DNA of 64,000 nt from the NCBI GenBank assembly GCA_053919585.1, contig CM132796.1; one strand, 5' to 3'. Under the pieces are notes generated by a model. The model saw nothing but the letters and a program-made list of their open reading frames with translations, was not told the DNA's origin and made no database searches. A program made the translations under genes and the position numbers. Shown one piece after another: positions 1-64,000 of this stretch (position 1 is the stretch's first letter; the number at the start of each line of letters is the position of its first letter). This DNA comes from Euprymna scolopes. Lineage: Eukaryota.

Positions 1-556
1 AACAATACTCTATGGTCAATAAATTTTATTTCATGCAAATTATGAAGTTTTGATCATTTCTGAAAGCACACGGAAAAAGATATTTTATTTACTCATGTAT
101 TCCTTACATACCAACAAGTTAGGTTACTTTTCTCTTTCTTCAATTAGGTTAGTGCAAAATAGTGGTGTGTTTATATATACAACTGAACGTCAAAAAACAT
201 TATTTTTGCACCAACCTAATATTTACTTCTTACTTAAATATAGTTTTATATAAACAAAAATGCATTAATAAATGTACCTATATTGGAGTAAAGTAATGAA
301 AGATTTATCGACTAATAATATTAGACTTTATTGTTGGATTCTATTTTTCAACATTGATTTCAAAATGGTTAACACTTCCTCAATAAGCTAACATGATAAA
401 ATAAAGCGCTTTCGTTATTCCAAATCTAGTTAGATTTTAAAAACAGATTTATTTGGTTTCATGTTTTAAAATTTGTTAGCAGTAGAGTATATTTAAATAA
501 ATAAATGACTAATTTAGTCATTTAATTTCCGCGCAAAATGCAATTATCAATATTAA
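1..556. repeat. Local segmental duplication, copy A (paralogous to 2990-3910)
   Basis: Collinear blocks shared with 2990-3910, e.g. tttcatgcaaat, tatttactcatgtatt, taaagtaatgaaagattt, aacattg.tttcaaaatg, aatttagtc.tt.aattt.cgcg.aaaat.caatt. Confidence 0.85.
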
Positions 557-1422
557 TACAACAAATAACTACTACTATTATTGCTACTATTAAAATCACG
601 TTTCTGAAGAATGTCACGTTGTTCTGAAAGGAAATTCAAACCAACAATTAGGGAGATGATTTTTAAAAATAACTGACTCTATATAGCTTAAATTTAGTGT
701 GAATGCGTCCTGGTTTGGCTTTAAAGGTGAAATCGAAAAAATCTCCACACTTTTAGATAAGATGTTAAGACGTCTTGCATAATGGATGACGAATTTATGG
801 GTATAATTTTGGGTACATATGTATAAGTGCCGAACCTCCTATCTACATAAACAAATAACGTTTCATATATGTGTTATTGCGTACTTTGATATTCGAATAA
901 AATTTAATGATGTCTTGTCAGGAGCACATGCTGAGTATGTACCCTTGTTGATATAACATCATGGACAAAATAAGACCGAGAAAAACGATTTCGGATAAAA
1001 ATTGTTTTAGGGTCTGTAAGTGGACAGTCGCTAAATAATATGTCAGAACGCTTCAAAATTTTATTGGCTGCGCGTTGACAACATCGTTACCTGTCGTCCT
1101 GTGTATCAGTCTACTATATGGTTATCTAAAATTAAATTATGAATAACATCGTATCTCATTTTCATAAAATAAATAATTTGCACCATGTTAATTCATAGTT
1201 TTCTCTCAATTAACCTCTGTCTTATCTTTATTCTTTAAGGCGCGACGGCAACATGTAAAACACTACAAATGAGCCAGAAAGAAAACAAAGGACAATGACC
1301 GTAGCGAACACGACGAGCCCCCAAAAAAATATTACAACACAATTACACACAAGACAAAAAAAAAACTGAAAATAATCAATGCGTATACATTTTCGCTATC
1401 GAATACAAATGAAAAAAACTAG

Positions 1423-1425
<3 letters not shown>

Positions 1426-1492
<67 letters not shown>
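1426..1492. repeat. (TA)n microsatellite, one of many TA/CA/GA tracts in the window
   Basis: Pure TA run. Similar tracts at ~1799-1875, 2330-2406, 4614-4690, 21625-21690, 23420-23476, 29182-29220, 50705-50756, 55775-55816. Confidence 0.98.
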
Positions 1493-1495
<3 letters not shown>

Positions 1496-1523
1496 AATGC
1501 AATACACACATATAATATATATA

Positions 1524-1731
1524 CATGGTACTCATGCACTTATTGATCCGTGCTGAAATAATAACGTTATTATTTAAAAAGCCATTCTTAACATGCGGGT
1601 GGGAGGGTGTTCTGTACGTATTCTGTACTTTAATTTTACAATTTAATAAAAAATCATAGCATAAAACTTTAATTAAACTTGAAAATACGATTTAAAAAAT
1701 AGCGCGGATCAGTAAGTGAATTAGCACCATG
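1524..1731. repeat. 31-bp imperfect inverted repeat next to a hammerhead motif (Penelope-type terminal-repeat remnant)
   Basis: 1524-1554 catggtactcatgcacttattgatccgtgct is the reverse complement of 1701-1731 agcgcggatcagtaagtgaattagcaccatg (26/31). Confidence 0.75.
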
Positions 1732-1749
1732 ATGTAGTTGCCTGTTTAG

Positions 1750-1793
1750 CCACACTGATGAGCTGTGAAACAGCGAAACAGTACTGTATGTGG
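1750..1793 (+). ncRNA. Minimal type I hammerhead ribozyme
   Basis: CCACA-CTGATGA-GCTG(TGAAA)CAGC-GAAA-CAGTACTG-TA-TGTGG. Stem I is CCACA/TGTGG, both core segments are intact, stem II is 4 bp, stem III is palindromic and the cleavage triplet is GUA. Confidence 0.88.
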
Positions 1794-1795
1794 AT

Positions 1796-1878
<83 letters not shown>

Positions 1879-2327
1879 TATATAGATAAACACACATATA
1901 TAAAAGTGGATCAGAAGTAACTAGAAGATTCTATGAATGGAGACTTATTGATATAGTAAAAAACTCAACAACTATGTTAAAGTAGATAAAAGCTGTCTTA
2001 AGTAGATTTACATTAGAAATGAAGGAAGTAGATATCAAGAAATATAAAATGAGGTATAAAATACAAGAATAAAACATTAAAATATTTCAGACATAACCAT
2101 ACGTGGATACGGAGGAATATATTTTTAACAATTAAAATTATATTTAAAAAGAAAAGGTAAAAATGAGAGAAAAAAATAATGATTTGATGAGTAATATATA
2201 GGTAAGTATTAATAAAAAAGAAAATAGCGCTAAGATATAATGAGGATCATTAAAGAAAAATACACAGTACAAAGAATGACGGACGAGAGGAAGAAGAAAG
2301 AGGGACAGTAAAGAAAGATAAAGTAAG

Positions 2328-2411
<84 letters not shown>

Positions 2412-2461
2412 CTACTGTTTGCCTGCTTCCGAATTAACTTTAACATGGCTGTTTTAAAATC

Positions 2462-2571
2462 AATTGAGAATAAATTCATATTGAATGATATATTTACATA
2501 ATCTAGCCCTATCTAAGACCAACTGTGTCTGAACTTATCTCATTATTTACCTAACATTTAACTATTAGCCT

Positions 2572-2615
<44 letters not shown>

Positions 2616-2645
2616 GATGATAGTTAAATATTAGGTAAATGATGC

Positions 2646-2679
<34 letters not shown>

Positions 2680-2742
2680 AGTTAAATGTTAGGTAAATGA
2701 TGAGATAAGTTCAGACACAATGGGACTTAGATTATGTAAATT
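2462..2742. repeat. Dispersed repeat with inverted arms around (TA)n; second copy at ~4505-4615
   Basis: tgtgtctgaacttatctcatt..ttacctaacatttaactat (2524-2566) is inverted at 2677-2720 and partly at 2618-2650. A direct copy lies at 4505-4615. Confidence 0.75.
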
Positions 2743-2746
2743 GTAG

Positions 2747-2793
<47 letters not shown>

Positions 2794-2814
2794 AGAGAGA
2801 GAGCGGGAGAGAGA

Positions 2815-3910
2815 TAGTTTGTGTGTAGGGGGCTTGTGGGTGTTTACATTGTCAATTTAAGAAACAAAGTTGAATCTGTCAGCGTATTCATGATAATCAA
2901 AATGGGAAATGCCGTAACAATCATGAAGTAATATAATAGTTCAAACTAATATAATGACAAAGATTAAAGTAAATAGTTCAAACCTCATCAGGCTACTCTA
3001 TGTCCAATAACAAAGTTTCATTTCATGCAAATAATGTACTTTTTAGTTATTTCTGCAAGCACATAGAACATATGTTTATTTACTCATGTATTATTTTAAT
3101 AACAATAATTTTAGAGTACTTTTTATCTTTTTTATACTTTGTGCTTCCTTTAATATAGTCTATTAGAAATATCAATCCGTTAAATTAATTTACCTGTATT
3201 GCAGAAACTATGCGACTAAAGTAATGAAAGATTTGTGGACAAAGAATATTGGACTTTATTGTATGACGCCAATTTGCAACATTGCTTTCAAAATGATTTA
3301 CTTTTTTTCAATAAGATTACATGATAAATATATCACTGTCATGATTATAAATCGAGATAGATTTTCACAACACAAATTTAATGTTTCAAGTTGTATCATT
3401 TAACTAGCCTTGGTGTCCAGCGTACCCGGGTGTTTGGCGGTGTGTCTTGAGCAACACAAAAAAAAGGAGTTGTAGACAAGTAGGCTCAAACACCTACAGC
3501 GAAGGAGGAAAAGAACGTGAAAAAAAAACGTGACGTTTTGCTGTTGCGTCCATCACCAAACCGGAAGTAGCAAATGTCTAAATTAAGCCTGCTCCAATCG
3601 AAAAGAGGGGACGCCTTTCGTCATTATCGGGGGTAAAAGCGACATCTCCTTGTAGAAAGGTGCCCAGATGAGGATGAAGGAATTTATGTTTTTAGTCATT
3701 TTTTCGATATTTGTCGTCCAAAACGATACCTATCTCCTAACAATCCGTCGCTTATGTCGAAAGTTTTAGACAAAAATACATACATACATACATAAATACA
3801 TTTAAACAGGCGTGAGATTTATATTATAGATAGCAGATGAATATGTTTAAATAAAAAAAATGCATAATTTAGTCGTTCAATTTTCGCGTAAAATACAATT
3901 CTTAATATAA
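2815..3910. repeat. Local segmental duplication, copy B (contains a Helitron insertion); 5' part repeated at 5382-5453
   Basis: 2990-3910 aligns with 1-556. The 2815-2893 block gtgggtgtttacattgt.aatttaagaaacaaa...tcagcgtattcatga recurs at 5382-5453. Confidence 0.85.
3404..3830 (-). mobile_element. Non-autonomous Helitron (same family as the 36062-37627 array)
   Basis: Minus strand reads A|TCTATAATATAAATC...GC-rich hairpin...CTAG|T, with no TSD and an (ATAC)n tract. It is absent at the paralogous site near 476. Confidence 0.85.
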
Positions 3911-4611
3911 NNNNNNNNNNNNNNNNNNNNNNNNNNNNNNNNNNNNNNNNNNNNNNNNNNNNNNNNNNNNNNNNNNNNNNNNNNNNNNNNNNNNNNNNNN
4001 NNNNNNNNNNNNNNNNNNNNNNNNNNNNNNNNNNNNNNNNNNNNNNATTATAAGAGAGCATTTGACATAGTATCCAATCTTTTTGACAATTTTCGGAATA
4101 GCTTACAACATCCAAACATTAATTAACTAACAGAATACACAATTGATAATCTCACTTAATATTAGGCAATGTTAAAATTAAGAGAGATATTTTCTATGAA
4201 AACTTGAAAATGGTATTCTAACAGTCAAGCATCTATTAGAAACAAAATACATTATAATAAGTTTGCTATATGATCAGTATGTTTGGTAATGACGTAAAGA
4301 TGTGTACTTAGTGTGATAAAAAAGGCAGGCTCATCCAGGATGGGAATTTTAAACTTCCGACAACAGACCTAATAAACAATGGTGACAATGAGAGAGGCTA
4401 CAATATTTATGGATATTAGGAGATAAGATTAATAATATGGGGAGAAACAAATAAAGTCACAGCCAGGTACAACAGGAGATTCCGAGTTATTCCTAAATTA
4501 AGTTATTGAGAATAAATTCCTATTGAATGAGCTATTTACATTATCTAGCCTTACCTAAGTCCACTGTGTCTGAACTTATCTCATCATTTTTACCTAACAT
4601 TTAACTATTAT

Positions 4612-4694
<83 letters not shown>

Positions 4695-5125
4695 AAAATT
4701 AAAATTAAATTTACCAAAATGATCCAAGATGGTAAAACTAAAGTATTGGCAGCCCTGTTGAAAGCATATCCTTTTTTTCTTTAATTAATATTATTGGAAT
4801 TTTTCCCCATTTTCCTTGTACATATTTGTGAATTATTCCACGGATTTTGGCTTCTTGGATAATTTTTGACCATATTCCGATTACGCGATTTCCTTGGATT
4901 TTACTTGTACGAATGAAAATTAAATGAACTTTCTTGGACTTACATTTTTGGGTTTTACCGTAATTGGATGCTTTTCTTTTCATCTGGCTGTCCATTCCCG
5001 TGAAATCACCTTTTTCTTCATCATGTTCCCTCTGCTTCACTTTTTGTTATCAAGTTGCAATTTCAATTGCAGTTTCATAAAATACTTTGTATGGAAAATC
5101 CGATCCCGCATTTTGCTATTTCCTA

Positions 5126-5173
5126 CCCTCTGATGAGAAGGAAAGTATTTCTTCGAAACTGCGCGGATTAAGG
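5126..5173 (+). ncRNA. Degenerate hammerhead-ribozyme motif
   Basis: CCCT-CTGATGA-GAAG(GAAAGTATTT)CTTC-GAAAC-TGCGCG-GAT-TAAGG. The core and stem II are intact; the cleavage-site U and stem I are decayed. Confidence 0.55.
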
Positions 5174-5539
5174 ACTATCCACTTATTAAGTGTTTCCTTT
5201 CCAGATTAAATATGTTTTAACTCTTTTTCAAAGTGGTTTTACATGTTTNNNNNNNNNNNNNNNNNNNNNNNNNNNNNNNNNNNNNNNNNNNNNNNNNNNN
5301 NNNNNNNNNNNNNNNNNNNNNNNNNNNNNNNNNNNNNNNNNNNNNNNNNNNNNNNNNNNNNNNNNNNNNNNNNNNNNNNNNTTGTATTTGTGGGCGTGTG
5401 GGTGTTTACATTGTTAATTTAAGAAACAAATCGAAGCCATCAGCGTATTCATGAGTAAAGTCACAGCTGGGTACAACAGGAGATTCAGAGTCATTCCTAA
5501 ATCGCATCTATACTGTCGCAATAAAATATCTACCATCAA

Positions 5540-6400
5540 TTCTAGAGCACCGATTATCATTTGATATATAGGTGGAAGACTTGACCGAAATGTAGACGAA
5601 TTATTACATTTGGACGCAAAAACACGTAAAATGCATAAAATATCTTGGGCTTTAGATATAAATAGATTGTATCTATCTAAAAAGAAGACGATCGCAGCTG
5701 ATCTGTGTAAAATATGAAAAAATGGAAATCTAACTAAAGATTTTTCTTCTTCATGAAGTTAAAAGTAAATAGAGTCAAGGAGTGGTAAAGCGTCAAAGTT
5801 TGCAAGAGAGATGATAAAAATTACTTGGAAATTAACTACAGAGTGCATTGCTTAAGAATAATAAATTCAAAGATAATAACAGCTAACAAATATAGGTTAG
5901 AGTTGAACCTAAGATAGCTACTGAAAGCACTTTCATAGCAGTCCAGGAACAAGTTACTCTCACTAGGTGCATGAAACACTACATTGAGGAAACTAAAGAA
6001 GCACCCGTTTGAAGATTGTATAATGAAAGGTAAAGAAACACTAGCGCTTATTATATCAGACTTCCCGATGATTAATCAGCATAAATATTGAAGAAAATAT
6101 TGACACTATACAGCTCATCGGTTCCTAAAATGAAATATATGCAAACTCTATGAATTGAGAAGTGTTATGTGCATAAACTACTGTGGTACAGAGAAACAAC
6201 AATGTAAAAGTTCTATAGGGCATGCACACATGATAAAGTGCTTGACCATTCTGAACCTGGGATTATTTTTCTAAACAGAACCTAGAAAGTTTGCCCAATG
6301 ATTGGCATAGTCTGCCCTTTCGATACCAAATTACAAGAGAAAAAACACGTAAAATAAATATCAAGATCAGACATAGACATTACTTAAACTATGGAAACAT
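5540..6400 (+). mobile_element. R4/Dong-like (RLE-type) non-LTR retrotransposon, decayed 3' fragment
   Basis: Frameshifted remnants resembling LDxKTRKM, RLY, ESTFIAVQEQ and a CRLC-like zinc knuckle. Confidence 0.55.
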
Positions 6401-6829
6401 ATAGAAGATTAGATATCTTTTGTAATTAAAATGCTTGAAACTGAAGCTAAAAGCTACCACAAATTTCAATTTTTTTAAAAACAAAAGCTTGTCTGTTGGA
6501 AAAGTTGAAGTGTTAAGATACAGCTCCAACGTATAAATTGCAAATACTTTACTTGGTGTCCAAGATAAAACGTCACGAAANNNNNNNNNNNNNNNNNNNN
6601 NNNNNNNNNNNNNNNNNNNNNNNNNNNNNNNNNNNNNNNNNNNNNNNNNNNNNNNNNNNNNNNNNNNNNNNNNNNNNNNNNNNNNNNNNNNNNNNNNNNN
6701 NNNNNNNNNNNNNNNNNNNNNNNNNNNNNNNNNNNNNNNNAGAAAACAAAAAAAAACAGAAAACGGAGATACAAAGGATAAAACAATAAAAGAAAAATAG
6801 GGAGAGAAACAATTACACGGAAGATTCGT

Positions 6830-7330
6830 AAGGATGAAAAACGATGAGAATAACGAGAACGCACGGACATGGATGCGAAAAGGGCACGTAAAACAAGAAA
6901 CTTTATCCTTAAAAACGGCAGCACTGGATAAATCGATAAATCCAGAATCTGAGAACAAAGAGACGAACGATAAACCGTGTAGTAAGTGAATGTAGCAAAC
7001 TAGCCTTAAAGAAATACAGGAACAGGCGTGACCAAGGGAGAAGAGCAGTACATTTGGAATTGTGCAAACAAGTGCATCTCGAACGCACAGACAAATGGGA
7101 CAAACATAAATCAGCAACATTAATCGAAAACTAGAATCACAAAATCGTATGGGACATGGACATACAAAATGGATAAACCCATCCAAGCAAGAAGACCGGA
7201 TGGCGTAATAATTAACAAGAATGAAAAGTTCTGCCAAATCGTAGACTTTGCTGTTCCAGCTGACGGCATGACAAATATAAAAGTAAAAGAGAAACGGAAC
7301 GTATATACAAAATATGGGAGTGTGAATTAT
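6830..7330 (+). mobile_element. R4/Dong-like LINE fragment with restriction-like endonuclease motif
   Basis: The ORF at 7169 reads DKPIQARRPDGVIINKNEKFCQIVDFAVPAD, matching the RPD...D(F/I)AVP.D motif of RLE endonucleases. Confidence 0.75.
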
Positions 7331-8789
7331 TCGGTGATGATCATTCAAGCCTGGGTCGAGTGCATCTTCTCACTTAATATCGTTTGNNNNNNNNNNNNNN
7401 NNNNNNNNNNNNNNNNNNNNNNNNNNNNNNNNNNNNNNNNNNNNNNNNNNNNNNNNNNNNNNNNNNNNNNNNNNNNNNNNNNNNNNNNNNNNNNNNNNNN
7501 NNNNNNNNNNNNNNNNNNNNNNNNNNNNNNNNNNNATGCGCACCAGAATATAAGCGAATAAGAAACAGAAAAGTAACGAGCAAGACGTGAAGAAAAGAAA
7601 AGAAAAAATATCGAACAAATTAAATTTTCTCCGAAAGTTGTGAGTATAAAATGTATTAAATTATGCACGTGCATTTATTTTAAGAACAAAAGTTTCATCC
7701 AGTGAAGGTAAAAACGAAAAATATCATGTACACACGTAAACGTAATTGCGTTAAAGAAGAAAAGAAAATCAGATTTCGAATACTGTAGCTGAAAGGAAAG
7801 GCCGCTATAGAGAACAAGTGATAAAAATATTTTGTTTCTTCTTAACTATTTTAAAATATCATGAGGTCGAAATTGTTCTATCCAGCTGTGATTGTCTTTT
7901 GTCGGGAAAGATTTAAATTTAGTCATGCACATGCGCATGCAAGGACAAAAGAGTTTGTTATTACCTTAAAAAGAAAGACACTAAAGTTAGCATCAAATGT
8001 TGGATGTAAAGATTGAAAATACTCGCGCTTGAAGCCATTTTAGTTCTTAACTGCATGTTACGTTGTTTTTGTCATTGTCATATTAAACACAAGTTTTGTT
8101 GTAGAAATTAACATATCAATTTAAAAAGCAGTTATAGATGTCACTGTGTGTGAGTTATTACTAGGCTTGTGACAACGGCATATTTTTTCATTGTTATGAC
8201 TCTTGTGTATATATCCTGTAATATCTCATAAGTTCTTATATAGACCGATGTTGTTCCCGATCGATTAACTGTGCCTAACTGTGTCAGATATATACCCAAG
8301 AGTCAAAAGAATGAAAAAAAATATTCTGTTAGTTATTACATATCCAGCAGAACTACCGGGGGTTGCTCAGGACCGTATAAAACAATGAGAAAAATGAAGT
8401 TGCTTTTGATCATACCTGTTATTCTCATGATTAAGGAATATTTAATGACTGTATCATTTTCTATCTCGAGCAAAACATATTTATCTACCCTACTAGCTAT
8501 TACATGACACATGTATGAAATAATAATACCTTTCTTTGGACAGGTAATTTACAGCACGTATATGAAGTATTATTTCCTTTCCTAGGACGGGTACATATTT
8601 AAAATAATTTTAAAATAATATTTAAAATAATTTTAACTACCCTCGAACGGGTAATTAAACTACATATATCAAACGATTGAACGTACAGTACATAACATAT
8701 ATGAACAATTTCTCTTCCCACTAACGGCAGCATAATTGTAAAAAAAATGAAGTCAACATAAGAAGATGGACCATTAAGATTCCCAAAAT

Positions 8790-10010
8790 TATACATAAAT
8801 GCAGTGTTTTAGTTAATGATTAAACAACTTTTGGGTCACCATAAAATTCGTTATTACTGCGTTTCTTCTCCCATCACAACCACAACCAACACTATAATTA
8901 TAAGCGAAGCTATGTCATTTTTGAAAGCGGGTTTTTCAAGTTAATACACAAGTGTATTGACACATTCAGTTTTTAGGCAACCCTTGCTTCACCATAATTT
9001 CAACAATTACAGAGTTATTTTTCTTCCACTCTACCGACAAAATATATATATATTTTTTGAGAATAATGATTTTATTTCGGGTATATGTCTCAGCAGATTT
9101 TCTAAATAAATACACATAATTTGCCACGGTTTGTGATAAGAGAACTCTTATTTCACGATATAATTCGACATTACTGTTTCTCTGATCCAATTACCGGCAC
9201 CATGAGTTTAAGAAAAATGAAATATGATTCAGCATGTTTGCGAAATTAATACAAATATGCATTGTCACCATTAGGGTTAGGCCAACCTTGCTTCAACATG
9301 AATTTCAATGCTGCCGTGCCCCCCTTAACGACCAACACCATAATTTTAAGAGGAATAATTTCATTTCCGGAAGATGACTCGGCAGAATCTCAAAATTAAT
9401 ACATAAATAAATTGTCACAGTAAGAGATTAGGCAACAATTGCTTCGCCATAAATGTCAAGATTACCGGGTTTCTTTCCTTTCCCACTATCGGCACTATAA
9501 TTTTAAAAAGAATGATGCCATTTTTGAAGATGCCTAAGAAAGACGTTTAAATTAAAACACAAATACATTGCCACGGTTAGAGATTAGACAACCTTTGCTT
9601 CACTAAAAATCGACATTACTGTGTTTCTTTTGTTTCCCCACTGCTGACACAAGTTTTTGGGGAAAAAGATGTCATTTTCGGAACATTAGTCAGCAGATTT
9701 TACAAATTAATCAATAAATACTCTGAGGAGTTTAGTCTTTATGCAACACTTGCTTCATTATTTCATTTCACCTTATTGTTTTTTTTCCTGCTGACTACAG
9801 ACACCATAATTTTAAGTGAAATGATATCATTCCTTGAACCGAACTGAGCAGTGTTTTCAAATAATTACATAAATACATTGACACAGATAGTTATTAGGCA
9901 AAACTTACTCCACCATAAATTTACATATTTCTGTAGTCTTTCCCTTCCTACAACCGACAACATAATAGTATGAGAATTGATGTCATTTCCGGAATATGAT
10001 TCCGCAGGTA
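8790..10010. repeat. Diverged tandem repeat, ~8 units of ~150-155 bp
   Basis: Anchor taggcaa...ttgcttcaccataa recurs at ~8974, 9278, 9430, 9585, 9742 and 9895, with weaker copies at ~8820 and ~9140. Also recurring: cac(c)ataattttaag and tgtcattt. Confidence 0.85.
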
Positions 10011-12273
10011 TTCTACATTTATGATATCGTAAGAGATTACTTTGTGATCACAAAACGGGCATTAATCCCTCCATTCCGCCCCAAAAGAAGGTTTTGTAAT
10101 CCCTTGAGACCTTCAGAGCACTTTCAAAAGCAACATAATCATGTTTCGTTCTACCTATTACCACCACTAACACTGTGATGTAATTTCCGGATTATAACAT
10201 TAAACATCAGGAAAATACGAATCACCCCCAACAGAAACTTCATCAGTTATTTGGTCAACATAATTTTTTTTTAATTTAACATCTTTGTTTTGTGTCAAAT
10301 ATGTAACAATTAATTGATAAATTTATGTGACTTTTTTTTTTTATTATGATGAATAAGCATCAAAAAATTATTTAATCAAGGTACTGGATTTTTGAAATAT
10401 AACAAATAAGCACCAGAAAAAATTAGTCAGTGTATGTGATTTTTCTGTCTCAGATTACTAACAATTAATTGATCAATTCCCATGATTTTGGGAATATAAT
10501 TAATAAGCATTAAACTTTTATTTATCAATCTACGTGATTTTTCCAATACTTGTTGACAATAATCTTAGATATCACCATAAGGAAAAGAAACAAATTAACC
10601 TTTCTTTCTCTCTTTCTCTCCCTCATTCGCTCTCTCTGCCGATACGATGATCTAATGTGTCTCTGTATCGTTGTTCCTCTCTCTCTCTCTCTCTCTCAGT
10701 CTATTTCATTTGCTTCAGTTCTGGTTTTCTACATCAACCTCTCTCACCTTCTCTGTCTCCCTCTAATAAGAGTTTGAGAGAAAGAAACAGAAACAGAAAG
10801 AGAGAAAGAGAGAAAGCGAGAGAGAGAGAGAGAGAGAGAATGAGGGGTAGCTGGTTTGAGAAGCAAAGAACTTCGTTGAGGCGTGGAAATTGCTTTATTT
10901 AATGTAAACATCCGTCCTCCTCTAGCGATAGTTGTCAGATTGAATACCGGATTGATTTTGTGTTCGTTTTAGTGTATAGAATAGTATTTTAGAATGAGAC
11001 CAGTATGATCTAAGCCAATCATGATCACGATAGTTGTAAGAGAGAAGTTATTATTTTTCGAGTAGATGGAGGGAAATTTAATGGTTGGGCTATAAGTTTA
11101 TTAATCTGGTGAGAACGGTATAAACCCAGTATCCGTAATTTGTGTATAAATGTACACGGTGTGGAATAGGGAAGTAAGACTTGCGGAAAAGATGGTTAAA
11201 GTCTAGTTATTTCCTATGTTGGTTACGACGGTAATGAACATGGCACTCCTCAGAATATAAGTAATGTTTTTATAATACAAAATAATCCATATGCAAATTG
11301 GTTCTACAGGTAAACAAGGTAAGGGCTAATGGTGTAAACATAATTTTTTAATAATTGTTATGTGTCATCTCTTAATTTCAACCTTACGTCCAGAATGNNN
11401 NNNNNNNNNNNNNNNNNNNNNNNNNNNNNNNNNNNNNNNNNNNNNNNNNNNNNNNNNNNNNNNNNNNNNNNNNNNNNNNNNNNNNNNNNNNNNNNNNNNN
11501 NNNNNNNNNNNNNNNNNNNNNNNNNNNNNNNNNNNNNNNNNNNNNNNNNNNNNNNNNNNNNNNNNNNNNNNNNNNNNNNNNNNNNATAAAGTTTTCATAC
11601 CAATAGTTTCAATAAACTGTATGGGAATATAAATATTAATATTTATGCATTAATCCAAGCCAAAATATAAAGGAACCATAGGAAATAGAACTTGTCATAC
11701 TATAACGACTGCATAACCATTTTAGGGTCCTTTTATTTTATGACAACAACATGAAACTGTCGAGTTCTGAATGCGTGTGTTAAATCATTATAATAGTGCA
11801 ATTTGCAATCCGGTCTGATCCATCCGGGCAGAATAAAATATAGGAAGCATTACTTTTCCCACGTCCCTCGTGTATGTTAGTCCAGGATAACATAAGGCGA
11901 GGTCATTTCGACGAACAATCTTATTAGATTACCTTTTCCTTTCTAGTTAGCCAGACTTAGATAGAAGATAAGTAAATATCTTCTAAAAATAAAATATTGG
12001 TTCCCCGTAGTGTGCCAAGTGAGAGGATTTTGGCGTCGTGAGGTCAGGGTTGAATCGTGTAAAATAATTGCGTTCAAAATATTCTTTGAAAATAATTATG
12101 GTTGCTGCGGAGAGCCGGCGTGATGTTTTCGTCTATACACTATTAAAAGTGTGATATACGAGAGACGTTTCAAAAGCTATACCTTCTATTTTTATTCCAC
12201 AGGAATGGATAAGGAGAGATTACAAAATTCATTGTTATGAGGACTGAAATTATGCATTCATGACCTGCGCTTT

Positions 12274-12309
<36 letters not shown>

Positions 12310-13643
12310 CAAATATTAACGGTGCGAGACGTTAGGAAAGAAGCCCGTGTAGTTGTAGAAAAAGAAATCGTGAAGCAACAAAGATTCCTCTTGTTTAATG
12401 GCACACTTCGCGTGTTTGTACTTATAAAATAGGAGGCTGTACATCTGGAACGACTCCCTATATTATAATTTGCTCGCACTCGTGTACAATTTAAATGTAA
12501 ATAAATGTGTAGATTAGAAGGCGTATTGTACTGTAAATACATGTTTTACACAGGAATCACAATTTATCAAGGCTCGAATGCCATTCAAGGATAATGGATA
12601 TACATTAGTCAATGTGATTATAGCGTAGTAAATATAAGTAGTGGGAATTTTGCAAATTGGATTACTCAGGAGAATGCTTCATAAAGAAATTGTTTGCGTT
12701 GGACTTGAAGACAATCAGATTGCAGTCAGCTATAAAGCAGGTAACCGGAATAGAGTTCCACAGACATGGAGTTCTAAGAATGTTTACCCAAATATAGGGG
12801 AAATAGTTAAAGCAATTGAAAAATAAAAAAAATAGGCATGTATACAAATAGAAGGAAAACTAGTTAAATGGAGGGAATAAGGTAATGAGAGGAGAAACAA
12901 AATAAAACNNNNNNNNNNNNNNNNNNNNNNNNNNNNNNNNNNNNNNNNNNNNNNNNNNNNNNNNNNNNNNNNNNNNNNNNNNNNNNNNNNNNNNNNNNNN
13001 NNNNNNNNNNNNNNNNNNNNNNNNNNNNNNNNNNNNNNNNNNNNNNNNNNNNNNNNNNNNNNNNNNNNNNNNNNNNNNNNNNNNNNNNNNNNNNNNNNNN
13101 NNNNNNNNNNNNNNNNNNNNNNNNNNNNNNNNNNNNNNNNNNNNNNNNNNAATGTTATGAACGAAAAAAATAAAATTAATATAGCAGAAACAAAACTATA
13201 ATAATAGCATTATAAACGATAATCATAATTGAAACAAAAATATTGACATATGACATATATATAGAGAGAGGTTGATAGATACACATATCGTATAATATAC
13301 TAACACTAACAGCAGAAGATATTTCTGATTTGCCTATTAATTTCATGAATAGTTTCTGATAAATTTAATTTATGAATTATGATTAAAATACTACAGTGTT
13401 TTAATATATTGTTAAGTAATAGCAGTTTTAGTCATTTAGAACTATTTTAAAGCTTCACCTCTGACCTATTTTTTTGACTAAATTGCAAACAATTATTACA
13501 GTTTATATATCACCTACTCTGCTATATTACGAAAATTCTTTTAGTAAAATTCTTTAGTGCTTTTGTAATAAATTTTTCAATTTGTAAAGAGGATTGCGTA
13601 GACACTTCGTCGATCAAAAAACAGGGCGTTGCAATTATCTCTA

Positions 13644-14888
13644 CGAGGGGGGTGCAATAAATAATGTCCCTTACCAACTTCCCATAGCAGTAGAGCAACA
13701 AAACTTGGCACAGTTATAAGTCTTTCCCTACATAGGGACCACTCAGTGTTGTGCATTTCTCCCATCGTTAGATGCAGCTCTGGAGACCGTTTTCGTAGAA
13801 CACACCAGGATGGTCCTCCAACCAGGACGTGACTTCAGAAATCAAGGCTGCATCATCTAGGAAACGCTTTCCTTTCAAAAACAACTTCATAGCTGGGAAG
13901 ACGTGAACATCACAGGGTGCAAGGTGAGGAGAGTAGGAAGGATGGGAGGAATTTCATAACCACACGCCCGTGCTTCTGACCTGGCGACATGCGAGTTGTG
14001 GACCGATTTGATTTTGATAGATTCCCTTTATTTTCTCAAAAGTGAAGCATAATAGGCTCCTGTAATTGTGGTACCCTTTGCCAGGAAATCTATCATCACT
14101 ACTCTGTCCTGGTCACAGAAGATTGTGAGCATGAATTTGCCAGCAGAGGGCTGCACCCTTGCCTTCTTTGAAGGTTGTGACCTCAAGTGCTTCCACTGCA
14201 ATGACTGGGCTTTGGGAATTGTATCATAGTGATGGACCCAGGTTTCATCCTGTGTAATCAGTCTTTTGAAAAATTAGACTCATCTTCTAGCCACATCTCC
14301 AAATTCATCCTCGAGCACGCGACGCGTTTTAGCTTCTGGAATAGTGTGAGCAACCTGGGAATCCATCTGAAAGACACCTTATGCATATGCAAATGGCCAT
14401 GAATGATAGTTTCCACAGACGCTGTACTAATCTTGACATATTGGGCTATTTGGCGAATAGTAATGCGCTGATTTTCCAAAATGGCAGCCTCAACTCCACG
14501 GGCAGATGCCTCATCAATGGCAGAACGGGGCGGGGCGATCAAGTCTGGCAGCTGTTTCCACAGACTTCCAGCGATGTCTGAATTCACGATGCCGCGTTTT
14601 ACAAGGTCATATGATGGGGCATTATCAGCATAAATTACTTTCATGTCATCAAAAGTCTCCTGTGGTTCGCGCCCTTTCAAATACAAAAACTGGATCACTG
14701 CTCGGCATTAAACAGGCTCCATTTTTCACCTGACTCAGTTCAACAACCTGTAAAACAGAAACCACAATTAGTTAAGAGCTGTAATTTGCCTCATAACCTT
14801 AGAGATATAAATCATTGCACATGCAAAATTTCAGTTCGATCAGACAACTGAAAGTGGGTCAGGGGAATTACTTATTACAAGCCCCTCG
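13644..14888 (-). mobile_element. Full-length decayed mariner (DD34D-type) transposon
   Basis: TA|CGAGGGG TIRs at both ends with a TA TSD, 1245 bp long. Transposase remnants include IQFLYLKG, WIPRLLT, DETWVHH and a YSPxLAPxD-like motif, with stops and frameshifts. Confidence 0.93.
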
Positions 14889-14895
14889 TACAGAG

Positions 14896-14948
<53 letters not shown>

Positions 14949-15119
14949 CTGTGTGTGTATATATGTGTGTGTGTGTAAGTAAACAAAAATGGAAGATGAA
15001 GGTATAATACTATGCATTAATATATATAGATATACATATATATAGTATCTATCTATCTATCTATCTATATATATATATATATATATATACAGAGAGAGAT
15101 AGAAAGAGAGAGATTTATT

Positions 15120-17230
15120 CATTTATTCAACAAAGGTGCACATTCAGTGTTTAGTAAGGGGCAGCTGTTTATTCCATGGTATTTTGAAGCCTAAGGCTTC
15201 TCATCGGAACAGTGGAGAAAGTGCTAGGTAACATGATATAGATACGACGTCCAGCGATAGTTTCATTAGGAACGAAATTGATTGTTAAAGATTGGGGCTC
15301 CAAAAGTGGTTCCTGTGATATAGAAGTGTAGTTTGTATTATACCATGTATGTGTGTATAAAGCATATTTTTATAGTAAGTTTTATGTTTGTGGACAGTGT
15401 GTATGTTTAAATTTATTTTATTTTATGTGGGTGTTGAAAAAAGTTGTTAGATTAAGTCTATATGTATATGTGTTGTAGGTGGGCACGAAGTTTCCATGAA
15501 ATATTTTTAAAGCTATGTTTCTACATTTTTAGATGGATTGTATTAGATAGTAATAGTGCTTAAACGAAATGTAATAAATATTAGTGAAAGTGGGATTTAT
15601 GTGGGAGTAAATTATGGGGGTGAATATTGCTAGGCGTTTACTAGTGTAAGCTAAATGATAAACAGAAAGTGGAGTAGGAAAGTAACAAATGTCTAAGGGG
15701 TATGAAGTAGATAGTTGATTACATATAATAAAAATAGAGTAATAATAGATAATGTTATTTAAAAATAATAGTAGTTTTATCGGGATGAGTACTTATTAAA
15801 TATTATAGAGTAAAATAAAATATAGGGAAAAGGTAGATGTGAAAAATGTGTGTGTTACTTTTTATTATTATGATGTTATTGTGCAAGAATGTATAACATC
15901 CCTATAATTGTTGTAAATAATCATTGTTGAGTGGGCTGCAAAGCTTCTTATTACAATTGCAATTTGTTTTAGGCTTAAAAAGGAAATGTGTCATTGGACC
16001 GATTAGTTTTTATTCTTACATGTTAAGATATTTTTTTCTTAATAAGGCATAGTTGTGTGGGAAATCCTTATTGAGTTGTTATTAAAGATAGACGTATATC
16101 GATGTGAGTATTTGAGGAATTTTGTACAGCGTAAAAATCTTTTACTTATATTAGTTTTTACACTTGTGCAATATGGAGATTAAACCAGATGTCTGTCTTC
16201 TTCCGGAGGCGGGCAGATGGGTAAGGAGTAGTAAGACTAAAATGTTGATTCTGATTATTGTGGTTGTGTGGTTCATTATTATGAAATGAGATATATTTTA
16301 TACTTGCTGTTGATCTATTAGGGGGGGCATGTTATGGGTGATCAAGAACGTTATGTGGCTTACAGATGGAGTAAAACGGTTATTTTAATTGTTGCTTGTA
16401 TCCAGATCTCCTTAGAGCCTGGTTTAAGAATGATGCATTTTGGATTTTTTTAGCGGCGAAAGAGCAGAGAATCTTCTACAGACGTATAATTGAATTAGTT
16501 AGAAGATTAATGAATGGAAGGTTGGGTTATATCTCAGTGTAAATGTTTAATGTAATGTCCAGAAAATTACAAGTGTTTTCGATGGGTTCGATAGTTACGA
16601 AGAGGCTGAATTTATTAAAGAAATCATGTCATTTCCGAGTTGTAATATTATATTCGCTTGGCTTTGCTTTGGTGATATATATGTTTAAATTCGCGTAGGA
16701 CTTCTTTCAGTAAGAAAAGCCACACTGCATGTGCACATCACGCTTATCCAGATGCCCCAAGAGTATCAAAGTTATTATGAGTGCCTTTCTAGTCAAGAGG
16801 ATATTGTTAAATGGTATTAGGGATCTTAAAGCAAGAGATATTAATTTACGTTCTTTATTTGTCAAGTCAGAATTCCTTTTAGCAAAGATTATGCCATTAT
16901 TTAAGAGAATTGAGGAAATAGATTGATAACAATCTATGCCAGTGAAAGATATGCATTTTAGCAAATGTTTGTTTTTAATGAGAGCAGAACCAATTAATTT
17001 AGGAGTAATAGTTTTGCTAGAGAGGGAGGCTTTCATGTTCTCTTCTGATAATACAATCTATCATTTTTCTTACGGCGCTCATATCCAAGATAGATGTGCA
17101 GATTAATTTAATAGAAGGCTCGTCATAAAAGTAAGGTTTATGGTTTTCGAGGGTGACTCTAGGGTTCCAGGAGTAATTATTTCAGTAATGTTGTTGAGGT
17201 TCATTAAGGTGCATAATATTTTCGAAACAC
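15120..17230 (-). mobile_element. Decayed Penelope-like element (RT plus GIY-YIG remnants)
   Basis: Minus-strand remnants PRVTLENHKPYF..PSIKLI, FTGIDCYQSISSILLNNGIIFA and DVIHSCTI resemble Penelope RT and endonuclease motifs. Confidence 0.7.
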
Positions 17231-18989
17231 ATTGACCATTTATTGATAATAACGGCTTATCATCGGAGCAGTTAAAACACTAAATATTCGAAGTTATAAA
17301 ATCAGTACAAATTACCGCATTGTTAATGGTCAATTACACAGTAATTGCATAAGATATAGGAAGATTTGGAAACCAGGATTCTAGTTTTTTTTACGAAAAT
17401 GCGTTTCAATAAAACCCTTCCAAAAAGGAATAATCATTACCATAAAGATGATAAAAGCTACAGAAATGGAAAATGCAAAATCTCTACTGACAAACACCGT
17501 ATGTTCTGAAATGTAGGTTGTATTTAATTAAGTTTAAGTCTCTGTACTTCACATAGTATGGGTCTGCTAATTGATTTCCCAGTTCGATCTTTCGATTCTC
17601 CTTGATCTTTCACGTCTATATTCTGTTATATCAGCCAAAACTGGTCAGAGGAGTACTGTTTATACCATGTGATTGGTAATTGTTTATGGCCTCTATAATC
17701 GATTAGTTCCATTATAAGTACAGCTGTATTCATTATTTCCGTCCATTTTATAGTCTCAGCGTTAAAATTTATTTACTCACCATCATCACCATCAACAGCA
17801 GCATCATTATCACCACCTCGATCATCAGGTTCATCCCCTTCCATTATCAAACGCACCTTTTTCTGTCTCTTTATTTGTATTTTTAGTTTCGTTTAAATTT
17901 CTACACTCTTAGCGTTGTTATTCTTAGGAAGACCTCAATTTTACCGTTATTTTCTGTTGTTACTCATTTTTTTAATCTATAGACTTCTTTTACGCGTCAT
18001 TTATTCTTTTCTTCTATTCGTGTTGTTTCTTTTTTTTTCATAATTTTCAACTTCGTTAGAAGGAGATCACAATCGATTCGATATTTACTTAATTTTTACA
18101 TAAACTGCATTTGTAAAATTTTGAGGTTTTTTTTTTCATGTTTCAGTTGCTGTTTTACTTAATATTATTTATCGATTATANNNNNNNNNNNNNNNNNNNN
18201 NNNNNNNNNNNNNNNNNNNNNNNNNNNNNNNNNNNNNNNNNNNNNNNNNNNNNNNNNNNNNNNNNNNNNNNNNNNNNNNNNNNNNNNNNNNNNNNNNNNN
18301 NNNNNNNNNNNNNNNNNNNNNNNNNNGATAGAAAAATGCTTCGTTGCTAGATTTTTTTTTTTGCATTTGGAAACAATTTCTCCTAACGAAGATTTTAAAA
18401 AAATATCAAAAGAATAATTTAAAAGACTGAAAATAAAATATAAACACATTTATATGTTCAACGCTGTGAGGACAAGTTAAAAAGGCTAGATGAAATATAA
18501 ACTGAATTAATTCGTTATCCATTGAAAAATTCAGCCATAGCGCACGAGATACCCTCTGTAAACTTCCAAAAGGAAGCACATTGAAATTAGAAGCATGCAT
18601 TGAATATAAAAAATATATATATTTCTATGCGTTATGTGTCAATATTTATGGTGGTGGTGCATCTCGATGTTTATAGTGTTGGACAAGAGGTTCGATCGCT
18701 TACAAATGTGTAACCGAAGACCGATATCACAATTATTTTAGTTATGTCNNNNNNNNNNNNNNNNNNNNNNNNNNNNNNNNNNNNNNNNNNNNNNNNNNNN
18801 NNNNNNNNNNNNNNNNNNNNNNNNNNNNNNNNNNNNNNNNNNNNNNNNNNNNNNNNNNNNNNNNNNNNNNNNNNNNNNNNNNNNNNNNNNNNNNNNNNNN
18901 NNNNNNNNNNNACTCGCATGTTGGTGTCTGGGGGCGCTCTTATACGATTGGACAAAATTCCACCCTAACCCTTTGTTAAGACAAGTATA

Positions 18990-21619
18990 TAAGAAAGGGA
19001 AAATCTGATGTAAAATCTGAGGCCTCCTATTGCTTAATCTGTAGTAATTATTCTTTACACCGACTTAAGTTTATGAATGGGCCCAATAATGTGGATAGTA
19101 TTTACACCAACTTTCAGCACTATAAACAAATCCTTTTTGTGGTTTTCTGACGACATAAGTTTATTCCAAAGTCGTACACACATAAGAAAGTCCACAGGCG
19201 ATAGGGTGAAAGTGTCGGTAACAGGTGAAGGATACCAGTGGAAGCTCCTAGCTTGATCTCTACATTGTGCCGACCGGTTGGTTTTGCCTGTTCTGCACAA
19301 ATACCTGAGCAATTGTGCAGTTCGTGTCCTCCGTCGGTGACAAAGCAGCCCTATTAAGGAACAGCACTATTTTCTCCATGCTGGAGAGGGAGCGACAAAA
19401 GGTGCCCTGAACAAATGTTTACTTTAAACCACCTATGATAGTGTACTCCAGCCGTTTGGGTATTCAACACGTAGTTTAAACAACAGAAAAAGTAAAAACT
19501 TTCATTGTTGATCTTTTAATATTCGCTCTAATCTTGACAATCATACTCAGTCAGCATGTCAGACGGCTCTTGTCGCACTTGAAGTGAAAACATTTGGGAT
19601 CGATATTGCAGCCCTCAGTGAACGCATCTGGCTGGCCACTCTCAACTGACTGAACAGAAATGCGAGTATACCTAGTTTCTGGAGCGGGAGTTCCGTTATC
19701 CAAGAGTGGGTGCTGCAATCAGTTCGAACCTTACAACCCTTTCCAAGGGTTTTTTTTTTCGGATCGCCTGATGACACTTACCTTTAATCTAGAATGCGAT
19801 GGCCGTGCCGTCTTAATTAGCTGTTATGCTCCTACGTTAGACAGACCAGAGCCAGAGAAAAATAAATTTTACCTACAAGTGAGAGAAATTGTCGTAAATG
19901 TGTGACAAAAATGACAAACTCGTACTATTGGATGATTTTATTGTTCGTATATGTGTAGATAGTGCATCATGGGGTGATGTTTTGGGTAATAATGTTGTTG
20001 GTCGTATGGATGATAAGGGTCTATTTTTGTTCTCACTTGTTAGAGAATTTGACCTACGTATTGCTGACACGATATTCCAACAATAAAAAAAAATCCCACA
20101 AGAATATATAGATGAACCCTTGTTGTCCTTGCATTTGATTGACTACATCATCAGCAAAAGATGTGACATAAAGGATGTTCATATGACTCGTTCATTCCAT
20201 GCAAGTTGTTATCATTCCGATAATGCTATACTTTGAAGTAAAACATCGTTGCATTCCAACACAGACGAATGAACCGTTCCTCTGTCCCTAAACAAATTAA
20301 CCTCCTTTCGTTATATAATATCGTTCAACACGCTGCAATGCCGTACCACCTTGATCATTCATTAGATTCTGTTAACATAACTGATTATATTGCATATCCG
20401 TGGAAATTATTACACAAAGTAACGCTCACATCTGCATTGGAAGTTCTGGGCTTACCTATCCGTAAGAATCAGGATATGTCTGATGAGCAAAATGCTGAGG
20501 TACAGGATTTGATCAACGAGATGCACAAGGCTCACAAAATTTGGATTGAGGATTAGAACTCCACATAAAAGAAGAAAGAATACAACGCATGCAAAAACAA
20601 GGCCCAGAAAATAGTACGGCAGATAAAAAAAAACATGGTTGTCGTCACATGTTAAATCAGTGCAAAAAGCGTTTCATAAGAAACACTTGAAAGCCTTTTA
20701 TAAAGTTATAAAGAAAGTTTTGGTGGCCACACGAATCAAGTATTTATCCCATATCTGCAGGTGATGGCACATTGCTGACTGACAGAGCGGATATTTTGAA
20801 TCGCGGGAAGGAACACTTTGAAGCAGTTCTAAGCAATACTTTCACGACTGACAGAGAAATAATTTCATCTATCACTGAGCGATGTGAAATTCCTGCACTC
20901 TACCTCCTTCCAGCATTACATGAGGTTTTTGTTGCGATCAAGCAAATTTCCTCCGGGAAAAATATGGGAAAGACGCCTTACCTCCTGAGGTTTTTAAGAT
21001 CGGTGGTCAGAAACTAGTGAAGAAGCAACATTGTCTCTTTATGAAGATCTAGCAAACTAGAAATGTCCCTCAGAATTTCAAGGACGCATTAAATCAACAC
21101 CTGTATGAAAACACAGAATAAAGAAAACTATGACAACAATCATTGCATCTCACTTTTATCAATTGCAGGAAAGATCAAGTCAAGCATAATCAAACATCTT
21201 GTCGACGATAACTACCCCGAATCTCAGTGCGGTGTCCGTGCTGGTCCAGGTACTGTTGATATTATGTTTTCCCTCCGCACGGTCGCTAAGTTCGCAAGTA
21301 AAATGAAGAGATGTATATGGTCTTCATTGACCTTACAAATATATTTGACCCAGTCTACCGTGCAACACACTGGAACGTTTCGAAAAGGTTTGGAATACCT
21401 GATAACCTGTTGAATGTAATCATGATATTTCATGATAAAATCAATGCATGTGATTTTTCAACTTTGAAGTCTTCAGTGCGATAAATGGTTCCAAATAGGG
21501 TTGCGAAATGGTACCTGTACTGTTTGCTTTGTTCTTTCCAGTTATGCTGAAATATGATTTTGCTGTTATAGATACAGGCGCAGAAATCATATGTAGTCAA
21601 TAATGTTTGTACAATAAAC

Positions 21620-21620
<1 letters not shown>
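18990..21620 (+). mobile_element. Decayed RTE-clade LINE (APE endonuclease plus N-terminal RT), 3' truncated
   Basis: Remnants include TALVALE...IDIAALSE, LISCYAPTL, HLIDYII, ISLLSIAGK and YPESQCG.R.G.GTVD. Confidence 0.82.
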
Positions 21621-21685
<65 letters not shown>

Positions 21686-21692
21686 TATATAG

Positions 21693-22089
21693 TCACGAGC
21701 TTCTTTGCTCAGCAACCGAGAAGGCTAACTTGCTTGCCAGTCGGTTTGCCTCAAACTCCACACTGGACCCTCAAAACCACCCCTACCTCAATTTCCTATG
21801 CGGAAAGACGCCACGCTAGACGATCTGGAAATCACCCCTGCTCAGGTGCATGCTATCATAAAAACCTTGACACTTCCAAAGCATGTGGACCCGACCTCAT
21901 CCCAGCTGTGCTATTAAAAAAGTGCTCAGCCGAAGTAGCTCCAGTTCTCTCCAAACTCTACAACAAATGGCTTAATGAATCTTGCTTTCCGACCTGTTGG
22001 AAAACTGCTTCTGTGGTACCAGTATTCAAGAATTCTGGCGAAAGAACTGACCCATTAAATTATCGCCCTATTAGCCTCCTCCCACTTTT
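21693..22089 (+). mobile_element. CR1/L2/Jockey-group LINE reverse-transcriptase fragment
   Basis: LDTSKACGPDLIPAVLLKKCSAEVAPVLSKLYNK..NESCFPTCWKTASVVPVFKNSGERTDPLNYRPISLLP, running into a gap. Confidence 0.88.
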
Positions 22090-22879
22090 NNNNNNNNNNN
22101 NNNNNNNNNNNNNNNNNNNNNNNNNNNNNNNNNNNNNNNNNNNNNNNNNNNNNNNNNNNNNNNNNNNNNNNNNNNNNNNNNNNNNNNNNNNNNNNNNNNN
22201 NNNNNNNNNNNNNNNNNNNNNNNNNNNNNNNNATTTTATATGCATCGATCTTTTCCTTTATCTCCAGAACAACCTATCTATATTTTTTAACGTGCTCGTG
22301 TGCGCCTACGCAAATATAAATGTATAGGTTTAAGACAGTTTATTATTTCTGTACTTTATTCTTTAGCCCAGATTGTAAAAATATTAACAACTAAATATTT
22401 TGGTTTCGATTNNNNNNNNNNNNNNNNNNNNNNNNNNNNNNNNNNNNNNNNNNNNNNNNNNNNNNNNNNNNNNNNNNNNNNNNNNNNNNNNNNNNNNNNN
22501 NNNNNNNNNNNNNNNNNNNNNNNNNNNNNNNNNNNNNNNNNNNNNNNNNNNNNNNNNNNNNNNNNNNNNNNNNNNNNNNNNNNNNNNNNNNNNNNNNNNN
22601 NNNNNNNNNNNNNNNNNNNNNNNNGGCTCCTATATGTTTGACTATTTTAAAAACCTGATTACATATACTGATAGAAGATGTATCGAGATACGGGAATTGG
22701 TATGTTTGATCTGGCAGAACGGTGGTTCATTAAAATTGTGGCGTCTGCGGTCGCGCCTGGTCCACAAAGTATGAAAATAAAAAATTAAAAAATAAAAAAA
22801 AACACTTAGTAGTGTGTTTTATATAGATGTACATAAGAAATATTTTGATAAGTATGTTTCAACATAAATAAGGATGGTA

Positions 22880-23416
22880 TAATAAAATTGTGGGGTCTGC
22901 AGTCGGACCTCATCTTCCTTTGTTTCTTTGTGCTGTGGTTAGATTTCCTATTTTCACTTAAAGCAGTGCAGACTTTTGTAATTCTTTATTCAATGTTGAT
23001 CAGCTGACTCTAAATAGTAATAGTCTAAGTTAGGTTTTTCCAGATTCGTTTTGCTTTTTATTAGAATAGCTTCTGATTGTCCATATACGTCAGATGGTTT
23101 ATTCTTTATTTTGTGTCTCTAATCTTGTATCCAATGCTAAGACTTCTGACTATATAGCTATCATAAACAGTAGTGGATATAGAACAACTCATTGGAAGAT
23201 ACCTTTGTATTCTTATCTACAGCAGATGCTATACTTCTATTGTCAGTCCTAGTTTTCATACTCCCATAATGTTCTTAATACTTATTCAGGTGGCCAGTTC
23301 CATGTATTTTTTTTGTTTTGTCACCTTTGTCTTTAACCTATATTCGCCGGGGACAGCAAAATCTAAAGTTAAACTTTTTTTCTTCTTCAAGGCTCCAGGT
23401 TTCCTTATCCGAAAAA

Positions 23417-23478
<62 letters not shown>

Positions 23479-23900
23479 TAATGTGGATTATTTTGTGAGT
23501 TTTCTTTCCCAGCATAATATAGTATTCTCTCTTGTTGGATAATTTTTCAATTTTGAAACATTCAATTATTCATTCCGTCGTTTTATTTCCGTTTAGTCAA
23601 TCTATGCCATGGCTATGTTCGTATATCCTACGGTGTACCGTCTTCAAAATCTATGTTTTCAGGTGTCCCTTTCTCCTAACAAAATAATACACACTTAAGA
23701 TTATTGCGCTAGTTATATTCTCTCATTTTTACTGTTTAGATTTTCCAGTTGCGTCGTAAACAAGTGATTGGACTGGAGGTGATGGAATTCGTGTATGGTG
23801 TGTTTTTGTATTAACGTAGTTTTTCTTTTGATGTTTAATTCTCGTAGTCTGTTTTGTTAATACAACTTCTCAGTTTTTGTGCTAGCATTTAATGTAGGTC
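22880..23900 (-). mobile_element. R4/Dong-like LINE RT remnant
   Basis: Minus-strand KGIFQ*VVLYPLLFMIA resembles GIFQGDxLSPLLF. A (TA)n tract interrupts it. Confidence 0.55.
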
Positions 23901-23933
23901 ATGAATGTTTGAAAAAATAACAGTATGCATGTA

Positions 23934-23964
<31 letters not shown>

Positions 23965-26824
23965 TTTAATTATTTATTAGGAGTAGTTACACCGGCCATC
24001 GTAAAGGATTTCTCTTTCGGAACAATCTGTGGTGTTTTCTGGAACCCGATTCACAACATTTTCCCCCAGATTTCCAGCAGTGTCCAACTCTTTTGATAAC
24101 GTTTGCAGATGAATTTGCGTTATCGAACCAACGGCTTAACATTGCTTTCTCGGTGACGGCGACCATTGGTCCTCGCTGAAATGTGGATGACAATAAGCTT
24201 TTCCAAAGTGTCAGTCCTATTTGCACTCACCCAGTGGAAGTATTTCACTTCTCGCTCTTTCCATCTTCATTGGCCCTTCTCGATTATTTGGTGCGGCATC
24301 AGTTTATGGTGACACACAATTCGAAAAGTGTATTTGATTAAAAAGAAATAGCGTTACGTTTTCTAAATAACCTTGCAAATAGATAATTACATATAAGTAT
24401 TTTCGACCGGCTTCTGAAAATTTTATATATGTAAAATTGTTTCCTGTATTGACGATAATAATTCCGAGAAAATTAAATGCAAGATAATTAAATTTTGTGC
24501 TCGTAGAGCCTAAGTGTTCGTCATTGTGGAGCGATGTTTATGTATGTTCTACAATGCTTACAATGATCCAGTGCAAATCAAGTAAGAGGGCACATCAGCC
24601 TCTGTCAATATCTGGTCGTGTTTTAGTCTGAGTGTGGCAAGAAAAAACGCTACAGAAACAAAAGAAAAAATCGGCCTGGTGACAGTGATTAATTAACGTC
24701 CACGCTACTCATGGATACCTTCTGAACCAAAAATTCCTTCGTTCACATGCAAGCTTTTGGTCTTGCTGTTATTAGTGTTAGGGGTAAATTATGAAATCTT
24801 CTATGAAATCGTTAATAGTTGCATCATACGAAAAAGAGTTCATTCTGATATCATCTTGAGGCATGTTTTTCAACATTGCAAACAGCACAGCACCTACAAT
24901 TTATACGTAAACAGAGGTTACAATTTAATGCTATTAAAACTAAGCTTCTTTCGTTTAACAAATACATGACACCTTCTCAACGATGACTAAAAATACAATA
25001 ACTGAAAAATCTTTATTGAAACTCCTCGGCCTTACATTCACAGGCAACATTGCTTAGACCAAATACAAAAACAAAGCTTATTTTCTAGAACTGATCGCCC
25101 ACGAAATGCTGTTCCAATAGTCTGCCGCCTATATCACTACAACATGGTCTTCTGTGAGTCCAAACTAAACAAGTTCTTTAAGGCCCTAAATAATCAATTT
25201 CCACCCTATTTCCAAGTTAATTATTAATAAGCTGTTATTTCAATGACCATCGTAACTTTTATCGTTGAGGGGCATTACGGTCTTAAGTCATGGTTCTCCT
25301 GTTAAGAAAACAGAACATTGCGAAGGTTGCTTCTTTCGACTGTGCTAGAAAATTACCCACACCTAAGAGTAACAATCATCTTTACACATAACTATACACA
25401 CACGCATGCTGTATCATTTGCACATGTGGTCTTTTGCATCTGCAATTAATACCTTGCTATATGAGAATTCCAAAAGAAAGCTTAAAACCTTAAGGTCCCG
25501 CAAGATCAACCAACCGCCAACCCTATACCATCGCCAAAATGTTGCATGGCTGTAACTGTTTTACGTATAATAGAATGGACTCTAATAATTATAGTCATTT
25601 TTTCGCCCTCGACAAAAATGCCTTCTACTTACCTGACACTCCTTCTATTATTCTAGTCTTAAATGTCTTTCAACTCAAACTGCAGTATGTTATAATTCCC
25701 TAGTCTTGGACCCCTTTTTATCTGACTGTTTTGACATGCAGAATACAATTGTAATATAAACAAACATATTGTTGCTTAACCTCCTGTGGTTAAAAGTAAA
25801 GAACCTTATCTCATGCATCGTGCGGCTCGTGTTAGGAAAGAAAAAAAAGAGAAAATAAAAATGGCCGCCCCTGGTATTTATGGACGGAAAATCACGTGAT
25901 GTGACGAGAGTGAGTTCAAATTTAACGTCACCTCCCACATATTGTCTCTGTATATTGTAGTCTTAACAACTGGTAATGGTGATGAGATTTGGCGTAAAAA
26001 TCAATAAAAAGCTATGATGTTTACATCTTTGGTATCATATGTATATCTGCACACAATTTTAAACATTTCAATGGATTCCACGTGATGCGCCATCAGACAT
26101 AGATAATGAAGAGCGTTTGATAATTGGCTTAGGTTCAAAAAAGCGATAAGCTATTTCATTATGACAAATAAAATACTGGAGAATCAAATGTCTTGATAAA
26201 ATCGGCTTTTCAAATAATGATTAAAATTGCCTCTAATAAACTAAATTGGTGAATAAAATTAGCTTCTCTTAAACACGTAAAATAATTAGACTGTCAATAA
26301 CTTGATAGCCTCGCCAATTTATAATGAATGTTATCAATCTCTCTGTCTATTCTATTTAACGTTATCGTAGTATGGTATAACAGATGTAAATAAGTTTTAT
26401 ATGCAAAATTTCATTCCTAAATATTCACTCCGTTGAACACAATACCACTGGGGCACTTCCTTACTTACTACACTATCGTCTTTCTTTACTCCAATGTTAA
26501 GATGTCCAAATAGATAATTACATTCTGCCTAGTATCAACCATCGTCACAAAGCCGAATTTTGTTGTTTTACTCCCCATCTGACAAACTCATTTTCCTTTA
26601 TCCTTGATTTGTATTTTGGCCTGAATAAATGGTAACCTGTTATCCCATGATAAAATATAGTTGAAATAGTATATGGTGTTGTAGTGTAGTATTGTATGAA
26701 ATGATATAGAAGGTATTACTATTCACAGTCGACAAAAATTAATGCTAATATATTTTGAATGTTGGTCGTACGGAATTTCCTGTGTTTTAATTAAACCAAC
26801 CTTATACGCCTTATCTTATATTTA

Positions 26825-27697
26825 CAGGATGAGACGATCAAATTAAACCCTAGAAACGATGACTTGATTCTATTTCCATTTCATGAAACACGTTTTCCTT
26901 TTATTGTTGCAGACCATTTACCAGTTGGCAAGTTGTGTAGAAATCCCAACAGTAATAAACCTTCTATCATGTCTGAAAATGATACAATGTTCAACAAGTG
27001 CGATAAGAGATGCGCTGTTGTACAAATCATGCTCTCTACCTATCTAATTTATACAGACAGGACAATGACCAGTACCCCAAAATCTAAATCCGAACGGTGC
27101 AACGCTTGGCCACACAACTCAATGGAGTTTCCAGCCATGGTTATGTTTTTTTTGTATGTGGTGTCAAGTGAGGGCCACGCCATGCCACCTCACATCTTCG
27201 AAGTGGGTTTGAAAGTCAACACCAAAGTGTACATGGAGTGCTGAAGAATGTGATGACCATCTGCTGCTATCATGTGGCCGCAGGCAGACACTGAGTGTGG
27301 CAGTAGGAATCGGCGCTAGCCCACAATTCAAAGCCTTCAGAAGGAGTACTTCGACTTTGTACCGTTCCCTCACTTGCCCCCTCTTCTCTTACCTGAACTA
27401 CTTCATTTGGTCATATGTTTACATTATCACCAACATGAACTTCGACAACACCAAAGCTAGCTTGCTCGTTGGTATTCCCCAAGTATTCGCCGCGCTCCCG
27501 CTAGTGCTTGTGGGAAATGAAGGATCCCAGTTATGGAATTTTATCGACGCTTTGATTGAGGCTGAAGGCGGCTATATTGAATAGCTGTCAGGTCTACTGA
27601 ATAATCAAGTTACCTGAATTGATTTTCTCAAAAAAAAAAAAAAATTAGATAAAGATGTGGTGTTTCTTTAGGCCGAAAATTATATCGCTCCACCGTG
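26825..27697 (+). mobile_element. Internally deleted Tc1/mariner-superfamily (maT-like) transposon
   Basis: Imperfect TIRs TA|CAGGATGAGACGAT ... ATCGCTCCACCGTG|TA. Remnants VVSSEGHAMPPHIFEVGLKVNTKVY and C-terminal LIEAEGGYIE. Confidence 0.78.
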
Positions 27698-28361
27698 TAT
27701 AGCTTGTTTCCCAATATACAATGCTGCCATGACGTAGCCCCTTTTTACATATGGGAGCGCCGCAAGGATTTAAATCTTCCTTCAGATAAACTGCTAGTGT
27801 AGTAATTTTACTGTTGCCAAAAAATCAATGCCATTAACATTGCTTCCTCCATTGTCCAGGTAGTGTAATAACATCATCGTCAAATTCTTTACCATTTTGG
27901 ACGTTGATAGCCATTCGTGCGGATCCCCTTATCTAAGAAATTACTTTCCCAATTACAAAGTTATGTTTTATCTGATCTACTATTAAACTATCTTTTTAAA
28001 CATTACATTTTCTTTTAGTCTCGAATACACGTGTTTACCATAAACCATCTTCTCAGCAATAACATGATTTAGAGCGGGCATTGTAATATATATTCATTCA
28101 CTATGATAATACTTTTATATATTACCCCTTCTTATTCAGGGTAAAAATGTAGAGATTTTTCTGTAGCAATATGACAATCTCACAGCGATTACGTTCCTCA
28201 CATTTGATGGTGTAATGCTTAATATGTGCAGCATTCTTGTATACATTATAATCAAGCACTGCCTCCGTTTTATATCTGTGGGAGCAGAATTTAGTTTTGT
28301 TATGCCACAATTCTTATCATTAATACCTTTTCTAGCGGTTGGTTGTTTATATTATTTTATA

Positions 28362-28943
28362 CTACAGACTGCGCCGCGTCGACACACACAACGCCAAGTC
28401 AAACACAAAATCAAGTACACTCAACATCAAATACACTCAATATCGTCTTACCATCCACGCTTACCCTGTGAACACGGAGTATGGAAATTCTCATATGCAC
28501 AAAACAAAAGCACTGAAAAAAACTAAAATACCATAACAAAGGGTAAGGATATCGAGTAAACGTTGGATAAAGTGATGGTTTAAATTATTACGATTTTGCC
28601 AAGGATCGAACCTGGAATCTTTCGAGCCATAGTCTGACGTGTTATTCATTGCGCAACAAGTCCATTCTATATGCCGAAAGAGGTTACCGTGAATGTATAC
28701 AGACAGTGCTAAATTCCGTTGAAATGGGCAGGTAACTTTCTCGACAATTGCACAAAATGGCCCAACAACCCTTATTTCACGCTTTTTGTGTGACTCGGCG
28801 TTGTTCGTTAAGAACCAGGGACTCACACCTTTCAGGGAAAAAAAGAATTTCAATTTGGTGCATCCGTTCGAAAGTTGTATTTGTATATATACGAACAGGC
28901 ATAAACAAATAATAAACATTTAGAATTTTATTAATAGAGTAGA
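28362..28943 (-). mobile_element. Probable non-autonomous Helitron carrying a tRNA-Arg copy
   Basis: Minus-strand start A|TCTACTCTATTAATAAAA. A GC-rich segment precedes a degenerate GTAG|T end, so the 3' boundary is uncertain. Confidence 0.45.
28591..28663 (-). pseudogene. tRNA-Arg(ACG)-derived pseudogene
   Basis: The 73-nt sequence GGACTTGTTGCGCAATGAATAACACGTCAGACTATGGCTCGAAAGATTCCAGGTTCGATCCTTGGCAAAATCG is collinear with the animal tRNA-Arg-ACG consensus. The anticodon now reads ATG and the stems are mismatched. Confidence 0.82.
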
Positions 28944-29176
28944 TGTTTGTTAATAATCATATTACTAATCCCGTCCGATTGCTTGTTGCTTTGTTTAAAA
29001 TTTACTATCCATAGATTGATCTAAATATATCCAAGATGAAATAAGTATTTCATGGCATTGGATTCGTAAATAAATCTATAATTATATTTTGTATATTTAT
29101 AAAGTAATTTAAATGTGTCCGTATAAAACTAAATAATAAAGCAATATGTAATAAAATCATATCAATCACAGTAGAA

Positions 29177-29224
<48 letters not shown>

Positions 29225-29303
29225 GAAAGTATTATGTCGATCTAGCTATGTCATGCTATCATTTGATTCGTTTAAAAAATGTCCTTTGTATGCGTAGAAC
29301 AGA

Positions 29304-29455
29304 TAGTGAGGTGGCTTATGATAATGATTGTTACCTGCTGGCCCAAAGCACCAAATTCGGCACACATATACTTTGGTACAAAGTCAAACTTTTTGGAGGG
29401 GGGTACCCGATTTTAAAGGTCAAGGTCAGGGCAAGGTCAAAGGTCAAAGGTCAAA
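29304..29455 (+). repeat. Academ TIR (3' end of the ORF) with five AGGTCA hexamers
   Basis: Shares tgctggcccaaagcaccaaa and cgattttaaaggtcaaggtca with the reverse complement of 34613-34774. Confidence 0.92.
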
Positions 29456-29964
29456 CATCGCTATTTGTTTTTTTTCAACTTTCTTATTAATTTCCAATAC
29501 AAAATGTGCTGCCATTACATAAATTACTGTTAATGCTCTTAAGGGAATTATATATGTAATTCAAGCTACATTTCTTTTAAGTGTATATTGAATTGTAGAA
29601 CAAGATCATAGGTCACCACTTGTAATTTCAATGTATATAACAATGAATTATTGGCATCAGTATTTATATATGAATTCTATTGGACAAGTAGGGCATTATT
29701 TATAAAGACATTAGTGCAATAAACAAACAAGTTGCATGCATGTTTCAGATACAATACAATAAGTCAAGCATAACACCATTCACTTCTATAATAATATGTA
29801 CTGTAGAACTTAACCGGATGCGAATATTGTAGTGGTAATCAGACTACTTCCTATTTAATGCAACATTCTTGCACTATTGTTGCAAGAATTGCTTACATGG
29901 ACTACCTCTATAAAACTCTGCATGCATATCTTCTTGAAAGGAGTACAAAAATATGGAAGGGTCG

Positions 29965-32900
29965 TCATGTTTCACAATCACCTCGGCACTGACATAGTGT
30001 TGTACATGTCAGGCCAGCTTTCTCGCATTTACAGTTCTTAACACACATAGGAACTGCTTTGCAACCACACTTTATGAGTTCTTTGCACGCAGCAGCAGCT
30101 GGAATTGTGGTCCAGATGGAATGCCACCCTGTGTCTGATTTGGACCATCCAAAACCAGCTGGGCTCGGGGCAGCAACGACTGGTTTCAGACTCTCTGTCC
30201 AGATACTGGCCTGGTACACACATCGGTTGACATGTTGGAGCAGAGCATTTTGTGTTGGTGGTAGCCTTTCCATTAGTTTCACTCTGTTCGGAAAGAGGTC
30301 TTGCCGAAGGTAATTAACTTTGCTATGGTGAGTTGTGTTGTCGTACATGGCATAGGTGAACTGCTCAATTAGCCTGAATACTGGAGATGATGTTTCTAGA
30401 GGAACAAATGGTGAGGACGATGCTGTAGTAAACCCTTCTGTCGAAATTGGGAGTGATTTCCAGGTCTTCCATGCTGATTTTTTTCCTTTACCATTAAATT
30501 GGGATGTTACATCACATCCAGTGAAAGCATGGAAGAAGGGTAGTGCTTGGCATTTATCTTCACCAAGTTCCAGGCAAACAGAGTTGATATGGTAGTATCG
30601 AAAGTGCCTTCCTGCACCAAATCCAACCCACAGATCTAAGTCAGGATACCAACTGACAAAACGGTGATAAACTCCTACAAGGACCACAACCACGTCTGTA
30701 TCAACAGTTCTGACAAGAACTGATGTTGCACCTTTCCTCAGGGCATCGTACACATGCAAAGAAATCCTGCTGTCTTCCTCCTCGTGGTCACACTTGTCCA
30801 TTGTACATCCAGGCTGATTGGACAGAACTCTTTCTCCGGAGGTAATGTATACCCATTTTTCAGGTGGGTAGACATGGTTGGCTACTTCTCCTGAGAGCAA
30901 AGCAAAAAGCTCTTCTTTGTTTCTGTCATTCTGCAGAAACCCAGCAAAGGACGCGGGAAGTTTGGCATTGCGAGACACCTTCCTGCGTACCCCCTTCCCT
31001 CGTTTCTCACGTGTAGTTGCCTTCAAGCTGTCTGGATGATATATGTCCCAAACAATGTCAATTCGAGTGCTGCTTTGCAGTTGCCTCTCTGTCCAAGGAA
31101 TGAAGATTTTGTCACTGTACTCCCCAAATGTACATTTGTGTTTATGCGGCAGGATGTGTACCATGGCAGCCCCATCGAAAATCTTTGCATCGAAGTGTGA
31201 TGGTGGTTCTGGCTGAATACTTGGGTCGATGCAAGCCAACAGTTCTGATTTATTTCCTGGTAGACGAAGTTTCCCATTCAGTGACAATACTGGTGGCCAT
31301 GGGTGATTTTCATGCGAGAAAAACTCCTCGAGGTTTGTGTCACGGACCTGAGTAGCAATGAAGAGTTGGCTGAATAGGTTATAATCACTCTTTATTTCCT
31401 GCAACTGAGTCACGTTTCTGCTGGGAGTACTGGTGTGTGGTCGCTTTACAAGTGGAAGTTTATTTTTCTTGTTTATGCTGTGGATTGATTTCTCTCGTTT
31501 CACCAGCACATCACTAACATACCTTGAGTACTGCTCTTTGCCCAGTTGCTCCATTCCGTATAGTGCTTCCACAACCTGTTCATCCATACAGTCATGGGTG
31601 TCAAGAACAATGAGTTCCTTTGCTGTGTTCAAGAATGGATTCCCCATTGATTTGATAACATCACACATATTGTTGACTTGTTTGTGGAATGTTTCCTGAA
31701 TGGCATGTCCTTGCTCGTGACTCTGGAAAGAAGGTTCCTCAGACAGGTTATTCATCTCTTCAAATTCATCGAGAATCCTTGCCTGCTCTGGACCGGCAAT
31801 CATCCATCGTTTCAAGGCAGCAGGATTCGTGGTCAGGCCAATTGCACCACCAGAATGTTTCACTTTTTAATTGTTCTGCTCGTGTGCTTGGTCTAGAGGC
31901 ATGGCTGAGAATGGTCGCCTACCCTTCAGGAACACCCAGTTTTTCTTGAATTCAGCTCTGATTGATGGCGGAAGAGTCTTCATGTCTTTTATGTGTACTG
32001 GCAGCCAGCGAGAGTAGTTCATGCGATCAAGCACAAAGAACCATGGTGCCAATGCTTCCAGCACTTCTACATAAAGAGCAAAATTCTTCTCCCTGTGTGA
32101 CCTCACAAAGATAAGGACTAGCAGCTCCAGCTGAAGAATCCTGTCATAGAATGCGAAGGTTGGACTGTTTTGTGTCATGTCAGTTCTCCAGTCTTCGAAG
32201 TGTATGCTGCGTTCTGGACACATTTCATGAAAGGAAGCACGCTGCAACTTTGCAAGAGTCATTGCTGTCACCTGATGTGCATGCCGTGTTCTGGTTAAGT
32301 GGGCAGCCTTCAGGAAGGAGTCAGCAGTTCCAGCTGTAGCAACACCACTCTCAGTCAGTGCAATACACCAACCAGATTCTTCCAAGAGATCCCCAACCAT
32401 TCTCCACAATGCCATCTCAGTATGTAAGCCTCCCAGGACAACAACATATTCAGATTCGCCAAGGGTTTCAGACCAATTCCACTGTGCATATTTGGCCAAA
32501 GCAAAGAGAGGTTGATCCACTGCAATAACAGGTATTCGCCCAGGGTTTCGCAATGTTGTTATTTTTTTCAGTACTTCCATACCATGCTTGGCCATAGCCA
32601 TCGATGCAGCCCTTTCGTAAAAGAGTGGCAGTAGAACACTTGTCCCGGGAATATCAGTAACTTCGCCTTCGCGTGCAGAATGATGCGAGGCCCAGGCCAT
32701 GATATCACCTTTTTCTAATTTGTTCTTTTGGGCTACAGGTATCCTTTCCTCTAACCACTGATTTTCTTTGTATATTGCTTCACATAGAACAGGTTCAGGA
32801 TCAGGGTCTTCCATAGCTGCAGCTTCTGTGACATTAACAGTGTCGGTGTTGCAAGCAATAGCTGGAACTATTCGATAACTATCTGGTAGGGATGGATTTC

Positions 32901-34434
32901 GAATGTGTGCCTGTGGTGGTATTTTGATGGGCTCTCTACTTGTCTCTTGCTTATTCTCTGCAGGAAACTGGAACACACTGATACTTGTGCCATGGAATGA
33001 TCCTTCAGCTGTTTGTGATGTTGGATTGTGATCCAGATTGTCTAGTGCCCCTGCTGTGAACACACCATCAATAAGTTGCACAGGACACACCACACCTTCC
33101 TCTTGATATCGTTCACATACTGCATTTGTCAGCCAGTCTTCGACTTCTAACACTCTTTAATAGCTGACACTGATTCCGAGTTTATGGAGATGTGTCAACA
33201 TTTTCTTGCTCCGGGTTTGCGTGTGAACACTCAAGCCTACATATAAGGGAAGCGGTGGTTCTTTGGATCTATGGTGGTGTGGGTTCTCTGCTACTTTGGG
33301 CTTATCTTTACAATTGAATCTAATCAGCTGGCATATGGTCAGACATTCTTGTGAATTTGTTGCGGTCTGGTCCTTGATGTTTGAACCATATAACAACATG
33401 GAGATCAAGACTTTGAGTGAATTTGGCACTGAGTCATCTTGACAGTCTGTGGTGAAACTTCCACTGAATGTACAGAATTTTGTCTTTGAAATTTCTTGCC
33501 GTATTAACTTTGCTATGTGTACCATTGAGAGAGCGTCCTTCTCAAAATCACGAGACTTCAACTCCTCCTTTATGAGCTTCTGAAGGCCTTCATTAAAGAC
33601 AAGAACTGTTTGTTTGCCAACTGATTGTTCCTGACACTGATCTTTGTAATGATTCAAAAGTTTGTTTTTCAGCCGTGTCTTGTTCACCTGTTTTTCATAT
33701 CCCAAGACTGCAAAGCGAGCTACACACATTTTGTGCAGATCTACTAATGGAAATATGTACTCCCCGTCTTCAACATTCGCTTCAATATAAGATATCATTT
33801 CTACAAATACCCTTGAGTCTGTCATTGATTGATCAGTTGTATCCGATAATGTAGCCATGGATCGCTTGTAACTTCTGTATCGAACACGGAATGCATTCAT
33901 ACCTTGTTTGTGATACTTTGCTTCAATAGCAACAAGATCCCCATCTGCAATAGTAGCTAACATGTCAGTATCTTGTAGTTCTGTTGCTTGCTCACGCAGT
34001 GTTTTGTCTAGTTCTAAAGTTTCACATTTGTGAAGTATACCATCTGACTTCTTGCAAAATATACACATGTTGCAACCCATTACTTCATCACTTCGAGATA
34101 CACGTTTGGATTTTCTTTGTCCAGTACTAACATCATCGCCAGAGTGGTCAACAATTCTATTTCTAGCATTTCTCTCTTGTGCCCTTAACAATTTTGATTT
34201 GGCAAATAATAAATGACAGTTTTTATGCCACTTAGCACAATTCACATTGAGGTCATTGGTTGTCACATCATCACCAAAGCAAATTCTTGCAGGCAATGAT
34301 TTCAGTTCTTTAAAACCATGTACATTTTTCATAAATTCTTCATATGCTTGTGAACCTTTGCCATCCTGTTGTGTTGCAGGACACTTTAATGCCCCATCTC
34401 CTGTACCGCATATGATGCACTTTGACCAATCCAT
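29965..34434 (-). pseudogene. Academ transposase-XPG nuclease-Cys-rich polyprotein; single frame with two internal TAA codons (33157-33159, 31867-31869)
   Basis: The three listed ORFs are in one frame: ...ISVSY*RVLEVED... and ...DQAHEQNN*KVKHSGG... Motifs: N-terminal CxxC/HxxC; DNLDH, VDQPL, GGLHTEM, DQAHEQ (transposase core); IFDG, DIVWD, HEEED, DTDV, TGCD (XPG/FEN1-like); C-terminal Cys cluster. First ATG at 34434 (MDWSKC). Confidence 0.88.
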
Positions 34435-34612
34435 GTTGCATTGAAGATTGAAATGCAAGCTCTCCACTACTGACTTGCCTTGCTGACTTCAGTTCTCAAC
34501 CAGGAAGCACTCTGAAACATAAAAATACATATTATTACAAATCCTGTTACCAACTATACTACTTGAAGCAAGATAAAACTAAAATGACACCTGAAATTAC
34601 AGTACTACCATA

Positions 34613-34774
34613 TTTTGACCTTTAACCTTCGCCTGACCTTGACCTTGACCTTTAAAATCGTGTACCCCCCTTCAAAAATGTTTGTATTAACCCAAAGTAT
34701 AGATGTACCAACTTTGGTGCTTTGGGCCAGCATGTAACGATTTGGTCATATTTTGGCCATAAGCCACCCAACTA
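34613..34774 (-). repeat. Academ TIR (promoter side) with TGACCT array
   Basis: Reverse complement of the left TIR. TGACCT at 34616, 34634, 34640 and 34646. Confidence 0.92.
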
Positions 34775-35236
34775 AGAAGTATTTTTATTACATCATCGGG
34801 TGATTTGCGGACTGTAATTTCAAAAAAAACATAATATACTCTGAAAGAATTTCCCATTCATATTTCTTAAAACTTTCTTTAAATAAGAATTCTTTTAATT
34901 AAGACTTAATTTGTTTCGAACATTATAAGTGATGTATTAGTATAGAAACCTGAAATTAGCCGCGATGTTATAAGGATCAACGAAGTCCGCAAGGACCTGC
35001 GGCGCGGTAGTTAGAGTACTTGGAAAAATCAATTGTAAAAAGTGATATTCTCCTGAAGGTTCAAGATTCAATCGTCAACGTGGGCGAGCGAAAAGTATAA
35101 TTGCGAATTACTGAGGACATCTATACAGTCATGGCTGACGAAACATAAACATGCTACCCCAGTAAAGTGTTCCGCTCGAAATTTCGGCCAAATTCCCAAG
35201 TTCGACAGAAACTTTCCCGAGTAAAATAAGATACAT

Positions 35237-35275
35237 CTGAAGAAGGTCGGAGGTTACATCAACCGAAACGGTGTG
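35237..35275 (+). other. Hammerhead-like relic within a dispersed repeat (~35040-35400)
   Basis: CTGAAGA-A-GGTCGG..TCAACC-GAAAC-GGTGTG. Both core halves are present, but the stems are poor and there is no clear stem I. Confidence 0.35.
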
Positions 35276-36061
35276 AAAATCACACTCAAGATGAGAACAG
35301 TAGTCTGATGAATCCAAATAAGACAAAGTTTCTATACATCCAATACATTTATTGTCATCGAAATCGGTGAAATCAGTTTTCAAAGAAAATCGATTGCTCG
35401 CTGTAGTCTTGCATCCACCGTGATAAACTGGGATGTAGGTAATACAGGCCTCTTAGCAATGACTTAATTCAAAATAAATTGTAATCAATATTGCACTGTA
35501 GAGAATCTAATGGGGTATTATATAAGATTATCTGTAAATAACAGCTTCACTTAAAGTTTAAAATAAAAATACCAAGTATGATAGTTCACTTATACTCTGT
35601 ACAAACATATTCATTTTGAACACGTTCCTGTCTCATCAAAGCGCCTTCTGTTGATTTTATACGGCGGGCTTTTCTACTTGGGCGGTTATAAAACTTCTTA
35701 GATACACTTGTGATGTAAGGTTTTGTAAAAGTAATAATTTTGATAAAAATCGAACTTCTATCTTTTATCATTTTTTCTGATTATTAAATTACAATACTTA
35801 TTACAACGATCTCACATACACCCCGCATGTACACACACGTTCAAAAGAAAATATCCTTTTTATATAAATGTAGCGATTTCTCCACTAAAAAATGTGTAAA
35901 TAGAAAATGTTTAACAAGCATAGAATTATCTGTACGTAGGTGCGTTAGCAAGGTCGTAGCACAAATTAAATCAATATCAATATATTAGTTAAAACTAACC
36001 GAACTATGCTATAAAAACTCCTGTTAAAAACTAAATAAAATAATTGTGTCCTATATTTACA

Positions 36062-36611
36062 CTAGCTTTGGTACGCGGCGTTTCAGGTTTTTCAGGGCGT
36101 GTGTTGAGCAAAAGAAAAAAGTGGGAGTTGGCAGGCAGGCTCGAACCTGTGAATGTTAAGAGTTGTGTTTAAAAAAAAATGACAGTAGCGTGAAGGAGGG
36201 AGTTAAAACCATAGTAGGCAGCCAAGGAAAAATGATAAAAATAAAAATGTGGTAGGGGATAGGCAGGTTCGAATCCGTGTCGCGAAGGCGGAAGAATTGA
36301 AATCTGCCGTCTTAGCCGATGTCTTCATGACGCGACCAGAAGACAAAAGCGTTGAAATTTACGAAGTCAATCCAATTGGGACGATGACTTGCTAAAATCT
36401 CGAAAAAAAAATCGATCCCTTCTTATACAAAATGGCGGAGTTTAGAGTGAAGGAATAATTGTTTTTGAAGGATATTTCGATATTGATCGTCTGATACATC
36501 GAGCTTCAAAATGATCCGATCCTGTCAGGTCCATCGCCTCTGTCGAAAGTTTTTTGCGAGACATACACACATACATACATTACAACAGGCAGGTGAGATT
36601 TATATTATAGA
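36062..36611 (-). mobile_element. Non-autonomous Helitron, array unit 1
   Basis: TC...CTAG ends on the minus strand, with internal tRNA-like B-box modules. Confidence 0.8.
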
Positions 36612-37149
36612 CTAGCCTAGATGCCTGGCGTTATCCGGGTGTTTGGTGGTGTAAGTTAAGTAAAATAAATGTAGTAGGCAGGCTTGCTCGAACCCGTGAC
36701 ATGAAGGCGGAAAAGAAAGTTGGGGTGTGTGTAAGGTTGTTGTTTAAGAAAAAAAAAGAAAAATTACGAGCGCAAAAAAGTGTTAGTATACAAGCAAGCT
36801 CGAACCCGTCTCGCGAAGGAAGAAAAAGAATTTGAAAAAAAAACGAGACGTCTTTGCCGTTGCGTCCATTGCCAAACTGGAAGTGTCAAAGATTTAGATT
36901 AAGGCTAGTAAATCAAAAAGAAGTGATACCTTTCGGAAATATTGGCGAAAAAGGCGGCCCTTCCTTGTAGAAAAGTGCCCAGTTGAGGGTGAAAGAATGA
37001 CTATTTTAAGCCTATCTTTCGATATTTGCCGCCTGAAGGGTCTAGCTTCATAACGATACCTATCTCCTGAATATCCGTCGCCTCTGTCGAAAGTTTTAGG
37101 CAGACACACATACATATATTAAAACAGACATTGAGATTTATATTATAGA
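36612..37149 (-). mobile_element. Non-autonomous Helitron, array unit 2
   Basis: The junction ATTATAGA|CTAGCC occurs on both sides, with a subterminal GC hairpin. Confidence 0.82.
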
Positions 37150-37627
37150 CTAGCCTGCGTGCCCGGTCGAGCCCGGGTGTTTGGAGGTGTGCGTTGAGCC
37201 AAAAAATAAAAATGTGATAGTAGGTAGGTAGGCTCGAACACGGACCGCGAAGAGGGGAAAGAACGTGAAAAAAGAAATGTGACGTCCTTTCTGTTGCGTC
37301 TACTGCAAAACGGAAAGTGACAAAGTTTTAAATTAAAGTTAATCAATCGAAAACAGGGGGATGAGTTTCGAAAATATCAGAGAAATAATCGACACCTCTT
37401 TGTAGAAAAGTGCACAGTTGAGTCGAGAGGAATTAATGTTTTTGGCAAATTCTTCGTTATTTGTCGTCCAAACGGTCAAGCTTCAATACGATATCGATCT
37501 TGTGAAAATCCGTCGCCTCTCTCGATACATACATACATACATACATACATACATACATACATACATACATACATACATACATACACATACATGCATTTTA
37601 ACAGGCAGGTGAGATTAATATTCTAGA
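37150..37627 (-). mobile_element. Non-autonomous Helitron, array unit 3
   Basis: Minus-strand 3' end CCCGG-GCTCGA-CCGGG-N8-CTAG, expanded (ATAC)n, and an A|TC 5' end at 37627. Confidence 0.82.
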
Positions 37628-38302
37628 TGTTTTAGTTGACACGTACGTATTGTACATTAGTAATGTTGTTTTTACAAGAAATCCTTCAATTCATTTATTT
37701 CTCTCGTGATTTGACCAATAAAATAATCAGAGATGGTATTACTTTAAAAACAACATATTTCTCATGAAACTTAACAAACAAGGCTAAGTCGATGAATAAT
37801 TGAGTGTTCATTGTAAAGTCACGTTTTACAGCACCAATTCCATATTCAAAGGAAATTACATCCGGATAAAAAGAAAGCTTTGTTCTAAAAAATTATATTT
37901 GAATACTAACTCTTATTCTTCACCGTGTTCTTTTTGTATTAAGTATATGCAATTCCATGTCTCCGTTAAGTCGTGAAATACAGCACATGCCCCCTGTAAT
38001 AAAGGCCGCGCATGAAATTACCAGACACGCGTTGCGCAATCCGTAATTATACATTTCCAAAATAAGCATTGCCTTAGTCCAGAGGTAAAGAGAAGTCCAG
38101 AATGATTGGAAAAAATACTGAGATAAGTAGAAAACACATACATTGCATTCTCAAATATGCACTCATTAAATACTGATCAGAATCAATGTTGCCTAACGCC
38201 ACTGATTAAACGGGGACCGTTGTGCTGACGTGATTATGCGATGCAATAATATGGCGGTAAATAAAAATATATGAATACATAATTATGTAAAAGTATAACG
38301 TG

Positions 38303-38356
<54 letters not shown>

Positions 38357-41000
38357 AGGTCATGTCATATACTACTGATACCATGTAACCCAGTACTACC
38401 TGCGCCATGGTTGGGTCACCAGCGACTAAGCTGGTTCTCCCACCAGACTTGTTTGGTGCAGAAAGTGGCTAGTCTCCGGAAGGATAAAAAACAAGACCTT
38501 TCAAAGGGTGAATGAACCTTTTTTCGGGGCAACGGCTAACTAGCGCCGTGTGTGTTTGTATGTATATATGTGTGCGTTGGAGTGGAGAGGGCTCCCGTAA
38601 GCCGTGGTGAAGGCAACCTTTCTAGAAGCAAATCTCTGATTTAAAACACTATACCAGTGTCCGCATTAAGCTGGTCTGCAGTATAACTTGTTGCTGGTTG
38701 TCTTGCTCTTGCTTGTTGCTGGATCTCAACATTTTGAACAGCGAGAGAGAGAGAGAGAGAGAGAGACTTAGCTGTCGTACAAAGCTAATACTCTGTAACA
38801 TCATCTGCGTATAGATACTCCCTTGGGCATTTGTCTAAAAAAAAATGGTCCTGTGGTGATGGAAGTAATTTTTGGGCTCACGAACTTTAAGTGTCTGAGG
38901 GAGTCGCACTCGTATGTCAAGACGTTGCAATCATCAAAAAGAGTACGAAAAGTATAAAAGCTTATCAGTTTTGTTTATTCGTTTTCAATTTGTGACGTGA
39001 AGGAATACAACATAATATTATGAAAAAAAAAATGTTTTAACTTTTTCTACAGGTACATATTTTCGACCGATCCTTCNNNNNNNNNNNNNNNNNNNNNNNN
39101 NNNNNNNNNNNNNNNNNNNNNNNNNNNNNNNNNNNNNNNNNNNNNNNNNNNNNNNNNNNNNNNNNNNNNNNNNNNNNNNNNNNNNNNNNNNNNNNNNNNN
39201 NNNNNNNNNNNNNNNNNNNTAAAATATATACAAAGGCATATTATCTTAATCGTTGATTTAATAAGAAGATTAAATCAATTGGAGGCGTGGACTACGTAAG
39301 CTCTTTATACCTTGCTATTTCGCAGCGTAATGCTTCTCATCAGAATGGGAAAGAAGATGCATAGCATATTATAGATGACTTGTGAAAACTACATTAGAAG
39401 CGAAATAATGAGATGTAAATGAAAAAGGGTAATCCATCGAAATGTAGAGGGAAGGAGACAGGAGGATTTAGTAATTAGTGCGATAAAGGAAGAAAAATTG
39501 TGAATATTACATAGTGGATATAGGTTGTATGCAGTGTGATTAAAGAGTTTGCCTTGGTAGGTTATGGATAGGTGTCCAGTATGTGTGTCCATAACCTTAT
39601 ATGTGCATATTATATCGAGACAACAATAGGGGTAGGGAGTAAAGGTAGATGCCTTCATAATCATGTAGAATTAAGAGGTATGAACAGAGATGGTGTTTTT
39701 TTTAATGAAGGAGAGATGTCAGATCCGCATGTATAATAATACTGATTAAAATTACAAACATTATTAAAGAAAATATAATTTAAAAAATAGTAAAAAAAAA
39801 ATAAAAGTAAAATAAAAAAATAAAAATAAAATATAAAATGAATAAACAAATTGAACAATAAAATATAACGAATAAAAGGGATAAAATTATATAAAATAAA
39901 AATATAAAATAAATATAAAATACAAAATAAAATTAAATCAATTAAATCAAAAGTAGAAGAAGAGAGTTTTTTTATAATTGAAAAACCTATTTATGTATCA
40001 AATTCTGTTGAATAGAAACAGAATCAGTTTCAATAAATTATAATTTTAACATGATAATAGTCAGGAAAATCCCAGTACTTATTGACGTATTGTATATCAA
40101 CAGAAGCTTCGTAGGTAATTTAAAAAAAGTTCAATTTATATAATCCCATTCAAGAGTTGATTCAGAGTACAAGGTGAGAGCGGTTTCAATTGCAGGTTTG
40201 AGTAAAAATGTGGTATAGTTTGGACAAATTTCGGACGTTTACAGTATAAATGGGACTGACTTGTGTTGAAGGATTCAAAATGTTCAGAAATCGGAGTTTG
40301 TTTCAGAAGAGTCAATGCATTGTTATTCTTCTTTACTTGCAGTAATCCTTAAGTAGACAAAACTGGATACTAAAATGTAGGTTCAAACGCATCTTAGAGC
40401 CCATAGTTAACAGGAAATAATGTATCGTCCCTTAACTGAAGTCGAAATATAAACATGAACTGAAAAACCACAACAAAATCGAAGAAAAGTGGAAATCGAA
40501 GGGATGGAGGGAAATCGATGTAATAATGCCGATTGTGTAGGTGGCAAGAGGGATTAGAAGTTTACACGTTCAAATTAGGAAAACAACAGATTTTGAAGTG
40601 CTTTCGGCTTTGGTGGAGACGCTTTTGCAGGGATGAATCTCAGGAGGCTAAGGGGTCAGAAAGTGTTAAGCTTAGGATAGGACAGTAAAATCAAATTAAA
40701 CATTTGTAATTAAAAGTGGATACTATTAGAATAGGCCATTATTTAAATGTATTGTTAAGATTGTATAAAACAGAAACACACACAGAAAAGTTTTAGTTAG
40801 GAGATGCTATCTTCGGTTGAAAGAGGCCACACCTTGCTATATCAATTAAGATATGGCTAGGTGTGGGTGCGGTGGTAGTTAAATTTTAAATTGCGCTTCA
40901 GACAAAGAGATAAAAGGATATTAATTGATATGGATATCTGTGAAACGTATACAGAAAAATAGGTAATGTAAAATATGCGGAGACGATATATATATATATA

Positions 41001-41054
<54 letters not shown>

Positions 41055-41188
41055 CATATATGAACGAGATAAGACACTGATTAGAATTCAGGTGAAAATC
41101 CTGATAGATATTACTCTAAGTAATACTTTCAGGTTGACCCTAGCCAAAAAGTAGGAGTTCAATATTTAAGAATATAGCAATATATAAA

Positions 41189-41405
41189 TTTAGTGGTTAA
41201 ATTTAAATTCTGAAAAAAAAAAAACAATATATAAACACATATATTCGAATTAAGAATTTATTGTTTGATAAAATGAATATATAGAAGGAGTTATATTAAT
41301 TTACTTAATCCATGGATTTTAAATAATGGCTCATATCATGAGAGGAAATGAAATATCGTTAGCAAAATGTTCAGCTGTGAATAGACATTAATTTTTTCTT
41401 TTCAG
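41189..41405. repeat. ~210-bp inverted-repeat arm pairing with 45160-45368 (inverted Penelope terminal repeat)
   Basis: cacatatattcgaattaagaatttattgtttga and aataatggctcatatcatgagaggaaatgaaat are reverse-complemented at 45160-45368. Confidence 0.88.
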
Positions 41406-42479
41406 CACAAATATTGAAAATTTTTTTTGAGTGGTGAATGGAAATCATATGGAAATAATTATAGGAAAGAGGATTTTGTACAACCTGGGCATTCTATTAT
41501 CGGAAGGAGCAACGTGCCATCTAGGGTTATAAATCCAGGTAGGCATATATTGGTCCATGGGAGAAGGCAGTAGTCACATATAACAAAAAAGCGTGGTTGT
41601 TCCTTATTTATTTTCCGAAAGGTATCCGGGGCAGCCGTATTCGTTGGTGGGTTGAGTGTGCTTTGGTAAATATAATCCAAAATCTACTTAAGTGTTGAGA
41701 CAGTGGATCAGATGTTGGATAGGTATACCATTCCATAGTATATATCCCCGTGGGTAATAGAAGTTTAGCATTTAATTGTGTATGCAATGGACCTCGTAAT
41801 CAATGGTATGGGTAGCAAAATAATCCGGGAGATGATATTCAGAACGATGCGTTGGACAGCTAGTTTCTGGTGTGGATCCTCGTGAAAGGCTGACCAGCTT
41901 TCTTGTTGATAGCGGGTGAGGGATCCTTTAAGATGAGGGAAAGAGGACAGTGAGGTGAAGTAGAAAGGGTAAAGAGAGAAGGGGGTGGTTAAGAAAGCGA
42001 GTAGGAAGGGGTTTAATGGAATTTTTTTTAGGAGGGAGTTGTATTTTAGTATTCAGTAAATGTGTTGACCTATTAATTTTAAGTTCAAATGGGAAATGAA
42101 TATTTTTGTGATTTTAAATGGAGTGTGTATGAGATGGGGTGAGCGCGCTGTTTCATCTGTGCTGGTGGGTGAGTTGTTCATTACACTTGTGATCGTAGTG
42201 TTATCTGGTTTAATTAAATTTATTCAAAACGTGTATATTTATTTAAAATGTATATATTTCTGTTTGGAGGCGATCCATAGATGAGTTGGATTTGCTGTTC
42301 GTTGGGATGGAATTGGTGTGTGAGTGAATGTTTTATATACTGTAGTTAATTAGCTATTTTTGTATAATGGGGAAACTTGATGCAAATGCAGGGCTGAGTA
42401 TGAAGTTGTCACACCGTGGTTAAATTTAACTATTTATATAAAATAACCTGTGCATCCATCTGTCAAACCTAAACATACG

Positions 42480-42543
42480 TGCAGATATAAGTAAATATAC
42501 ACCCACAGACACACATACATTCGCGCATGTACATATACATGTA

Positions 42544-42590
<47 letters not shown>

Positions 42591-43184
42591 TACATATACG
42601 CACACAAACTAATCCATACCGGGGGGCGCATACACACATACAAACCTATCTCCACACGTATCCCTATACTCATGCACATGTGTACATAATTACATATATA
42701 CACATCATACACCATACAAGCATGCACACATATGAAAAAAGCGCACGCGCAGGGACATACATATACATCATGGCGCCCCTGCATGCGCCTGTTATCGGGT
42801 GTACAGCTGCGTGCATATACACAGCCAAACATCCCTTTAATCAAGCGCATACATGCAATAACAATCCCACATGCATACCATCGTATACATACAACAAATA
42901 AACATATCTACATAAAGGTAATGGCCATACGACGATAAAGGCGCGCACACTGATATATCTACATATATAAATACACCGAGCGTGCACATAAAAATTAAAC
43001 ATATACATACATCAACAATTGATCGGGTGTATCTAATAATTCTATTTTAGAGAGGGGGATTAATCCCAATTTGCCTGCGCATACAAATTGTTCGGGGAGA
43101 TGTATACAGCTAGAAATAATAAACTACGTCTTAGGTGCATAACTCCGTTAAAATTTCATGTTCACGCACATACATGCACATACA

Positions 43185-43228
<44 letters not shown>

Positions 43229-43335
43229 CATACGTGAATATGTGTACACACACGTGCATACACATACACCCATACTTGTAAATAATCATATATATATACA
43301 CACACGATATAAAGGCGCAAGCCTACATACTCACA

Positions 43336-43386
<51 letters not shown>

Positions 43387-43700
43387 CCACATACATAAGG
43401 AAATGGAATTNNNNNNNNNNNNNNNNNNNNNNNNNNNNNNNNNNNNNNNNNNNNNNNNNNNNNNNNNNNNNNNNNNNNNNNNNNNNNNNNNNNNNNNNNN
43501 NNNNNNNNNNNNNNNNNNNNNNNNNNNNNNNNNNNNNNNNNNNNNNNNNNGATATGTACAAACGTATACATAATCAAACACGCACTTGCACATATAGAAA
43601 TACGTATATATTAACACATATACAAAGCATACAACATCCACCCACTCATGCATGCATAGATATACACTCGCACTTGTGCAAATCCCTGTGTATACATATA
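42480..43700. repeat. Low-complexity (CA/TA)-rich region
   Basis: Degenerate acat/acac/atat runs; the source of spurious Y/I/H/T-rich ORFs. Confidence 0.9.
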
Positions 43701-43739
43701 GGGGCAAATTGCCAAAACGAGTTCAGGTATTGTGACTTA

Positions 43740-45160
43740 AGTGGTTTTGAGCTGGCTATACTTGATTTTTTTTCCTGTGCTTGCATAACGAAATGAGCTC
43801 ATTTTTGGTGTTTATTGTGGCTTTAGGGTGTTTTATTATTGCAACTGCTTCTGAGGTGCAAAGATTACAGAATTTTGATTCATGGGTGTATGAATTGGAG
43901 TTAATCAATATATCCCATATTAGCGAGTATGGAATAATCCTATGTTGGAGGTCTTTAATCAGAGTTGTTAGGGAGGTGCCTTTATTGCTATTTGGAAATT
44001 ATCAGTTTAATTACATTTGCGGTTGCGCCGATATACGTGTGGGATTTTACATTTGCATTAGCGGTGCTTAAGCTCATGGAGTTTCTACTATAGGCGTGGG
44101 ATAAACTTGCAGAGGGGGAAGGGATAATAAGGTTCGAGTCGTTTACAGAGTGGGGTTCCGGGGTAACTTGGGTGTTATCAGGTGTCTCGTTTATGGGGTT
44201 AGCATAGTGGAAATCAATGGCCCTCTCTAGTGTTGTTGGTTCTGTCGTTAATATATGTTGAGTGCGATTGTTTGGTGTTCTATCAGTCATATTTACTGTT
44301 GTGGTTGGGAGCTCGGTTACTGTACATGAGTATATAACGTCCTTGTAGATGCAGTCGTTTCTTAAATTGCAAGATTGTTTGTTTCGGCAAATATAATTTT
44401 TATGGATGAAGTCTGCGGGGGGGTGGTCTCGGCTTTTCTTATTTTGGAGGTGTTTGATGTTATTATGATTTGTGCAAGGTTAGGCATAGTGGAATAAGAC
44501 ATTTTTATTGAGTTTTTATTTAATATAGTGCTGTATCTATGGGGTTGTTGAAAGGATTGTTCAATTATTTTAAAGAATTCCTTTGGTGTATTAGTTTTTA
44601 CGTTGGGGCTGTATGGTGGGTTGAACCATATGGATTTTTTTCGCCTTAATTTATTTCTATTCTTTATATTTTTATTGCTACTGGGTTTAGTCTTAGACTT
44701 TGTGTGCTCTGGATAAGGATTATGCTTGTTCGACGAATTACGGATGGGTTTATTGTTTTTCTTTTGGGTCATGCAATGTGTGATTATGGATTTATACTTG
44801 TTGTTTTCTAGTTTGTTTCCTATGTATTCCATCTGATCCGTATACCCTGAGTTGCGTAAAGCATTATTATAAAAAGTTGCTACTTGGCCAAATTGTTCTT
44901 GTCGGCTGATAGGCTTGATATTCTATTTGAGACGGATGATACTATAGATTTTATAATAGATCTGGAATGATTCGATTGCTTATGCACATAGACTAGGCTC
45001 AAATTCGGCTTATGGTAAGGGGAATAGGTTTCCGAATTTAGATTTAAGGAGATGTCCAAGAAATTTGATGTCGTTTTATAAGGATCAATTTCAATAGAAA
45101 GGCCAAAGTGTCTAAAGAACTCATGTAATTTCTTTATCGTATTATTGTATTGTCTGGGTC
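43740..45160 (-). mobile_element. 5'-truncated Penelope-like element: RT C-terminus plus GIY-YIG endonuclease, frameshifted
   Basis: NFLDISLNL..YSPYHKPN, RKKSIWFNPPYS, SIKMSYSTMPNL, DVIYSCTV...HTYIGAT, CNLCTSE, NELISLCKHR. Confidence 0.9.
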
Positions 45161-45399
45161 TGAAAAGCAAAATAAGTGTCTATTCACAGCTAAACATTTT
45201 GCTAATCGCATTTCATTTCCTCTCATGATATGAGCCATTATTGAAAATCCATGGATTAAGAAAATTAACATAACACCTTCTATATATTCCTTTTGTCAAA
45301 CAATAAATTCTTAATTCGAATATATGTGTCTATATATTGTTTTTCAGAATTTAAATTTAATCACTAAACGTATATATATATATATATATATATATATTG

Positions 45400-48300
45400 C
45401 AAATGTTGTATATCAAAATTGGCATGCACAGTGGATTGTAACTAAGATGCATAGATGCATATATCATGGAGAGGTGGAAAATATATGTTATAGTCGTCTG
45501 CGAGTGATATGTAATGCTATTATTCTATCGGCTAGACATCGTTTATTATTGTTGCGTGGTGCATTACTTATAGCTGAGAATTACTGAGGGAATGTTTAAA
45601 ACAAAAGATATTTGTCGTGCATAACGGGTTGAAGTCTTACAAAAGGTGCATATACGGTGACAGATTATGTTTGCTTGCATAGGTATGTATGCAGGGTAGG
45701 TCAACTTTCTTTAGCAATGATAAAGAATAGTTATAAGGGAGGCGGTACAGTTTTTGTAAGTCGGTGTGGATAGGAAGCCACAGAGATTAGTCCCTAGATG
45801 GTTTCTCTATTTAACTTTTCTTTTGTACCTATATTAGAATATGATTTCTGATTAGGAGTTCATGATGTATGATTTTTTGGTGTTTTAATAATATATGTGG
45901 CTCTTGCGTTTCAAAGAATGCAGTAACGCAAACCTGAACAGTAAGTTCTCGACTTATTTAGTATTTCTCATTTGAAAGAACTTTATTTTATTTTCTTTTA
46001 TCTTACTAGACTAGTTAGAGTAGTTTTGGCATGTGGTGTCTTGGTAGAGAAGTAGTTCATGTTGTTTGAACATCTGACGTTTATCGGAAATACAGATAAT
46101 CTTATGTATGTGTGTATTTTGGAATAGTTTGTAGTTTTGTTGGGTAGCTAATAGCTGTAAAGGGGGGTAGTTGTGTTCTGGTTTGTAGGAGAATGTGTAT
46201 GGACGGATTCTCTAATTGCTGGCTTCGGGATAATTTTCGGGTAAATGTATCGTTTTTTTAGGCTTTGAGAATCAGTTTAGATAGTGTTGGTTACTGGGGC
46301 TTGACAGGTCAACGGATTGTCTATTGCGCTTTGGAGCAATGAGGTGAATGGCCATAACATCAGAGTGTACAGTCATTATCCAAGGGCACAATTTTGGAAC
46401 GATAGCAGTTAGAGTTAGGGTTGGTAAGATTTGAGCTGCTGTGTAGATTTTGCTGTGTAGATTTTATTTGTTTTATTAACATATTATAATATTCTGTGCT
46501 AAATTAGACATAGTAGGGATATATATTCTAATTCATATTTTATTTAAAATAGTCTTGTATTCGTGCTGGTGTTTGAATGGGTTTTCTACTATCTTGAATT
46601 TTTTTATTGATACGAGGGGCGTGTAATAAGTAATGCACCTGACCCACTTCCAGTTGTCTGATTTAGCTGAAATTTTGAATGTGCAATGATTTATATCTCT
46701 ACGGGTTATGCCATATAGTACAGCTCTAAACTAATTGTGGTTTTTGTTTTACACGTGTTTGAACTGAGTCAGGTGTGAAATAGAGCCTGTTGAATGGCGA
46801 GCAGTGATCGGGTTCTTGTGTTTGAAAGGACGCACACCACAGGAGACTTTTGATGAAATTAAAGAAACTTATGTTGATAATGTCCCATCATATGCCCTTG
46901 TAAACGCTGGCATTGTAAATTCAAACATGGTAGGAAGTCTGTGGAAACAGCTGCCAGAGATGGTCGCTCCCTCTTCTGCCATTGATGAGACATCTGTCCG
47001 TCAAGTTGAGGCTGCCATGTAGGAAGATTGGCGCATTACTATTCGCCAAATAGCCCAAGATGCCAATATAAGAACAGCGCCTGTGGAAACTATCATTCAT
47101 GACAATTTTCATATGAATAAGGTGTCTGCCAGATGGATTACCAGATTGTTCACACCATTCGAGAAGCGAAAACGCGTCGAGTGCTCGAGGATGAATTTGG
47201 AGATGTGCCAAGAAGATGAGTCAAAGTTTGTCAAAGGACTGATTGCACAGGATGAAACCTGGGTTCATCACTATGATACAATGAGCAAATCCCAGTCAAT
47301 GCAGTGGAAGCATTTGGGGTCACCACCTCCAAAGAAGGCAAGGGTGCAGCCCTCCACTGGCAAGGTCAGGTTCACAGTCTTCTGTGACCAGGACGGAGTA
47401 GTGATGACAGATTTCCTGGCAAATGGTACCACAATTACACGAGCCTATTATGCTTCACTTTTGAAGAAATTAAGAGAAGCTATCAAAATCAGGAGGCGGG
47501 GCAAGATCAGCAAAGGTACCCTCCTCATGCGGGACAACGCTCCGGTCCACAACTCGCATGTCGCCAGATAAAAACCACGGGCGTGTGGTAATGAAATCCT
47601 ACCCATCCTAACTACTCTCCTGACCTTGCACCCTCTGACCCTCACCTCTTCCAGCCATGAAGTTATTTTTGAAAGGAAAGCGTTTCTCAGATGATGAAGT
47701 CACGTCTTGGTTGGAGGACCAACCTGGGGTTTTCTACAAAAACGGTATTCAAAGCTGCATCAAACGATGGGAGAAATGCAAGACTCTAGGTGGTTCCTAT
47801 GTAGAGAAAGACTAATAACTGTACCAAGTTTCGTTGCTCTACTGCTATGGGAAGTAGGTCAGGGCCATTATTATTGCACGCCCCTCGTATTAGTGTTTAC
47901 CCTATTGTGGTAAAATGGGTAAAACCGAATCTTCTCTCTCCTAATCATTTGTGGGTTGATGTCTTTTAAATTATTAGTAAGGTTGTTATTTTGATTAACG
48001 TTAGGTCGTATTGTAATTTCTTGTTTAGATATGCACCTGGTAATGTTATGGAGGATTACTTTAATAGGTTTAAATTTTTGTGATTATTATTGACATTGTA
48101 CTTAATTTTTTGTGTATCTGGAGTTAGGACGGTGTTGTAAAAGTTAAAATTTACTTCGAAAATATTATAGTTGTCGGATAGATCAGATGTTCTATTCTAT
48201 ATTGATATCCTGGTTTGCTTAATGACAAATTTATGGTAATTGGAGAATTGATTGACATAGTGAAGTCATAAATAAGGCTTGTGGTAAGAGCAATAGAAGT

Positions 48301-49200
48301 TACTTCCTATGTAGACCACCCTGTAAATCCTTAGTCAAACATTTATATCGCAATTACTTAAGAAGGAATGGTCCAACAAATCAATTATCTGGGGTGAGTC
48401 TGAATAAGTTTATCAAAGTAATGTGAGGTGTCTTTGCTCGTTTAAATATCATTATCAAACATTATTAATGGTTTTTCTGGGCTAGTAAGATAAACTTAAC
48501 TTCTAAATCGGATAATGAATTGTTTTGACGCTAGGATAAGAGCCTTTTTAATAGAACAGGGAATATGGATTAGTAATCGATATCTATTTTTAAAAAAAAC
48601 TATGCAGGTTAACTTAGATTTGTTTTATTTTTAGGTTCAGCATCTATTCAACAACATTCTCAGAGCATTGACAAAGAAGGAAACTTATTTCTTTTGTATA
48701 AAAGGGTGACTCTGTCTCAGATATTTTTACTTTATTAAGTCTCATTTGGATATTTTTACTTTGCCCAAGTCTAATTTGAAGGGAATATTAGTCTGATAGA
48801 TGGGTTACTTCTGAAGTTTGCTTTATGATCTTTTAAATAGAATCTAGGAGTATATGGGGTAAGATATATGAGTGGTTAATTATAAGCAGTGTGTTTAACA
48901 AATTTTTTAATTGCTCATTAAGGTGTAGTGTATTAATCTTTGTAAATGATGTATCATTAAGTTTGTAATAAGTTTTAGGTGTGTTTTAGTTTTAAGCCAT
49001 AAATATTTTACCTATTCTTAAATTTGATTTTTTAGTTGGTTAAATAATTATTAGCCCTAGGACAAAAAAAGTTGCTTTTAATCCATAACTTTCAGCTGTC
49101 AATCCTCCCTGTTTTTTTTCAGTTGGGATATACTATTACGATAGAGAGAGGGGATGGTGATGTGTCCATGAGGTTGAGGGATTTTACACTTTGAACTAAA
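45400..49200 (-). mobile_element. Old Penelope-like remnant interrupted by a mariner
   Basis: Minus-strand YGLK (~49080), LKDHKANF (~48825) and SIRLI (~48795). The part left of the mariner is assigned only tentatively. Confidence 0.5.
46613..47887 (+). mobile_element. Full-length decayed mariner (same family as 13644-14888)
   Basis: TA|CGAGGGG...CCCCTCG|TA. Motifs DETWVHHYD, DNAPVH and YSPDLAPSD, with stops and frameshifts. Confidence 0.94.
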
Positions 49201-50703
49201 GTTTACATCATGGGGGTAATCTTTCCATCTACATTAACTATTAATTTCTTAACTGATTTTATTAATTAAGATAAATAGAAATTTCGGTGAGGAATGAGGA
49301 TGTTTTATCCTGATAGGTTTTCTCTTAACGAATTTCTCTAATTTTTCTGGCCTTCCCCATATATAACACTCTCCCTTTTGGGTTGAGTTGTACTTGAAGT
49401 ATATAGATAAAAACTAACGACGTTTTGCATCCAAGAATGTATTTATATTCATATTCACCGCCGTTGCATTACTCTTTTGGAATCAATGGACGATGTGTGC
49501 ATGTGCGTTAGTAAGAGTCGTTTCAAAAATAAAACATCCAGTTCACTGACCCCAAAAAACAACGAGGACAAGATTAGTACCAATAACTAGAGAGACCTTT
49601 GTGTCAAATAATTAATCTTTTAAGGAATCACGACCTATCCAAACGCATATATGCCAGAAATTCAAGGATGCATCTCTGCTTCTGATTCAAGCCTAAGACA
49701 GATTTGAGTTCTCAAAATGACTATATCTGCAAATAGGATCTTGTAGGCAATGAATGCATCAATTCATTTACTAAAACAATAGCATTATCTGGGCAAAATA
49801 AAAAGATAGGAGGAATTACTTTTGAANNNNNNNNNNNNNNNNNNNNNNNNNNNNNNNNNNNNNNNNNNNNNNNNNNNNNNNNNNNNNNNNNNNNNNNNNN
49901 NNNNNNNNNNNNNNNNNNNNNNNNNNNNNNNNNNNNNNNNNNNNNNNNNNNNNNNNNAAATGGTAGTTTAATTGAAGCATTGCTGGTAAGAAAATATGAA
50001 AGTTCTCGAAAAAAAACAAGGGGGAGTTCTGAAATTAATTAAAGTGGCATACCACGAATAGAATTTATATCTGCCACAGATACTCCAACAACTTGGTTTG
50101 ATGACATTTATAGTTAGATGAGAAGTGTACATGAATAAATAAGTAGACACTTCTCTACTGTCATTGACACACGACCATACCTGTCTATTCGTTTGTTTAT
50201 TTGATTTTTTCCTTTTCATTTCCCAATTTTCCGCACNNNNNNNNNNNNNNNNNNNNNNNNNNNNNNNNNNNNNNNNNNNNNNNNNNNNNNNNNNNNNNNN
50301 NNNNNNNNNNNNNNNNNNNNNNNNNNNNNNNNNNNNNNNNNNNNNNNNNNNNNNNNNNNNNNNNNNNNNNNNNNNNNNNNNNNNNNNNNNNNTAGCAACG
50401 CCTTAAGATAAGGAAAGGGAAAAGACAAAAAACAGCCATCCCGCACTATACATGAATATAGGTGAACAAAATAAAAAAAAGAAAGGACGAAGGGCGCGAT
50501 AAAAACACAAAAGCGTCGGAATCATACAAGTTCAAACGTCATCGTTCCATGGATACACACATATATGATATATGTCCCGACAAATTACATTAAATGTATA
50601 CATACATATACGTATGAATGTATATGTGTGTATATGGATATACAAGGATATATGTGTACATAAAATAATAAAAAATCAATGAAAATTCAATAAAGTAAAT
50701 TAA

Positions 50704-50760
<57 letters not shown>

Positions 50761-52212
50761 GGGGGCATATCTGTATATGTAAAAAATTAAATTAATCTAT
50801 AAATAAAAAGGAAAAGTAGACAAGTAAATAAATAAAATTCTTACAAGTAAAAATAAAAAAGGTACTATAAATTAATAAAGTAAAATATATGTTATCACCC
50901 CCCAGATTTAATTAGAACCTAAAATCCTTCACTTTAAAACCCCATCACTTTAAAAACCCATCGCTTTTAATACCCATATTAATTTCACTTTATGTTGTGG
51001 GAATAGCAACTCATCTTACTGTTCTGATATCAGGGTGGTTCATCTCTTGTGAAACACTCATCAGTTTTTTTAAAACATATTTCTTTTTGACAAAGAGATG
51101 TTATCCCGAAATATCAAAAACAGAAACCATCCCGGTCCCCCAAAGCAGTAAATCGCCATGTACTGATATTATTTGTGATGATATATTCGATATTAAAAAA
51201 TAAATAGACGTATAGCATTACCATATTCTACAAAATATCAACCTGTTTATCTATTGTTGTTCAGTTTCCACACCACTTCGCACAATGGCAACCCACATTG
51301 CTATAACTTTCTGATATATTTATATTTTAGTTAGATAGGCATTGCCAACATATCTCTACGTCATCCAATGAATCAATTTTTATATATGCTATTTTTTATA
51401 TATGTCATTTTTTATATATGCTATTTTTTATATAACAATACAATCTTAACAGTGTTAGTAATAACGTTAAAATTTTAAAAGCAAACCAATCTTCAGATTC
51501 ATAAAAATGAAAATCGAACACAATTATGTATATAGTAACGAACATACACTGAAGAATAAATTTCATCTACATTTAAACTTTTAAATATCTCATACTGTGT
51601 TATGTCACATATATTTAGTTTTACTAGAATAAAAAAAGCAATAAAATTAACCGGCGCTTCTATTAAAAAAAATGGTTTTCAACTATAATCTAGTTAGAAT
51701 TTTATCAGTTAAATATGTGATTAAGGGGTGTTATATTAAACTATGTTAATACTTGTTTTAGATAGAACGTTAACAAAATTAGTCGAGTAGCTACAACCAC
51801 TATCAACAATTTCTCCCACTTTCTATCTGTGTCTAAATGTTTTCAAAGTTCAATGTGAATAAGTTATTGCTGAATCGTCTCCATAATCATCAAGTAATGC
51901 CCAACTTACGCAATTTCAATTGCTACATTACTTTGATAAGTAAGGGTCACTTTGTAAAGAATAACAAAACAAAAGATCAACACCATATATCTTTTTTCCA
52001 GTAAGAATATTAACTGCGTTCATATTTTAAAATTACATTAACGACTATATGACGTCACTAACATGTCCCTCTCTTTAACAGCGACAGCGCGCCCCCTCCT
52101 TTTTGAATTTCCAACGTCTTTTTCCGTTTTTCTGAAATAGAACTGCATACCACTGTGCACGTGAAACATTTCAAATATTTTGTACTGGTATTTTTTTTGT
52201 TTCTTAATCTCA

Positions 52213-52256
52213 TTCATCCAGAGGAAGTCTCGAAATAAAGACGAAACGTTGATGAA
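52213..52256 (+). ncRNA. Minimal hammerhead-like motif with core variants
   Basis: TTCATC-CAGAGGA-A-GTCT(CGAAATAA)AGAC-GAAAC-GTT-GATGAA. Stem I is a perfect 6 bp, stem II is 4 bp and stem III is palindromic ACGT, but the core has U4->A and one extra A. Confidence 0.6.
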
Positions 52257-53516
52257 CACATAATACGTTTTGTTCCTTTTTATTTCTTTATTTTGTCGGA
52301 ANNNNNNNNNNNNNNNNNNNNNNNNNNNNNNNNNNNNNNNNNNNNNNNNNNNNNNNNNNNNNNNNNNNNNNNNNNNNNNNNNNNNNNNNNNNNNNNNNNN
52401 NNNNNNNNNNNNNNNNNNNNNNNNNNNNNNNGGTATGATTTCATGAATTTAGGAGATTCTATTTATAAACGCTTCCGATAGAAACTGACGAATCAAATAA
52501 AGCATCGTTCTGCTAACAACCAATCAGAAACCAGAATTGCTTGCTAAAAAATGAACTTTTTTTTTGTAATTCAGCACATAATTTATTCTGAGTCCTTACA
52601 TGGAGGATCTTTGCTCTTTACCTGCAAAATTGTAAAGTTTAGACCCTCTAGAGAACAACTACCCATGAAATGTTCTCTATATCCAGGACTAGTATAGAAT
52701 AGTTCCTATTTGCAATGCCTCCCCACGGGACAGAGTTAGACACCAGGGTCATTTTTTTAACGTGGAGAATAGGAGCAAAAATAAAAATTGCCTCAGTTGT
52801 TAAGGATTTCATATCCACTAACAGAGAATAAGAAATTGAAGGGTAGCATCTGAAGAACAGATACTACACTTTGATTTTGACCCAAAGGCCAAGAGCCGTA
52901 TTTTTGTATAGAATAGTTACTCATCGGAAATCCTTCTGAAATTTAACATAGATTACAATTCAAGATACAAATACTAGTGTTGCATCGTTTCGGATACCAT
53001 CAGTGCAAGGATTCGCGATTATCGTAGGTAGAGAGATTCAAAGTCATCTCTTACCCCTAAGAAGGAACATACCCCATCGACAGGCGTAAACTGTGGCGAA
53101 GGGATAGTTGTAATTATAAAATTATAATTGTTTTATAAAGCGTAACTATCATTCAAGGAAGCTTAGAGTGATCAAATAATGTTGCGATTTTCACTGTCAT
53201 TTAAACGATTACATAGATCAGAAAACGCTCTTTAAGATGATAAGTAAAAGTATTATAACGAAAACTTATTCGAATATACATAATTTGGGATCAAAATGAA
53301 CTTTTTGGGTTTGTATTACTGTACACAGATTCGAAAAAGTTGTCTAAAACCAAATATATAACAAATAAATGTTATCAAAGGCAAGATAAGTTACTTTCCT
53401 ACCGAACTGCATACATTTTTGTGCTTTTATTCAATGTAACAAATTTATTCAGCTCGAAAAACATGCCGTGTTTACCGATGTATTGAAAAATCAAAATGGC
53501 GCCCGACTTTCTTTAA

Positions 53517-53681
53517 CACGGTAAGTTTGGGAAAAGGTGTTATAAATAATAAACTAGACAAAATATTCTCAAAAAACACCGAATATATGTCAACTTATGT
53601 CATGGTAAGATATATTGAAGGAATTTCTAACAGTATTTTGACTAGTTTATTATTTATAACACCTTTCCCAAACTTACCGTG
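53517..53681. mobile_element. 165-bp MITE-like foldback element
   Basis: ~50-bp TIRs CACGGTAAGTTTGGGAAA(A)GGTGTTATAAATAATAAACTAG. The right flank is TA and the left flank is imperfect. Confidence 0.75.
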
Positions 53682-55003
53682 TAAANNNNNNNNNNNNNNN
53701 NNNNNNNNNNNNNNNNNNNNNNNNNNNNNNNNNNNNNNNNNNNNNNNNNNNNNNNNNNNNNNNNNNNNNNNNNNNNNNNNNNNNNNNNNNNNNNNNNNNN
53801 NNNNNNNNNNNNNNNNNNNNNNNNNNNNNNNNNNNNNNNNNTGACATGAAAAGACCGAGGTCACTAGATATCCAAACTGTTTCATAATCCAACGATGCAC
53901 AAGCATTCTCCACGCAGTTTCGTTCTCGCATACGTTGTATAAACTGAGTTACAATTAAGAAATATGAATTCAAGCAGTGATTTATTTAACTGTTTGGTTT
54001 AATTGCAGTAAGAAAAGAACATTGTAAGAACATTGTAAATATAACATTATTGAATCCGTCTGAACTTGTGTCAATTCAAGCAACTTCCGTTTTATTTCAT
54101 AAGAACGATTTTACAAGAAACAAAACAAGAGTGTTGCTTGATATCCTGGGACAGAAACTACCAACAGAAAATCCAGTAATTCGATCGGTGGTAATCACTA
54201 ATGGCCACTCTAGTACAATAGTCATATTTCAAATTAAGCCTGGCCATGTGTCAGCCCAGCCACAGAAAATAAATTTACGTCCTCAGAAATATGTAACAAG
54301 GAAAGAGTTTGTTCAAACATTTTCCGAGGAAGAACGTAGACTCACAATTATAAAGGACGGCGAGAAGAAAATTGACTAAAGTTACTGGCAGATGTTCTTC
54401 TTTTATTTTTTTCCCCTGATTCTCTTTCTTTCTCTTCGCTATATTCTTCCAAATGCTTAGATTGTTAATGTGATATGAGAGAAATTTTATGTGGGTAAAT
54501 CTAATAAAATATTCTTAGTCAATTTCATTTTCATACATAGAATATAATATTCCAAAACTTCTTTCAATAATCCAATCATAAGTTCATCGAATAACAAATG
54601 TAAAAATATATTTTAAAATTTTTATTGTTGAATCGAATAAGAAAATTTTATTAAAATGTATTTAATTGCGTTTAGGTGTAGAATTAAAGTCTTGCAATTA
54701 TTATTGTTGCACAAGATGATGCAAAAACATCAAGAGTTAAATGATTGTGCCAGACGCCCATAGAATAGAAATATTTCAAAAAAGCTTAGCGTAGTCCGAT
54801 ATAGTCAACGAATTACATTAATCACAGCACGTGAATACGGATGTTTCAATCCGAATACTTATGATGCAATAATATCGTGAAGTAAACATTAGAAGAAAGC
54901 GTTCATAAAATGGAAATAGTTTTAAGCAGGTAAAAATATACAGCAAATGAATAATACACATGCTGAATTTTTTTATGGGTCCCTCTACTACATATACACA
55001 TTG

Positions 55004-55044
<41 letters not shown>

Positions 55045-55049
<5 letters not shown>

Positions 55050-55204
55050 AGTTATAAAATGTATATGGCGATTAAGCTACACTGAATATTCCGCGTTTAA
55101 TCCACTCTAGGATTCTTCAGATATAAGCCTGAAGACTCCTAGAGTGGATGAAACGCGGAATATTCAGTGTAGCTTAATCGCCATATATATTTTATAACTT
55201 ACTA
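55045..55204. repeat. 76-bp-arm near-perfect inverted repeat (inverted Penelope-type terminal repeat)
   Basis: 55045-55120 versus 55129-55204, with an 8-bp spacer and few mismatches. Confidence 0.93.
55124..55176 (+). ncRNA. Type I hammerhead ribozyme with long palindromic stem III
   Basis: TAAGC-CTGAAGA-CTCC(TAGAGT)GGAT-GAAA-CGCGGAATATTCAGTG-TA-GCTTA, cleavage triplet GUA. The first stem II pair is mismatched here but is A-T in the opposite arm. Confidence 0.78.
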
Positions 55205-55770
55205 ACTAGCTCTACCTACGTATTGACCACTTTTGAAGTAAATACTTAAAGTTTAAGCATGAATCTATACTTTCGTATATTAATTTTATGTGAGTAAATT
55301 TAGTAGTTATATATATATATATGTGATGACTGTAGGTTCGATCGGCGGCAAGAAAAAAATGTTAATCTAGCCCTACTGATCAGTTGATATACAACTAATG
55401 ATGGCTGTATGTGTGTAATTATGTGAAGCCCAACTCTTAAGGTTGAGTACTATCGTAAATATCCTTAACCCGTTCTTTATTTAGCGGTTTAGTGCTCTCT
55501 ATCTGTTTGTTCGTAAAGAAAGTAGTAGCTCGATCACTGTTAAGCGATAGGCAAATGCTTTTTTAATAGACATTTGATGAATCATTTACGAGCACCGACC
55601 TGTCATTCTGTGGTTAGCTGTCGACTATCAATGCGATAGTTGTAGTTTTGTTTTTGTTTTTTGTTAAAGTAGTAGTAGTAGTAGTAGTAGGTTCGATCAA
55701 CGTCTAGGGAAATTGCTAGTCTAGCCGCACGGATGCATTTTGATACAACGAAACAAGGCTGTATGTGGAT

Positions 55771-55819
<49 letters not shown>

Positions 55820-55984
55820 AATACTTTCTCTGCAGAATGCAAGCATTTATTAAGTCGCCTGAAGAAGTATTGTGTTTTTTACCGGCCATTTGTCTGTAAA
55901 ATTGGCATGTAAATTTGGTTATATTTATAAAATACAAATAGTTATATATATATTTGTGTCTCGGTAATACTAGTAGTAACGGTT

Positions 55985-56018
<34 letters not shown>

Positions 56019-56440
56019 CCTAGATATTCATAGTATAAAAATCAAGATAATTTCCGCCGTGTTTAGATAATAGTGCTCAATCGGAAATACAGCTACTTCT
56101 ATAAATATTTATTCGCACATGCATGTACAAGAGTAGCTGCACTGGCATGCTGTTTGTTTTATATTAATAAATAAAATCACCTTGTGCGAAAAGTTACAGT
56201 GTATTGTGTTTGTTCTTTTTGTGAAAGAATTGTGAAAATGGGTCACATGATCCGTAGACATTTTTAGAGAAAGGAAAAACAAAACACTATGAAACGCTGG
56301 TGGTTTTTTTTATCATTTGTTAATTGTAATTTGGAATGGTATACCTCTTCATTATTATTTATTTATTTATTTTTCTTTCGTCTAATTTGCTTCAAAAGTA
56401 AATACATTATACACTTTATATCATAGTTAATGAATTAATT

Positions 56441-56443
<3 letters not shown>

Positions 56444-56506
<63 letters not shown>
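56444..56506. repeat. (TAA)n microsatellite
   Basis: Pure TAA run. Confidence 0.97.
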
Positions 56507-56507
<1 letters not shown>

Positions 56508-56539
56508 TATAAAATGAATAAAAGTGCTATAAATAGCAT

Positions 56540-56832
56540 TGATTATAATAGATCATTAGTTAGAAAAACTTTTTCCAACAAAGAAAAAATATGGGAAGCA
56601 GTACAAAGAGAATGGAATAACATCTCCTCTTCACAGTGCTCCAAGTTGGTTGATCTTTTAAAAATTATTTTATTCCATTCCATACTAAGTTTTTATTAAA
56701 GTAAATATCTTGCTCTTGATATTTTTTACTCATTTTCGTTTATTATTTAATTGCATTTTGTGTAATGCAGCTTTTTGTGCAATAAATTGTAAATTTCTTT
56801 CCTGGCCCATATTTTTTTTGTTCATGAGTGTA
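56540..56832 (+). mobile_element. Tc1-like transposon 3' fragment
   Basis: KEKIWEAVQREWNNISSSQCSKLVD resembles the Tc1 C-terminus; the segment ends ...TTTGTTCATGAGTG|TA. Confidence 0.6.
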
Positions 56833-59800
56833 TGCATGTATATGTGTATATTTTACTATATCAGGTATTTACACAAATAATACAATACGTAATGCTGAGT
56901 GTGTACAATTTCAGTATTTACGTTAACATTGATCAATACATTATCTGGGCTTTTTGACTGAAGCAACGTATACCTACGGTAGGTGAGTAAAACAAGTGCT
57001 TCTACAGTTTTTAGGTGGGAATTACTCACGTTTAAATTGTAATGAATCTGATTATTTCCCCTGGGAATAATATATTGGCGTTTTTGCGGAGCTCACTTGC
57101 CATAGATATTTTCCTATTTTGTATGAACATATACACATATATATGTGTGTCCGTACACCATATATCTATGAATGTATACTAATATATGTATATACACATA
57201 TATGTGAAAATATAACANNNNNNNNNNNNNNNNNNNNNNNNNNNNNNNNNNNNNNNNNNNNNNNNNNNNNNNNNNNNNNNNNNNNNNNNNNNNNNNNNNN
57301 NNNNNNNNNNNNNNNNNNNNNNNNNNNNNNNNNNNNNNNNNNNNNNNNNNNNNNNNNNNNNNNNNATGAATAGAAAATTGTGAATAAGTATATTTATAAC
57401 TAGCGACAAAACTGTTTCATGCTTTGCGTATATGAAGTGACGGTTGGTGTTGACGACGGATTCGGACTTTGCCATGAAGTCAGCTTTGANNNNNNNNNNN
57501 NNNNNNNNNNNNNNNNNNNNNNNNNNNNNNNNNNNNNNNNNNNNNNNNNNNNNNNNNNNNNNNNNNNNNNNNNNNNNNNNNNNNNNNNNNNNNNNNNNNN
57601 NNNNNNNNNNNNNNNNNNNNNNNNNNNNNNNNNNNNNNNNNNNNNNNNNNNNNNNNNNNNGTTGCCGGTATTATACTTAACATTACATTTTTAAAAAATA
57701 AAGTAAAAAAAGATATGTGCATGCGAGTATTTTTTTCTAAACGGTTTACTTCTCGTAATTAATGAAAATTCTCGAGTGAATCGAATCTCAAACTTAAAGA
57801 GAATAATATAAGTACTGTACCCATTAGACTAGCTCTCCAAGATCTTTCAAAAGTGTTTTCACACCTTGTGAAACACTTTACAAGCAGAAAAACATGCGAT
57901 GACCCTCAAGTATAATTTTTTCAAGTTTGATCTTTTTACACCCCTTTCGCTAGGAATAAAACGATAAAAAAGTGCGCATATGTCTGAATACCCTATATAC
58001 TAAATTTATATCCATAGGTCAAATATTCCTTGAGTAGATAGGTTTAGAATGGTCCTCACACACATTCCCACTTTTATAGATACATGGATAAATATATTCC
58101 GCTCTTGACGTGGTTTGATGATACATCATTCACGTATATTTTCGTGTTCTATTATTCATTTATCGTAAAGTTTTGGTCGGTTATTTTATGCATGAATACA
58201 TTAAAGGTCATGGTGTATCTGAATCTTTGGTAGTCATTCTTTGCCCTTTTGCTTACATGCTAAATGTCCATATGACATGCAGTCCATGAGAACCTCGGTA
58301 TACGAGTTTTGATATGTAAAATATATATAAAATAAAATGTCGTCAAGACTGCGTAGTTGTGGACATCTATTAGCGAAAAGACTGATATATACAGCATATT
58401 TGGAAAAATACGATACTTTTTACATAATTAACATTTGTGTAACAGTATGTTTTCTTCCGGATTGTCGAAGTAACATTCGCAACCTGTTGGCTTATCTCAC
58501 TAACAATGAATTTGCAGTTTGATTCCTATTACGTTTTTAGAATAAATTAAATGAAATTCGTCGACAATGTAAAAATTACACAGCTATTTTCATTTGTACC
58601 TTCAACTCTTTCTTTAATGCACATGAACTGATGATCGCTACTAACGAAACTTTAATCTTTTCGAGCATTAAATAAAATAAAATAAGTACCAGTTATTATA
58701 CGAAGCAAGAACTGTCCACAATCAGGGATTAACATCGAATGCTAATTGCTAAATTATATCAAGTTTTTGATAAAAGCAAGAACAGCTACCTACTATACTT
58801 ATCAACTCATGATTTTTTTTATTTTCAAGCCTTATCATTTTCATATCTTGAATGAGTCTGGACATACGCAGGTTAAATTTTATTATATAAAAGTACAGAG
58901 CGAATAATGGTCCCTTTTCTTTAATAGCTTATGGGTGCTAGGCAATTTAGATCTAATTTTTTTTAATTTATTCTTAAATACATTTCTGATCTCTAATTGT
59001 CTGAGCCTTTATCATCATATATACACTAATCCAGTTTAAACTAGGAATCATACCAAATGCTAGAAAAACAAGGAAAACCTAACCTTTTTAATGGTAATGT
59101 CTGTGCATAAAATTATGACGGATAAGATACTGCTAAACAGACTCAACTAATATATTCACTTTAACATTGCATTAAGTTGTCTACCACTCCTCTCTCTGAG
59201 TAACTAAATGATGTAATAGATATGACTATAGCTGGTTTCTTTTGCACATGCCTAAGGGCAGTGATATTAGTGTGTCAAATACCACCACTGATAGAAGGAT
59301 TTGGTTTGTTTCTTTTGTTTTACTGCATATCAACCCTTTTCAGGTTATTTATGCCGAATCCAAAAATATTGAAGAACCCATAGTTGGGACCCTAACAGGT
59401 GCTACCACTCACGAACCTGGGAGCAATGGCAAGTAACGAGTGACTCAACACTCCACAAATCCCGCGGGCTTGGGTCCCACCACAGGATATAGTTTAAGAT
59501 CATATCCAAGGCCTCTGAAAGAAGGATTAAGCAAATACATTTTTTTTTTAAATTTAAACGATTATTTTATGTTTATCAACAGAAAATATTGAAACTAATA
59601 TAACTGAAAAGGATGCTTAGAACAGGGCGATGTAATCAATATAAGGTCATATGTTCAGCTGATTATGCCATGAAAAAAGGTGGGTTCTGTGATTCGCGGA
59701 CGACGGGGAAATATACCTCGATAACCTCGCGCTAAGTACATACCAGTTACAACCATGAGTGTTCGTTCAAAAATGGTGACTTACTAAATTATTAGTCGAA

Positions 59801-60109
59801 TACAATAGCCAAGACAACTAAGATGCTTCAAACTTGCATATGCATTAATCAAAACATGCCAGTCAAATATTATGTTGTTATGTCATTTTTATTAAATTAA
59901 TGTAGATGTTTTATATTATATCTCATAAATGTTTAACTACGTGTGTCATCGTTTTAATTGCCTTGCACTTTAAAATTTTTAAATTAACCATGAAAACAGA
60001 AATGACGCAGTAAATTAAAGGTGATTATAAGTTTATGTTTGTCACGAGCAAATAGAATACACTAATTGAATGCAAATACGACAAATATTAATAGCAGAAT
60101 TATAACACA

Positions 60110-60985
60110 CTAGCAGTTCAGCCCAGCTTTGCTCGGGTCCTATTCATAACTTGCCCTACGTGTGAATACACTTCATGTAAGATTTCAGACGTTGACCCAA
60201 ATTTGTCTGAATAATTTCGTAGAGACCGCAGAGGTCAATTTTTTTTTTAATTTGACCAAAATTTTAACCCCTTAACATTTCTTATTTTGGTCGCAAATCA
60301 CAATACACAGTTTTACCCATGTCCAAGTTACCCACACATAGAATCTCAAGTACTTAGACTCAAAATTGAGGGAGGAATTTGGTAGATTCTGCAAAGGTAA
60401 ACTCTTTCGACTTAAACCTTTTTGGCAGCCAAATGTTCGTCCCCAAACCGATTATAATAATACTCGTTTTGTATAAATTTCAAACGTTTAGACCTAAACT
60501 TGGCGGAGTATTTTACTAGACACCGTAAAGGTCAAATCTTTATGACTTTGACCTCTTTGCAGTTCTAATTTTCAACCCAAACCTATTAAAAAGTTTGCCC
60601 TATCTCTGAATACCCTTTATGTAAAATTTTAAACGTTTGGACCAGACAAATTTTCTTTAAATTTGACCCCTATTTTCACCCCTTCACATTTGTGTTTTGG
60701 GGGCTCACATCGCATAAAAAGTTTTATCCATTTCTAAGTAACCTACATTTAAAATTTTAAGTGTTTAGGCCCAAAAATAACGGAGGAGTTTCACAGAGTT
60801 TTAAAAGGACAAATCGTCGAGCTTTGACACCTTGACAGCCAAAGTTATTGCCGGAAACTGATTTAAAAGATATTTCCAAATCTCAATACTCCTTATGTCA
60901 AATTTCGAGTCTCTAGACAAAAAATAGACACAGTTATTTGTTAGGGAAACATAGAGAGAAATGTTAACATTTATAGATATATAGA
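60110..60985 (-). mobile_element. Non-autonomous Helitron, second family, with internal subrepeats
   Basis: Plus strand A|CTAG followed by the hairpin gcccagctttgctcggg; the other end is tttatagatatataga|T. Internal recurring aaattt.aaacgttt.gacc and tttgacc blocks. Confidence 0.7.
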
Positions 60986-61749
60986 TTATATGTGAAGTTC
61001 CTATGTTACAGAAGAACATAAATTAAACTTTCACAGTAAACAAAAATATGTCTCACTCGAATATATTTGGAAGGGTCATTTATTAAGCTCTTAATATCTC
61101 GTGTTTTTTCTGCTCTCGATAAGGGAGGAAGTCATTCCGCTGCTAATTACTTCCGAAGTCTCACTTATATTATTCATATTCAATCCTAAAATATTAATTA
61201 CAAGATCTCAATGACGCACACATACATCTCACTTTTTCTTTCTTTTCTGACACTATGTCCGTTTATGGACAAAAGCTGACCAACGTCAAATCGAAATACT
61301 TATTATGAATGTCTGAAATCGATTTCCTGTGTGCGTCTGTATTTTGAACCAAAGATATTAAATACAAGTTATATACTAGCAAATCTATAACTTACTATGA
61401 AACATTACAACAGTGAAAAATATTTCCCGGCCTGCAAGGACCTCGATATTTAGGTAGAAGCATGGTAATTTCTAAAAACAACTGCTTGTATAGAATTTGC
61501 ATGCATAAAACTTTAGGTTTTTTATTCAAACATTCATGAATAACTGGCATCAATAAAACACCAGTAAATTACTAATATACACGAAAATTGTTTTTGCTTA
61601 ATGAATCCTCTCCTATGGTGTGCAAGATAAACCTAAGGAGGTTTATAGATTTTATTAGATATCTATAATGATTTACAGTTAGCCGTTTACTAAGTATATT
61701 TTAACAGACCTTGACTCTGGGTAAAAATAGTTGTGATATGGATCTCCTT

Positions 61750-62850
61750 GCAAACTACGTTTTTTTTTATTTTATCTCATATATGCATTGTATTCCATCT
61801 GTCAATAAAAATCGCAATGTTGTTTTGTTTTTTTTTTGCAAATCAGAGTGATAATCTCATCTGCTAATTTGTACATTGTCAAGCATAATATTATCAATGT
61901 TTGGATAATTTTTCCCTCTCCAGTATCCTTTTTTCTGTGTAAATCAGCTACTTCCCCTTTCTGGCATATTTAAGATCCACGGCGAATTAGTCAACAAGTA
62001 AAAGGAAGAGGTTAATTAGTTGTCTCAGTTTTAGTGTAAAGATTTTCCAGGCGGTTCGTAAGCAGGTAGTTGCTAAGTAGCATGGATTGGATAGTTAAGT
62101 ATGGCTTGTAGTTGCTGGTCTCGATACACTCTTATGAGTCTTTTTGTATGAATTTTCTTCTGTCTCAGGTCTTCCATCCTGTCATGCCTACATTTCAGAT
62201 AAATATTTGCCAGTGTAAATTAGGTAATTAAGTTGTTTTGTTAATTTTTTTAAATAAGTATTCGTATATGTTTCTTTCCAGTTTCTTTTTCATGTTTCTT
62301 AGACTTGCTACGACTGTTTTCTCGCTCATTTCGTTTTCTGTCTTTCCACCAATTTGTTTTAATTTTTTCCTCATGTGTTTCAGCCATCCGGCATTACTTT
62401 TTGGACTTTTCGTATTTCCAATGACTTTCACTACTAAAGTTTTTTTCGAGTCCGGTTGTTCTGTTTTCGTTTTTCCTCCTATTTGCATTACTATTAAATT
62501 GGCATTGTTTTCAAAGGTCCTGTGTTGCTTGTTCTCTTTCGATTTGTATTAGTATCATTATCGTCATATTCCGCCGTCTTTTTGCTATCGTATGCTTTAG
62601 TTCTCCATGTTTCTTGTTAAGTCTTATCCGATTAGATTTTTCAGTCTTTTCGTGGTCTCTTTTATCTTGTATATCACCGATTTTATTGTGGATCTGATTT
62701 TCCAACCAACGTTTCCATCCAGGTTTTCTTTCTCTGGCGTCTTTTCTTCTTTAGGATAATTACTTCCCGTCTTTGAAACTGCAAATATTTTATTGTTAAA
62801 TTATGTAATCGTCTTTGTTGCAATGTATGAGAAGAGTTTTGAGTTTAGTT
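61750..62850 (-). mobile_element. R4/Dong-like LINE, decayed pre-RT/RT fragment
   Basis: Minus-strand PGWKRWLENQI and NAGWLK, followed by decayed RT-like segments. Confidence 0.55.
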
Positions 62851-64000
62851 TTATTATTATAATTATTTTGTTATTGTTGTTGCTTTTGTTGTTGTTGTTG
62901 TTATAGTAGTCCCAACTGTTGTTTAACATTAGGTTCATTCCTACGATTTTCGACACTTTCACTACCACTTTCACCGTTCCTTCAGTTATTTGAAAATTAG
63001 AAAATAAATTATCTCGTCAATCTGAGCAAGGTATTTTTTACAAAGCGGGTAATCATTTACAAATGCCGTAAAGCCACTGGAAATCAAATGTTAACGAGTG
63101 AACGGTAGTCATTAGGAAAATAGAGTATTCATTGTTATTTGCGGAAATTTAGTATAATAAGATTTTATAAGAGTACTATTAAGAAGAGCATGTTTACGTT
63201 GGATAATATTGCAGTCAGCTTGACAGCAGACGAGATGAACCTAGTTGCACAGGCGAGCCATTCATGGAAAGAAGCTTTTTTCATGGAATACACGTTTAGG
63301 TTTAGGCATAAATAGAGGGAGCGGGAAATTATTATTAGTGGTTTTGGCTGAACAGTGTTTTTTGTGAAAGATTGGCAAGGAGAACGGTAGGTTGGAACGA
63401 TATTGCAAAAATAACGACAGAGCCAAGACAAGCTCGTAATGTCTTTTTCGTAAGAAAGAGGTTGAGGAGAAGAAAAAGGGAATCACCTAATAAATTACAA
63501 AGAAGGTTTAAAATTATGTCATGGTAGGATAGTTTGCTCCGCGAAGCTCCTGCACAGATTTGGCATTCATATTGGTTTTCCTTATTGTCTCCAGCGTTCT
63601 AATTTAAATTAGAATCACCTTCACGTCTTAACATTTAAATATGTTAATTAATTCCTATTTCAGATCTGGATGTTTTTTTTTTCATGTAATTTCTTCTGCG
63701 CCATAGTATCGAGAAAGCCGGCAGTGTCAACGATGAGAAGGTTCTCTTGTTTTTGTTTGTAAATATTATGTCAGATTTATAATGTTAAAAACATCATTTG
63801 TATGCGCATGCCTTAAAGAAGTTTGACATTGCTTTCATTCTTGTATCATTTCTAGTTACTCGTTGTGGTCTAATTGATAGACTTTTCATATATTCTAGTA
63901 GAGGACCTGTGCGACTTTGTAGTGTCTCCATTTGTTATATTTTAGGGGGATGGGGACTGTGATGTGGCAATGGGAGGGTAGGGGTTAGGGTTTGAGAACT

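What the first reader, a model, noticed from the sequence alone, without database searches (positions are those of the whole stretch)
29304..34774. Complete AcademX transposon coupling a DDE transposase to an XPG/FEN1-like nuclease; far better preserved than its neighbours
Seen: TAG..CTA termini, an exact AGA TSD, ~150-bp TIRs, and a 4.47-kb frame with no frameshift that is visibly more GC-rich than the flanks, while other elements here are heavily decayed. Known: Academ elements encode a ~1500-aa transposase + XPG + Cys-rich protein and make 3-4-bp TSDs, and the role of the XPG domain is not established. Inference: this is a recent insertion, possibly horizontally acquired, and an easily repaired template for studying a poorly characterised transposition chemistry.
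Basis: partly seen in the sequence, partly recalled or inferred. Interest (0 to 1): 0.75.

Follow-up and report, generated by a model that had tools for sequence, protein, structure and literature searches.

The report
Young dead copy of AcademX transposon
This is a complete but dead copy of a young, multi-copy jumping gene of the known Academ type, whose single large protein joins a cut-and-paste transposase to a FEN1/XPG-like DNA nuclease. It is ordinary in kind, but sister copies with unbroken genes exist and the insertion is missing in another sequenced animal.

Summary
Window 29304-34774 is a 5,471-bp DNA transposon with TAGTG…CACTA-type ends, imperfect inverted repeats of about 152 and 162 bp, an AGA 3-bp target duplication, and one minus-strand frame of 1,489 codons without frameshift.

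The genome holds at least 26 full-length copies 98.0-99.1% identical to it. All end at the same bases, and 24 of 26 have a perfect 3-bp duplication. One public DNA run has a contig joining 29300 to 34775, which is the empty site.

Predicted folds:
- Residues about 380-900 form a DDE transposase core, closest to P element transposase (Z 12.3).
- Residues 1061-1425 form a FEN1/Exo1/XPG-type 5' nuclease (Z 15.4).
- The protein ends in a Cys-rich CXC-like tail.

This architecture, the 3-bp duplication and the size fit published AcademX. Similarity to reference Academ sequences could not be tested.

The window copy is dead. Its two TAA stops are private GAA>TAA changes. It also has 20 missense changes, four at family-invariant residues, and one changed base in a terminal repeat. 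Three sister copies have open frames.

Horizontal transfer gets no support. The GC excess is a coding effect, and a second AcademX-like family lives in the same genome. The scan had already noted an Academ copy elsewhere in this genome. Verdict: new member of a known kind.

The parts
29301..29303 (.). Left copy of the 3-bp target-site duplication (AGA)
   Evidence: The empty-site contig in run X3 keeps a single AGA.
29304..34774 (-). Whole element, 5,471 bp; the gene reads on the minus strand
   Evidence: 26 full-length genomic copies align over bases 1-5471 exactly.
29304..29455 (+). Left terminal inverted repeat, about 152 bp, on the 3' side of the gene; the terminal 17 bp read TAGTGAGGTGGCTTATG
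29417..29453 (+). Five AGGTCA repeats in the subterminal region; candidate transposase-binding sites (inferred)
   Evidence: Kept in all 26 copies and mirrored in the other TIR.
29965..34434 (-). Transposase-nuclease reading frame, 1,489 codons plus stop, broken by two TAA codons in this copy
   Evidence: The sister copy L008:1841-6307 is open.
33295..34434 (-). N-terminal region, residues 1-380, with two conserved CxxC…HxxC motifs (C6/C9/H70/C73 and C124/C127/H175/C178); presumed zinc-binding DNA-recognition part. C178 is Gly in this copy.
   Evidence: Invariant columns of alignment A1. The fold was not predicted.
33157..33159 (-). First in-frame stop (codon 426, TAA); GAA in the other copies
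   Evidence: (33159 A>C in all four runs).
31735..33294 (-). DDE transposase core: RNase H-like fold with an all-helical insertion domain, residues about 380-900. Proposed catalytic residues are D465 (33040-33042), D640 (32515-32517) and E852 (31879-31881).
   Evidence: AF2 pLDDT 88.6. VIA Z: 12.3 to P element transposase, 9.1 to Hermes and Transib, 8.5 to RAG1. These residues are invariant in 42 relatives.
31867..31869 (-). Second in-frame stop (codon 856, TAA), four codons after the proposed catalytic E852; GAA in the other copies
   Evidence: (31869 A>C).
30160..31254 (-). FEN1/Exo1/XPG-type 5' nuclease domain, residues 1061-1425. Conserved acidic residues are D1087, D1126/D1130, E1218/E1219/D1221, D1245/D1247 and D1308.
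   Evidence: AF2 pLDDT 90.3. VIA Z: 15.4 to Exo1, 14.3 to FEN1, 12.7 to XPG, 12.9 to XRN1/2, 12.1 to T5 FEN. Invariant columns.
29974..30087 (-). C-terminal Cys-rich (CXC-like) tail, residues 1450-1487
   Evidence: Conserved Cys columns. The Pfam TCR/CXC match is only weak (E 2.4). The model has low confidence here.
34613..34774 (-). Right terminal inverted repeat, about 162 bp, on the 5' side of the gene. Base 34770 differs from all other copies.
34616..34651 (-). Four AGGTCA repeats (read as TGACCT on the + strand), mirror image of the left cluster
34775..34777 (.). Right copy of the 3-bp target-site duplication (AGA)

Best explanation
Window 29304-34774 is one inactivated copy of a young, autonomous cut-and-paste DNA transposon family of the AcademX type.

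Shown:
- The family has at least 26 full-length copies, about 46 by read depth, each 0.2-1.3% from the family majority.
- Target joining is 3 bp staggered.
- Copies decayed neutrally after insertion from a master with an open 1,489-codon frame.
- This particular insertion is absent in another sequenced animal.
- The protein has a DDE/RNase H-like core with a helical insertion domain, and a complete FEN1/XPG-type nuclease fold with its acidic residues conserved.

Inferred mechanism:
- The N-terminal zinc-binding region, and perhaps the CXC tail, recognise the ends, probably through the mirrored subterminal AGGTCA repeats.
- D465/D640/E852 nick the ends to expose 3'-OH groups, then join them to target phosphates 3 bp apart.
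- The fused structure-specific 5' nuclease cuts or trims the other (non-transferred, 5') strand. It would play the part that hairpin formation plays in hAT/Transib or that TnsA plays in Tn7. I put about 0.4 on this specific role.

The window copy cannot make the protein: it has two nonsense changes and damaging missense changes. At best it could be moved in trans.
For: Copy structure:
- Copies, ends and TSDs.
- Empty site: joint 29300|34775 with 3 shared letters, contig depth 10.6 against about 490 for the element. Flanks are unique in the assembly.

Family history:
- 696 of 755 variant alleles are singletons.
- Codon positions are hit 247:203:229.
- Synonymous/nonsynonymous/stop fractions are 0.255/0.682/0.063, against a neutral expectation of 0.259/0.701/0.041.
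- The majority-rule frame is open.

Open copies: L008, L014 and L019.

Protein:
- Folds.
- 124 relatives of about 1,500 aa in molluscs, cnidarians, tunicates, insects and echinoderms, with the catalytic candidates invariant.

Cross-species and literature:
- A 46%-identical relative in another animal (L038) has ends TAGTAGGGCAGCTTA…, a length of 5.48 kb and a TTA 3-bp TSD.
- PMC10045372: AcademX makes 3-4-bp TSDs and carries a nuclease.
- PMC10294476: curated bivalve Academ elements average 5,565 bp.
Against: - No direct comparison with a reference Academ transposase was possible. Repbase is not available, and Kojima 2020 and Yuan & Wessler 2011 are not held.
- Pfam and PDB sequence searches do not recognise the nuclease or the core. 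The only hit is a weak one to DUF6589, so both domain calls rest on predicted folds and motif order.
- Catalytic residue assignment is by topology and position, not by 3-D superposition.
- No experiment shows activity.
- RNA-library contigs cover the whole element including the TIRs, so they may be DNA carry-over.
Confidence: 0.87

Rival explanations
1. The family entered this genome recently by horizontal transfer.
For: - The burst is young and star-like, with no intermediate-age copies among the 26 scored.
- Outside its own 90% cluster the closest protein is only 62% identical.
- Several differently labelled organisms (A-F) hold near-identical element sequence, and runs from organisms A and C show the same majority sequence.
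Against: - The GC excess is a coding effect. GC at codon position 3 is 0.398, and the element's non-coding parts match the flanks.
- The genome holds a second, 40-45%-distant AcademX-like family with at least 16 long copies, and about 2,600 first-look candidates. This points to long residence of the superfamily.
- An 88%-identical open ORF occurs in a transcriptome taken from whelk tissue, as expected for vertical descent among related gastropods.
- Organism names are coded, so A-F may be one species complex.
Confidence: 0.1
2. It is not a member of Academ. Instead it would be a P/hAT/Transib-like transposase lineage that independently acquired a FEN-type nuclease.
For: - The best structural match of the core is P element transposase (Z 12.3), followed by Hermes, Transib and RAG1.
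- Sequence similarity to named Academ references was not tested.
Against: - P elements make 7-8-bp and hAT 8-bp TSDs (established knowledge), whereas here the TSD is 3 bp in 24 of 26 copies.
- There is no THAP or BED domain.
- From my knowledge, transposase plus XPG nuclease in one protein of about 1,500 aa with a 3-4-bp TSD is described only for AcademX (also PMC10045372).
Confidence: 0.06
3. The two TAA codons are functional. They would be programmed read-through or a split into three expressed modules, as a sister note from the scan suggested.
For: Both stops are TAA in a similar context, AT|TAA|ARAGTG, and they fall between recognisable regions.
Against: - None of the other 25 full-length copies has a stop at either codon.
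- All four sequencing runs read C at + strand positions 33159 and 31869, which gives GAA.
- Stops are scattered at different codons in other copies, at the neutral rate.
- The second stop lies 4 codons after the proposed catalytic E852, inside the core and not between modules.
Confidence: 0.01
4. It is a domesticated host gene derived from a transposase.
For: The frame is long and the protein family is conserved across phyla.
Against: The sequence is multi-copy, has TIRs and TSDs, decays neutrally, and has a polymorphic empty site.
Confidence: 0.01

Closest known systems
AcademX lineage of the Academ superfamily of eukaryotic DNA transposons (Kapitonov & Jurka 2010; Kojima 2020, as cited in PMC10045372 and PMC5751038)
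   Same: - One protein of about 1,500 aa joins a DDE transposase to an XPG-type nuclease and ends in a Cys-rich tail.
- 3-bp TSD.
- TIRs.
- About 5.5 kb long, against a bivalve Academ mean of 5,565 bp (PMC10294476).
- Found in molluscs and other animals.
   Different: Nothing tested differs. Sequence similarity to the reference families could not be checked here. This family (ends TAGTGAGGTGGCTTA…, about 46 copies, under 1.3% diverged) is probably an undescribed family of that lineage.
AcademH lineage (helicase-encoding Academ)
   Same: By the literature it belongs to the same superfamily. A weak Pfam DUF6589 match at residues 745-895 may link the cores, but what DUF6589 is remains unknown.
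   Different: AcademH makes 9-10-bp TSDs and encodes a helicase (PMC10045372). Here the TSD is 3 bp, no helicase domain is found, and a nuclease is present instead.
Drosophila P element transposase (PDB 6p5a/6pe2), and Hermes/hAT, Transib and RAG1
   Same: RNase H-like DDE core interrupted by a large helical insertion domain, with the third catalytic acid on a helix after the insertion. Z is 12.3, 9.1, 9.1 and 8.5 over about 340 residues.
   Different: - Sequence identity is 5-11%.
- There is no THAP or BED domain.
- The TSD is 3 bp rather than 8 or 5 bp.
- About 105 extra residues lie between strands 2 and 3.
- A nuclease domain is fused to the core.
FEN1 / Exo1 / XPG (Rad2) / GEN1 structure-specific 5' nucleases
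   Same: The fold matches over 250-260 residues covering the whole catalytic domain (Z 15.4-12.1). Acidic residues are conserved at the strand and helix ends where FEN1 carries its seven carboxylates (assignment from my knowledge of FEN1).
   Different: - Sequence identity is 12-14%.
- Pfam XPG_N/XPG_I and PDB profile searches do not detect it.
- It is fused C-terminally to a transposase and followed by a CXC-like tail.
- Its substrate is unknown.
Tn7 TnsA/TnsB division of labour
   Same: Working analogy only: a DDE enzyme handles the 3' ends and a separate nuclease handles the 5' ends.
   Different: TnsA is a restriction-enzyme-like fold on a separate protein. The Pfam TnsA-like hit here (E 0.046, residues 156-193) is at chance level.

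Membership tests
AcademX (Academ superfamily) | Target-site duplication of 3 or 4 bp | tested here: met
   24 of 26 full-length copies have a perfect 3-bp TSD of varied sequence. The empty site keeps one AGA. A relative in another species has a TTA TSD. Criterion taken from PMC10045372.
AcademX (Academ superfamily) | DDE/RNase H-like transposase | tested here: met
   AF2 model with pLDDT 88.6. The top 33 structural matches are all DDE transposases or recombinases. D465, D640 and E852 are invariant in 42 relatives. The catalytic assignment is inferred.
AcademX (Academ superfamily) | XPG-type nuclease encoded with the transposase | tested here: met
   Residues 1061-1425 match Exo1, FEN1, XPG and GEN1 at Z 15.4-12.1, in the same ORF. 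The acidic residues are invariant. Pfam does not detect this domain by sequence.
AcademX (Academ superfamily) | No helicase (which distinguishes it from AcademH) | tested here: met
   No helicase family appears in Pfam scans of the whole ORF or of its parts. There is no second long ORF in the element.
AcademX (Academ superfamily) | Terminal inverted repeats and a size of about 5-6 kb | tested here: met
   TIRs of about 152 and 162 bp. Length 5,471 bp against a mean of 5,565 bp for curated bivalve Academ (PMC10294476).
AcademX (Academ superfamily) | Significant sequence similarity to reference Academ transposases and placement in the AcademX clade | not testable with these tools
   Repbase is not available, and the defining papers are not held. 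None of the 124 homologues carries an Academ name.
P element superfamily | 7-8-bp TSD, THAP DNA-binding domain, GTP-binding insertion domain | tested here: not met
   The TSD is 3 bp and no THAP domain is found. Only the core fold is shared.
FEN1/XPG (Rad2) nuclease family | PIN-like 5' nuclease fold with H3TH and a conserved set of carboxylates | tested here: met
   Fold Z of 15.4 over 260 residues. D1087, D1126/D1130, E1218/E1219/D1221, D1245/D1247 and D1308 are invariant. Sequence-family membership (Pfam XPG_N/XPG_I) is not met.

The most novel reading that the evidence does not exclude
The family may still be transposing in living populations.

- Three natural copies keep the full 1,489-codon frame, or the frame with a small in-frame deletion.
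- The youngest copy is 0.18% from the family majority.
- At least this one insertion is not fixed.

If one copy is competent, it would be the first experimentally tractable, naturally active AcademX element. It would give a direct handle on why a DDE transposase needs a fused FEN1/XPG-type nuclease. My proposal is that the nuclease cuts the second strand, an alternative to the hairpin and TnsA solutions.
Probability: 0.35. Interest if true: 0.6.

Novelty: new member of a known kind. Interest (0 to 1): 0.4.

Why it matters
Academ is one of the least studied DNA transposon superfamilies. To my knowledge no Academ element has been shown to move in an assay, and the job of its XPG-type nuclease is unknown.

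- This family offers young copies with exact ends, a documented empty site, natural open frames, and confident domain models with named candidate catalytic residues. The nuclease question can therefore be tested without reconstructing anything.
- The core's closest solved relative is P element transposase, which bears on how Academ relates to the hAT/P/Transib/RAG group.
- For genome annotation, this is a recently expanded repeat of about 5.5 kb and about 46 copies. It should be masked, and its ORFs should not be called as host genes; relatives in databases are mis-named as kinesin, potassium channel or dehydroquinate synthase.

Tried and rejected
- Pfam on the three stop-delimited pieces and on domain pieces found nothing except a sub-threshold DUF6589 match and chance-level hits to TCR/CXC, TnsA-like and Ribosomal_L18.
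- PDB sequence search with the C-terminal piece, and with a 42-sequence family profile, found nothing real.
- The defining papers (Kojima 2020; Yuan & Wessler 2011) are not in the library. The searches 'Academ + XPG' and 'XPG nuclease' returned unrelated papers. The one paper mentioning DUF6589 does not say what it is.
It shows no excess stability (z = +1.7), and Rfam finds nothing in 28500-36000.
- The contig for relative P0008 gave no DNA. The Logan contig of P0002 (L037) lacks the element ends, so no TIR could be read from it.
- I did not run the large HMMER representative search. The protein was not left open after the word search and folds, and the operators had flagged its cost.
The pieces were searched apart, and then a natural open sister copy (L008) was used.
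The N runs of the window lie outside the element and were left alone.


Full report
**What is in the sequence**

On the minus strand, three ORFs of 436, 428 and 632 codons lie head to tail in one frame. Translation of 29905-34599 shows one frame, from MDWSKC… to …CRGDCET, with two in-frame stops and no frameshift.
- The ends read TAGTGAGGTGGCTTATG on the left and, in reverse complement, TAGTTGGGTGGCTTATG on the right.
- Each end is flanked by AGA.
- The ends are the tips of imperfect inverted repeats of about 152 and 162 bp, about 80% identical with a 10-bp indel.
- The CDS has GC 0.437 against 0.344 for the window.

**Is it more than chance**

The window's own assembly is 5.9 Gb in 925 contigs. 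It holds 26 full-length copies 98.0-99.1% identical to the window copy, plus fragments.
- All 26 align from base 1 to base 5471, so the boundaries are exact.
- In 24 of 26 copies the three bases outside the two ends are identical to each other and differ from copy to copy: TAT, AAA, TTT, ATA, TGG, AAC and others. This establishes a 3-bp target-site duplication.
- In a public DNA run (X3, coded organism A), one contig of depth 10.6 joins 29300 to 34775. It skips 5,474 bases, with three letters fitting either side. That is the empty site with a single AGA.
- Both flanks are single-copy in the assembly, so this contig is the orthologous or allelic site and not a paralogue.
- It is the only contig of that run covering the left flank, so that animal seems to lack the insertion. 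Contigs cannot prove absence.
- The contig differs from the window flanks at 11 of 337 bases plus two indels. It therefore comes from a divergent haplotype, population or sister species.
- Element depth of about 490 against 10.6 gives about 46 copies.

**History of the family**

- Copies differ from the majority base by 0.18-1.26%. The window copy is at 0.75%, 19th of 26.
- 696 of 755 minor alleles are singletons, which is a star-like burst.
- Differences fall evenly on codon positions (247:203:229).
- They are synonymous, nonsynonymous or nonsense in the proportions expected without selection: 0.255/0.682/0.063 observed against 0.259/0.701/0.041 expected.
- The majority-rule frame has no internal stop.

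So an intact master multiplied recently and the copies then decayed neutrally.

Three copies still have open frames:
- L008 is full length.
- L014 has a 12-bp in-frame deletion.
- L019 has a 3-bp deletion.

**State of the window copy**

- Its two stops (codons 426 and 856) are private. No other copy has them, and all four runs read C at + strand positions 33159 and 31869, which gives GAA. Both are GAA>TAA changes in a similar context.
- It carries 20 further missense changes. Four hit residues invariant across 42 relatives: C178G in a CxxC…HxxC motif, Q633R, W763Y, and A1220E in the nuclease EEAD motif.
- It has one changed base (34770) in the right terminal repeat.

It is a dead copy, and not the best one. 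The sister note that reads the two stops as a designed three-module split is contradicted.

**The protein**

Pfam finds nothing above threshold, and PDB sequence and profile searches find nothing. The word search with the natural open copy L008 found 124 relatives.
- Many are full-length at about 1,480-1,560 aa and 35-62% identity.
- Named sources include Haliotis rubra, Nematostella, Ciona and Frankliniella, some under misleading names. The protein atlas adds echinoderm and mollusc clusters.
- A 42-sequence alignment gives invariant D465/N466/D468, D640, H671/E673 and D848/H851/E852. It also gives D1087, D1126/D1130, E1218/E1219/A1220/D1221, D1245/D1247 and H1302/G1306/D1308.
- Two N-terminal CxxC…HxxC motifs and a C-terminal Cys cluster are also conserved.

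AlphaFold models built on that alignment are confident.
- Nuclease: residues 1040-1489 have pLDDT 90.3. Residues 1061-1425 align to Exo1 (Z 15.4, 260 residues, rmsd 3.6), FEN1 (14.3), XPG/Rad2 (12.7-12.2), GEN1, XRN1/2 and T5 flap endonuclease. Foldseek's list holds only this superfamily.
- The conserved acids sit at the strand ends and helix starts where FEN1 has its seven carboxylates. This mapping is from my knowledge of FEN1 and was not superposed.
- Core: residues 380-900 have pLDDT 88.6. They match P element transposase (Z 12.3, 341 residues), Hermes, Transib, RAG1, ISCth4 and, more weakly, retroviral integrase and RNase HI.
- By topology, D465 ends strand 1, D640 follows strand 4, and E852 lies on the helix after an all-helical insertion domain.
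- Their spacing from the aligned termini matches D230/D303/E531 of P element transposase (numbers from memory), once a 105-residue loop between strands 2 and 3 is allowed for.
- The CXC-like tail is poorly modelled and matches Pfam TCR only at chance level.

**What it is**

The published description of AcademX is a DDE transposase and an XPG-type nuclease in one protein of about 1,500 aa with a Cys-rich end, a 3-bp TSD, TIRs and a length of about 5.5 kb.
- PMC10045372 states that AcademX makes 3-4-bp TSDs and carries a nuclease, while AcademH makes 9-10-bp TSDs and carries a helicase.
- PMC10294476 gives a mean length of 5,565 bp for 100 curated bivalve Academ families.
- The fuller domain description is from my memory of Kapitonov & Jurka 2010 and Kojima 2020, which I could not read.
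- A 46%-identical relative in another animal genome (L038) has ends TAGTAGGGCAGCTTA…TAAGCTGCCCTACTA, a length of 5.48 kb, TIRs of about 150 bp and a TTA TSD. The terminal motif TAGTRRGG..GCTTA and the 3-bp stagger are therefore lineage features.

The one defining feature I could not test is sequence similarity to reference Academ transposases.

**How it most likely works**

Shown: cut-and-paste anatomy, a 3-bp staggered joining, an excision-free empty site, and two catalytic folds with conserved active-site residues.

Inferred:
- End recognition goes through the zinc-binding N-terminus, perhaps at the AGGTCA clusters. These number five on the left and four mirrored on the right, about 115-150 bp from each tip. 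They are kept in all copies and make up 9 of the window's 36 such hexamers.
- The DDE core does the 3'-end nicking and strand transfer.
- The FEN1-type domain cleaves or trims the 5' (non-transferred) strand. DDE enzymes of this fold class need either a hairpin or a second nuclease to finish the double-strand break. I give about 0.4 to this specific role.
- Alternatives are flap or gap processing at the donor or target after integration.

**Horizontal transfer**

There is no positive evidence for it.
- The GC excess is limited to the CDS (codon position 1 0.521, position 3 0.398). The element's non-coding parts (0.336 and 0.382) match the flanks (0.352 and 0.367).
- CpG observed/expected is 0.41 in the CDS against 0.84 in the window. 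I leave this unexplained.
- The genome has a second AcademX-like family, only 40-45% related to the same queries, with at least 16 long copies, two of them without stops. The first look found about 2,600 candidates.
- The own-family 90% cluster includes an 88%-identical 1,368-aa open ORF from the 'Piridium sociabile' transcriptome. That parasite was taken from foot tissue of the whelk Buccinum undatum (10.1101/636183). The transcript is probably host-derived.
- This suggests that the window's host is a related marine gastropod and that such elements are transcribed there. Both points are inferences.
- Several coded organisms hold the element at near identity, and organisms A and C have the same majority sequence. 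Without names this cannot be weighed.

**Expression**

Oligo-dT and poly(A) RNA libraries contain contigs over most of the element. They include the TIRs and carry indels of particular copies. Transcription of this family in this host is therefore not shown.

**Verdict**

This is a new family of a known lineage. Its value is practical: a young AcademX family with natural open copies and a documented empty site.

Noticed in passing
window 29417-29453 and 34616-34651: Clusters of five and four AGGTCA hexamers lie in mirror orientation inside the two TIRs, about 115-150 bp from the tips, and are kept in all 26 copies. The hexamer is also the nuclear-receptor half-site, so these elements may scatter such sites through the genome.
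   Followed up: partly
window ~34990-35090: A tRNA-like SINE head (A-box-like GCGCGGTAGTTAGAG, B-box-like GGTTCAAGATTCAATC) lies just right of the element. Its k-mer depth in DNA run X3 is about 1e5, against 10.6 for single-copy sequence. Rfam gives no match.
   Followed up: partly
window 47083-47571 (+): A 162-aa ORF matches Pfam Transposase_1 (mariner, partial DDE; E 5.7e-17). It is a decayed mariner remnant.
   Followed up: no
G000, e.g. C5:161532540-161537012 and C1:88068605-88072870: A second AcademX-like family is only distantly related to this one. It has at least 16 near-full-length copies with few stops, and two have none.
   Followed up: partly
window 33157-33159 and 31867-31869: Both private stops arose by the same change (GAA>TAA, a G>T transversion) in the same local context AT|GAA|ARAGTG. 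This may be coincidence or a local mutational bias.
   Followed up: partly
window 29965-34434: CpG observed/expected is 0.41 in the element's CDS against 0.84 for the whole window. This might reflect past germline methylation of master copies. It is unexplained.
   Followed up: no
L038:2580-8060: This is a full AcademX relative in another animal genome (ENA ERZ28496113), lying next to a 7tm_1 receptor gene. It has a 1,523-aa open ORF, the same terminal motif and a TTA TSD.
   Followed up: yes
proteins P0086, P0115, P0118: Public Frankliniella fusca proteins named 'Chromosome-associated kinesin KIF4', '3-dehydroquinate synthase' and 'Potassium channel GORK' are full-length or long relatives of this transposase. 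The names look like annotation errors.
   Followed up: no
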